NCBI GenBank assembly: GCA_010015805.1 | Contig: ML978121.1 | Coordinates: 1,054,001-1,118,000 of the forward strand | DNA length: 64,000 bases | Origin: Rhizodiscina lignyota | Lineage: Eukaryota | Direction: 5' to 3' | Shown: piece after piece, positions 1-64,000 of the stretch | Position numbering within the stretch: position 1 is the first letter of the stretch | How the letters are laid out: each line of letters opens with the position of its first letter | Program-made: the position numbers and the translations under genes | The notes under the pieces: model-generated | What the model was told of the DNA's origin: nothing | Databases searched by the model: none | The model's input: only the letters and a program-made list of their open reading frames with translations

Positions 1-32
1 TTGCGCAACGTTCTCTTTCGATCCTTTCGACA

Positions 33-1379
33 ATGACAGAACATCCAGGGACCACGCAGTTGAGCGTGGTACCATCTGCTGACGAGATTCTCGCCGAAAG
101 TCTCCGCCAACTTTGCATAGAAGATGTCACGGAGGCAAAATCGGTGTTCCGATTCCTTGATCTCCCTTTAGAACTTCGTAACGAAATCTATGAGGACCTG
201 CTTTTGCACTACCGCCCCGGATTAATGCACGCGTACCATGAGAACGAGACATTCTGGAAAACCCCGTCTGAACTGTGGCCAGACTACCAGAAAGAGGAGC
301 TACGTCCGCTCCTGGACGAAATAATGGGCGTCTCTTGGAGCAAGTCATACTTTCCGAGCGCTATCTTCGAGGTCAACAAGCAAATCCGTCAGGAGAGTCT
401 GCATATTGTCCATTCAGCGAAGCTGACTTGGATCATTGTACACACGGATATGCCGGATTACGCTCGCAAGCTGTCCTCAGCGGGCTTTCCTGTCGCCTTG
501 GCATCGCAAATCCACAAGATTAGGCACCCCATCATGACTGTCAAGCTTGCCTTTAATCGTAACCGCCCTGGGCTTGCGTATCTTCAGGACCCTTTCGCCG
601 TACACATACGCGACGCCCACAATGTCTTTCGTGCTCTGAATCTTACAGAGTCGAAAGGACGGTGCTACATAACTGCCAGGTTTTGGGAAGTTCCGGAGTC
701 TACTGAGTTGTCACAAGCACAGAGTGTGATTCAGAACATGGTAGAGTCTTTGGCGCTCTGCCGTGGAGTTCGCAAATTGATATTTGAAGGCGTAAACGAG
801 CTCCCAAAGAGATTGGATGTGGGTGGAGACGTTGGTCAAACCTGGGGAATGAAGATCGCCGACATTCGTTGGAGGGCACGTCGCAATAGGAAGCTGCGGG
901 AGTTTGTGTGTCCCTTTCAGGGGTACAGGACGGCTGGGGCAGACGCATGCAAAGTTCAGGACTGGACAGCGGCCAGAGGCATCTACATTTGTGCTATCCT
1001 CAAAGCTCGCGATGTGATGATGCGCTACGACGATCCACGCAGCGTACTCTCCATGCCTGAAGATCTTCCCATTCTTGTCTGCCTATTCATGTCCAACCTT
1101 GGCTTCTGCTCCTACAAACTCGGAATGTACCGAGCAGCACTACACCAGCTGAATTTAGTCATGGAATGCACGGGAGGTCCAGGATATTGGCTCACCGAGG
1201 CGTTCTATCGTCGTGCCCTTGTCTACAACGCGCTTGGGAAGTATGCTGATGCACTCCTCGACCTCGTACGAGCTTTGTGCAGACTTCTTGGCGATTCTAC
1301 CATCCTCAAGGAGATTTCCAACCCAAAGAACATGCTCGCGGAAGTGGCTGGGGCCGAGGAAGAGGCTGCTGCCGTCTAG
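33..1379 (+). CDS. Hypothetical protein with N-terminal F-box-like motif and C-terminal TPR repeats
   Basis: 448-aa intronless ORF. FRFLDLPLELRNEIYEDLL is the common fungal F-box-like LP.E.R..IY motif. The C-terminus (SNLGFCSYKLGMYRAAL...EAFYRRALVYNALGKYADALLDL) fits the TPR consensus. Confidence 0.65.
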   Translation: MTEHPGTTQLSVVPSADEILAESLRQLCIEDVTEAKSVFRFLDLPLELRNEIYEDLLLHYRPGLMHAYHENETFWKTPSELWPDYQKEELRPLLDEIMGVSWSKSYFPSAIFEVNKQIRQESLHIVHSAKLTWIIVHTDMPDYARKLSSAGFPVALASQIHKIRHPIMTVKLAFNRNRPGLAYLQDPFAVHIRDAHNVFRALNLTESKGRCYITARFWEVPESTELSQAQSVIQNMVESLALCRGVRKLIFEGVNELPKRLDVGGDVGQTWGMKIADIRWRARRNRKLREFVCPFQGYRTAGADACKVQDWTAARGIYICAILKARDVMMRYDDPRSVLSMPEDLPILVCLFMSNLGFCSYKLGMYRAALHQLNLVMECTGGPGYWLTEAFYRRALVYNALGKYADALLDLVRALCRLLGDSTILKEISNPKNMLAEVAGAEEEAAAV

Positions 1380-1915
1380 GAACGACGGGGGTATTAAAGG
1401 ATGTCTTCGAGCATGAACAAGAAGAATTCGAAATTCGGGGATAGGAGACAAGCAGGTGAAGAAGCAGAAATGAAAAGTTACATCTGGCAAATGCAAGAGG
1501 CATAATTGCGGACTTGCCTCCACGAGTTATTTGGTTATTTTGGCTTCTTTGAACTTCTTTGGCTTAAAGTTTGATGACTCTTGCAGAAGGTCTGATTAAA
1601 GAAACGTGTGGTTATTAGTGCTACGTTCGGGTCGGGAAGCTTTAATGATACAACGAGGCAGCTGGAATACTTTCTCAATCACCAGTTGAAATGTATGATT
1701 GAAAAAAAGTAATTGGAGTCACAAATAGAATTTCCTATCTCTTTGAGGATGCTATTACATCCAACAGATCAATTACAAGTAATGTCTCTAGGGAGTGTGA
1801 TTATCTAAGTCGTAAAATCCAACCAATACCGATGCGCCCATGTTATTCGAGATGCTTTTCATTGTGATCCTTCAGATGCAGCGTGTCCAGTTTTCTTCAG
1901 ACCTGAACGCCGTGT

Positions 1916-4900
1916 TCAGTATCTCCCATAGCCCTCAGGCTTAGCTGCCGAGCTGGTGCTCTGCGCACCCCAGCCTTCTGAAGCGCGGCTGCTTGCGGAA
2001 GCCGTGATTCCGCTAGCATATGTAGATTCGGTCTTGGAACCCCAGCCTCCGTGCTCACTGCTGCTGCTCGGAGTTGCCGAGACGGCACCGGCGGGCGTGG
2101 ATTCAGTCTGCGAACCCCAGCCGTGGTGCTTGCTGCTCTCAGATGCCGAAACTCCACCGACTGGTGTGGATTCACCGCAGGTAGAGACCGTCACGGTGGA
2201 TGCAGGCAACGTGGATGTGACATACGCTGTGGAGACGGCAGCCTCTGTGGATGTGACGTAGGCTGTCGTAGTATCCACCTCAGTTCGGGTCTCAGCCGGT
2301 GCGGTCCTGTACTCGTACTCCTTCTTCGTCTCGACCTGCACGACAGTCCCTGCATAAAGTTAGAAATCATTCAAAATCCGCACAACGAAGGTACATACTC
2401 GTATACTGGACTCTCCTCAACTTAGTGGAGGTCAGTGTGGAGTAAACCGTGTGTGTAGCCGTCGCTTTCTGTTTCCTGTCAGCATACTCTCGTTGCGGAT
2501 TAGGTTGAGACGTACCTCAAAGTCGGTAGTCGTAACTGTGGCAAATTCTTTCGACGTCTCGGTTTCAGTTTCGGTTACTTGACAAAGTTAGCTTCCTATA
2601 TCGCAACAAGCTGATCATCTACTAACCTGGAGCAGCGGTCTTGTAAATGGTGGTGGTTGTGACGGAATTCTTAACAGGTCCAACTGGCGTGGAGGCTGGG
2701 ATTGAGCAGCTGCCGCTAACAGTCGAGACCTTCGTGTTGTATTGCGTCTCATAGCTGGTGAAAGTCGCGCCGTGAAGAGTTGTTACTTCAGTGGTGGTTG
2801 CGCCATGGAGAGTCTGAGTCTCGGTGGCCGTCGCGCCATGAATAGTCTTTACTTCAGTGGTAGTCGCACCGGGAACAGTCGTTACTTCGGTGGTAGTCGC
2901 ACCATGAAGGGTCTGCGTCTCGGTGGTAGTCGCACCGTGAAGGGTCTGCGTCTCAGTGCTGTATTTAGTCTCATAGCTAGTGAATGTCGCGCCATGAAGA
3001 GTCTTTACTTCAGTTGTGGTCGCGCCGTGAAGAGTTTGAGTCTCAGTCGTAGTCGCAATCTTTACTTCAGTAGTAGTAGCGCCATGAAGAGTCTGTGTCT
3101 CGGTAGTAGTGGCGCCGTGAAGAGTTCTCACCTCAGTGGTAGTCGCACCAGGAAGAGTCTTCACTTCAGTGGTAGTGGCGCCATGAAGAGTCGTCGTCTC
3201 CGTAGCAGTCGCGCCATGCAGCGTCGTTGTTTCGGTGACAGGGGAGAGGGTCTTGTAAATGGTTGAAGTCGTCACTGAGTTCTTGACGGGTCCAACAGGG
3301 GTAGAGGCGGGGGTCGAGGTGATGGTGCTATACTTCGTCTCATAGCTCGTGAAAGTCGCACCCCGTACAGTCTGTACTTCAGTGGTAGTGGCGCCGTGAA
3401 GAGTCTTGTAAACAGTAGAGGTCGCGCCAAAAGTCGCTGTTTCAGTCGTAGTGGCGCCGTGAAGAGTCTTGTAGACGGTGGCTGTCGTCACTTCAGTCGA
3501 TGTTTCAGTTGCAGTAGCGCCGTGAAGAGTAGTAGTTTCCGTGGCAGTAGCGCCGTGAAGAGTCTTGTAAACGGTGGCTGTCGTCGCTTCGGTCGATGTC
3601 TCCGTAGCAGTGGCGCCGTGAAGGGTAGTTGTTTCCGTAGCAGTAGCACCGTGAAGAGTCTTGTAAACGGTAGCTGTCGACACTTCCGTCGAAGTTTCAG
3701 TGGCAGTAGCGCCGTGAAGAGTAGTTGTTTCCGTGGTGGCGGTGCCCTGGAGAGTCTTGTAAACGGTCGCAGTTGTTACCTCGGTGGCGGTCGCGCCGTG
3801 AAGAGTAGTTACTTCTGTAGTAGTGGCACCGTGAAGAGTCTTGTAAACGGTAGCAGTCGCTACTTCAGTAGTAGTCGCACCGTGAAGAGTGCTGACTTCA
3901 GTTGTAGTGGCGCCGTGCAGAGTCTTGTAAACGGTGGCAGTCGCTACTTCAGTGGTGGTCGCACCGTGAAGAGTGCTGACCTCAGTAGTAGTGGCTCCGT
4001 GAAGAGTGGTTGTTTCGGTAGTAGTAGCCCCGTGAAGAGTAGTGGTTTCAGTAGTTGTAGCGCCATGAACCGTCTTATAAATGGTGGCAGTCGTTACCTC
4101 GGTAGCGGTCGCACCGTGAAGAGTCGTCACTTCAGTGGTAGTGGCTCCATGCAGAGTAGTTGTCTCAGTGCTAGTGGCACCGTGAAGAGTCTTATAAACG
4201 GTGGCAGTCGTTACTTCAGTAGCGGTCGCACCATGTAGAGTCGTCACTTCAGTTGTAGTGGCTCCGTGAAGAGTAGTTGTTTCGGTGACAGCTGAAGGAG
4301 AGAGAGTCTGGTAAACCGTGCTGGTTGTCACAGAGTTCTTGACAGGGCCGACGGGGGTGGAGGCTGGAGTCGAGCAGCTACTGCTGACAGTGCTATACTT
4401 CGTCTCATAGCAGGTGGTGGTCTCCCCGTGCAGGGTGGTTGTTGCGCCGTGCAACGTCGTGGTGGAGTATTGGGTAACGGTTGCACCCTCTGAGCAAACC
4501 AAGTCAGCACACGCACAAGAGAGAACAGGGCCAGACGAACCAGAGCTGGAGGCAACCGTGGTCGTCTCGGTTTCAGTTACAGTCGACACAGCTTGACAAT
4601 ATTAGCCTGCAGTCAGAATTTGCCTCATGGAAGTCATACCTGGCCTTCCGCCGACTGTCTTGGTCTGGGTAACGGTTGTCACCGAACCCTGGACTAACTG
4701 ACGTCAGTATATACTGGACTACTTTCAAGCGTCGACCGTACCTGGGCCAACAGGCGTAGAGCTGCCTTGAGCACATGTAGAGACGGTGGAGAGCTCGGAG
4801 GCTGTATAGCTCTCGGTCACGGTCTCGGTCTTGTAGCCGCTATTGAATCAATCAGTATCTTGTTTACCCGCTTATAAAAACTTGCGAGCTTACCTAAACA

Positions 4901-5788
4901 CCGTCTTGGTAGAATACACTGCTGGAGATTAACACATGATGGTTACTCAATGCAGAGAATGCATACCGGGAGATTCGCTCAGGGTGGACACGACAGTCTC
5001 AGTGCTAACAACTTAAAAGCTTATTAGATTCCAGTTTGATAGAGTTTGCTAGAGGACTTACCTGGGCTGGCACTGGAAACAACAGTCTCTGTTTCTAATG
5101 GGAGATGTTAGAAGTGAATTCTCCAGTGAACAGACACGTTATTAGATGCGTCACGGAATAACACACTTGTCGCTGCCTTAAAATCCGTCTCCGTTGCTAG
5201 AGGTCGAGTTAGTTTGCTGTAAGCACTGACCACGATGAGCTGAACTTACAAGTAACTACCGATGTCACAACTTGAACGTCCTTGGAGACAACAGTGGCTT
5301 TGATTTATTAGCAAGGACTTCCATCTGGTCTATTCGCACGACATACTTGTGACCACAGATTTCTCTACAGACGTCTCTGTTTGAGTAACTGGCGAAGCGC
5401 TTTCGACGACCGTCTTCGTATAAGCCGGTGCAGCCGGGGCGCTGCTCGTGACAGTTACTGTCGCCGTAGAGGCTGGGTGGACTTTGCACATGATTAGCTT
5501 GGGTTGAGCAATGAGTCTAGAGCACTTACCTGGTCCGACTGGAGTGCCCGAGCTGGCACAGGTCTCAACCGTGCTGATAGAAGTGCCCCAGGCAGTGGTG
5601 GTTCCCCAAGCCGTGGTGGTGGACCATTCGGTCACCGTACTCCCACTGCTTGCACTGCTTCCACCACTACCACCATATGAAGGAGGAGAATCCCTCTTGT
5701 CGACATTGCCAGAGCCACCGAGCCAATTCGGCAGAGCAGAGGCTTGCACAGCCAAAAGGCCGGCAAAGACCAATGTATCTCTGAGCAT
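1916..5788 (-). CDS. Secreted Thr-rich tandem-repeat protein (adhesin/mucin-like), 13 exons, ~1083 aa
   Basis: Signal peptide MLRDTLVFAGLLAVQASA and Kex2-like DKR. Exons read by eye: 5788-5530, 5472-5347, 5297-5250, 5196-5167, 5094-5062, 5011-4967, 4921-4894, 4839-4742, 4693-4640, 4591-2627, 2577-2516, 2468-2399, 2349-1916. All junctions are GT..AG; total 3252 nt, open to TGA at 1916-1918. Confidence 0.85.
2627..4460 (-). repeat. Coding tandem repeat array, ~33-nt unit encoding (T/K/Q)TLHGAT(T/A)TE(T/V)
   Basis: Recurrent gcgccgtgaagagt / gcaccgtgaagagt on the + strand. About 33 HG-containing units plus PG/QG/RG variants counted in the translation. Confidence 0.95.
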
Positions 5789-7892
5789 TTTGCGAGTCTC
5801 TCTCTGTTAAACGAATGGAATATTACAAACAAGTAAATGGTAAAAAGTAGCGATCGTGGTGAGAGAGAAGATTGACTCCTGCGACAAGCGGAAGAAGGGG
5901 GAGCAGATGAGAAGAATATATTGTCCTACCGCGACTGCTCAAGCTGTGTTGTGATGCTCTCTGGCTCCACAATGCTTAGAGCACGAACCTTGCGGGCAGG
6001 GAAACTCCCGATGGCGTGGCCGCCGCCGCTGGCGTCGGCCTTACGCCGCGTTTCACAAACAATGAAAGCCATCCGGCTGACCGGGACAAGGTTGAACGTA
6101 AAGTCGAAAGCAGGATTGAAAGGAAGAGCGTTTGATGCAGACCGAATATTCACTTGCATACGATATTGAAACTATTGGCGTGAATGAAACAAGTCTTAGA
6201 GTCTGAATGTACACCTGAAATGATATGATTTCTACTTCGGGCGAGCATTGTTACTGCAGAGCCAAGTCGATATGCAGATCTCGGAACCGGACAGCTCATC
6301 ACATTGTCTGTCTTTGTGCAACGGACGAATTGTGGTTCCTAAGGGAGGGCGGTCAGCGGTGCGGAACATGTGGCGAGCTGCACGCAACCGAACGTTGGCC
6401 AGATCTCTCGCCCTCAAACGTGGAGTAAACGCTCATTTCCACATCCCTCGTCCTCAGATCGCCGGAACCCAGCTTGAGATCGGTACCGCAGCTATGCAAA
6501 GAATGGTGTCATAGCTTGTTTGGAGAAGCGTACGATGGGTAGAGTTGGCGCAAATTGACGACTTCCGACATCGAATTTGTTTCTTCTCAATGTCCACCTT
6601 GGCACCTGCTGTGCCTGTCGATCGTACTTTGACGGAAAGGTACATGAGAGTCAACATTGGATCATCATGCTGCATCCCAGGCGTGGTTGGGAAGACCCGC
6701 TGCGAATGTATTGAGTGGAGGCTTAGAGCTGAGGTCGTCCACTCGGGATATTTCTGATGCTTGGCAGCGGTGAAACGCACAGCATGCCCTGTCCACTTCC
6801 CCAACTTCCGATCGCTCACCCCCGGGATGCTGCCCCTTTTCGCGGCCATTGGCGCACTACCGCCTTCCAAGCTTCCTTCCAAGCTTTTCTTCCCCTGAGC
6901 AGGCTGAGCTTAACGCAACCCGCTTTCTCGTGGCTTTGCCATGCCGGAACAGCCCTTAGCAGCCCTGACCTCCTTACGGCAAGAGACGGGCGTCACAAAC
7001 GGTAGAACGCGGTAGAACAGCCTCTCACTGGTAGATCTCTTGTTTAGCTCTCTCCTTTCTCGTCTGTCTCACTCGTGGCAGTTCTGCTTTGGGACGGGCC
7101 CAAGCACATCTTCTGCATCGACCAAGCTGCATTTCGTGCATAGAACATCCCCACGTGTCCAAGCGTTCTTCGCGGAACAGACGAGCTCAGGAGGCTTGTC
7201 TCACCTTGTCGGGCATCGCGCACGCAATCCACTGCCAACCTCTGCCAACCTCTGCCAGGCTTTGCCATGTCCCACGGCGCGTTGGGTGTCCGATGCCGTC
7301 TTTGAAGGTTGGAATCCCGCTCAATGGCCACCGACTGTCGACATGGTTCAACTACACACTCTGTGCCTTTGAAAGCTTATTCGTCCATCTTAGTACGTAA
7401 GTGGTATGCGGTCTCAAGGGGAAGAAGGCTCCACGTCTTCAACACACAACATACACAGGCTCTTCGAATAAAAGAGATCATGCCTCTAATTCCGTGAGGC
7501 TGTGCAACTCTAATAGATGGTAGCGAGTTAGATTGAGTTTCTGGGTTGCTCTCACCGGGATTGGACCAAAACCCATTTCCTACGCCCTCCTCACCTCATC
7601 GAGGTCAACCTTTCGCCGCTCTCGTGGCAGTGTAAACATCTACGCCGAGAATTGTTGCTTCCCGCTTTCAAGCGTCCAGTTACACCAAGATGGCGTCATA
7701 TGCAGTTATTTCTGCATGGCTGGCGCAGTGTACCTCGCGAATACTTTCTAATTCCTTTCGCTCATTGACCGCCACTTCACCACAATAATCAGGATGAGAT
7801 GAGAGTATTATCCATTATGTATCACAGTCGCTATTCAGACTATGCTCTATTACTTCTATTTTCGTAAGTCATGCATGAGGCTCGATTTATCG

Positions 7893-9624
7893 TCATACCC
7901 CCGTATTCGTTCCGTCTTTCGCCTTTGCTCTCCTGCTTTTCCAACATCCTCTTGCTACAAAGAGGATACTCAAACATAAACCCAGCCCAGCTAGGCCGAT
8001 GCCCATGTACTCAGCACTTCGGTATCCTTTCAACACGTCCGCCGTTGTTTGTCCTCCATTGTCTACCTGACTCTGCACCGTACCAGCGAAGCCCAGGCCA
8101 AGCGATATTGAGTAGTTTACAACTGTGTTGACCAAGCTCGCCGCGATGCCTTGGTGTCTTCTTGGCACAGCATTGCTGAGGATAACACAAGCTGCGGGGA
8201 ACGACATGTCCATACCAAACGGCGTCAGGATAGTCCCGACAAACGTCTGTGCCCAGTATATCTGTCCCACAGGAGTGGTGGCGAGCAATATGATCCCGAC
8301 CGTGAAGAAGGTCAAGGCAGCGGTCATCGTACCGGCGGGCCCGACTTTCGTGAGCATGTATCCGGTAGAAAGTGCAGCGCATAGTCCAGTGATGGCGACA
8401 GGACAGAGCATAGCCGATGCGAGCAGCGGTGGCTTCTCACGGAGCACCAGAAGTAGCTGCCACGTATAGAATATCCATATGCCGAATGTTGCCCAACCAC
8501 AGGCGATGCAACCAAGCACGAAACCGACATCTCCGTTGAGGGCTTCGAGGGGTATGAGCGGCGCAGGTGCAATCTTCACCTCGATGTAGAAGAAGACTGG
8601 CACAAGGAGGATACCGATGATGAGAAGGACATAGACGTACGCCTTGTCCCATCCAACGATGGGGGCTTGATTCCACGCAAAGTTAATGAGTACAAGGCTC
8701 ATAATGCCAACCAGGGCTCCGGGGATATCTAGGTCCCTTAGCTTCTCACGCAGAGTCATCCCTTCGATGTGCTTCTGAGGTATGTCTGGGACGACGAAGC
8801 TACCGACTACTGCTGTTATGACCAGTGCGATGGCAAAAGACCAGAACGTCCAAGGCCACCACGCAAGCGCGAATATACCGGCAAAGACCGATCCTAGAAT
8901 TCCGCCAGAGGGCGCACACGCGCCAAAGAAAGAGAAAGCCAGATTTTTCCTCATTCCAGGTGGGTATGTTGCTCCAAGAACAGCGATGCCGTTCGGTAAT
9001 GTTATTGCTGGGCCGATCCCCTGGAGCACGCGAGCGAAAACAAATAGAACATGATTGGAATAGACGGCACAACCGGCTACCAAAGACCACAATGCAAACC
9101 AGAGGTATCCGATCAGCAGCATACGCTTGTATCCAAAAAGATCACCAAGTCGACCAGAGAACAGGATGAATGTGCCGACGGTCAAAGAGTATCCCGCAAT
9201 TAACCAAGTTAAATCACCAGGATTGGTGATATGAAAGGAATCCCCGATAATGTGGAGGATGGAGAGTGTTTGGCCCAGGCCGATTTCTACGAGGCATTAG
9301 CAAGGTCGACCAAAATATGAGAAAACTGCTGAGGTATCACTCACGGGCTGTCAGTTGCGCGACGCATATCACCCCGACGAACAGGATTTCACGAGGCAGG
9401 GTCAAAGTCTCTGATAGCCATACGCTAGATTTCGTTCGTGATAAATCGAGGTCTGCACCGGTATCGTCTCCGACATCAATCTCTTCTTTCTTTTCCAGGT
9501 CCTCATTGTTATCGCATGAAACGGGCGATTCCATATCTGCGGTGTCCGGACGGTCTATCTCTGACTTTTCTATGTCTTTGTCGGAGAGCCCTTCGATGGG
9601 ACTGTTCTCTGCGCTCTCCATCAT
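7893..9624 (-). CDS. MFS drug/H+ antiporter (DHA2, ATR1/AMF1-like, ~14 TM)
   Basis: ATG at 9624, intron 9344-9287 (GTGAGT..CTAAT..TAG). Spliced motif QIGLGQTLSILHIIGDSF...WLIAGYSLTVGTFILFSGRLGDLFGYKR (MFS motif A) and PFGMDMSFPA are typical of this family. Confidence 0.9.
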
Positions 9625-10902
9625 CGTCAATTGAGAGTGTAATTAAAAGTCTTGAATCGCATATGAATGCCATATCGGATATGCGAGCCATCTTTCCTTT
9701 ATCCATTCCTGCAATTCGGCAATGGCATCAATGTGCAGGGGCGGTCGACATTCCGCGCACTGATTAAGCAAGAGGTCGGCCGTAGTACGAAACGCCGAAT
9801 CCACCAAAAGCGGGTGTCGAGAGTGGCCACGGCAGCAGGAATGGGGTAATTTACTAATGATGCAAGAGGTTTGCAGTGACGGAGTATCTCTGCGCGCGAG
9901 TACACAGGTACGGTCGAACTCTTGGATCCACCTCTGACCAATGAGCTTCGTGATATGGAGCAATGCTTCCCGAAGGAAAAGACATTTAGCCACCCAGATC
10001 TCCAGTTTAATATCTATTCGCTGACATGTTCCACCTTGTCGCGTAAGTCGACGTTCAGTATTCCTTATCCGAGATTGTCGGTGGCAGGTGCCTACAGCTC
10101 CTGACGCAATATTATGCTTTCCGGCGGAAAATACACCACTTTCTTTCGTGCTAGTACCGCGCATCATTGCTTAATTTGTATCGTACTCGCTGCTTCGCTG
10201 TTTCTTGAGCTCCTTATTCCGTAGTCCGTACCAATTAATTACTTCAGAAAGCCCCCATTCGCATAATTCAACCGTTTCTTACAGTATATTACCGCCTTCA
10301 GGCTTCCAGAACCTGTACAACATTTGTCAGGGCCAGCTTCGAGACTCGGCGCTTCGATATTGTACGACTAAGGAGGCCAATATTGGGAACTGTTTCCTTG
10401 CAAAGTACTCGGAATAACTTGCCCCGATATTATTGCCTGGCCACTCCATATGTAAGGTAGTAAAGCCAGCGAACGAGAGATTCCACATGATAATGGAGAA
10501 GCAAGTCAATCACTCACTAAACATCCAAGACGATGCGACCAATCGCCCGAAAACTTCGAGCTTTGAAGAGGTGGACCTTGGAGGTTATGTAAGTGTCAGA
10601 AGTCTCAAGTCGGTGATATCGTCGGTCTTACCCATGGGCATCAAAGCAAGAGCCCAGCATGTCTTGCTTCATTTTCGTTTATCGTCATTTCCAGCGGAAC
10701 AGTCAGATGAGTTCCATATTCGTGATTAAATTCTTATTTGTTTGCGCTTACCGGTACTCAAGTCCCTCGAATGTGGCAAATTTCACGAAATGGTTCATAC
10801 TCCGTACAATACCTACGGGAGAGATACTGTGGATGGAAGTGGAGGGGCACGAAGGTTCGGAATCAATGCGACGTCTCGCTGTGACCATGTATCATTTTCA
10901 TG

Positions 10903-12041
10903 CTACCATGACTTGCTCTGGCGCACTCTTCTAGCAATGTCTGATGGCGGTTTCCGCACAACAAGCCAGAACATAAACGAAGTCGCAACAGCAAGCCCGT
11001 ACCAGGTGAATATGTACTGCAAGTGATTGTTGCGGAGATTCACCTCTGCTGCTCGGCCGATCGGTATTCCTCGTGCTTCTCTGAAGTATGTTTCCCTTAG
11101 ATCGGGCTCTGATGGAACTTTCAGTATTCATAAGCGGCCCTGCTTGGAAGTACTCACGCATCGTCTCCTCCACCCAAACTGGCTGCGAACCAACAAACTC
11201 TGCCATCTCTGATACGGCTGGAAAATACCACTCTCCCTTTTCGGGTTTATTCAGGGGAGTAAACATGTTCTTTTTCCATGGCTGCCTCAGTAGACCTTGC
11301 ACTGTGACTAGCTCATCCGGCAATGCTTGCTGTCCGCCCTCCTTAAGCCTCTCTCTTTGGTTCCGGAACTTCTTTGAAATCCACCCTCTGCAAACCAATA
11401 CCTTGCTCTTCCTCATTCGCCCTCTATCGTCCATCTCTTCCCTCTCCAATGGAGTGATGACCAGATATCCATCGTCTCCATCATGTATTCGCGGCCCAAC
11501 CAACATTTCTTGGTCGTGTCGTAGCTTGCCGGTAGCGTATACCCTTCGGTAATCGAAGTCTTTAACCGCATCCGGATCGATGAAAAGGGGCAGAGGCAAT
11601 GGAGGTCGTACGAGACGGTCTTCGAAGCGTGCCATAAGGTCTGTTTTCCAGCCTAGGCGCTGTACTTGCCAAGTTCCCAAGGCAAAAGCGGTCAGTGGAA
11701 TAAGTGCTGGGAGAAAGTTAGCACTGATATTCTAGTCCGTGAAAGAACAATTGCGTGGTGAATCCGCACGTACCCAGAACGATCAGACCGCCATAATTGT
11801 GCTTTCGACGCATGCGAACCAGCCGAGGTGGCTCATCTAGAATTGATCTGAACTCTTTCTCTTCCGCAGCATTTGTAGACGCGAATCGCTTCTGTCCCAG
11901 TGGCCTTTCGCAGAGGCGAAGACGAAGGCATTGCGGACAAGTCCACGTCGCGCGACGGAACTCGATTTTCAAAGGCGATGTGCGGTATCCATTGTTTGTT
12001 TGCCTGAGCACTTCTGTGAAGACTCTCCTCGAAGGGAACAT
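10903..12041 (-). CDS. SHY1: SURF1/Shy1 cytochrome c oxidase assembly factor
   Basis: LGTWQVQRLGWK, GYLVITPL, VCRGWI and NLRNNHLQYIFTWYGL motifs. Introns 11773-11707 and 11157-11109. Arg-rich mitochondrial presequence. Start could alternatively be 12059. Confidence 0.92.
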
Positions 12042-12248
12042 GTTTCGCTTGGGGACCATGCTCGAGGCCATTCCCGGAGCTCCCAAAGCACAAACGTCAA
12101 GTACACCTGCACATGCCGGAGTTTAGCCGTTATCCTATATGGACCGTGCACATAAATTTCAACCTATCTCCACAATTTTTTTCGACACACTTTTAAGCTC
12201 CTCCACGCGTAAGACACCTCAATCAAACAACAACCAGGTCCCGTCAAA
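12042..12248. promoter_or_regulatory. Compact bidirectional promoter between SHY1 and the NOP6-like gene
   Basis: Divergent starts only ~200 bp apart. AAATTTC and AATTTTTTTC tracts at ~12154-12183 are loosely RRPE-like (inference). Confidence 0.5.
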
Positions 12249-13452
12249 ATGGTCAAAAAGAAGCAGGGACGAAAAGAAAAGTCTTTTGAAACTGGAAGGC
12301 GCCGGCGAGCGGAGCTCGTGACCGAAGAGGAAGCTGACGAGAATTCATTGGCCCTCCGCAAGGAATGGCTCGAGCGCGAGTCCAAGAGACAAAAGATGGA
12401 TGGCGTATCTGGCGACGGCAACCAGGAAGCGGATTTCATTCCTTTTCCGACGGGCGTGGATGATGGACCGCAACCCGTTTCTCAAACGGATGAACTGAAA
12501 TTGTCCAGAAAACAGAGAGACCAGCCGATGAAAAAGGAGAAGAAGAAGAAGTCGAAGAAAGAGCAGAAGAAGGCAGAAAAACTAGCTAGTCAAGAAGCCC
12601 GTGAAGAACCGGATGCGAACGGGACATCTCTGAACGCAAACGAGCCCTCCACGTTGAAGAAATCGAAGAAACGGAAGCGAAACGAAGTGGAAGATGCAGA
12701 AGGGGGGGTTGCTTCACTTCCTCAATCCGATGCACCTGCAAGCGAACATGACGGAAAGCAACCTGAGGACTCATCCAAGGGCTCACATCAACGATTCATT
12801 GTATTCGTTGGTAAGTCTACCATCTCTGTCATTGCATGTCCATTACAACGTAGCTCTAATCATGCAATAGGCAATCTTCCGTACTTAGCAACGGCACAAT
12901 CTATAAAGGACCATTTCAAGAAAATCGCTCCTTTCAAAGTACGGCTCAGTTCGGACAAGAAGACGGGAATGTCAAACGGCTATGCATTCCTTGAGTTCGA
13001 TCGGTTCGATCGCATGAAGACATGCCTTGAGCTTTACCATCACTCCCACTTCATAGAGGGCAAGGATTCCAGGAAGATCAATGTCGAGTTGACGTACGTA
13101 TAGCTTCTGTTTGTACTGCTATCTTAAGTTTTACTAACATCTAGTGCGTAACAGTGCGGGAGGCGGCGGACATGGCGAGGCGAGAAAGTCCAAAATCCAG
13201 GCGAAGAACGAAAAACTCCAAGAAGAGCGCAGTGAACGCAAGATAAAAGAGCGCAGACGCGAGGAGTCTCATACCAGGAAGATCCAGAAACAAACCAAGA
13301 AGCGGAAAGAGATGCGAGAAAAACGTCATAATCGCCCTACAGGAGCGAACGGGACAGTAGTCGGTTCAAACCACAAGTCGACGAACGGGTCTGCAGACCA
13401 GGTCAACCACGATGGGATCCATCCAAGCAGAAGGGCACAGATGCAGACATAG
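12249..13452 (+). CDS. NOP6: Nucleolar RRM protein, Nop6-like
   Basis: Lys-rich N-terminus. RRM RFIVFVGNLPY...GYAFLEFDRFDRMKTCL...RKINVELTAGGGG and C-terminal GIHPSRR. Introns 12811-12870 and 13094-13154. Confidence 0.85.
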
Positions 13453-14488
13453 AGGGCTGATATAACTTTGACGACCTTAGTGTGTGGATTTTCTGGATCT
13501 ACTTCCGAAATTCACACTTGTTTCACATCTTCTATGCTCCGTCTTCCCACTGATATCCCAAATGATGCCTTAACATCGGTTAACCCTAACCCTAGCCCTT
13601 GATTCATGCCACCATCTGATACCAATATGATGCTGAAATTGACATTAAACGAAACATGAAAGACCAATTCTTCCTTATTCAACAGCTGGAACCGAGTTTA
13701 GAGCCGTATCTCATCGGTAGGATGATCGAGTGGTATCAGGTAAAGTTGATAAATGCAGAAAGTAAAAGGACAAGAGGATAAAAGGACGGTAAAAGAACAA
13801 ACTTAGATCAACTAATTTCTTCGCCCGAGTCACGAAAAGTAACCTATTTCTATGAAGTCATGTACCCCCAGAATATCTCCAGGCACATCCGAGAGTGGAT
13901 CGCGAGAGCTTGAAGAGGCCTAAAGCTGATAAAAATTCCTTTTCACCTCTTACTATTCGGTGCCGACAATCTCTACCCGAATTTGGAGGCTGAGGCTGAA
14001 ATGTGCTGTACGACATCGTGAACTCCTCTGTGAAATTCACGGGAAGCGGAACGTCCAGGCAGAGCTCTCCAGGCGCTCTTGGAGCGCATGAGAGGGTATT
14101 TGAAAGGGGGTGACGAAGCAAGATTCCGAATCATTCCAGGCTCCGCGACAGCCATTGTTACAGAGCTAGGCGTGTAGAGGGAGCTTGTGCTGCTTAGTGA
14201 GCTCCCTTGTAAGCTACCATTCGTGCTTAGTAGCTTGATCTGCAGCTCCGCAGAAGCATAGGTAATGTGCGAGCTTGGGAGCCGAAAGTGCTGCTCTTAA
14301 AGTGCTTTTGATCCCGCGCGTCCGTGAGCGGGCCAAGCTGGCGTTGCGGGGCACTCAACTGACGATTCTCACGTTCTCAACTACACTTTATCCACCCCTC
14401 CATACAAAAAATTTCCCTCTCCACACCAGCCTTTGCAAGAATCTTCTGAACACGACTTCTGTACGTGCTAGGAAGATCAATTGTAGCC

Positions 14489-17056
14489 ATGGGAAACTAC
14501 GGTGAGCTCGACGAGCTTGCTATCAACACCATTCGACTACTTGCTGTACGTCATTATGAATTGCATCCGCAAAATTCTTCATTTCGTGGACCTGCTTCTG
14601 CATATCAGCTCCAGCGTGTCGTCGACGAGCTCAGAATGCTAATTGCGATCGAATATAGGTCGATGCCACCTTTCACGCAAACTCCGGCCACCCCGGTGCG
14701 CCGATGGGCATGGCGCCGGTCGCCCATGTCCTCTTCAACAAGTTCATGAGCTTCAATCCGAAGAACCCAAAATGGCCGAACCGTGACCGCTTTGTTCTCT
14801 CGTAGGTGCTCATTTTGCTACATACATTTGGAGGGGAGCACTCTCAACGTCTGCTTCCAAGCTGGTCGAAGATTGGCCGAGTTCCTGTTGGGAAGAATTT
14901 ACCCGGGAAAATTGCAGCGCTCAACAGGCTGCGATTGAGCTAGCAACGACTTCTTGATGTGTTGATGCTGCTTCAAACCAAACTTGTAGAGCTAGATGGA
15001 GAACTTGCACGCTGACTTGATCTAGGAACGGCCATGGTTGCATGCTCCAGTATGCGCTCCTGCATCTCTTTGGCTATGCGCTTAGCATGGATGATCTCAA
15101 GCACTTCCGCGTAAGTTGTGGTGTACTTTCCGAGGACCGATTTGACTGACTGGCTGCCTGTAGCATGTTGACAGCATCACACCTGGCCACCCCGAGTCCC
15201 ACGACACACCTGGCATCGAGGTTACCACTGGTCCTCTCGGTCAAGGTTTCTCGAACGCGGTTGGCCTCGCAATTGCACAAGCTCACACTGGCGGTGTGTT
15301 TAACAAGCCCGGATTCGACCTTTTCAACAACCACACCTACGTTTTCTTCGGTGATGGCTGTGCTATGGAGGGCATTGCTAGCGAGGCTGCCAGTTTGGCT
15401 GGCCACTTGCAGCTTGGCAACCTCATTTGCATCTACGACGACAACCACATCTCAATTGGTAGGCGGACCAGCTTCAGAATTAAGTGGCACAGAAACTGAC
15501 TCGATTCCTTTACAGATGGCGACACGAAGGTCTCATTCACGGAAGATGTCACGAAGCGATTCGAGGCATACGGCTGGCACACCCAGTGGGTCCAGCACGG
15601 TGACAACGACTACGACGCTATCGAGCAGGCCATCCAAAAGGCCAAGGACGTCACGGACAAGCCCTCGATGATCAAGCTCACCACCACCATTGGCTTCGGT
15701 TCCCTGCATCAAGGCACTGGTGCCGTGCACGGAAGCGCCCTGAAGAAGGACGATATCGTGCAAGTCAAGAAGAAGTTCGGCTTCGACCCAGAGAAGAGCT
15801 TTGTCGTTCCTCAGCCGGTCTACGACATGTACCACAAGCACGCTGCAGATGGTGCCGCGAAGGAGCAGGAGTGGAACAGCTTGCTTGAGAAGTACAGCTC
15901 TGAGCACAAGGAGCTTGCCGAGCAGCTGAAGCGCCGCCTTACTGGTGATTTGCCCAAAGGATGGCAAGAGAAGCTGCCGACCTACAAGCCCACCGATCCT
16001 GCCATCGCCTCTCGCAAGCTCTCTGAATCCGTCCTCGAGGCCATCCACGAGGTCGTCCCCGAGCTCCTGTCTGGTTCTGCCGATCTGACGGGCTCGAACA
16101 ACACTCGCTGGAAGAATGCCGTTGACTTTCAGCCTCCCAGCCTTGGAATTGGTGACTGGACTGGCCGCTATCTCCGCTACGGCGTTCGCGAGCACGGTAT
16201 GGCCGCCATCATGAACGGTATGTCTGCTTACGGCACCATCATTCCTGCTTCCGGCACTTTCCTCAACTTTGTCTCCTATGCTGCCGGTGCCGTCCGCCTC
16301 TCCTCGCTCTCTCACCAACGCGTGATCTACATCGCGACCCACGACTCCATCGGTCTTGGTGAGGACGGCCCTACTCACCAGCCTATTGAGACACTCGCCC
16401 ACTTCCGTGCTCTGCCCAACATGATGGTCTGGCGTCCCGCCGACGGTAATGAGACCAGCGCTGCGTACTACATGGCGCTCACCAGCAAGGAGACGCCTTC
16501 TATCCTTGCTCTCACCCGCCAGAACCTACCCCAGCTCGAGGCCAGCAGCATCGAGGGCGCGATCAAGGGCGGTTATACCGCGCTGGAGGACAAGAATGCG
16601 CAGATCACGCTCGTCTCGACTGGTTCCGAGGTCAGCATCTGCCTCGAGGCCGTCAAGTACCTCAAGGATAACAACAACATCGTCGCCCGTGTCGCCTCGC
16701 TGCCATGCTGGGAGGTGTTCGATGCGCAGTCCAAGGAGTACAGGCTCAGCGTCATCCCCGACGGCATCCCGTCCATGTCCGTTGAGGTCATGACCACACT
16801 TGGCTGGGAGAAGTACAGCCACGACCAGTTCGGATTGAACAGGTTCGGTGCTAGCGGCGCGTATAAGGACGTCTACAAGGTGCGTTTTCTACACTATTTA
16901 ACTTGTTCTACGAGCATGATTTGCTAATCCGTCACACAGAAATTCGAATTCACGCCCGAGGGCATTGCCAAGCGCGCCGTTGCCACCGTCGACTTCTGGA
17001 AGGACGTCAAGCCCATCCGCTCGCCCATCAACCGTGCCTTCACTCAGCTCATCTAA
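14489..17056 (+). CDS. TKL1: Transketolase
   Basis: [35 protein letters not shown] (TPP motif), YGVREHGM and [16 protein letters not shown]. Introns 14546-14658, 14802-15025, 15111-15163, 15459-15515, 16880-16939. Strong C-ending codon bias. Confidence 0.98.
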
Positions 17057-17439
17057 GACAAGAGAAATCAAAAGAACGGCGAAGATGGGGATGCGGCAAA
17101 TGATAAAGGCTCTGGTTGGCATGGTTTGACGGTTGCTTTGGCTTTTTCCATGGCTGAATTAATGATGATTCTGAATTGTATGTAGATAGAGGATACACGA
17201 ATCGAACGTCGTTCATTCACGAGCATGCTATCTCCTCGAGATTTGATAAGCCGGTGATGTGTGATCGCGTTTCAAATTTTCTACCAGCAGACATACGCCG
17301 CTGAAGACTACCGTATTGCCTTGACCAAACTCCTACCGACACCAACGCTATGCTATCAACGACGTATAACTCGCTTCAAAGGAAAAGTGTGCGGTTTACG
17401 CACGATATAAATGGGTATCGAGCAATGATTCTCCAAACT

Positions 17440-18403
17440 TCAGCACGCAACCTCTCCGAACGGCGAGCTCTCCCTCAGGTCCTGCACCAGGTCTTCCACA
17501 TTATTAAGATACCGGCCCAGCAGCGTCTGCTTCTGCCTCGTCGTCCTGGTGTCCCTCTCCCCTGCCCCAGCACTCCTATCTGACTTCCCGCTGCCTCCTT
17601 TATCCTTCCCATTGCTATCTGCGGACCCGTTACTCCTTCCACTCCCACTCCCACTGCTGCCGCCGCTGCCGCCGACGCCGATGTCCTCGCTGTCTTCCAG
17701 CGTCTCCGGCATGAGGTAGAAGTATAGGAACTCGAGCACTTTGACTTTGACTTCTTGGCTCGCGAGCTTGTTTTTGAACAAGCTTGTCACCGTTGCTAGG
17801 CCGTCCACTTTCTCGAATGTGCGCGTGTTGCGCGGAGAGCTGAGCAGCGTCGCTACGAGGGTGAGCAGCGCGGCCGACTGGATTGAGGGGGGGTTGGAGG
17901 TCGGGTCGAGCAGGTCGAGGAGGAGGTTCATGGAGAGTGGGGTGGAGAAGAGTGAGCGCGACGGCGGGTGGAGTAGGAGGAGGCCTTGGAGGAGGGTGAG
18001 AGAGGAGCATATTAGAGTGTCATGTGCGGTTGTCGAAGGCAGGCCGAGGAGTGTGTTGAGGGTTGTTATGAGGCGTGTCGTTACTGGAAAATCACTGTTA
18101 GTGCTTGCACGAGAGAAGAGCAGAATAGTGGGCAGTACCATTCCATTCGAAGCCTTCTTGTAATCGCCAGAACTCTCTGAATGCCGGGTCCTCGTTTAAT
18201 GAGCCCAGTCTCTTCGGCGATTGCGGCGAGGAGGGCGACATTGTTAATTCTGACGAACTCCGCTTGTGTGGGCTGGACGGATGGGATGTTTGTGAGAGAC
18301 ATATTTGCGCGAGCAGGCCCTCAATCTGTCGCAGGCCCTTCCGTATCTTGGTCGGCTCCTTGGACGAGATGTTCTCGAAGGAGAGGGAGAGGAGCGACTC
18401 CAT
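17440..18403 (-). CDS. cdc14: Cell division control protein 14, SIN component (S. pombe cdc14 type; not the Cdc14 phosphatase)
   Basis: MESLLSLSFENISS...IRKGLRQIEGLLAQICL, DPAFREFWRLQEGFEWNV, LLQGLLLLHPPSR, NTRTFE, KVLEFLYFYLMPE and LLGRYLNNVEDLVQDL. Intron 18138-18084. Confidence 0.88.
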
Positions 18404-19217
18404 CGCGCTGCATTGGCGTGGAGGTGGTGCGCCTATGTGAGGTTGAAGCAGACGAAGATGTCGGGACCTATGCTCAGGAACGGCAAGGGTGGATGCGAGT
18501 TCTCCGCACTTCCCAGTCCCTCTAGGCCTGCAGTTGGGTTTGGACGAGAGCAGCGTGTCTCATGTTTGGCCCGACGCGTTGTCCGGCCAACCAGCCCACA
18601 CGGCAGCGCGAGTGTCAGCCCGATTACTGCCGCTCGGCTCACCGAGCAAGTCCCGTGGCGAGCCAAACCTTAGTGCCGCAGGATTCTGGTGGCACCCAAC
18701 GGTCGACGGGAACGGCGAGAGGGCTTGCGGCAGAGGGCAATAGTTGAGTTTGGAATCAAGCATAGTTCATGACTCTGCCCAAGGCTAGCACTCAAACAGC
18801 GCGCTCAAAGGGGGCTTCACGCTTCTGCAGTGCGAGGGAGAGGCCCGACTGGCCGCGCGACGTGCATTGGTGCTCGGGATGCCCTGGCAGCACTTCACCA
18901 CGCTGCAGAGCGTGAGGCATGGATGCTAAGCCAATGACGCCGGGCCTTGTGCCACAGCTCGAAGAAGAGCGTTCCTGACCACCGCGCTGCTTTTTCGCAG
19001 ACGCGACGATGCCCTTCTCCATCCTCTCGTGAGACGTGCTGAATCTGAGGGATGCAGCCGTCCGCCCTCCACGCCCCGTGCAATAGATGCCAGCACCGCC
19101 TTCGCTACCCGCATCAGCGTCACACGATCCCAAAGCGCGATTCCTTGTCGCCAGGCAGCCGCTAATAAGCTCCTCCGGTCCTGAGCTTCTGCAGCGGTGC
19201 AGGCGCGCAGAAACACC

Positions 19218-20850
19218 ATGAACCTTCTGCATCGCCGCTCTCAGCCAGCAACCTCTCAAGAGCGCGCCCAGGTAGCTTCTGCCTTACTGTACGAGAACCT
19301 CCAGTCGCCCAACGCCATCCCGCCGCGGACGAGCAGCTCCGGCGTCGTCGCCAACGGAGCAAGTCCGCCACCTCGCGCCGCCAGCAAGAAGGCGTCGTCG
19401 TCTGTCCTGCGCCCCATATCAGAGACGGACTGGCTGTCGCAGGGCAAGCGCGTCAGCCAGGAGCCTCTCGGCAAGCGAGCTAGCCGCGAGGCGCTGGGCA
19501 AGAGGAGCAGCCAGAGGATGACGAGCCCACCTCGCGACGGCGCCGAGTTTGATCCAGTCGACACCGTCCCAGGCGCGAACAGAGAACGGGACATGAGCGC
19601 TGCGCTGTTCGACGAGTCGCCACCTCCAAAGAGCCATCACCGTCGCTTCGAAATGGCTGAGCCTCTACCACATCGGACCTCTTCACGGCACAGATTGTCG
19701 TCGTCATTCGAATCAAAAGCCTCGTCAGCGAAAGCTGGGCCTTCACATCACTCAACACTATCCTCTCCACCTCCAGACCCTTCAAGAGGCTATGCAGACG
19801 AGCTCATTCACCAACGGCAGAGGCCGTGGCCGGCAGACAAGGAAAGAATACTGCTGGCGCCGTATAGCTACCTCCTCGAGCATCCGGGCAAGGACATCAG
19901 AAAGCAGTTGATTGCTGCGTTCAACGAGTGGCTGAACGTGCCAGAGGGCAGTTTAGTCATTATAACGCGGGTGATCGGAATGCTCCATACCGCGAGTCTA
20001 CTGTATGTTTGCCACCGAGCACTGTCATCTCGTCCTTTCGTCCCATCTTGAAGCCAAAACGTGCATATACTGACCAGCGTCCCACAGCGTCGACGATGTT
20101 GAAGATTCCTCCCTCCTCCGCCGCGGCGTGCCCGTCGCCCACTCCATCTTCGGCACCGCCCAGACCATCAACTCCGCAAACTACGTCTATTTCCTCGCCC
20201 TGCAAGAACTCACGTCCCTCCCCACCGCCACCAGCGCAATAAACATCTACACCCAAGAACTACTCAACCTCCACCGCGGCCAAGGCCTCGACCTCTTCTG
20301 GCGCGATTCGCTCACCTGTCCCACCGAAGCAGAGTATCTCGACATGGTGGGCAACAAGACGGGAGGTCTCTTCCGCCTCGCGGTGCGGTTGATGATGTCA
20401 GAGTCCAAGGTCGATGTAGATTGCGTGCCGCTGGTCAACACGATCGGACTGCTGTTCCAGGTGCTGGACGACCATTTAAATCTCCATTCGCCGAGCTACA
20501 CGCAGCGCAAGGGACTGTGTGAGGACCTTACGGAAGGGAAGTTCAGCTTCCCTATTCTACATGCGATTCGCGCGGACCCGCAGAATCTTACGCTCGTCAA
20601 TATTCTGAGGCAGAAGACGACGGACGAGGAGGTGAAGAAGTATGCTATTCAGTACATGGAGAAGATGGGGAGCTTCAAATATAGCAGGGAGGTCATGGAG
20701 ATGCTGAGGAGAAGGGCGGAAGAGAAGGTCAGCGAGGTGGAGGTCAGGGTCGGAATTGCAGGAGGTGACTCGGCGAAGAGGGGCGCGGAGGGTGTGAGGA
20801 GGATACTGGAGAAGATGAGAGCCAGTTATGAGGATGGAGATGTGGCGTGA
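19218..20850 (+). CDS. al-3: Geranylgeranyl diphosphate synthase (al-3/Bts1 type) with long N-terminal extension
   Basis: [27 protein letters not shown] (FARM across intron 20003-20087), [16 protein letters not shown] and FQVLDD...[11 protein letters not shown]. Confidence 0.93.
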
Positions 20851-21348
20851 AGCGTCGTTGGAGACCAAATTGAAGAAGTGGAGAGAAAAGTTCCGCAGGT
20901 TAAAACTGCTCGTCGATGCAGAGAGAAAAGCCCCGGCGACAAATTGATCACTTCAGGTCATTTGGCGGAGGTTTCTTTTTGGAAGCCAGACGAGGTGCGT
21001 ATGCCCCCTTTATGTGCGACGACGTTTACGTTCAAGTGGAGAGGCCAAGCGTGATTATTTATTGTAACCCTTCTATCATTATTTAATCTCAAAATGCTCT
21101 CTCTACGGAGGAGCCGGACAAATAGCATTCACATATTCTACTCAAGCACCACTCTCTGCTGTCACCAACGTTCATCGTCGATATCTTACCTCTTATTTGG
21201 ACAATGTGTATCTTGGAAGAGTGAGAAGCATGTGACTTGCGCAGACGACGGTAAGCATGTCCCTTTTTTCTAGAAGATGATATTGAAGCTTTGTTTTTTT
21301 TTCCATGGATGAAGAAAGAGTTGCTAAAAAAATTAGTCTTATATCTAA

Positions 21349-21537
21349 ATATTTATTTATACTTTATTATTATCAATTTTAAGTATATATTCAATAATGG
21401 GTACTACTGATTATTATGCTTTATTTAGAGCAAACTTTAATTATACTACTCAATTATACTTATTTTATGGTATATTTATAGCATTTGCTGTTAAAACTCC
21501 TACTATATTTTTAAATACTTGACTTTTAAGAGCCCAT
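21349..21537 (+). pseudogene. nad4: NUMT: nuclear insertion of a mitochondrial nad4 fragment
   Basis: Abrupt very AT-rich island. In the mould mitochondrial code (TGA=Trp at 21520-21522) it reads TLLLSILSIYSIMGTTDYYALFRANFNYTTQLYLFYGIFIAFAVKTPTIFLNTWLLRAH, matching the ND4 AFAVK.P....WL..AH motif. TTA/ATA codon usage. Confidence 0.93.
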
Positions 21538-21754
21538 CAAGGCGAAGATGGCTGGGAAGTTGAAAAAATCGAAAAGATTCAAAGCGTGAAAAGAAGGGGG
21601 GGGGGTTATACTCCGTATGTTGAGGCAGGCGCGACCTCACCTGCAGATTGCATTACCACATGACTGCTATGTGCGAAGTATCGTGCCACCCAATCAGGAA
21701 AGATCTGCGCCGTTGGCCATTACCATGCTTGGAGTCTGTCCGGGTCCTCTTTCA

Positions 21755-21940
21755 TCTTTTGAGGAAGCTCGGGAAGTGTCCAATTTGGCCGCTTGGAAGT
21801 CGGCCGAGTCTCGACGTATGTATCTTACTATACCTGTAGTACTCTTTTGAGGAAGCTCGGGAAGTGTCCAATTTGGCCGCTTGGAAGTCGGCCGAGTCTC
21901 GACGTATGTATCTTACTATACCTGTAGTACTCTTTTGAGG
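21755..21940. repeat. Perfect 88-bp tandem duplication bounded by TCTTTTGAGG
   Basis: Copies at 21755-21842 and 21843-21930 are identical by eye. The 10-mer TCTTTTGAGG recurs at 21755, 21843 and 21931. Confidence 0.97.
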
Positions 21941-22445
21941 GGTTAAAACTGGACAATGTTCCTGACTCGCGTTCGGCAACGTCACCTCCAGTGGAGCTCC
22001 CCCTGGTCATCGCATCCATGGGTCTGGCTGATAAATGAGAGCCGCATGCGCATCCGCTTTTCAACCTTCAAAAACTCTCCGGATTGCGAATCTCGTCAAA
22101 CTTTTACACTCTTTGATGAACCTTCGCTCCATTCCTGTTGCCTAATGTTATGGGTCTCACTTATTCCAGGCTTGCAACCTAGCAACTCCGAAGACAAGAA
22201 TAGAAGGCTGAGCTAGAACAGAGAGCTCCATTTGTGCGCCTTTCAATTCACGAATCAAACACAATAATGTTTCCCTCGAGAAGCCGGACAATTTGTTTCT
22301 CATCTCTGCGATCCAGCATTTGGATGCTCATCTTACAAGGAATGTTGCGCCTCCGTATCTACTGCTACCTCTCAGCCTATTCTTTGTCAAGCAATTCATC
22401 TCCTGACTTGTGAATCGGACACGCTTGCTTCTTCATTTTTTCACC

Positions 22446-25400
22446 ATGGAATCGTTGAGCGTTAGTGACGGAGGCCATGCTGGTCCATCGCGGCCCACAA
22501 ACCCGGAAATGGTGCCTGACCAAAGCCAGACTGAGCGCACTATAACTGAGCAAGGTATGTTAATGCTGTCACGTAATCGCAAAACCATATTGCTCACTTT
22601 TTACAAGATTTACGCAGCTTTCGACTCGGCAGCCTTACCGACGTTGAAACCATACGACGCTGTGCTGGAGACCCACGTGTGCAGAGAGCCGACATGTATA
22701 GTGCCCTGAACAATTATACTATTGCAAAAAAACTGGACGCCATTCTAATCATCATGGAATATATCGTGGGATATATGGGCAATGACATGATAGAGTCGGA
22801 TCTTTCTTTGTTCCTGCCCGTTGTTGCTCAGGGTGGAAATGTAGCTTTGGTCAAGTATCTCGCCGACAGGATTGCCGGCGTAGACATCTCTGAGTCTCTT
22901 CGTCTATCCTTATATCGCGCTGCTTCACATGGTCATCTGGAGGTCTTTCTTGAGCTTGTTAGCAGGGGCGCGGACCCTTATGCCAGAGATGAGGATGGGC
23001 TGACAGCTTTGGACGCTGCTGCTGCAACAGGCAACTGGGAAATCGTCCAATACTTTCTCGATGAAGGATTCGAAATCGACCCGAAAGGCTTTCAGGGAGA
23101 GCTACTGCATTTCGCAGCAAAAGCAGGCCACCTTGACATGGTTAAGAAGCTGCTTGAGCGAGGCGCGGACCTCAATGCTACAGATATCGATGGCCATAAC
23201 CCAATCGGGCTCGCCGCTACCAAAGGTCATTTACACATTGTGAAATATGTCTTCAACAGGATTGGAGCAGGTGACGGCTCAAGGTGGCACGCAGTTGCCC
23301 TGGACATCGCGCTCAGTCCGGCCTCATGGGAGAGCCAGGGGACGACGCTTCTGGAGAAACGTCGCACGGAGGTTATGAAGTTTTTGATTGATGAATGTGC
23401 TGTAGACATCAATTCTCGGGACATGAACGGGATGACCATCCTCCACCATGCTGCCAAATCCAGCCACAAGTATCTTGTGCATGCTTTGATCGAAATGAAC
23501 GCCAATCCTTTTATTCGAGACCAGTTGGGAAGGACAGCAAGGGACGCTGCAGATGCCGCAGAAGACACACTACCATTAATGATCATGGAAGGCTTCATTC
23601 GAAAACACTGCAAAAGCAGCTGGATATATCGGATAGGCTTTGAACACGCATTTGATCGAACAGCTCGTGTAGCGCTCACGAAAGTGACGGCGGGCGAGTT
23701 CTTCACAGACGAGATCGACTCCCTCTCCCTGACTGCCCGTGATGTCAAGAGTACACTTCAACAAGCGGTAAGACCCTTTTGGCTCCACCTCGAGAACAAT
23801 AATGTAAGTCGATCTGAAATCTGTCTATATACATTCTCACTCTTAATAGGGCCCTCTGTTTACCGTAAGCGCCTCTAATATTACGAATTGGATCTCACTA
23901 ACTCCGCAAGGCGACTATATGCCGAATTATCAGCCTCAAAGGATACAAGTGGTACAAAGAGTATCAGGCTGCGAATGAGGCCGCGGATGAGGCTGCGGAT
24001 GCTGGCGCGACTTTGGTTTCGGTTGCACTGGAGTTTCTTGCGCGCACATTCAACGAGGTGGAACAAGATGCATCAAGATCTCATTTAAAGTTCCGAGGGC
24101 CATCATATCGCACATTCACGATAGAGCTTGTTCCCGAAGATGATGAAAGCGACAATTCGGATTATGAAATGTATAACGAAGGGCTGAGGTCAGAGCAAAG
24201 GCGAAGCAATGACGAGAAAGGAGGCGAAAACTCCAATGAGGGAAAGCTTGGGCGTACACCGAAAAGCGATAGCAGCCAAGAATCCATTGCCCAAGAGACC
24301 CGCGACGAGGAGGCAACCTACCTGGAATCCATTCTAGAAGAAGCCGTGGAAGACCAAGTGGATGACGTGTCTGTACAAAATGGAGCGGAGAGTGACGAGG
24401 CTGTACAACACGAAAATAAAAAGGTGACGGTTGCGGATAATCCAGGTGGATCGGATCAAACCGAGGACAACCGAAGCGACGGCTTGGAAGAGGACAATGA
24501 AATACCCGAGAACGAAACTAGCCAGGGGAGGAATCAGGGAAACGAAGAGCCAGTCGAAGCTACACAGGCACAAGAGCAAGATCCTCAGATACCACGGACT
24601 GGACGCAGGCCACCGACATATATCAAGGTCGCAAGGAGGCATCTCGATATTGCCACATTGGAATATTACGGTCTCCCGTACGAGTTTGATTCCGTGGGCA
24701 TTCACCACTTCTTTTAACCCCGTTGCAGTGAATGTTGACTTTAAATAGCATGACGAAAGCTATATCATTATTCGTCGCGAATTGAGTACAGCTGAAACGG
24801 ATATTCTTTTTGAACACTCGCGTCGCCTTCGAAAAAAGCTAGAAGCTGAAAACACGGACGGTAATTTCTACCCCTTAGAGTGATAGTGAAGACGAGCAAT
24901 TTGATGTTGATATATAGGAATGCGTAAAACAATAGAGCCTGCTTATCCAACCGAGGATGAAAGAGTATTTGACATAAGGACATTTGTGGTAAGTACTTAG
25001 CGACTCCACAGCGCTGTACCGCTAACTCTTGAATCTAGATTCCTTACTTCGACTCGAGGCCAAAAGGTCGGTATCGGGACGATCCAAATGATCCAAATGG
25101 AGAAACCTTGTCTCAAGGACCTTGTCAGAAGAGTGAAAACCCAGAGATGGGCATTCACATCCCGCGCACATTGGACGAGTCCTATTATCTTGGTTTAGCC
25201 GTTGATCAACTTGAGTCTCGAAATACCGACCAAGTGCTTAGCCGGGAAGGACATAAGAGCTTGCTTATGGTTTCGGAGCTCTGGTGTTGGAAGGCAGACA
25301 ACGTTATTCTGACAGCTTTCCCTAACACTCGGAATGAGCGCGACTCAAAACATCTCTTGCTTGATTTCATACTATCGCAGACGGCTGATATTAGACGCAG

Positions 25401-26494
25401 TACGAAGCAGGATATAACCAGCGTGCAGCTTATGGCATGGATCATGTCCGAGTGCATCAACTTTCTTGATCGTCCTTGCATGGCCGGCTTACAAGAGACG
25501 ATCTTCCAGACGTTTGAAAAATCGATCGCGAACACTTCTGAGAGGGTTGAGGATTATATAAGTCAGGGGGGCAATGAAAACGACGGCATGAAGAGTTATA
25601 TGGAAAGGGAGTTTATTCACCATATAAGCGACATCCGCGACGAGCTTGTCATGATCGATAGTGTCATTGAGCAACAGCGGGAGGTCTGGGACGCTCTGTT
25701 CAAAGACTGTGGAACACTTATTGAGAGCAAAGACCCCAATCTACGGCAAATTCTCGAAAGGCCGAATGAACAGTTGCCTCTGTTCCAGCGTCGAGTACAG
25801 AGATTGCTACGAGATGCAGACCTCGTTGAAAGACGGATTCTCGTTCAACTGGATCTAAAGACGAAGCACGCATCTCTAAGGCAGTCAGAGGCTGCCTTAG
25901 AAGAGACACGTAATAGTACAACCCTCAACACCGCCGTCATTGGGTTTACAGTCATCACGGTTGTCTTTACGCCGCTATCGTTTTTCGCAAGTCTGTTTGC
26001 TCTTCCGATCGACCGATTCCAGCGAAGTCAAGTAGTCGAGGGAGGCTCAGCGGTGTACACCACCAGCTACATCGGCAGGTGGATGAGTGAGTTTCCGTCC
26101 CCTATTTCTTACAATCCGTACATGTCTAAACAGCACAGGCGTGGGTGAGATCGTATCTCTTGTGGTCACAGCAGCTACCGTCTTCATCGCCTTTTATCTG
26201 TTAAAATCTCGTGCGCCCAGACTGCGAGATGATGAGCGGCCACAAGCAGAATTGGAATTGAATCCGCCGGCACTTGAGGATAAGGACGAGCTCCTTTGGG
26301 GAGTCCCACGTGCGAGTAATGACAATCCTGGAGACTCGACGTCCAGAATAGAGCCTCGAAAAAGATTCTCCACATCACATGAGGAGGATGCAAATGGGAA
26401 TCGAGAGACATCAAGGCACCGGCATGCCCCGCGTGACATTTTTCATAATATGCTCAGAAGGGCGCCGAAGAAGACTGAAGACCCAGAGCGATGA
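22446..26494 (+). CDS. Ankyrin-repeat protein with C-terminal CorA-like helical/2-TM domain, 8 exons, ~1229 aa
   Basis: Exons 22446-22554, 22608-23803, 23850-23864, 23911-24693, 24749-24860, 24918-24988, 25039-26086, 26139-26494 (3690 nt, in frame). Ankyrin motifs GLTALDAAA, LLHFAAKAGH..GADLN and GMTILHHAA. Family motifs HIPRTLDESYY, RNTDQVL, LMVSELWCW, DIRDEL and FTVITVVFTPLSFFASLF. Confidence 0.85.
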
Positions 26495-26698
26495 CAGGAT
26501 CTGAAGCTCGGTCGGAGAGGATATTATTTTCTCTGAGCGCCATGTACAAGCCCGGAGTTGATGAATATGATACAATATTCCACTCCTCCAATCTAACTTA
26601 ATCACCTGTCCGTATCTATGCAACACGTCTCGCTTACTCTACTGGAGTATCTTGAGTGAAAGCGCGATCTACGAAAACACTTGCTTTTATGATTTCCA

Positions 26699-28114
26699 TC
26701 ACCGAGCAAGCGGCGGAATTATGTTATGCTCTGTCCAATTCCAGATCTGCGACGAATCATGGGCCTGCCAGGTTGCACCTGTCCACCAAGTGCTTCGCTT
26801 CCCCTGCAGACCATTGAGCGTCCGATAGAAACCCTTTCGTATCGCGTCGGGTGAGACTGTGAGCTCAAAAGGCCTGTGATCGTTGAAGCCTGCAAATTCG
26901 GGCGTCCCATTGGCGGGAGGAAAGCCGAACTCTTTTACCAACTTTGCGATCGTAGCCAATATATCGGACTTCACCTTGTCATTATCTATGGCATGTGGGC
27001 TGCTGTAGTAGGCAGTCTGAAGTCCCGGTATGATGGTCGGTCCGAAGCCATAGATCCCTGGCAACGGAGGAAGACCAAACGGTGCGTCCTTGTCAGCGTT
27101 GGTTATTGACGTATTATCTGGGATTCCGGAGTTCCGAATCACGGCGTCCCAGTAGTAGCTGTTGTTAAACTGACCTAGCAGATGGCGTTCTTCAGCATCG
27201 GTATCGAGGAAACTGAGGCTCGAGAGCTTCGGCTGAATTGCTATCAGGAGCTTCGAGGCCTTGACGAGTTTGCAGCCCTGTGGAGTTGAGAAGGCAACTA
27301 TGACACCACTGTCATGGCGCTCAATTCTGGAAACATTGGCGCTCACGAAGGCGCTAGATCCAAGCTTGAGCAGTGCCTTGTCGTAGATCTTATGGTTGTC
27401 ATTGTCGGCTGTCGTGACGAAGCCGTTGAGGAGGGTGTTCTCGACGGTTATCTTAGCGAAATATTTCATGATGTACAAGGTACGCTGGGCTAGCATGTTG
27501 CCGACGCCCTCGATCATTTCGAATCCTACGCTGGCGAGTGCGCCAAGCTGATGCTTCTTCAGGAAATCGCCCCAGGAGAGCAGAAAATCTTCTGGAATAG
27601 GGGAAGGGAGGTCGTATCCATTTGACAGGAAGGGGAACTGGTCCAAAATGCTGCCGTATTTGAGCAATGCCGCTGTCAAATTCCCTTTGGGAGCGAAAAC
27701 CGAAGGCGAAAGAACTTCTCCGGTTCGAAAGTTGGCAAATTTTGCGACGGGAGTGCTACCAGCCTCATCAAACGGCTTCATGTTTACTCCCAAGTGGTCG
27801 AAGTAGTTCTGGACAACGGAAATGTTATCAAATACTATCACGCCGTAGTCAAAGGTTTGTCCAGTGGCCGCATCTTTGAAAGTGTTAACATGGCCACCTA
27901 GGACGGGTTCCTTTTCGATCAACGCGACACTTTTGCCGAGCTGTTGTAGTCGGATTGCAGAATATGTCCCACTGGAACCGCCACCAATGATGCAGACATC
28001 GCGTGTAAGTATTTTCTCTTCATGGAATACTGATTCGTCGATGTTCCCCAATGCCGTAGAACAGATGGAGACAAGGAGAATCAACGAACGCAGCAACAAG
28101 CAATTGACGTTCAT
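26699..28114 (-). CDS. Secreted FAD-dependent oxidoreductase (flavin amine oxidase fold; beta-cyclopiazonate dehydrogenase CpaO-like)
   Basis: Intronless. Signal peptide from ATG 28114, DVCIIGGGSSGTYSA Rossmann motif, LGGHVNT, and LQGKRSTWWTGATWQAHDSSQIW. TATA-like element near 28175-28183. Confidence 0.85.
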   Translation of the reverse strand: MNVNCLLLRSLILLVSICSTALGNIDESVFHEEKILTRDVCIIGGGSSGTYSAIRLQQLGKSVALIEKEPVLGGHVNTFKDAATGQTFDYGVIVFDNISVVQNYFDHLGVNMKPFDEAGSTPVAKFANFRTGEVLSPSVFAPKGNLTAALLKYGSILDQFPFLSNGYDLPSPIPEDFLLSWGDFLKKHQLGALASVGFEMIEGVGNMLAQRTLYIMKYFAKITVENTLLNGFVTTADNDNHKIYDKALLKLGSSAFVSANVSRIERHDSGVIVAFSTPQGCKLVKASKLLIAIQPKLSSLSFLDTDAEERHLLGQFNNSYYWDAVIRNSGIPDNTSITNADKDAPFGLPPLPGIYGFGPTIIPGLQTAYYSSPHAIDNDKVKSDILATIAKLVKEFGFPPANGTPEFAGFNDHRPFELTVSPDAIRKGFYRTLNGLQGKRSTWWTGATWQAHDSSQIWNWTEHNIIPPLAR

Positions 28115-30343
28115 GGTAAGCCGGGATGTTTTCAAAGAGGGTCAGAATAAAATCGGACTGCCTACCACTCTACTATATTTATACAGACACACGACACTTT
28201 CAAATCCGTATTCGGCACGCTGCGGCGAGTCTTGTTCATTTCAGCTCGAAAGCGACGCGGTAGCAACTAGCCGCTTTCGATGACTCTAGCTGCACCTTGC
28301 TGCACTGCGTTAATGCTGAAGGAGCAAGTACCCGAAATTTCAAAATAGAGCAGAAAACATGAAAATTATTCCGAAAGCGTTGAATACGGGAGGAATGGCG
28401 GCTACGAGATAGCTAAAAGATTTGAAATATATATTCGGAAGGCTCCTATATTCAACGTCAACTTGTTAAAAATTTGAAATCTAAATCTCAAGGTTCCGAG
28501 GGTCTCTCGTTCGGGTTCGACAGGAATAGATGCAGATTGTGTCGGTCCAGAGACATGGAATCAGCCTGCAGTAGCGGAGCGGAGCCTTCGAAGTACCGCA
28601 TGAAGGCTCGGCGTCATCCTGGCCCGAGCAGCGAATAAGGAGCCCATGGAAAGCTGACATCAATTGAGCAAGAGAAATAGATGGATAGCAACGTGATAGA
28701 AGAATACAGAGTATGTCTGCTTTTGCAAGTAGATGGTGGCCTTGGACTGGTTGTGCTAGGCTATCGCTAAAGAAGGCTCTGGCAGATAGCTATAGGTCGG
28801 GATTTAACTTCTTGTAGATGGTGGATGTGGCTGGTCGGAGCATACAGCGCGCACGAAGTGGCGAATATCGTGGATTGATTGAAGCGAGAAATCTCTGAAG
28901 GAGAAGGAATGATAATAGACAAGTGCACGTGCTCGCGCTAGTGACGGGACGCTATGAGCACCTCCTGACATGGCTCAGGGAGGGACTGCATAATTCCTGC
29001 CATACTATATACCATCATATTTTTGTAAATTGAGAATCTTTCTGTTCGGTGTATTATATGTATATAGTGGTGAAGTAGGCCGAGAATGGAAACTAACTTG
29101 CTATATCTTAAGGCTAAAGCTCACGCTGGATTCACACTTTAAGGGAGTTTAGCAAGTCAGCTAGAAACCTATCACAAAAGCGACTTAAAAGTAAGACTTA
29201 TGTCCTTTTTAACCTTATAAAGTAGTATAAATACTTTATTTTCAATTCACCATATCCGCGAATCAGCCCAATGGCGCACTTTCACAAAAGACAGACTCCA
29301 AGAGAATTGCACGGAATATCGTGCGCACTCGTTGCAAAATCCGTCAACATATGCCATTGATAGTCCCCTGCACGTGCCGTCGTTCGATGGAGGCATTTCA
29401 GAAGAAAGAATCTTGAGGCGGAAGCTGCACAAACAGATTGGGCAAGGTGGAAACAATACGCCCAGGAGAAGCTCGCTAGAGTCATGGAATTCGGCAGACG
29501 AATCATAGCATTCATCTACGGTTTCGGTATCTACTATTCCTTCACATCCGATGCGCAAAATGGTATGCCTACGAGATATGGTTCATGTTTGGAGAACTGG
29601 GAATAGTTTCAGGTAACTTCCTCTCCTCTAGCAGCTGTATTACTTGCCACGGAAATTCTGGACTGAATCGACGATGAACGGCATAGGTGTGCTCAGGAGA
29701 GCGGGAAATGGGGCCGTAAGACATGCGCTGGTAGCATCTGCCCGCTTGAACGATGCGGCAATCGAGATGTTTAAAAGTGGATCGCGGATCGGGAACGTAG
29801 AACTCGCTGGAGACGTCGACGTCTCAGCGGAGATGTCGCAGAGAATCGAGCTAGCGATCTGCATGAGATGTTACACACCCTTGTGTCCACACTTTACATG
29901 CATTTCAGCGTCGATTCTTCTCTCCAAGCTGCCTCTATTCTCCCATCAAGCAACGTGGCATGGAAAGAATGGCAATATGCCCACTTTCGTGTGGAAGCAC
30001 AAAAATTTGTGTGATTTCGGTCGAGACAGCCACAATTGAGACCGTGCTTGTTCGACGTCGGGCGCTGAAGTCTTCTCTTGTCAAGTGGTGTCGGTTTTAT
30101 GATGATTGAGACATTGTCTTGAAAATAACGTTGCACGATGAGTCCAGATACTGTCAAAGCCACATCTTGTCTCTTGAAGAGAGGGTTGTACAAGCCATAT
30201 TCTGTAGCAGATGCGAAGGGTCCAGGCACTTGAGATGGCGAATTGATGCTTCTATAAATTCCGTTCGGCGCTCAGCATAGAAGTAAAATCCACCTCTTCC
30301 TCAACACGAAGACTTCCTCCAGTCTCTTATCTGCTCCACAATC

Positions 30344-30728
30344 ATGCTCCTTTCAAAGTCCCTCGTTGCTCTCATCTCGCTGCTGGCGTCAGTCCACTGC
30401 CTCCCCGTCCGTAAGTCCCTTTCACTCCTCGATTCAATTCGAGCAGCATTGATCGTAGAATTAGTCAACCGTCGAGATTCTGGCAACACCATCACAGGCG
30501 CATTGGCCGGCGCCGAACAGACTGGCCTCTCAGGCAATGGAGAACTCGCGGGTGAGCTATCAGGCGTAGAAACCACTGTCATAGACGAGACCGGCACTGT
30601 CGAGCAAGTAGTGCCAACGAGTGAGTCGTTTGCTGCTTCACATGAGGATTAGGTCCACCCTGCTAACATGCAGCTCAGAACGTGGTATTGAGCTCGAAGC
30701 TCCTAAGGTAACGCAGGGTACTGCGTGA
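30344..30728 (+). CDS. Small secreted protein, probable Kex2-processed precursor
   Basis: CTATAAAT at ~30252. Signal peptide MLLSKSLVALISLLASVHC. Introns 30411-30464 and 30621-30673/30678. The pro-region ends LNRR. The last exon is ambiguous (stop at 30711 or 30728). Confidence 0.7.
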
Positions 30729-30997
30729 GGGCAACTGGGCTGCGCTGTTAAGGAGCGCATGATAGGGTGACGAAGCGCAATGATGACGGGTAAGCGATGC
30801 AGCAATTTGAGTTGCTCCTCGCAATGCAACTCGTGGGAGGTTTTTGCAGTCTATCCGTGATCGCGACATTCGACAATTCAAAATGAAGCATAAGCGAAAG
30901 CTTTTCGTTTATCATTCCATTCGTTTGGCAAAAAGTGGTATTAGCAACTCAGAGTAACAGGCATCAGATCTCGTACATTTGCATTTGCGTCGTCCCT

Positions 30998-32990
30998 TCA
31001 TTGACCATTGAGTACACTAGCAAGCGCTCCCAAGACTCCCTTCATGTCTCTGACTCCTTCGCCCTCAATGCCCCTCTCTGCTGCTGCTTGAGCCTGTGTC
31101 TCCCTGCTCCTTCGCTCTAGACTTTGTGCCGAGGAAGCAAGAATTCGATCCGCCACGCGCTCAGCTGCGACACGGTACTGTGAGATTTTGTGCACGCCAT
31201 CGGCGAACAGGTCAACGGCCGGCTCTATCTTAGCCGTGAGCGAAGAGAGGTGGTTTGAGAGTGATTGTGCTGTGGATGATGATTCTGAGGCCGCTGTAGG
31301 ATGGGTGCTGGGTTTAGAAAGCGTAGTCGGTTGGGTTAGTGAAGCGAATATTGAGGCCTGTGAGGGGTCGAGAAGTGCCACGTCGATTCCTTGTGATGTT
31401 TCCGTTTCTAGAGGATGAGGTCGTAACTTTGGTCTTCGCTCTCCATCTAACGCAACGGTTTGAGAGCTGTGGGGTGTCGTTGCTGATGGAGCTGGTAATG
31501 AAGACGCAGAAGAAGATTCCAGTAAAGCCTCCCATGAATCTCGCTCCTCTTGCAACCTGCACGACTATCAGCTTCGTCATTCGATACTATATAGTGCTTG
31601 GCCAAAATACCTTCTAATGTCTTCTTCCAGCTCCTGCAATTTCGACGCCATTTGCGCATTTCTTGGATTTGGCCGTTTGACCAACACTGCAGGTTCCAGT
31701 TCTTCTCTTGTGAACCAATCAGACATTTCTGGTCTGTTCGCAATGTCTTTCAAGATCTCTTCCTCGATATGACGGGCTGGCTTTGCATCAGTCGGAGTGC
31801 AAAGCGGGCTCAGGGAGAATTTACCTGCAAGTGCCGCACCTCCATCTGTGCCATCACCAGATTGCTTCTCTGGCAGAGCCCTTTTGGCACACCAAGTGAG
31901 CAGTTGTTTCATCCGGCGTGGTTCCGGTATACTCTGCTCGATATGTTTGTAGAAATCTCGAGGCTCGACATCGGCATGCGGGACGGCTGTAACGACAAAG
32001 ATAACCGAGTTAGCTTCCAATTCTTCTGATATGACCGAACGAAAAGGAATCGGCATTGGCGCTGGTGAACTCTTCACTGCGCGATCGGTCGCAGCATCTA
32101 AGATATCGAACTGAATGTCAATGTTAAGGATGTCGACGAGATTTGCCTACCATGCGAAGTGCCACTCTCAATCAGAGAGCTTGCCCGTCTGCCACGCATG
32201 CCGGTGCTGCTTCTCCTGTGTCCTTCGTCGCTGTTTTTCTTCCGCATCTCTTTATTTCGCCGAATTACAGGCGTATCAGCGAAAGGCAGAGCAATCTTTT
32301 TCGGTGTCCGGCCCTTTGCAACCTCCACTTCACTATTAACCTGCGGAACTATTTCCTCCTGTGCCTTCGGCGCAGGGACGCTGACTTCCGGAGCGGTTAC
32401 TTGATTGACACTTTTTGGCTCTGGCTCTGGCTCTGGCAAAGGACTCCGGACCGGCTCCTTCTCACCACTCAGACGCGCAGACCGTCGCACTCTTTTCGAC
32501 GCGTCATTGTCTTTCTTCGCAGATTCGGAAAACGAGTACTTCTTTCGCCTTCGCTTTGGTGTCGTAACGCGTGCTTCTACTGGAGCTGGCTCGGGCTCTG
32601 GATGTGGTGCAGTTGTTTTGGTTTGCGTCTTCTTCGCTCGTGATCGTGAAAACTGAAAACCATCGTCGTTCTCATCGTATGCTGCGTTGACGTAAGAAGT
32701 GAGTTCCGCACGCGCCGGCTTCGAATGGGTTTTGGTTCGAGAACGCGCCAATTTTGCAATAGACTGGAAGGAACTGAAGTCTACTCACATGGCCTTGCCT
32801 TCTTGCTGCGCTCTCCATTTACTTTGCCGTGGGCGTGCTCCACCCCATCAACTTTAACCTTCTTAGACGTGGTATGCGGCGCCTCGTTCTCGTCGTCGAA
32901 TGCATGATACGCGGTCCTTCTACGCGTCGCCCTCTGCGTCGAAGCCATTTCCAATGTTTGCAAAGGCGACCGCGTCATTACTAAAGTCAT
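30998..32990 (-). CDS. DSN1: Kinetochore Mis12-complex subunit Dsn1/Mis13
   Basis: YDENDDGFQFSR, IALPFADTPVIRRNKEMR, RRSSTGMRGRRASSLI and VPHADV..DFYKHIEQSIPEPRRMKQLLTWC, plus C-terminal IEPAVDLFADGVHKISQY. Multi-exon; not all junctions resolved. Confidence 0.85.
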
Positions 32991-34130
32991 GAGCGGTGCG
33001 TCTGGAGATGGTCCAGAGCGTGGGTCGACAAGGTCGCGCTGTGGCGGCGCGCGCTTTCGATACGAGCTGAAGCGCGCTAACAGCACTCTTGGACTGATGT
33101 TTCTCGAAGCGATTGGGCGTGTTATTAAGGATATCGAAGGTCGTCGTTTTTCATACTCGTTCGCGTACGGTTGACAACTTAGCTTTGGGCTGAAGAACAA
33201 CAAACAGGGATATGGCGGCACAGATGTCATGTGATGAGGCTCTTCGGATGCGGCATAGGGCACTAATCCATTTTCGGAAAGGTCAAATGTCAACCGCCGA
33301 AGTCCACTTGCTCGCGAAACTTATATGAAAATGGATCAACGCGTGCAGTGAACGACAGACAGTCGGCTGATTACATAGCAGGAGTTTTAATATGCATATA
33401 AATCCGTAGGGTACCCTATATGTCCATATTTCATCTCTCAGATCGTATCATGGTTGTATCTGATTCTCTTCGTCTCCTTTCTATTTATGCCCACATTTCA
33501 ATCATTCAACGTTGTGAAATTAAGGACATTCTGTTGCATCAGTCACCAATGAACATCGGCATTGCTGGTAGAAGGACCTCAGGGAGAGCTGGAGGCCCCA
33601 ACACTCGCCGTACCTCTACTATCAGGCTGACCTTGTACTCACAGTAGCGTTGGTCATCTTCATTAAAAATGATGCACCTTTCTCGATCGAGCCATCATTC
33701 AAACGCGCCAAATTTCAGCCGTAGCGTTCAGCTGGCCTCCACATACTTTACCATCATGGCAGTAAGCAACGAAGAGCTGGCTCTTCGTGTAACTTGATTG
33801 TATTTGTTGGCATTGACGGTCTGATTCTTCAACGCCACGGGCATATCCTGCACAGCCTTACAAAGGTCCATTTGCTCAAGGGGAAATGACAAGTAATGAA
33901 GATGACTTTGTTGCGCGTTCATAACAAGCTACAGTTGCATGATCACACCCGTTGTTCGATTTACCACGCATACAACGGACAGTCTACAGAGTGTTTGCTT
34001 AAGTGATGTCGATCGCATATAATGTATGCCGCTTATCGTCTTTTACTCATAAACCTTGCAAGAAGCTCAGTCAGATCTCATTCGTCCAAATTGTAACAAT
34101 TCAGCGTCTCTCCAACGTGACACGCATAGA

Positions 34131-35449
34131 ATGGGTCTCTACGCATTGGGTTGGAGCATCATGTTTATCCTTTTCGCTTTCCTCGCTCTTGTGATATACG
34201 TGATTTGTTGCGCAAAAAACGTGTCGCGAGAAAGCAAAGAGACCTGGAGAATCAAATTGGTGTAAATGAAGTAGGAGTGGATGGTGGCAATGATACTGTC
34301 TAAAACCATGGTCTAGATGAGGTCCATGAAACGAACGAAAATGGCGGAAACGCTGACAGTCGGCCACTGATTACAAGATCGTCACTAAAGCAGGGACGTT
34401 CAGACAGTCCAGATTCAATGAGCAGCACGAGAGCACATGCGGGCGAACAGAGCAGTGCTAAAAACCTTCTCAAGACGGGTGTTTCGAATATCGAGCAAAG
34501 ACGCAAGGCCAGCTCCAAAACATCGGGGACTGAAGCCGAACGACGTCAGCCACGTGGTATCTCGTCCTCCTTTCAGCATTCACTGTCTCAAGCAATCAAT
34601 TCTGGATCAGCGCAACATGCGGTCCAAGCTGACAGCAGCGTCGTTAGAGCGCTTCTTCCCCTGAAGCAGAAGGGCAATAGCGGCAGTGGAAATGGGAGCA
34701 TCAGTGATATGGCTTCTATTACGCAACCAGAGCGCATGCCTTATGCCTTTAATGGTAATATGTCTAAATCAGTAGCCCAAGGTCGCAAAGCAGGTCCTCC
34801 GTCAAAGAGCAGCCCAGTCGATGGCTCCTCAAAACAGCAACCGATGACCATACCTACGTCAATACCTCAGTCGCATATACGTACAACGGTCGGGCCAATA
34901 TCCTATCTACCACCACTGGAAGAAACTCGAAGACGAGCCTCTCTGCCTAGGTCCTCTCTCCCGAGCACAAAGGTCCCATCTCCGGGTAGATCGCGACACC
35001 ACTCGCCAAATGGACAACGCGAAATGAAGAATAGAAATGGGGCGAAGGTTAGATCGGAACATGGCTCACCAAATCGTCATGAGCGACCATCCTCGAGTCA
35101 TGTCCGCCCAGAAGGACCACGACCTCCTCCACCGAGCAGAGCATCACAAAGTCGATCAAGAGGCGCTTCTTCACATCGTGATTCATCGCTACAGGTGAGT
35201 TCTAGGCGTAGCTCTCCAACCCGGGTTCAGCCAGTGCAAATGGGGAATGCAGGTCCTTATCCACCCTTACCAGCCGGACAATTTCACGCAGCCTTGCTCC
35301 CACCTAGAAACCTTGGTGGATCTAGCGCAACGGTCAATAACTCTGATAGCTACGAGAGCATGGGCTCTTGGAAAGAGCACGAAACGGACCAGCAAATTCA
35401 GAAATGGTTGGACGAGACGGGCAAGAGCGAAGAGAGGAAGCAAGTTTGA
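34131..35449 (+). pseudogene. Single-pass membrane protein with Ser/Arg/Pro-rich tail, disrupted by a frameshift and an in-frame stop
   Basis: TM segment MGLYALGWSIMFILFAFLALVIYVICC, then an A6 run (34214-34219). The shifted frame continues KRVARKQRDLENQ..., hits TAA 34301-34303, then is open into the 34418-35449 ORF. Confidence 0.5.
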
Positions 35450-36906
35450 GAGAAAGTGGCTTGAAAGGAGCTAGTTTCCCGTGAGAGTGCGAGGCCTGCA
35501 ACAGCGTCACTTTCCTGGGATAACAAGAAGCAAATCTTTTAAGTCAGGCCTAGCAAGCTCCTCCTTGACAATCTCGAATGTGAACTCAGCAATATACGGA
35601 AACTTCTTGGAAGTGCTGAATGCAACTGTTCGCACCTGGGAAACTAGCTCCTTCGCGATATCTTTTAGCTCTACATGCATACTGTTCATTTTCCTGCACT
35701 CATGCAAATACCTTTGATTGTCACTGTCGGTCCTCAAGCCGTCATGCGGCTCACCAGATTTATTTCATCTTTGTTCGCATCAATGCTTCTTTTGTGCATC
35801 AGTGGCCTTTGGACAAATTCGCTCAAGACTGCCACGCCGCTGTCAAAGTGAGCCCCGGTCTAGAAGCTCATCCCGTATAATGCAATGCTCACTTCATTTC
35901 TGGCCCCATCGTCTAGTTCTATTCCAATCCAGCCCGCAGACGGAATGTCAGACCCCTTCAAGGTCGCAGCGGGAGGATGAAGAACCTTGCGTCGATATGC
36001 ATTTCCCACGTTTTCCGCTGCATTTCTTATTCTCCGATTGCTGTTGTCCTCTATCCATAGGCCAATTCCTGAACCGTGGAGTTATACTACGCACAATGCT
36101 CTTGCGACGCTTGAGGCAAAGTCAGCAATGTGCTAAGCGCCGATGTGCCTCGCGTTCACGGCAACCGTTGTGGTTCGGCGCGTGTCGGAGCTGCAAAAGC
36201 TTCACACCCATGCCGGCCCATGATTCGCCTGGAACAGGGGTTTTTGCTGTGCTCCCAGAGGGCGAGCAGCAGTTCGAGCGTAAAATGTCACACTGGGGGG
36301 GACCAATTGAACGCGAGAGTGTGGCCTTTGAACGGGCCCGACTGGAGGAGCTGTGGTGCCGCTCCGCACATCACCAGCAGTATCACAGGCACTCCCTATT
36401 TCGTGCGACCTCCTTCGCATCTCTTATACAAGCTTATGAATTCCTCTACCATTTTCCTTTCTCTATTCTCACCGTCTCAAACCCACATCAAAGACTGCAA
36501 GCCAGGATTCGTGAGGTTCAGCCGAGCTGACATGCTTACCACCTCGTAAGTAGCATCGTAGCACCCAAGCCTTACCCAAGAAAGGGCCCCCACGCGAAGC
36601 CGGCTCCTACAGCTGCCGACGTCATCCCCCAGTATTAACCATCGTGGAACTTTGCACTGCTCGCTCGCTCGTCTACTGTAATTCCAAATGTGGCTGACTT
36701 TGCCAACAGTTCCTCTGCTCACTCCTTAGCAACTGTCCACAGATATGCTCAGGGTCTCCCCGGAAAAGCAATGACCGCGAGCATTTAGCCAAGGTGCCAA
36801 CCCCAGAAGATCTAACGGCTCCAACAGCCGATTACTTTCTTACATCTGAGGGGTCCTGTGAAACGGCAACAGTATAGAACCGTGCTTTATAGGGCTGACC
36901 TCCGCC

Positions 36907-38265
36907 ATGGACCCGAGACAATACCAGCAAAGGGCCCGCCCTCAGCAACTTCAGGAGCAGGATTCGAAACAACACCAGCGCTTCTCGTGGCAGGAACCGA
37001 CTGACCCGGACCTTGGCGCGAATCAACAGCGGAATCAGGCGCAAAGAGCTGGGAATTCGCAGGTGGGAGCTCCGCGACAGTCTTGGATGGATACACCAAT
37101 CGAGATGCGCGCAGGACACCAAAACTGGCCGTCCGCGCGACAACCAAGCGAACCTCCGATACCACAGTCTCCCTCTTCCCCAGCATCTTCACCGTCACCT
37201 CCGATCACTTCGCCAGAGAAACCACCAATAAACCCAGAGAGCAACCCCTACCAGAACATCCAAGCGCCAACAAGTACGCACCCAGCTCTCGCATCCGACC
37301 ACACGACGCCACTCTCATCCGGACACATTACACCAGCAGCATCATACGCTGTACTGCCGCAGACGCCCAATGCGCCTCTACCCGCGCAATCACCACCTCT
37401 GACACTACAGACAGGGCGACAATCTAGTCAAAGTCCACTCAGTCCCGGAAGCATGGCGCCAATACCGTATGGCGCATCTCCCGACCACCAGCAACCTGGG
37501 ACCGCAACGACCGCCATCAATACCATCCCCTACACACCCTATTCGAACCTCCAGCACCAAAACCCGACCTCGCCCGACGGTACCGTGCACTCTGCTACAA
37601 CCTTCCACACCCCCAATACCTCGCACCCAGACAAATCCCGACCCTTCGCTCCCGACGACCTCATCTACACCCGCAACGAAGCGGCCGCACAAGTCGCCGC
37701 CCAACAAGAGGGCCGCGGCAGGGCCGACACCACCACCACCGCAGTCTTCACACCTGCAACTCCCAACCCAGCGCCGCACCAGCCCGGCCAAATCCTGCAT
37801 CCGAACATGAAACTCCGACCGCCTGGGTCGAAAGAGCCATGGTCTCACTCCCTATTCGCATGTGCGCCGGACACGGACACGTGCTGTCTGGGTCTGTTCT
37901 GTCCCTGCATCGTGCACAGCCGGACGGCGTACCGAATGGATGCTCGGTCAAATGTGCGAGACCCGACCGATCTGCTCGGCTTCAGCAGTACAAATGCGCA
38001 ATGTATGCTTATGGCGGTGGTCGGTTGCGTGGGATGCCTGTTCCCAATGGTCATGCGAGCAAGAATACGGCATTTGTATAAATTGGAAGGCGGTATCGGC
38101 GGCGATGCAGTGACGGCGTGCTGCTGTTGCTGCTGTAGCGTGGTGCAGAACGAGCGGGAGGTCAAAGGGAGAGAAGAGGGGAGGAGGAGGTTTGCGGGCC
38201 CGGGTGCCGGAGAGGGATATAGAGCCACGACGGGAGAGATGAGATATGTGGCTGGCGGCGCCTAA
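36907..38265 (+). CDS. PLAC8 (DUF614) family Cys-rich protein with long Pro/Gln-rich N-terminus
   Basis: WSHSLFAC..DTDTCCLGLFCPCIVHSR, RARIRHLYKLEG..GGDAVTACCCCCCSVVQNEREVK. Intronless 452 aa. Confidence 0.9.
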   Translation: MDPRQYQQRARPQQLQEQDSKQHQRFSWQEPTDPDLGANQQRNQAQRAGNSQVGAPRQSWMDTPIEMRAGHQNWPSARQPSEPPIPQSPSSPASSPSPPITSPEKPPINPESNPYQNIQAPTSTHPALASDHTTPLSSGHITPAASYAVLPQTPNAPLPAQSPPLTLQTGRQSSQSPLSPGSMAPIPYGASPDHQQPGTATTAINTIPYTPYSNLQHQNPTSPDGTVHSATTFHTPNTSHPDKSRPFAPDDLIYTRNEAAAQVAAQQEGRGRADTTTTAVFTPATPNPAPHQPGQILHPNMKLRPPGSKEPWSHSLFACAPDTDTCCLGLFCPCIVHSRTAYRMDARSNVRDPTDLLGFSSTNAQCMLMAVVGCVGCLFPMVMRARIRHLYKLEGGIGGDAVTACCCCCCSVVQNEREVKGREEGRRRFAGPGAGEGYRATTGEMRYVAGGA

Positions 38266-38744
38266 ACAGACGGAGATTGAAAAAGTATTTGATGGACATA
38301 TTAGATCGGCAGGTGAGAGCTCTGGACATATTTGCCATTTTGTCGCATTTTCTTCTCATTCGGTCTGAAACGAAATTCATGTACGTACTTTATACCCATG
38401 TGTATGTCAATAGGAATGATACCTTCGAAATACTCTGTCTGCATTGCCCTTTTCATAAGCACCAGAATCACTGCACGGCTCGAGAGCAACGAAATATTTG
38501 GCTGCCAGACAAGCTGTAATGCCTTTTGGCGAACAGGTCTTATACTTCAACGTGAGCGAGACTATCTCCAAAGGCTCAGTTGTACGTTCTCTGGAGTGTA
38601 CTACACAAACAGCGAATCATTCAATAACTTGTACACTTTACTGACTGCTGCAACTACACACTTTTGCTGTCCAGTGTCTTGAAAGCTGCGGCCAACTCTA
38701 CTGTCGGCCTCAAGACCCGAAGGCGAACGGGTTCCTCACCTGCT

Positions 38745-39079
38745 CTACCGTTCATCAGAGTCATCCTCCACAACTTCGCAACCATCTGCGGAGTTAGTGG
38801 GTACATAATTGTCACGGGTCATAAGTGACTGAGTTTTCGCCTTGGGGGCTGGGTGGTTGGCCAGGTTAGTATTTAGTCGCGCGTCGATGTTCTCGTACTT
38901 CTGCTTGAAGTACTCCTCTTTGATCCGCGCTTCGGAGGCGAGCATCCCGCCTTGAGGGCCAGGTCCATGCTCTTGGCCTGGAGCTTCGTGCTGGCGAAAG
39001 AATTACCGCGATAAGTGGTAAGCTGGTCTATGATCCGTCTCGTCCTCATCTGGCTGATTGAGTCTGGACGTTCGGGCAT
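38745..39079 (-). pseudogene. Small orphan ORF split by a 1-nt frameshift
   Basis: Two overlapping ORFs with G/C-ending codons join at a GGG run (38946-38948): ...KSMDLALKA/MLASEARIKEEYFKQKYENIDARL... Confidence 0.3.
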
Positions 39080-39565
39080 AGTCACAACATCACGTCACCT
39101 AACCAACACACAAGCAATTACAGTGACTCGTACATTTTCTACTCTCACACACCTCAAGAACTTTGCTGAGAACCCGCCGCTCGCATCCCCCAAACGCCCC
39201 ACCCATGTCCAAGACCGAAAAGAGAAGAGAGAAGAGAAAAGCAGACCCGTTGGGCGTACCACCCATTTTGTGACCTCCCTTCGCTCCGCCGCAAATGCAA
39301 AATCACACGCAAATCGTTATGAGAAAAAAGACGTCCCCGAACAAAGGGAAAACAAAAAGGAGAAGAAATGCCCTATAAATGTCCCTCGCTCCATGCTGCG
39401 AGAAGAAAAGAGAAGAAAACATCAGCCAGCAAGTGAAAATCCGGATGAGTCGCCCAACCTTGCTCCATCTCAACTCCATCGTCGAAAATGCCACCTCTTG
39501 TCTCAATCAATTCCCCATGCTTGCTCCATCTCACCTCCACCGTCGAAATCTCTACTTCTTCTCAT

Positions 39566-41311
39566 CTACAGCACACCACCCGGCAGCGCCGGCGCAGGCA
39601 TACCACTACCACCCATACCCATACCACCACCATCTCTCACAACATTGACATGACCCTCCGCCGGCTGGGCATGCTTCCTCAGCATGAACATCGGCTTCCT
39701 GCCCTCGCGATCCAACTGCTTGAATAGAATCAGCGGCTTCTCGTTCAATCCCAGGCAGCGCTCCTGGTCGCCGTGCACAATGTACAGCGCGTACTGCCGC
39801 CAGTCTGCCGTGATGTTGTACTTCTTCAGCGCCACAGGAAGCACCTTGTGGCAAGGGTCGTCGATAGATACGCGGAAGGATTTGAAGATCTCGACTTGCG
39901 GGTTGCCGCCGGGTTCGCGTTCGGAACGTTCGGAGCGGTCGCGCTCACTGGGGCGTATAGAGCTGCCAGACGACGTGGTCCCGCCTGTGGCTGGGCCGGA
40001 ACCGGGTGTAGTTAGGCCTGCTGCCGTTGCCCCTGTTGGGATGATGCCTGCGGACGGCGTCGCGAGAGGCGCGCCGGTGAGGGTTGAATTGACGGACGCG
40101 CCGGAGGATTGAAGATTCGGTGTCGTGCTACCTTGGATGGAACCGCCTGATAGCGGAGGATCACCTGGGTCGCCGCGCATGCCTCGATTTCGGTCTGCCA
40201 CGATCGTGGAAGCGTTTGACCAGCCTGAGGTGTTAGTCGCCCACGTAGAAGTGTTGTGGTCGTCGGTATTGTGGCGGGATCGAGCTACCGGAGCGTTTGT
40301 GATGTTGTACGCCGGGGAAGTTGGTGATGGCTGCGGGTGTTGTGGCGACGCCTGAGAACCATCGCGCATCTGAGCAGTCAGATGTGTAGAAGCAGCGAGT
40401 GCAGCTGCAGAAGGGTCTGTATAGTAAGGAGACGTTAACATGTTTCTTGAGGGGGTGGTAGAATAGAGTTTCATTGGCAACCAGCCAAATTTCTTCTCTT
40501 CCTTGTTGACAGAATGAGATCGAGCTCTACCTTTGTCCTGCTCTGGGTCTGGCAATGGCTGAGTGTTGTTCTTAGCCATGCGAACCACGGGCAGAAGCTC
40601 CTCGCGCAGCCGGCGATTGTCTTCGAGGACCTTGTTCATGTCCTCTCGAATCTTCGATAGTTCGGCTTCTGCGGCGATGATGCGAGCATCTCGGTCATGA
40701 ATGATCCGAATGATACGAGCGATGTCGTCTTGCGTCGGGATGCCATCACCAGCGCCCGATTCGGCAGCTTTGTAACTACAATTTAGCAACACGTCATATG
40801 TGTATGCGGATCAGGCATACATACATAGTGGGACAAAGTGATCCGGCTCGATGGGGATGTTTTGCTTTCTTTTCAGATCATAGACGCCCTTTAAGATTGT
40901 AAGGCGATGACCCAGGCTGCTGACGCCCATCTCCTTGAGGTCCGCTTGAATGATTGCGATCAGTGCGTCGCCCGTAATTGCCTCCTCTGAACGAGAAATT
41001 AGTATGTCTGTAACGGCTGAGATTCTATCTCATATACCTATGAACGCATCCGCATATTGTGACAGGCCCAGAGAGCCCACATAGTCGGCACACTGCTCCG
41101 CAGACCACTGCGTGATCAAGCCTTTGGGGCTCACGTGGCTTCCACTTCCTCCACTGTGAGTGAATGTCGTCGGGGTGTGTTCTGCACTCGGCGGATCCGA
41201 GTCTGTCGGGCTGCTCTCGAAGTCTGCGGGCATGGTTGGGCTCGTGAAGACACTGCGCTCGTACTCGTCGTCGGCGTCCGAGTCCTCGTGGTAGGTGGAC
41301 TTGTACGACAT
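39566..41311 (-). CDS. STE50: MAPK adaptor Ste50 (SAM + coiled coil + RA domain)
   Basis: SAM domain WSAEQCADYV...ITGDALI...DLKEMGVSSLGHRLTILK. RA domain VEIFKSFRVSIDDPCHKVLPVALKKYNITADWRQYALYIVHGDQERCL...KPMFMLRK. Introns 41037-40987 and 40824-40768. Confidence 0.95.
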
Positions 41312-42909
41312 GTTGACCTGCGATCGGAGGGGAGCAACACGTTTAGTGTTTTGAGGTCGAGGAACACTCGCTCTGCAGTGGCCGGTGGGATTGTAGAAGT
41401 TGGCGGGGTAGGGCAAGTGCAAGTGTGCGCTCTGATATCACCGCTGCCTGTCGACGCCGCAGGGTGCAGTGTCTAGAATGCAAGGCAGAGCCGACGGGGG
41501 TTCGCAGACGGAAGCCCAGGGCCGAGATTCGCAGTGTGTGCCTGAGTTCCCGCAGCGCAGGTGTCGCCGGGGCGGATTCCTTCGGGCTGCTGGACCTCTG
41601 GTGCCGGTTTGATCGCAGGTGCAGACTTGGGCGAGTGAATCGGATCCTTGCTCGAACTGAGACGCAAGCGAGATTCGCAGAGGTGCGTTTCGCTGCCGTC
41701 GCACTTGACACTTCTAGAAACCCGCGGGCTCGAGGACTGTTTGATGTTTCGAGGCGGGAAGTCGCTCGGTCGGTGTCATGTAGAGTGCGGTGCGTGGAAG
41801 GATGAGCGAAGCGCGGCAGGCCTCGTGGAGCGGTGGGCGCTTCGACGGACGCTTTGCGAGGCGAGAGCTTCGGTGGACGGCGGAGAGGTCGAAGACAGCG
41901 AGTGGGAGGTGGTTGAAAGAAGGTGAAGAGCGGGCAGCAGGAGGTGGGCAGTAGTTCTGCGGCACGGTAGGGTTGGTGGACGTCGGTGCAGAGGTCGGGC
42001 GGTGGTGCAGCTTTCCTGTTGTTGCGAGGTCGTCGTTCGTCGCCAGTGCAGCCAATCAGCGCGCGGCGACAGCAACAGTGCAAGCCAACAATGAATGGCA
42101 CAATACGTCCGCACAAGACAGCTGTCAGCAGCCTTAAATTGATCCTCAGTCACTGAGCATCTCGCTGCGTATTACGCCAGTGCTTCCAGCCAATAGTGCC
42201 GCCGCTGCCCGGACATTACCACCGCTTCCATCCACCACTCCCAACCAGAAATCTTAACCCGCCGGCGCACTCAGCCAATCCCTCCACCAAGCTCCAGCAA
42301 TCCGGCTCCACACAGCTGGACTCTCTTCCATCCACTTCTCGACGACTGCCTCATCTGTCTCTCGCTCCAACGGCTCGAACCGCGCCTCCGGATTTCGTGC
42401 GGAGCTCTGACATTCGCATTCGCTCACGCCGCCAGCACTGACCAGCACCGACCAGCACCGATATTGCGGCACCAGCTCGACGCGATATCGATTTTTGACA
42501 CAAAAGCAATTCTTTGCCCCACGCGTCCAGCATTCGCCTCTCGGATTGCACTGTCCGAGGACGCGAAGAAGGTACAGCGCAACGCTTAGGTCAGCCACTG
42601 CCATCCATCAGACGTCGCGCCTCCGCGTTCCTGGGAAGGCGCGTCTGCCACTGCGTCACAGCATCTGCGACATACGGAGTAGGACAACCAAAGCGCCTTC
42701 AATCGCAGCACGGTCCTTGTCCTTTGGATAGCACAAGCTCGCTTGTCCAAAACTCCACATCGTCTTTCCATTGTACGACCCAATATCGAACAAAGGCGAA
42801 CCCAGCGCTGCATCTGGAAGACCGTATCCAGACTCATCAAAGTCCACCTCAGTCTTCAGTATACAACCCGCACATCAAACAAAGCTTCGCACAGCTCTAC
42901 ACTCTCACA

Positions 42910-43386
42910 ATGCCCAGCGCAAACTCCTCCCCCTCAAAGGTCACCCTCCCCGCCTCAACTCTCACCACCAACGCAACGCTGCCCTCAGACCTCCAAGCCG
43001 CGCTCCTCAACGCCCTGCTCGCCCCCTCCTCCGGCGCCATGCCGCGCATTCAGTCCACGCTCTATCACGAGCTCGCCGCCAGCGGCTGGGTCGACAACAT
43101 GCGCGCGCATATCCAGTATCTGCTACGGAGCGGCGAGTGCGGCTCGTACACCGAGGTCATGGGGCGGGTGATGCGGGACTTCAACATGGGTGAGAAGGCG
43201 CACAAGCTGAGCAATGGGGTGAACGGGGTGAATGGGGCCAATGGCATCAGCAATGGGAAGGGGGTTGGGGAGAGGGGTGTCGAGGAGGGTGGGATCAAGG
43301 TGCCGGATGCGGTTGTCAAGGAGGGAATAAGGCTCGTCAAGAGGGAGGTTGACCGGGTGGCTGAGGTGGTGATTGATGATGAGTGA
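42910..43386 (+). CDS. SUS1: Sus1/ENY2-like SAGA/TREX-2 subunit
   Basis: IQSTLYHELAASGWVDNMRAHI..LLRSGEC and IKVPDAVVKEGIRLVK match the ENY2 pattern (SGW.D......VPD.VK). ATG in a CACAATG context. Confidence 0.7.
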   Translation: MPSANSSPSKVTLPASTLTTNATLPSDLQAALLNALLAPSSGAMPRIQSTLYHELAASGWVDNMRAHIQYLLRSGECGSYTEVMGRVMRDFNMGEKAHKLSNGVNGVNGANGISNGKGVGERGVEEGGIKVPDAVVKEGIRLVKREVDRVAEVVIDDE

Positions 43387-43721
43387 GGAGAGTTCGTGAG
43401 GCGTTCGTTGAACGGGGTATATGTGAAACGCGAACCGACCCGTCTGCAGGATGGGACTTTCATGAATCATGATGAAGAGGAAGCGAAATTCGTTTGCGTT
43501 TTCGGGGGTGGAATTCTCATTCAATTTTTTGTCAAGGTCCCAGGGGGATCGTCATCCTTACGCTACACACGTATGTACGTTTCTGGTGAGTTGCCCCCTC
43601 CTCAGTAACTTTTCTTATTGCTCGTTCGAAGCACAATAGCGAGAGCTCGCTCGCTAAGTGTACCGCAGTGCACCGGACATTCCCAGTTCTGCTTCAATGG
43701 CAGCAACAACAGCATCGTCAT

Positions 43722-46700
43722 CTATCGCTCTTTCTCCTTAACTTCCTCCTCCGCTGCCTTCAGCAACGCCGCGTGGCCCTTGCGCACACCGGCCCAGAAC
43801 GACTCCCATGCACGAATCTGCGCATCCTGACCCATGCCGCCAGCATCGCCCTGCGTCTTCTGCGCCGCTCCGTCCTCCCCAGCATCCTTGGCGACAATCC
43901 AGCGTTTGCTCATCATCACTCCGGCCTTGACCACACCCCGCTGCGCCTCGTTTAGCTTCTCAATCTCCTGCTTGACCGCGTTCTCCTTCGGCTTTATGTC
44001 GATGATGGTCTTAAATTGCGCGCAGATGGTCTCGAGACGGGCTTGCGTCTCCTCCGGCGCCAGCGTGATAAGTTTCGACAGCATGAGCAGACACAGCATG
44101 CGGATGTCATGCTCGTCGGCAAGGCCAGCGACCGTACGATCGAAGATGGTAGGGATGATGCTCGTGGCAGCATTGGAGGGGAGATTGTCGAGGAACGAGT
44201 AGAGGGTTTGGTAGGCGGCCTTGCGAATCTCGAGGCCGTCGTCGACGCGGTGCGTGAAGGGACCCATTTTGACCTCGCGCACAAGCTCGGGGCGCACGAC
44301 GGTCTCCTTGACCGCGAGTGGGAGGAGCTGAGTGAGGTGCGGAAGGACAAGATCGGGCTTATTGTGAGATGCAGCATTGAGAGTTGTGAGAGCAAGACGC
44401 AAGTTGTCGAGGTTCGAATCATTAAGCATGGTCGTGAGCATCGGAATGATGATCGGCTTGAGGTATTCGTCGTACGAGGAATCCGAGTCCGCGAGAGTGT
44501 AACGCAGAGCAGAAATAACCATACCACGATAAGAATCTTTTGGATCGTGGAGGAAAGTCTAGAGAGGTTACTATTTTGCACAAGGTCTAGAACGACATGA
44601 CGTACCTGAAGTTGTGGCAGATAGCTCTTTGGATCCACGACTGCCAGCCTGCCTACGCATTCTGCGCCAATGGCCTTGTTATCCTCCTCCTCACTGGCGA
44701 CAATTAGTGTGTCCCACATGTCCTTTGCGTATGGGATAATATCTGACTCGGCCTCAGTATGTTGTAGGATCTCTCGAATCGAGTGCAACGGTAGGTAGGA
44801 TTGCTTCGGATTAGCCTTTGCGGCGCTGAGAATGACTGGGAGGAAATGCTGGACGTTGCCAGCACCAGCACGACCAAGAGCCACCGCCGCCGTAAGAGGG
44901 ACCGTTTCGGACTCGGATGAGAAGTGCTGCATGAACAATTCAGGCTTTAGTGGTGATGATGTCGCCATGCGAAGGCCAGCCTCTCCGAGCACGGAAAGGG
45001 CAAGGCAGCGGCGCTTGTCGTCCTTTGCAGTGTTGAGCTCCTTGATGAAGTCATCCAATTTGACGCCCACGGTCGACGGGCCGGCAACGAGGAGGCTGCC
45101 GATTGCTTTACCAGTGAGATCTGGGTTGCCACCCACACCAAGGTCTTGAAGCAGTGATTTCATAAGAGGGGCACCGACGCCCGCTTGACCAATTGCGGTG
45201 ACGAGGGCAAGTAGTGCATCCAGTGCGTGACCCGTAATCTCCTTCCTCAACAAGCCACAGAAGTTGGAGATGAACTCTTGGTTCACGACACTCTTTGCAT
45301 CAACCCTGACAAAGACCATGAGGATGATCAACGCTGGTCCCAGCATGTGCAAGTCGACCTGCGCGTCCCTGAAGACGGGTAGAATGAGACCCACGAGCTC
45401 CTTGATCGTTGTGCTGTCCAGGTGGCTGCCTGTTGCAGGGTTCGTGCACAGCGTGCGAAGAGCAGACAGGCTAGCACCGCGCAGAGTTCGACTCGCTTTG
45501 CGAAGCTGATGACCTAGTTCAACAGCAGCTTCTTGCACCCAGCTTGACTGAAACTCATCCTTGTTCTTAGCTAGCGCAGCCACAGCCTCGATTGCCCGCA
45601 CAGAAGCAAGTCGTGTAAGCTCATTCTTCAAGCGCTCGAGGATGATATTCAAGCCTTCTTTTCTTGTAGTCTTGGAGAGTAGAGTGTCCGTGCCGCTCGT
45701 CAAGCCTAGAAGCAGACCAAGCGCATTGATAGCTTGTTGTCTGACTTCAAGATCGGCATCGTTTGCAGAGACGCGGTTGACAAGGGCGTCGTAGAGCTGC
45801 TGTATGCTCTCACGGTCAGTACTTGATGGATTAGCATTGCGTGGTGGGCAAATGCTCTTGACAAGTTGCTCAATTGTGGAGATGGCTTCAACAGAGACCT
45901 TGCTGTAGCGATCCTTGGCTGCAGCAATGACAGCTGGTAGAGCCTTTGTCAGATAGGGAGCAAGGGATGCACTCGGATGGAGCTCGACTGCGGCACTGAG
46001 GAACTGAAGGGCTTGAATGCGATAGGTGTTGGCAGATGTAGAGGAAGAGCCACCGGAGAAGCTGCCAGGCTGCGTCTTGGCAGCTTCGACGATTGGATCG
46101 ATGACGGACCCCAGTGAATCTTCCAGGCCGCCTCGTCGAGACTTTACAAGGTCCTTAAGGAGTACTATGGATGCCTGTTTCGTTGGCATTGGAGAACTCT
46201 TGAGGAGGTTTGCGATGCCGCGAACAATATCGGGAGAAAGTTTCGACAAGCTCGCACGTGGACCAGTGGCCGGGGTAGACGAACGCTCTGGCAGAGCAAA
46301 TCCATTGGAAAGATATGCTCCAGATGGATTGTCAAACATGCTGGCGTCGCTGCCTCCGCGGCGTCGCTTTCGGCTGGGAGGACCCATGATCGTGGGCGAG
46401 CTTGGCTGTATCTCCTCGCTGGAATCGTAGACGACGGTGTTGCGGATGAGCAGAGAAAGAGCAGCGAGAACCTCCAATCGAACGCTCTCCTCTCTCTCTT
46501 TGAATCTTGCGATCAATGCAGGAGCAATCTTCTCGTAGAGCGTGCCGTCTTCAAGCAGGTTATTGATGCCGTGACAGCGCGTGGCAATTAGCGCGCTGAA
46601 CACTTTCGCTGCACTTCTTCGAATCTTCCAACTCGCGTCATCCTCGTCGTCAAAGCCGGTCTCTTCCTCAAAATCTTCTCCCTCTAGCTCGTCATCCTCA

Positions 46701-47839
46701 TCCTCGTCAGCATCCATCTCGTCGTCTTCTCCACCGGCCAAATTGGGGTCGTATTTCAGGAATCGTAGGGCCGCATCGATTGACTCGGCAGTGTACATGC
46801 GCATATCTTCGACGCAGCACGCAATGAAGCTCTCCAATGCTGCTAATGCTGCTTCCCGCACCTCGTCTGCTTCAGGATCGCGATCTTCAAGATCAGTAGA
46901 CTGTGCCATTTCGTCCTCTAGCTCGCTCTCGCTCAGTGCGGTAAGCACAAATGGCGCAAGCGTCTTGAGGTACGGACCGAACTTGCGCGGAATGCTTCTT
47001 GCCATACTTCCAAGCATCGTAACGTACAGCTTGCGCTTGTTGTGTGGGAGGTGCGGCTGTTTGAGGATCTCAATGATCTTGCTGACGAATTTCGACAGTA
47101 GGCCATCTGAGAAGTATGTGGAAAGCGCGGACATGGCAATCACGGACTTCTTCTTCAAGACGCTTCCGGCACGGTCACTATCCAATATCTCAAAGATTGT
47201 CTTTTGCAACGCAGATATCTCTACCTCTTGCAGCAGCGGTCCGTAGCAGCGAGCAACCTCGGTCAAGACATCAATCGCATTACTGTCAGTCCCATTCTCC
47301 AAGTCCAGGTCTAGCATGCCTTTAGGCGGCGGAGGAAGATCCTTTCGGCCAGTCGGAATGACAGTGTATCCAACCAGTCGTGGCATCAGAGCACGAGATA
47401 TGGCAGAGTAGGCTTCTCGTGCCCCGCTTGTCGGGGCGATGCCTTGCTGTGGACGTGGCAAGCTGACGACCATGGTTCGTAGTGCTAGTGCTGGGATAGA
47501 GTTATCCACGATATTGCCTGTCTGTAGCTGCGAGACCTTGTCGATCATCGGGCAGAGAATGCTCTCTGGTATTCGATTCACAAATGGACCCAAGCACCTA
47601 ATTGCCATGTTCTGCACGTCACCATGCGTATCATTCATTGTATTAAGGAAGCCATCGATCAACTTTGCCGACGTGCTGTAGTCGCTGGCCAAGATCATTT
47701 CTGATGATATGCTCAGCATGGAAAAGATGTCGTTCAGAGCCATGTAGCGAAAGTCGGAGTCATTGTCATAGAGCTTGGGCACAAGCTGTGCCAGATTATG
47801 GGCGCTTGGATTCGGAGGGATGGTAGACGAGGACGCCAT
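43722..47839 (-). CDS. CAND1: Cullin-associated NEDD8-dissociated protein 1 (CAND1/TIP120), full-length
   Basis: DSDFRYMALND, DVQNMAIRCLGP, YDPN, DDEDDASWKIRR, RFKEREESVR, RLKNELTRL and [24 protein letters not shown]. Intron 44605-44559. Confidence 0.97.
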
Positions 47840-48352
47840 TTTGGTACGTGTCTTCGTTGCAGGATTTCGACGGTAGGAAAGGGTAGAAGGAGAGGTGCCC
47901 ACGTGAACCCTTATATACCTGCATATAGTGTGTCATTCAGTGTTGTTTTGGTTGTACAAATAGGCAACTGTGGAAGCAGAATCCCAGGTAGTGGTGAGGT
48001 GTAGGTAAGCGACTGACCTGGAATTTCCGGTATATGGTTGGCTGTAGCGAGGAGTGAAAGCTTCAAAAACACGAAGCTTCCACCCTGCAGCCTTCAGGAG
48101 CAAAAGTGACGATGCAGGGAGTTTTGTTCACGTTGTTCATGCTTTGGTGGGGGATGTGGGATGTGGAGCTTGTAGGCTAGAGTAGCCCGGATGCGTGCTA
48201 GCGCCTCTAGGATTGGGAGCTCTTTCCGTCAGTCCTTGAAGTGAGCTGATCAAGAACATCCGAGCTTTTATACTTCGTACATCGCCGTTTCCTCCCAACC
48301 ACCGCCCTTCTTCCGCTCCTGACGGCTCAATTGCATCGATTGCAGCTCCAGG

Positions 48353-49258
48353 ATGATTTCTCTCAGATCTGCGGCCCTCCGCCGGCCCCTCGCACAGCAA
48401 TTCTCGAGATCCGCCAGGACAACGCTCCGTGCCGCCGAGCGGCATCCGTGGCAAAGAGCGGGTGCCAGAAGAGGTTATGCGGATGCACATGGCGAGGCTC
48501 AGAAGGCAGGCAGCGATCTGCCATGGTGAGTCTCATTCTCAGTCTCTTCTCGCTATGTGGCGAATCCTTCTCGCAGTGAAGCAGAGTTTAGAGGCCCCGA
48601 ACAGAGGCCGGGACGGCTGGGCTTGCGAAGCGCATTGTAGCGGAATTGTAGCTGACATGGCTTCTTTAGGGCAATTGGTGCGGTAGTGGTTACACTCCCT
48701 TCCTTGATATACCTGGCACCTTGGTCATCTCCGAGCGGCGGCCATCACGATGAGCACGGAGCTCACGGCGAAGCTCATGAGGAGAAGCACGAGGAGGCGC
48801 CTCCAGCCGAAGAGAAGTCGGAGGACAAGCCAGAGGAGGCCGAGAAGTCGGAGGAGAAGTCTGACGAGGCTCCCAAGGACGAAGAGAAGTCCGAGGACAA
48901 GCCAGAAGAAGGCGAGAAGAAGGACGAGTCGGATTCATCTGACAAGCCAGAAGGCGGTGATGCGGCAGAGAAGTCATCCGACGATTCTACCAAATCTGGC
49001 GAGCCGTCAGGTGAGAAGAAGGAAGAGCCATCCGGAAAGTCGGATACTGGAACAAAGACACGTATCGACTCTACTCAGAGCACTCCTCAAGGCGCCGCCA
49101 GCGATGAGGACAAGATCAGCAAGAGTTCTCAGGAAGGCATCAGCAACACACCAACCAAGCACTCCACAGACCAGACAAGCAACCCAGACCAGTCGAAGAA
49201 ACCGGAAGGAGCACCCGATTCGGCGAAACTCCCAGCGCCCGTCAAACCCGAAAGGTAG
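48353..49258 (+). CDS. Mitochondrially targeted single-pass protein with His-rich and Glu/Lys/Ser-rich tail
   Basis: Exon 1 (not in the ORF track) MISLRSAALRRPLAQQFSR...RRGYADAH...SDLPW. Intron 48526-48669. TM AIGAVVVTLPSLIYL, then HHDEHGAHGEAH and EEKSEDKPEE repeats. A possible terminal intron near 49256-49342 would extend the C-terminus. Confidence 0.75.
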
Positions 49259-50594
49259 TAAGAGTACTCAACTACCTTTCAATCTCCCTGGTATGGTGTA
49301 CGTATGAATCATGAGGGAGGCGGCTCACTGATACCGCCATAGGAGACTCAATTCCGGTGTAGAGCTCGAGCCGGTGGCATCAAAAGCATCCTTGGCCTAG
49401 ATTTTTGCGCTGGTTTTTGTTTGTACCTCTGAGAAAATGCTCCTTGGGCAACCTTGTACATTTACCTTCTAAATAGCTGCAATACTTAGTTTGGCCACTC
49501 CAGCCTTACAATCTCGTCCAAAGCGACAAGCTTCCATCTTGTCGTCTTCCGTTGTACCGCAACTGCTAGTGTCTCTCGTACTGTGTGACGCCCGACAACT
49601 GATATTATTACCTATTCAGATTTTCCTGGCCCGGGCTCCACGATCTCGTCTGATCTGTTGCCCTTTCCGGTTGTTTTTGCTCCACTGACTCTATATGCTT
49701 GGACCTTGGTATCATCGGAATGCTGTTTCCTCTCCTCCCGCAGGATTTGAGCCTAAAATTCGAGATCACTATCTACAAAGTCCTGACGTCAATCTCTTCT
49801 GCTGCTTTGACCTTCGAGTTCTGTCGTCTTCTCATTCTCCGCCAGATTGATGATTGCTGCATCCTGTGCCGCTGCTCTATTCGCCTTGGATTCCAATCCT
49901 ATGTAACATTGTCACATCTCCTCCGCCCGATTGGGGCTGACGTTTAAGGCTTGTGCTTTATGCTACATCCTGCTCTTCTGCTGCATCGATTATATGGCTT
50001 CAGAATCTCAACATCTATTGCTAGTTCTCGTCCCTCCCCGGCTTTAGAGCCTGTTGTTCAAACTCTCTATCTACTGCCTCCTGGATTCTTCTGGTGCATC
50101 GCGTACAGGCCCTAGAGTCTCTCCTCTTCCGTAGTCATTATTTCTTTTACGGGTCTGTGCCTAGCATCGTAAGTCCTCCATTAAACTGGGCTCCCTCTTC
50201 TTCTGCGTTGTGACGTTAAATGCTTATTCATCCTCTGTTCGTTTGTCCTCCGTTCATTTGATATCATATGCGCAGCCTCTATCAACTGCCAACTTCATGC
50301 CCTCTATCGTGTTAAGCACGGCATTTGGAAGCAGGTAAACCTCTGAAGATGGCAATATTCAGGCGGGAACGGAGTTGTTCTCGAGCATCACGTATCGAGC
50401 AGCTGTCTTTGAAATCACGAGAAACTAGTCGTCATTGCTCCTGCTGGGGGTATCTCGACTATCTGTACATAGAATACAGGTAGGGGCCGCAGAAAAACCC
50501 AAGAAGCCCAAGAAAAAGCCAAAAAACCAAAACCCAACAAGAAATCCAGAATTTGCCATGTGGGTCATTAATCGCCATCACATTATCCTCCGCC

Positions 50595-50833
50595 GCAAAT
50601 CCACTTTGTATGAAACAGAATGCAAAGGGCCCCTCGGGCCTTCGTCGTGGTGGCGATCGATCATCGTGTATGCATTGCCTGCTGCTTAGGCATTGCATGC
50701 TGCTTTGTATGCCGGAAACCGGCAGAGAGCAAATCCACTTGTGTGAAACAGAACGCAAAGGGCCCATCGTGATGGCGATTGATCGTGAATGCATCGTGTG
50801 CTGCTTGAGCATTGCATGCTACTTGGCATGCCG
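50595..50833. repeat. Diverged tandem duplication (~105-135 bp) downstream of the GPCR stop
   Basis: GCAAATCCACTT(T)GT(A/G)TGAAACAGAA(T/C)GCAAAGGGCCC...GGCGAT..AT...TGCTGCTT..GCATTGCATGCT.CTT...ATGCCG at 50595-50713 and 50729-50833. Confidence 0.85.
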
Positions 50834-50864
50834 AGAGAAAGAAAGAAAAAGCCCCGCTTTTGGA

Positions 50865-52492
50865 TTATTCGCCGGGCTCGGTGCGCGTGATGTTCACGCT
50901 CGTCTCGACCTTGACTTGGCCGAACGCCGGCGTGCCTGGAGGCAGGTACGGTTCTCTGTCGCTTGGAACGCGTGTCTCGTCGCTGGCGGGGCTCTGGCCA
51001 CGAGCGGGGAAAAACGCAGGGTTCTGGATGGGTGAGACATGGCCAGGAGTGTTGCGGCCGCTGCCAGGGTGTGAGCCGGCGGTGATGGCGGCCTTGGGCT
51101 TCTTCAGCTTGAAGGGAAGTTCGGGATGGAGGCTGGAGATGAGCTCCTTCTCATCGCCCTCGCTGACGCGGTCGAGGTTATCCTTCTGTGGTGCCGGCTT
51201 CTCCTTCTTAGCAGAGCTGCGGCGGCTGACAAAGGGAAATGGTATGGAGGATTCCTTGCGCTCACTCTGGCGTGAGAAGCTGCGGAAATTTGACTCGACT
51301 TCCTTGACGTCCTTGCCGCCAGAAATGGTAGTTGTCGTGCCGGGAGGGGTAGTGTCGCCATCGCCGTCCCAGTCGTAGCTGCGAAGGTTGGTGAGATTAG
51401 TGCAGTCGTCGTCAAAGTACCTATTCCGGCTCCTTTCACTCGCTCTCGATAGGCCTGGGCCAGTACCGTTGGTACCACGATTGTGATATGCAGTGGACTG
51501 ATTCTGGGGCACACGGCGAGAAGCCAGGACATTTCGTGTGAGCGAGTACATGAGCGCGTCCATCCAGCCGCAACTGGTGATAAGACAGCCAGCGATGATC
51601 ATAACAGGATCCGAGGCAGCCTTTCCGTGGTGGGACATGGTCCACATGCGAGACGCGGCCAGTGGGAGCGTGAGAATAACATAGATGGTCGGGTAGATCA
51701 ACATGTACTTCTGCTGACGCTCGAGTGTGCTGGATTGGCCGGAAACAGCTTTGAAAATGCGCAGATGTTTCCGCAGCTTCCATGCAACCGCGCCGTATAG
51801 GAAGACTGTGCCGAACTCGAAGAAGAAGATCCAAACGTAATGGCTCCAGAGGCGGTCATTCTCGAACTCCACGTTGATCCAACACTAAAGAGCGTGTTAG
51901 TCTTTCGGAACTATCCAGGAGTGTTCTTACTCACCCAAGCTGCGGCTTTGGCGTAGCATTTTTTGCCTCGAATGATCGGGGGCAAGGTCGCCATGACCAG
52001 GCAGAAAAACCAGGCCAATAACACGAAAAGGACAAAAAGTCCATAAGTCATTTCCCTGCGCCACCTAACCAAAGAAAGGGAGGTGTGAACCGCAATTAAG
52101 AACACGAACATTCCACTTGCGACATCACCCAAGTGAAGCAGCCAACCTTGCGCCCAACACGCGCCGGTAGGAGCCAGAATTGCGTCCACTGCTTCCCAGT
52201 GGAAGCTGAAGAGGAAGGACAAGGCCTGAAGGAAGTCGGCAACAAGGAGGTTGAAGTATAGGATGTACAGTTGGCGCTGATAAAGACGGTAACCTTTGCG
52301 GTTGCGAGTCACCACCATCTGCCAGATCAGGTAAGAAATCATTGCCGTGGTTGCGAGAACTGAGAGGACAGCGATGAGGCCGAGAGGATACATGCCAATA
52401 TGCAGGTCCCTGTTGAGCTTGAAGACGCTTGCTGGGTAGGGGAAGTAGTGCTCTTCACCCGCTTTGGGGATCGAGCCCACTGGAGGCGCCAT
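50865..52492 (-). CDS. Git3/Gpr1-family (glucose-receptor-like) 7TM G protein-coupled receptor
   Basis: NLLVADFLQALSF, CWAQGWLLHLGDVASG.F...IAVHT, AAAW|CWIN..RLWSHYVW, YMLIYPTIYVILTLPLAASRM and GWMDALMYSLTR. Intron 51934-51885. Confidence 0.88.
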
Positions 52493-55284
52493 TTTTGATA
52501 TCGCACAGAAGATCTCGAGTCGAGGAGTGGTGAGGTCGTTGAGAATGTCACAGAGGAACGCCTGGCAATCAGATGCTGCTCATCGCCCTCCTCCGGCTTC
52601 GTTGTGGTGAAGCATGCGAGGTGGAGGAAGCTGGAGAAGTTGGAAGCGTGTGTTGAATTTTGATATTGGTGGCCTAGCGGAGGAAAATAGTGACGTATCC
52701 CAGGCGGAAAGAGAGAAGTTTACAATCTTGTGTTTGCAAACGTTCTCTCGTGACGTGTTGGCCGTAGTTTGTCGCGTTTGTAAACGCCGTTCAGTGAAGT
52801 CGAAACGCGGGGGCCGTACGGCTAGCCTCGAGGTTTTATTCACCACAAAACACAAATTTTCGGGGCCCGAGCTTCTTTCCCAATGCTGAATGACGAAGAG
52901 TGAGTGTTAGTTGCGCCTAAACTCCTTGGATCCTGGATATATTGCCGAGTCGCGCGCAGGCCGTGCAAACAGTAGGATTAAGAGAGGGAGTGGGACGACG
53001 ATGTGATTTAAGAGAGTGGATAGGGGATGAGCAGATGGGAGAGGTAAGGCAGATAACTAGGTAGGGAAGTCCGGAGGCTTCCAGCCGGAGTAGGCTCAGC
53101 AAAGTCACCGTGCTCGGGGTAAGATATGGGGATATGGTTATTATTTCTCGACCTCCCCTGTCCGCCAGACTTACAAACTGTAGGGGGTGCCTGTTCCTCT
53201 TTCGCGAACATACGTCGGCAAGTGCATGAGCTATCCGGCTTTCTCTAAAAAGAAAGCTATTAGCATAGGCATCTTGACGTCTGTCTCTACCTTCCCGCAG
53301 GATGCCGGCATCGCAGGCCAAACGAACAGCAGAGACTCGAGGTTCACGACAAACCAAGGCCTTGGGCGCTTCAATTGCCGGGGAAAGCCACACAACGAAC
53401 GAAATCTCCTTGGTACTGTGCCGGAGCGTTTCCAGCGAGTGATAGAGGCTGTGAGCCCGCCGATTGCGCGTTGACTGGGCGCATCAGCAGGCGCTTCACG
53501 CAGACGGCGATCAGCAGGTGCTGCGAGTGAAGTGCCTCCCGAGCTCTCCAAAGAGTCAGGTTGCACAGGTATTGCTCCGCTGACGCGCCCGCCGCTGCCG
53601 GGTGTCTCCAAACCGATGGGATCATTTTGCGGGTCATACAGGGCATCCCACGTCCGAGCTGCCGCCATGGCTTTACCTTTGTCGCGTCTGCACGTGGGCC
53701 CTGGACCTCACAGTGGCCGATGCAATGCCCGTGCCAGGTCAGGCTCATCTCGAAACCTGGGATGAGTGCTGTCACGGAGCATGAAAAGGGCGAGGCCTGT
53801 TTGGAAAACGCCCGCCCACGTTGCACGCGACTCAGGAACAGAGGAAAGCCGCCGGCGATTGATACTCGGATCGCATTTTTCTCGAGTCGCACGAGGGTGT
53901 CTATTCTCATCGTCAGGCCAACCGCCAATTTGAGATGGGCCTAACGGAAGGCCGCTTGCTCGCGAATGCTGCGCGTAATGCGTTCGGGATAGTCACACAG
54001 CACCGCGCAGCTCCCTAAGGCATAAGATGACCGTTAATTTGACGCAGCCTGGTAGGCCTGGGATCGCTTGGGACTCGCATTGGCCGCCGACGGGACCACG
54101 GCGAGTTACGATCTTCATTGACGATCAGGAACAGCCTGCGAGGTAGGGGTGCTGCAGACAAAAGCAGCCAGCTTCCGCAAATCCCCTCCCGTAATGGACA
54201 AAGAGCGGATTCGAGGCCGAAAATGACAGGTTGTAGTGTGGCTTCCGCCATCTGACCCCTTCATCGTCGAGCATTTTCGTAGCGCCGTCGCGCTGTGGAG
54301 GTGGAAGAGGCGCCCGCCGTTGCCGCGCATTCAGGCCGATCCCTACTGGGCGACTGCTGCAACGATGCGACTCCTGCTCGATTGATGGATCATAGTCGAT
54401 GTACGTCCGAGTCGTGAAGATAGAGCAGCACGTTTCGCGGACGTAGATCTGTAAGCAAAGAAAGCGCGCCCGATTCACAACCCACAAGGTCAGGCTCCCC
54501 CTGCAGAAGCGAGCAGATTCACAATCATACCACGCGACGTCTAGACTTGCGCTCGTCCGCCGCCTCGCGAGGAGAGACGACAGCTAGCGCGTAGTCCACG
54601 GCGCCGCAAAACGTGGGCCGGGGAAATGTGTCTCGGCGTGGAGCCGCCCGGCGCGCCTCCCCTTTTCCTCCTCTCCTACATTCTGCACATGGAAAGGTTC
54701 CCGTGCACGTGAGCCTATCAGCAAATTATTTGCAGGACTAAGCCCCAGGTTGTGTGGCTGTCAAGCTTTGTGGAGCGATTTAGGGCTCCTTAGGCCGAGA
54801 ACCTGGCAGAGCGCTGGCAAATCACGAAAGGTCGTATTCAGAAATTGCCATTGCGGCTGACAGATTGACCCCTCAATGCACTGAATGCAGAGCATTTGCA
54901 TTGCGCGTGAACAATCATTACTGCTAACAGCCGTTCATCAGAGAATTCTGATGCCTCGGAAATAAACCTAATAACCGGCGGACAGGCTCATGCTGGCATA
55001 AGACTATTTCTCAGCTCAAAAACCCCCCGGTCCAACCATGAAACCCGTGTTGCCCCACCAAAACCGCTGAAAGGGAAAAGCTCCAGATATTACGCCTTGC
55101 AATGCAGAGGGTATTCGGTAGGGCTGTTCTCAAGAACAGCCGGATAGGACAATATCGATAAGCCGCACAAACTCTTTGATATCCTGACTCGAGACCGCAA
55201 AAGAAAAGAAGAAACGTGGCAAGCGAGCCAGCCTCTCTCACCCGCCAGACTTCCCGCTCTTTGCGCCATCCCGCTGGCTGAAAT

Positions 55285-56782
55285 CTAGAGGCGCCCCATC
55301 ATGCCATCCTCAGCATTAGGGGCATTCTGATATGATCTTCCCGTATGCGAGGGTTGGTTATGAGTGTCCATTTGGACCGCCGTCGGGGGTGCATCGCTGC
55401 TGGAACGACCACGCTTCGTACGCGTATTCAGGGGCGAATCTCCGTTTGCTATCGACCTGCTCGGATCTGCACTGCCATCATAGCCACCATAACCTCGACC
55501 TTGACCTTGGGACCCCGGGCGTAAGCTTGGGTCTTGATATCTTGATCGGGACGGGGAGCTATGTATGCCAGATTGGTCGGCAATGTACTCACTGTTACCC
55601 AGAGCGACATTTGGCCGTCTGACATCGGCTGCCGAAGCGGGCTCTTCATCAGGCTGGAAAACCTCATCTTCCTTGTCGTCAAAGTCTTGGCCAGGATTTG
55701 CAGTCTCATACTCCAATGTTTTGATCAATCGATAGAAGATCACGGAAATCAAACTACCCAATGCAGGTCCGACCCAGTAGATCCAGTGGTAACCATTGAA
55801 TTTGTGATTCACGACGTCCGGTCCGAATGAACGCGCCGGATTGAGCGATCCGCCCGTATAGTACACCCCTGATCATCAAATTAGTGAACACTTCAGTCGG
55901 TTGGAAATGCGACCTGCAGATCTATACGTATAAGGCTGTCTGGGGTACATACCAGCGAGCTCGGCAATGAACAAGGACAGACCGATACCGATGGGAGCGA
56001 GGAAAGTGCCCTTGTGCTTCTCTGCCGCAAGCATAAAGCTTGCTCTTACTCAGCGTCGGGCACAATTGGTCGAAGCGAGTTTCACTTACATGGTGAACAC
56101 AAGCTGCACAGTCAGGAACATTTCGATGAAAAGTCCTCTTGTAACGGATGTACCTCCTCCGAGTGTCGTGCGAACATTGAGAGGTCCGGGAAATAGCGCG
56201 GATACTACTCCAGCAGCGGCCATGGAACCGCATATTTGAGCGGTGAAGACTATCAGTCCACGAAAGTAGCCGACAGCACCTATCATGCACATTCCTAGGG
56301 TGACCTATTCCAGGTAGCCATCAGCAAAGCTTCATTTCGAGGGTTCCCCAGAGATGACCCACGGCCGGATTGAACAATCCTCCACTTATACGGAAGAAGG
56401 CCCAAACATTCACGGCCAGCGAGAAGCCGAAAGCCAAGGCAATGTAGAGCAATACGCTTGGATTCGGAGCTTGAGAGACAGATCCTCCTTGAGTAACTGT
56501 CGCGGCACCGGCATTTGCGACTTGAGTGGCGGCGAATGCGAAGAATAGGAACATGAACGTCCTGACAACTCTGTCAGTACTCGTCGATGATGAGGCATGA
56601 AGAATGGAGCCCGTCAATTACCCAGCAAATTCTCCCGCCCAGGCGATAAAGTGGTTGCGGACTTTATTAGGAAGCCATCCAAAGCCACGGAGACGTCGCT
56701 CATAAGGATGATTGGGGTCACCAGTCTTCGCCCGTACGAAGGGCAAGACCATGAGGTTATCCGAAGGTTTGTTGATGTTCAT
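55285..56782 (-). CDS. Orthodox aquaporin (MIP family, Aqy1-like)
   Basis: NHFIAWAGEFAGTFMFLFFAF, ISGGLFNPA and YTGGSLNPARSFGP (two NPA motifs), and HWIYWVGP. Four GT-AG introns and a long hydrophilic C-tail. Confidence 0.93.
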
Positions 56783-58170
56783 GGTGACGTAGTCTTATCG
56801 AAAGGTAGGAAGCCAATTTCAGGAGTGTACGAAAGTACAGGACTCTTAGGTAGGATGAAAGTGCGAGTACTAGGACGAAACGCTACACGACGAACCAAGA
56901 ACAAGAGAATTCGATAAAGGAAAAGCTTGCAAGAAAGTTTTGGCAGCAGCAGCAGCGAGAAAGAGGATAGAGATGGGAAATTGTAAAAGTCGATGAGGCA
57001 GCGGCTCCACAGCTGAACATCAAGTTGCCGCTTCATGACGAAGGTGGAGCGGTTGCCCCAACCCCAAGACGGCAACGGCTAGGCTAGATGGCATGAGCAC
57101 GTTGAAAATCGGGGTCCAGTGCTTCAGCCATAAGAACCAACTCAAGGCGGGAGGGAAGTGGATGCCTCTGGCTTGGAGCCATCATTGGCGCGCTGCAGTG
57201 CAGACGGTAGCGATCCAACCCGCACCTCGATCGCCATGAGCGTGATGGAATCGCAACTGAATCGGGCGTCGATAGCTGGCAGCAGGCTTCTTTACATGCC
57301 CGCGGTTATGAGCAGAACTGCAGAATTGGCATTACTTTAGCAGAAGAGCGATTGCGCAGACCACGAGAAGAAGATCGATGAGGCTCTTCTGAAGTGGTCG
57401 AAGTGTATGACGATATGAACGGCGTGGCAAGGCCCGCGGAGGGATTTTCGATGCTGTGAAAATCAGCAACCAGGATGGCTGGTCTAGCGTTGGCCAGCCT
57501 CTGCGCCTGTCTTAGGATGGTTTGAGGCGTTTCTTCACCCAGACTCTAGTGTGCGACATGTGCGCACCCATTTGATGGAGCAAGGCCAGGACGAGGGTGA
57601 CGAGAGTGTGCGCTGGAGAGCAGGCCGAGTCTCCTCACGCACACAGGAAAGCTCCGGAATTGTAGCTCGAGCATGGCGGAGATGACTCGGCTGCGTGATT
57701 CGAGATGCGTGCAAACAGCCACACGTGAGCGGCTCTCGTGCGCTGCGGCGGGCCCTCCTGCCATCCACCCCCCAGCACCACTTGACCCGGCGATCATGAC
57801 CATGACGCTTCGTCGAACCTGAAACCCTACCAAAGCACTTCACCTTCACCAAGTCGCACGCTTCTCTGTGTGGCCGCGGCCCTATGTTACGCTTCGAGCA
57901 TATGTCTATTGCATACCACCTTCGCGCCGTTTCCTAACTCGAGATATCACCTCCCACACCGGCCCCAGGAATACGACCACCAAGCACTTCCCCGCATTCG
58001 TCGTCCCATCCTACGCCTCCACCGTCGACTACCACATCGAACGTTCGCCGCATCGCTAGCCGCTATACTTATGGACTAGACGTACTCGCAGTCACGACTG
58101 TATATACATTTGGGAAGGTTTTCTGGCTTGGTCTGCGGGGCCACGGAGTCGCGCGTCGCCCGCCGCCGCA

Positions 58171-60353
58171 ATGCGTCCATTTCGACTTCTGCTCACCCTG
58201 ACATGCTGCGTTCTAGCGATCACGTTCCTCCTATATGTCAGTGTAAATGAGCCTTCCGATGCTGAGAGCGACCATTCACACTCAGGGAAGAGCACTGGAC
58301 TTGGAGAGCTCTTCTCTTTCCACGGCCCGCTTTTCCCACCGTCCGCCATTATTAGCCTGACAGACGATAATTCAACATTCTTCCTAGCACGCCCTGCGGC
58401 ATTTGGGCCACTTCTCCCTTCTAGAGGCCTTAGTGGACAATTATGGATTGGGAGTGGATTCGCGGGTGATGCATATGCAAGAGACGGATGGGAGGTCTAC
58501 GCGGAAGGGGAGCTGGGCTGCAGCGACGTGCCGGGCTGGAATGAAAGGTTCGGAGGTGAACGCGGTAGAGCCCGCTTAGAAGATGAGATGAACAGGAGAT
58601 ACAGACGAAGTACAAGGTCGAAGATAAAGGAGGCGTGGCGAAGCTGGCGTACGAAAGCCGCGTCCCCCGAGGACGAGGAGGCTCGTACACCTTCGAGCAT
58701 CAAAGGCGATAAAATCATCCAGTCGTTGCAAGAAAGCGCAGAGATTGCTGGCAAGATTGTCTTACTGAGTCGAGGCGGCTGCGGCTTTCTTGAGAAAGTG
58801 GAGTGGGCCCAACGACGTGGAGGTGTCGCAGTCATTGTTGGCGACAACGTTAGGGGTGGCCCCATCATCACCATGTACGCGCGCGGCGATAATTCAAACG
58901 TGACGATTCCAGCGCTCTTCACGTCCCGTACGACCGCCCATCTCTTGTCCACGCTCGTCCCAAAGGGCAGCGCTTTCGGTCCGCTTTGGCCGGAAACAGC
59001 CGGAGAAACGGGCGCGATCAAAGGCCGCAAATCGAAGAAACTCTTTGCACATACCATTGAAGCTGTTGAGCCTAGCGAAATACCTTCGAGGCCTTCAAGG
59101 AGAGGATTCGCCAAGTCTGCGACGGCACGTCGGAGATCCAGAGCATTATACAATGCCGTTGCGGCTTGGGCCGGCATTTCGAAAACCAAAAAGTCCCAGC
59201 TTTCCCGGACTCTTTCCCCGGAAGTTCGCTCTGATGCACCAAATGGAGTCGATACCTCATTCCGCCGCTATTCTGAAGACGAAGATTGGTATACCAGGCA
59301 TAATGGGCTATGGGTCACTCTTACGCCCACAAACATGTCTTCGAACCCGTTCTTAGATACCCTGCTCGTTCTTGTCGTTAGCCCCCTTGTGACTCTTACC
59401 GTTGTATATGCACTTCTCCTCCTACGCTCTCGAATGCAACGGCGCCGTTGGCGTGCACCAAAGTCGGTTGTCGAACGGCTTCCAGTCCGAACATATCATA
59501 CACTGTCGTCATCTTCATCAACACTCGCAACTCCAATCGCATCTTCACCGACGACACCATTACTGCAGTCTGAACATAGACCGCAGCCGAGAGCACCCGC
59601 TATTTCCGAGGCGAATGATTTTGCATCATCATCTGCACCTAGAGACCATCATGGACCGATACCATCGGATCATGAAAAACGCGAGTCTGGACTTGCAGAG
59701 TGGAGGCGTCGCTATGGGGGACGTCAGCGTGAATGCGTTGTATGTCTGGAAGAGTATGTGGATGGAGTCAGTCGAGTAATGAGTCTGCCATGCGGTCACG
59801 AGTTCCATGCAGAGTGCATGTAGGTTCTGCACACATTTTTACCAGTGCAAAATGCTAATCAATCTGTAACAGTACGCCGTGGCTGACAACCCGCCGACGT
59901 ACCTGCCCGATCTGCAAAGGGGACGTTGTCCGCTCACTCGCCCGCCACAACTTAACCCGATCACGCTCCCCATCACCAGACGCAGCCCCCTCACCTCAGC
60001 ATGGGCGCCGTCGCCGGCGGCGCTCCAGTCCTACAGACCTCTTTCGACGTCACGCCGACGAAGATTCCGGTTCGGAGGGCTCCGTGTCCGACGAGGACGT
60101 GCAAGCTGAGGCGTTACTGCGCAGGAACGACTCACCATCCGCCGCAATGCCGATACCCGCTCCAGCAGATGCGGCTATGCGCGATGAGGAGGACTTGGAA
60201 CGGGGGCCGGAGAGCAGCAGTGCTCCGGAAGCGCGTCCCCAGACTACGAGATCTACGATTTGGCGCACCGTCGGGAGCTGGGGATTACCTGGTCTCGGCT
60301 CATTCGGAATGGATGGGAGGAGGGTAGAGCATGCCTCCGACAGAGATCGGTAA
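58171..60353 (+). CDS. PA-domain / TM / RING-H2 E3 ubiquitin ligase (RNF13/RMR-like)
   Basis: N-terminal signal anchor, ARPAAFGP, IAGKIVLLSRGGCGFLEKV.WAQRRG (PA domain) and a TM segment. RING CVVCLEEY...LPCGHEFHAECITPWL...TCPICK spans intron 59820-59872. Confidence 0.93.
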
Positions 60354-61235
60354 TGCGCAGCGGACGGAAGCGATGACCGCGTGCCCCAAGGAATATCAAC
60401 AGTGACCTTGGTACCGAGGCTGTTTGTGTCTCTTGCAGCTATCTCAAATGTCGCTTGGTTCTCTGATTGACTTCAATGACAGTTGCTGCCCCGAGGATCT
60501 TTTTTTTCCGAAGGGGTTAGCCGTTGATGGCATCAGACCGCAGCAGGTTGCGTTTATGTAGTGTCGACGCCCCTCATCACTAATGCATGATGTCTCATGA
60601 AATATTTATCAATTAATTGCTCTCACTACGCTACACACTAAACATCGGTGATCCCTGAGAATCTTTCCAACGTGTCATTCTCAGCCTGCAATCGCATCGT
60701 CCAATCTATGGTTTGCCTGTCGCGGTGCTTAAGCACACGCTCGAGGGGGGATGCGTTGAACGACCGTCTCGAATGACAGGCTGAAATGTCCAAGCCAGAT
60801 TACGACGGGTCGTACAGGTCAGTCATAGTATCCGGAAGTCCTGGTAATAAATGGAAAGCTCTTCTCATGCATCATGAGAAGTTGATGATTGATTTGGTTA
60901 TTCTACTGTTTTCCATGCGTACACAGGGACAGGATGTGCTTACGGTCTTGCACTGACCCTGCCACGTAGCTAAGCATTCACATCTCAGTTGCACGATGGC
61001 ATAATGAAGGAAATGAGGCTTTGAAGTTCAACTCATGGTGATTAAGTTTCTACAAGAAGATTCTCACCTCCGAAAATTGCTGCAAAACTGAGGTGTACTA
61101 TTTCTGACCCAAGGCAGACTTCACGCGGCAGGGGCGAGATCCGCCATTCTGGTAAGATTCGATGGTTTGCCTGATGATGCATCCTTCCTTATATCCTTCT
61201 TCCCCTGACTCCGCAGCAAGTATTTACAAACGCAT

Positions 61236-63812
<2,577 letters not shown>

Positions 63813-64000
63813 TCATATGCTCCAGGCTGAAGTGTAGCACGATGATATTGTATTTGAATAGGTGGTCGCCAGAATGGAGAGGGCTATACCCGTTCGAGCT
63901 CAGCGGTCCGATGCGGTCACCTGACCGGCGTCGGAGAAGCATCCCAAATCTTTATCTTTGTTCAGCGGTCCACCTTCTTTATCACATATCTTTACTAGAA

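Follow-up and report, generated by a model that had tools for sequence, protein, structure and literature searches.

The locus at positions 22446-26494 of the window (the whole 64,000-nt stretch of Rhizodiscina lignyota DNA analysed here) is best explained, with moderate confidence, as one intact gene encoding an oligomeric channel of the CorA type that is regulated by ankyrin repeats and has an altered pore mouth. Judged by its sequence, the encoded protein belongs to a large and widespread family of filamentous ascomycetes in which the ankyrin plus CorA-like layout is standard.

Seven exons on the + strand, joined through six GT..AG introns of 50-107 nt, were predicted to give a product of 1224 aa with no internal stop. 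The four long ORFs of the region (22577-23878, 23902-24717, 25039-26148 and 26087-26494) are linked by canonical introns. The initial annotation had spliced these four into one protein of ~1229 aa; the single spliced product stood, but seven exons were needed, and 1229 aa is reached only with a micro-exon. This optional 15-nt exon (23850-23864, GPLFT), lying inside intron 2, may add 5 aa.

Exon 1 (22446-22554) opens with a start codon in CACCATGG context and contributes 36 codons plus 1 nt encoding a polar N-terminus, followed by intron 1 (22555-22607; GTATGT...AG, 53 nt). Exon 2 (22608-23803) encodes the ankyrin-repeat domain and then the initial strands of the CorA-like alpha/beta domain; its product ends ...RPFWLHLENNN, and intron 2 (23804-23910; GTAAGT...CACTAAC..AG) spans 107 nt. 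The first part of exon 3 (23911-24130) carries CorA-like N-domain helices and a strand (...LEFLARTFNEVEQDASRSHLKFRGPSYRTFTIELV). Its remainder (24131-24693) encodes an acidic, probably disordered insert; at its end a DUF8035-like module begins, one half lying here (...YIKVARRHLDIATLEYYGLPYEFDS) and the other on exon 4 (24749-24860; HDESYIIIRRELSTAETDILFEHSRRLRKKLEAENTD). Exon 5 (24918-24988) ends the insert and leads back into a CorA-like N-domain strand (...ERVFDIRTFV). Exon 6 (25039-26086) encodes the CorA-like cytoplasmic core, the stalk helix, TM1, an Ala-Leu-Pro (ALP) motif and the greater part of the loop leading to TM2. Intron 6 (26087-26138; 52 nt, GTGAGT...CACAG) falls immediately before TM2, and exon 7 (26139-26494) supplies TM2 and a charged tail of ~96 aa up to the stop codon TGA (26492-26494). 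Many of the ~350-aa relatives in the searched library end right after the equivalent of ...YIGKW, which is the intron 6 position, as expected of single-exon gene calls.

Five Pfam Ank models in all matched exon 2 (including Ank_2, E 2.8e-48, and Ank, E 1.7e-30) and about 7-8 repeats could be read by eye in its translation, roughly between 22799 and 23600; the repeats reported by the initial annotation, which had counted ~6-7, are thus present. They are not alike at the DNA level, as Tandem Repeats Finder detected no period of ~99 nt across 22400-26500, and no direct DNA repeats were found within the gene at seed 12. Conservation was lower in the ankyrin half than in the CorA-like half in 43/43 relative pairs. 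Exon 2 also encodes a W[IL]H[LV]P..N-like motif common to 20 stored relatives of at least 430 aa (counting only matches upstream of the CorA-like core), which forms strand 60-64 of the CorA-like N-domain in the P0138 model.

In the structural models, the C-terminal half is CorA-like by fold, with a predicted alpha/beta N-domain and helical funnel, a long stalk helix that continues as TM1, and finally TM2. The AlphaFold model of exon 6 (pLDDT 85.7) contained a helix at residues 233-320 corresponding to the stalk and TM1. Its best Foldseek matches were CorA chains, and the rows of VIA-align that aligned over 165-219 residues were CorA-family chains only. The P0138 model places TM1 at the end of helix 378-461 and assigns TM2 to helix 482-519; both aligned to full-length CorA, CmaX and ZntB. 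The long strand 136-148 of this model corresponds to exon 5 plus the start of exon 6 (IPYFD). Hydropathy of the spliced product peaked at aa ~1052-1082 and ~1105-1132. Together these results bear out two features proposed earlier, a CorA-like C-terminus and two C-terminal TM helices. TM1 lies at about 25918-25998 (exon 6) and TM2 at 26141-26203 (exon 7; VGEIVSLVVTAATVFIAFYLL). In tblastn, residues 324-354 of P0001 aligned to 24016-24114 in exon 3 (E 5.5e-4, 51% identity) and residues 781-806 of P0014 to 26135-26212 in the TM2 region. In 76/200 stored relatives a second hydrophobic segment was detected beyond TM1, the intervening loop having a median length of 27 aa. The TM1-TM2 loop of the window protein is likewise ~27 aa, much longer than that of CorA. 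This counts against the channel reading, since the mouth may be built differently or closed.

Sequence similarity to Pfam CorA (PF01544) was marginal. Exon 6, scanned without TM2, scored 24.0 bits (E 2.8e-5), below the gathering cut-off of 27, and no CorA chain was found among PDB sequences by profile or single-sequence searches; both observations count against the channel reading. Some relatives exceeded the PF01544 cut-off, including P0016 (60% identical; 42.7 bits) and P0024 (40.1 bits). Among the long relatives, 31/49 matched at E<=1e-3 and 9/49 reached the cut-off.

At the end of TM1 (...FTPLSFFASLFALPIDRFQ), the Gly-Met-Asn (GMN) position of CorA is occupied by Ala-Leu-Pro (25999-26007, + strand; codons gct ctt ccg), followed by a conserved Ile-Asp-x-Phe. 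In the AlphaFold model the long stalk and TM1 helix stops at exon-6 residue 320, and ALP follows directly as residues 321-323, which agrees with the earlier placement of SLFALP at the GMN position. Across 119 aligned members, ALP occurred in 86 and GMN in none, so the motif is a conserved family trait rather than a product of decay. Only six motifs ended in Asn (ALN 4, AIN 1, TIN 1), none had Gly, and the residue two past ALP was Asp or Glu in 91/119. The family signature of TM1 is GFTxITxxFTPLSFxxSLFALPIDxF, and the window counterpart reads GFTVITVVFTPLSFFASLFALPIDRF. T307 and P312 are invariant, Thr occurs at three positions with one-helix-face spacing, and mean column conservation within exon 6 was highest in the two TM1 blocks (0.73-0.78). 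The GxN motif is the defining signature and selectivity filter of the 2-TM-GxN family (PMC6972854). Given its absence across the family, the earlier statement that this is not a canonical Mg2+ channel is a fair inference; the protein, which lacks the Gly and Asn responsible for selecting hydrated Mg2+, should not act as one. The window copy also departs from the family at two nearly invariant or consensus positions, with DADLVE for DAERVE (Leu at a nearly invariant Arg position) and Glu replacing the consensus Gln of ...QLWxW. These departures could indicate relaxed constraint in this copy.

Aside from an unusual insert, the window gene is an unremarkable member of its family. This insert of ~250 aa (an acidic disordered stretch plus the DUF8035-like module) interrupts the CorA-like N-domain at a surface loop and was absent from all 157 stored relatives. 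The acidic linker described by the initial annotation is real, with D+E making up 25% of aa 520-700. No Pfam match to the insert was found when each half of the module, which is split by an intron, was scanned alone. We take the module's motif to resemble DUF8035; ESM Atlas ranks 2-3 were clusters with PF26118 DUF8035, with scores of 0.85 and 0.84 that fall below the 0.9 level and provide a lead only.

We examined the distribution of the family using phmmer with exon 6 against a library of 1.84 billion proteins. This returned 1208, 589 and 116 cluster representatives at E<=1e-3, 1e-10 and 1e-30, respectively, and with 116 representatives at the strictest threshold from exon 6 alone, chance is not a sensible alternative. 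Ankyrin repeats were found in 38/49 relatives longer than 600 aa, the other 11 having none at E<=1e-3. Outside the ankyrin and CorA families, these 49 long relatives gave two marginal Pfam matches, both below cut-offs. All named members were Pezizomycotina, labelled 'hypothetical', 'ankyrin repeat protein' or 'CorA-domain-containing protein', and two members each were found in Xylaria curta, Xylaria bambusicola and Friedmanniomyces endolithicus. Stipitochalara longipes N431DRAFT_442814 and Cudoniella acicularis G7Y89_g5196 were 43% and 39% identical over the CorA-like domain, and Karstenula rhodostoma P171DRAFT_32759 is a further example of this unnamed ankyrin plus CorA-like family. The nearest full-length relative was only 43% identical to the window protein; no orthologue above 60% identity was retrieved, the closest sequence being the exon-sized fragment P0016. 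The TM1 signature and N-terminal ankyrin repeats are common to the window protein and the Pezizomycotina ALP family, whereas the window protein is longer (1224 aa versus 660-1004 aa) because of its acidic insert with the DUF8035-like module. The initial annotation had named the gene its best candidate for an undescribed system, which does not hold, as the same architecture is standard in this large family, whose members public databases already contain. The literature searched yielded no functional study of these proteins.

The genomic surroundings also differed from those first proposed. The gene had been placed in an unstable, non-housekeeping block, but Pfam searches on the neighbouring ORFs identified a polyprenyl synthetase, a CDC14/SIN component, a transketolase, an FAD oxidoreductase and MIS13, all of which are housekeeping genes. 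No second copy of the gene was found in the window.

Proteins of the CorA superfamily are homopentamers with a central pore that transport divalent cations. We infer that the window protein would assemble into a ring as in CorA, ZntB and Mrs2, probably a pentamer, in which TM1 would line a central pore controlled by the large cytosolic funnel. The pore would still conduct something, most likely cations, because conservation is highest in TM1 and an acidic residue is likewise conserved at the pore mouth. The ankyrin domain, evolving faster than the pore half, would provide a regulatory or partner-binding input and would stand in for the Mg2+ sensing that the cytosolic domain carries out in CorA.

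A possible, if unlikely, alternative is an ordinary divergent transporter of divalent metals (Mg2+, Zn2+, Co2+ or Ni2+) of the CorA/ZntB kind, which the ankyrin domain only anchors or regulates. The complete CorA/ZntB/CmaX fold and the frequent Asp or Glu after ALP agree with this, the 2-TM-GxN family accepts several divalent cations (PMC6972854), and it is the view assumed by current database names and by the filing of one ankyrin plus CorA-like gene under metal transport (PMC12345182). However, these names were transferred automatically on a weak Pfam match rather than derived from experiments, and the GxN filter is missing in 119/119 members, with Gly gone throughout and Asn gone in most; over 1000 diverged clusters and multiple copies per genome would also be unusual for a housekeeping transporter. 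Loss of the selectivity motif also suits a non-conducting, membrane-anchored scaffold, in which the CorA-like ring oligomerises and tethers five ankyrin domains and, in this copy, the acidic insert to a membrane, recruiting partners there. Ankyrin repeats are generic protein-binding modules and the N-domain loop evidently tolerates a large insert, but the strong conservation of TM1 and the mouth motif, including the invariant T307 and P312 and the Thr helix face, is hard to explain for an anchor, and we consider a scaffold improbable. The two residue departures and an insert unique among the retrieved relatives might point to a decaying or mis-modelled gene, whose exons are not joined or which is a pseudogene. 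Against this, the seven exons keep one reading frame across six canonical introns, which carry branch-point-like motifs, and give 1224 codons without a stop, a 271-codon open frame crosses the acidic insert (estimated chance (61/64)^271, ~2e-6), and the intron before TM2 falls where the single-exon calls of many relatives end, making decay or mis-modelling very remote.

The remaining alternative, which we regard as improbable, is an executioner of cell death or allorecognition, in which the ankyrin domain would bind a non-self or altered-self protein and the CorA-type ring would open into a membrane-damaging pore, by analogy with the CorA effector that SAM-AMP activates in bacterial type III CRISPR systems. 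Bacterial CorA-family proteins do act as immune membrane effectors (PMC10600005), the Mg2+ filter is missing in the fungal family, and the family is large, with several members per named species and a closest full-length relative of only 43% identity to the window protein. Two weak leads point the same way. The faster divergence of the ankyrin half in all 43 pairs is one, although it is also expected from ordinary repeat evolution. The other is mimpvic32 of Morchella importuna, also of the Pezizomycotina, a candidate vegetative incompatibility gene of many introns that encodes 765-773 aa with a PF01544 CorA-like domain and is among the two most polymorphic genes of a 23-gene region linked to vegetative incompatibility (PMC8940278). 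This gene, likened here by description, is only a linked candidate: barrages also form between strains with the same alleles, its variation falls at the C-terminus and not in a sensor domain, and ankyrin repeats are nowhere mentioned in the available text of that report (PMC8940278). The housekeeping neighbours and the single copy in the window also speak against an executioner, and in the three fungal NLR or cell-death papers examined 'CorA' matched only within 'coral'. No NACHT/NB-ARC, HET, HeLo, TIR or other immune-type domain was detected in the scanned translations or in the 49 long relatives; for NACHT/NB-ARC, this covers Pfam at E<=0.1 and at E<=10 on the exon and ORF translations other than exon 5 and the micro-exon, and E<=1e-3 for the relatives. 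Fungal NLRs carry C-terminal ANK, TPR or WD repeats, often with high internal repeat conservation (PMC4986451). These STAND receptors have a central NACHT/NB-ARC domain ahead of their repeats, whereas in the window protein no such domain was found and the repeats are N-terminal, without the DNA-level identity that has been reported among the repeats of fungal NLRs. The NLR-like sensor of the initial annotation is therefore not upheld, and no finding of this analysis supports placement in an NLR-type immune pathway.

CorA, Mrs2 and Alr1 are defined by the GxN filter. In the ALP family the CorA fold is complete, and a different motif, itself strongly conserved, stands in place of the filter; databases label its members as magnesium transporters or plain ankyrin proteins. 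Learning what the pore passes and what its ankyrin input responds to would put right an automatic annotation now in wide use. It could also bring to light a regulated fungal channel of a new class or, with lower probability, a new effector of cell death. Were the executioner reading true, a new class unrelated to HeLo, HET, gasdermin and patatin would be added to fungal immunity and the CorA-effector theme would span domains of life.

Compared with known systems, CorA, ZntB, CmaX and Mrs2-Alr1 all have GxN, in contrast to the ALP of the window protein and the GMN-free relatives. To their layout the window protein adds an N-terminal ankyrin domain of ~330 aa, the N-domain insert and the longer TM1-TM2 loop, and its similarity to them in sequence is marginal (24 bits to PF01544). 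The CorA effector of Bacteroides fragilis type III CRISPR, compared here by description, is likewise a ligand-activated member of the CorA superfamily with an extra cytosolic input domain; it is activated by SAM-AMP, its CorA similarity is confined to the C-terminal 172 aa, and the term 'GMN' appears nowhere in the main text describing it (PMC10600005). This effector is bacterial, responds to a small-molecule ligand and adjoins cas10 and NrN, genes for type III CorA effectors being accompanied by cas10 and either NrN or a SAM-AMP lyase (PMC10600005), whereas the fungal protein is encoded by a eukaryotic, intron-containing gene, carries ankyrin repeats and has no linked signalling enzyme among the neighbouring ORFs scanned. 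By analogy, and with little expectation that it is so, the ALP family might be the fungal counterpart of the CRISPR CorA effectors, a partner-gated pore of CorA fold whose fast-evolving ankyrin domain recognises non-self or danger proteins and whose opening leads to regulated cell death or to allorecognition in the form of barrage or heterokaryon incompatibility; mimpvic32 would then be its first genetic glimpse. TRPA1 and NOMPC, whose chains were recovered as ankyrin-repeat matches in the PDB sequence search, similarly place an N-terminal ankyrin array on an oligomeric channel as a cytosolic input. Their pore fold is unrelated, being that of six-TM tetramers, and the likeness is an analogy of design rather than homology.

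Stop-to-stop ORFs spread over three frames of the + strand between 22.4 and 26.5 kb were connected via six canonical introns (all GT..AG, 50–107 nt each), and a scripted check gave a joined coding sequence of 3675 nt encoding 1224 aa plus a stop, with zero internal stops. Sequence reading and the splice model placed exon 1 at 22446–22554, exon 3 at 23911–24693, exon 4 at 24749–24860, exon 5 at 24918–24988, exon 6 at 25039–26086 and exon 7 at 26139–26494; the ankyrin-bearing exon 2 lies at 22608–23803 and intron 6 (26087–26138) falls just ahead of TM2. The initial annotation had spliced four ORFs into one protein of 1229 aa. A single in-frame product was indeed obtained, but the model also requires the first exon and two short exons, and the longer product matches only the version with a possible 15-nt micro-exon within intron 2 (23850–23864), which would add five residues. 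The single public run found to contain this DNA is a DNA run. Exon 2 gave strong ankyrin matches in Pfam (Ank_2, E 2.8e-48), with ~7–8 repeats readable in its translation. Asp and Glu make up 25% of aa 520–700, and hydropathy peaks near the C-terminus of the spliced product occur at aa ~1052–1082 and ~1105–1132. The end of TM1 reads FTPLSFFASLFALPIDRFQ, and SLFALP had thus been correctly reported at the position of the GMN selectivity motif, where Ala-Leu-Pro (ALP) occupies 25999–26007. No second copy of the gene was found in the 64-kb window.

With exon 6 as the phmmer query against 1.84 billion representatives, 1208 proteins passed E ≤ 1e-3; tightening the threshold to 1e-10 and to 1e-30 left 589 and 116. 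Searching with the family profile among proteins of 1758–5000 aa yielded no match. Many of these relatives are ~350 aa long and stop a few residues past ...YIGKW, matching the position of window intron 6, and have the look of gene calls limited to one exon of a fungal contig. The intron just ahead of TM2 seems to be conserved across the family and to cut short prokaryote-style gene calls, hiding TM2 from automatic annotation. A second hydrophobic helix followed TM1 in 76/200 stored relatives (median loop 27 aa), the remainder being mostly truncated. A Pfam scan of the full set of 49 stored relatives above 600 aa showed ankyrin repeats in 38, with none at E ≤ 1e-3 in the other 11. Fusion of ankyrin repeats to CorA is the majority architecture of these long relatives, and we rejected the idea that it is rare. 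Pfam matches other than ankyrin and CorA numbered two across the 49 proteins, both marginal and under Pfam cut-offs.

Within this family, conservation peaked in TM1 and at the pore mouth. At the GMN position, the 119-sequence alignment contained ALP in 86 members, ALK in 8, ALS in 6, AVP in 4, ALN in 4, ALD in 3 and eight singletons, with GMN in 0/119. ALP is the family consensus, so its interpretation as a decayed GMN channel in this copy was rejected. In exon-6 numbering, T307 and P312 of TM1 were invariant, and G302, F303, F310, L313, F315, L319, A321 and L322 were at least 90% conserved across the same alignment; two TM1 blocks had the highest mean column conservation of exon 6 (0.73–0.78). 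An acidic residue followed ALP-Ile in 91/119 members. The window protein itself carries Leu at 25822–25824 in place of an Arg that is nearly invariant among relatives (DADLVE versus the family DAERVE), and Glu at 25276–25278, where the consensus of ...QLWxW is Gln. Both substitutions may be signs of functional drift of this copy.

Organisms were named for 15 proteins and then for 28/70, comprising Leotiomycetes, Dothideomycetes, Xylariales and one Eurotiomycete; the classification of Stipitochalara was looked up. Three species occur twice among the named relatives. Members carry names such as ‘hypothetical protein’, ‘ankyrin repeat protein’ and ‘CorA-domain-containing protein’, and the best full-length relative, from Stipitochalara longipes, is 43% identical. 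ESM Atlas returned Ascomycota clusters exclusively, labelled CorA-like/ZntB.

Taken alone, the sequence evidence for CorA likeness was marginal. Window exon 6 scored 24.0 bits against the Pfam CorA profile PF01544 (cut-off 27, E 2.8e-5), and two close relatives, P0016 (60% identical) and P0024, scored 42.7 and 40.1 bits, the latter reaching the profile end. Among the 49 long relatives, 31 matched PF01544 at E ≤ 1e-3 and nine reached the cut-off. A CorA chain was not found in PDB sequence searches with the family profile A1 or with the single protein P0024; with a further profile, A2, the best 60 of 567 matches were all ankyrin-repeat or ankyrin-containing chains, CorA not among them. Because exon 6 contains neither the domain's opening strands nor TM2, we folded a complete stand-in, the relative P0138 (570 aa, without ankyrin repeats, 35% identical to exon 6), yielding a predicted model with pLDDT 81.1 and pTM 0.76. 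Foldseek returned 65 matches to this model at E ≤ 1e-3, and all 22 rows listed were Thermotoga maritima CorA (best 1.8e-9). In VIA-align, the best 11 rows were without exception from the CorA superfamily: CmaX (15.9, 314/327 residues aligned), TmCorA (15.5), the ZntB cytoplasmic domain (15.4, rmsd 3.3), CjCorA (15.1), EcCorA (14.8), MjCorA (14.6), ZntB (13.1), human MRS2 (10.5), CtMrs2 (9.9), yeast Mrs2 (9.5) and the TmCorA soluble domain (8.8), followed by the best unrelated row at 8.6. CorA matches covered model residues ~21–505, corresponding to the alpha/beta N-domain, funnel, stalk, TM1 and TM2. Since the matches span the N-domain through to TM2, the ALP family possesses the full CorA fold, and the C-terminal CorA likeness noticed initially was borne out by the structure comparisons.

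The P0138 model also helped locate the start of the CorA-like body. In this model the TWLHVPENNG motif forms an N-domain strand, and a low-confidence loop connects FRLP to a long strand (136–148). The window counterparts are ...PFWLHLENNN, with which exon 2 ends, ...KFRGPSYRTFTIELV in exon 3 and ...DIRTFV-IPYFD across the junction of exons 5 and 6. The exon 3 piece aligned with residues 324–354 of the relative P0001 (E 5.5e-4); BLASTP of the window N-domain piece against P0138 gave no significant match, and Pfam gave two marginal matches far under cut-off (E 0.06 and 0.098). These pieces put the start of the body around aa 390. In the window copy it is interrupted by a surface-loop insert of ~250 additional residues (24131–24988), lying between the exon 3 piece and the exon 5/6 strand. 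This insert comprises an acidic low-complexity stretch, probably disordered, and a short module split by an intron (...YGLPYEFDS, then HDESYIIIRRELS..DILFEHSRRLR), which was absent from 157/157 relatives stored when checked. We take the module to resemble DUF8035 (PF26118), and ESM Atlas placed PF26118-bearing clusters at ranks 2–3 (scores 0.85 and 0.84); Pfam gave zero matches on the acidic insert, on each half of the split module or on the C-tail, and the DUF8035 identity is only a lead. DUF8035 itself seems to be an ascomycete module that still lacks characterisation. No mention of DUF8035, PF26118 or PF26616 was found in the literature searched.

Pfam analysis of the larger window ORFs identified ordinary genes on both sides. 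Upstream are an MFS transporter, SURF1, an RRM protein, transketolase, a CDC14/SIN component and a polyprenyl synthetase (19185–20850). Downstream, a single long minus-strand ORF with a signal-peptide-like N-terminus (26699–28141) encodes an FAD/NAD-binding oxidoreductase (NAD_binding_8, Amino_oxidase) lying tail-to-tail with the gene, ~200 nt apart. It is followed by MIS13 (Mis12-Mtw1 kinetochore; 30998–32784, minus strand), whose match falls on three ORFs that do not share a frame, as would fit a gene with introns, and by PLAC8, an RA-domain protein, a CAND1-like HEAT protein, a PA-RING protein and a dimethylglycine-dehydrogenase-like enzyme. These neighbours give no support to the ‘unstable non-housekeeping block’ of the initial annotation; the sole sign of one is an 88-nt tandem duplication at 21755–21930, within the 1.6 kb of intergenic DNA that precedes the gene. 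Its two copies are 100% identical, which suggests a recent origin. G+C is lower (46%) at 28–30 kb, and the 2.8-kb ORF-poor stretch there includes a small + strand ORF (30287–30652) with a signal-peptide-like start, MLLSKSLVALISLLASVHC..., which may encode a small secreted protein.

2-TM-GxN proteins are described as pentamers whose pore is formed by the TM1 helices, with the GxN selectivity filter borne on the TM1–TM2 loops and cytoplasmic domains believed to be regulatory (PMC6972854). The window protein would build the same kind of ring and keep a functional pore, because the extreme conservation of TM1 is otherwise hard to explain; the same conservation weighs against the proposal of a non-conducting scaffold, which we consider improbable. 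With ALP at its mouth, the pore would be unable to select hydrated Mg2+ canonically, and the ring of conserved Asp following ALP suggests cations as the conducted species. The ankyrin array would then act as a regulatory or partner-binding input. As a whole, a CorA-type ring with a working but altered pore and an ankyrin input has about an even chance of being correct. An ordinary divalent-metal transporter would fit the predicted fold and would have to operate despite ALP, and is unlikely though worth keeping in mind. An artefact or pseudogene, for a gene with an intact reading frame, is scarcely credible.

A pore for cell death or allorecognition, the function favoured in the initial annotation, has a low probability, slightly above that of the scaffold. 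One type III CRISPR system has a CorA-family protein as its membrane effector, activated by SAM-AMP (PMC10600005), and offers a legitimate analogy. The ankyrin half also appears to evolve faster: when 47 proteins of at least 700 aa were compared by a crude global-alignment identity, 43 pairs reached 55% identity or more in the C-terminal part, and in all 43 conservation was lower for the ankyrin half than for the pore half. Furthermore, a bulk-segregant study of Morchella importuna linked a 23-gene region to vegetative incompatibility, and mimpvic32, among its two most polymorphic genes, encodes 765–773 aa with a PF01544 domain (PMC8940278). In that study mimpvic32 is a candidate only, strains sharing mimpvic32 alleles also formed barrages, and the article text does not mention ankyrin (PMC8940278). 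However, Pfam detected no NACHT, NB-ARC, HET or similar domain in the 49 long relatives (E ≤ 1e-3), nor any NOD or other death-associated domain in these or in the exon and ORF translations scanned. The ankyrin repeats lack the internal conservation of NLR-type repeats, with no DNA-level identity seen among them, and the genomic context is housekeeping. The fungal NLR and cell-death literature checked held no mention of CorA, its text matches being the word ‘coral’.

No functional study of the ALP family was found in the literature searched, whose coverage leaves most subscription journals outside. Rather than the ‘undescribed system’ proposed initially, the window protein clearly belongs to an ascomycete family that is already in databases without a name of its own; the gene is an ordinary member, its insert being the sole unusual feature, and the object of interest is the ALP family rather than the window gene itself. 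Its fold places the window protein in the CorA superfamily, whose signature GxN it lacks.
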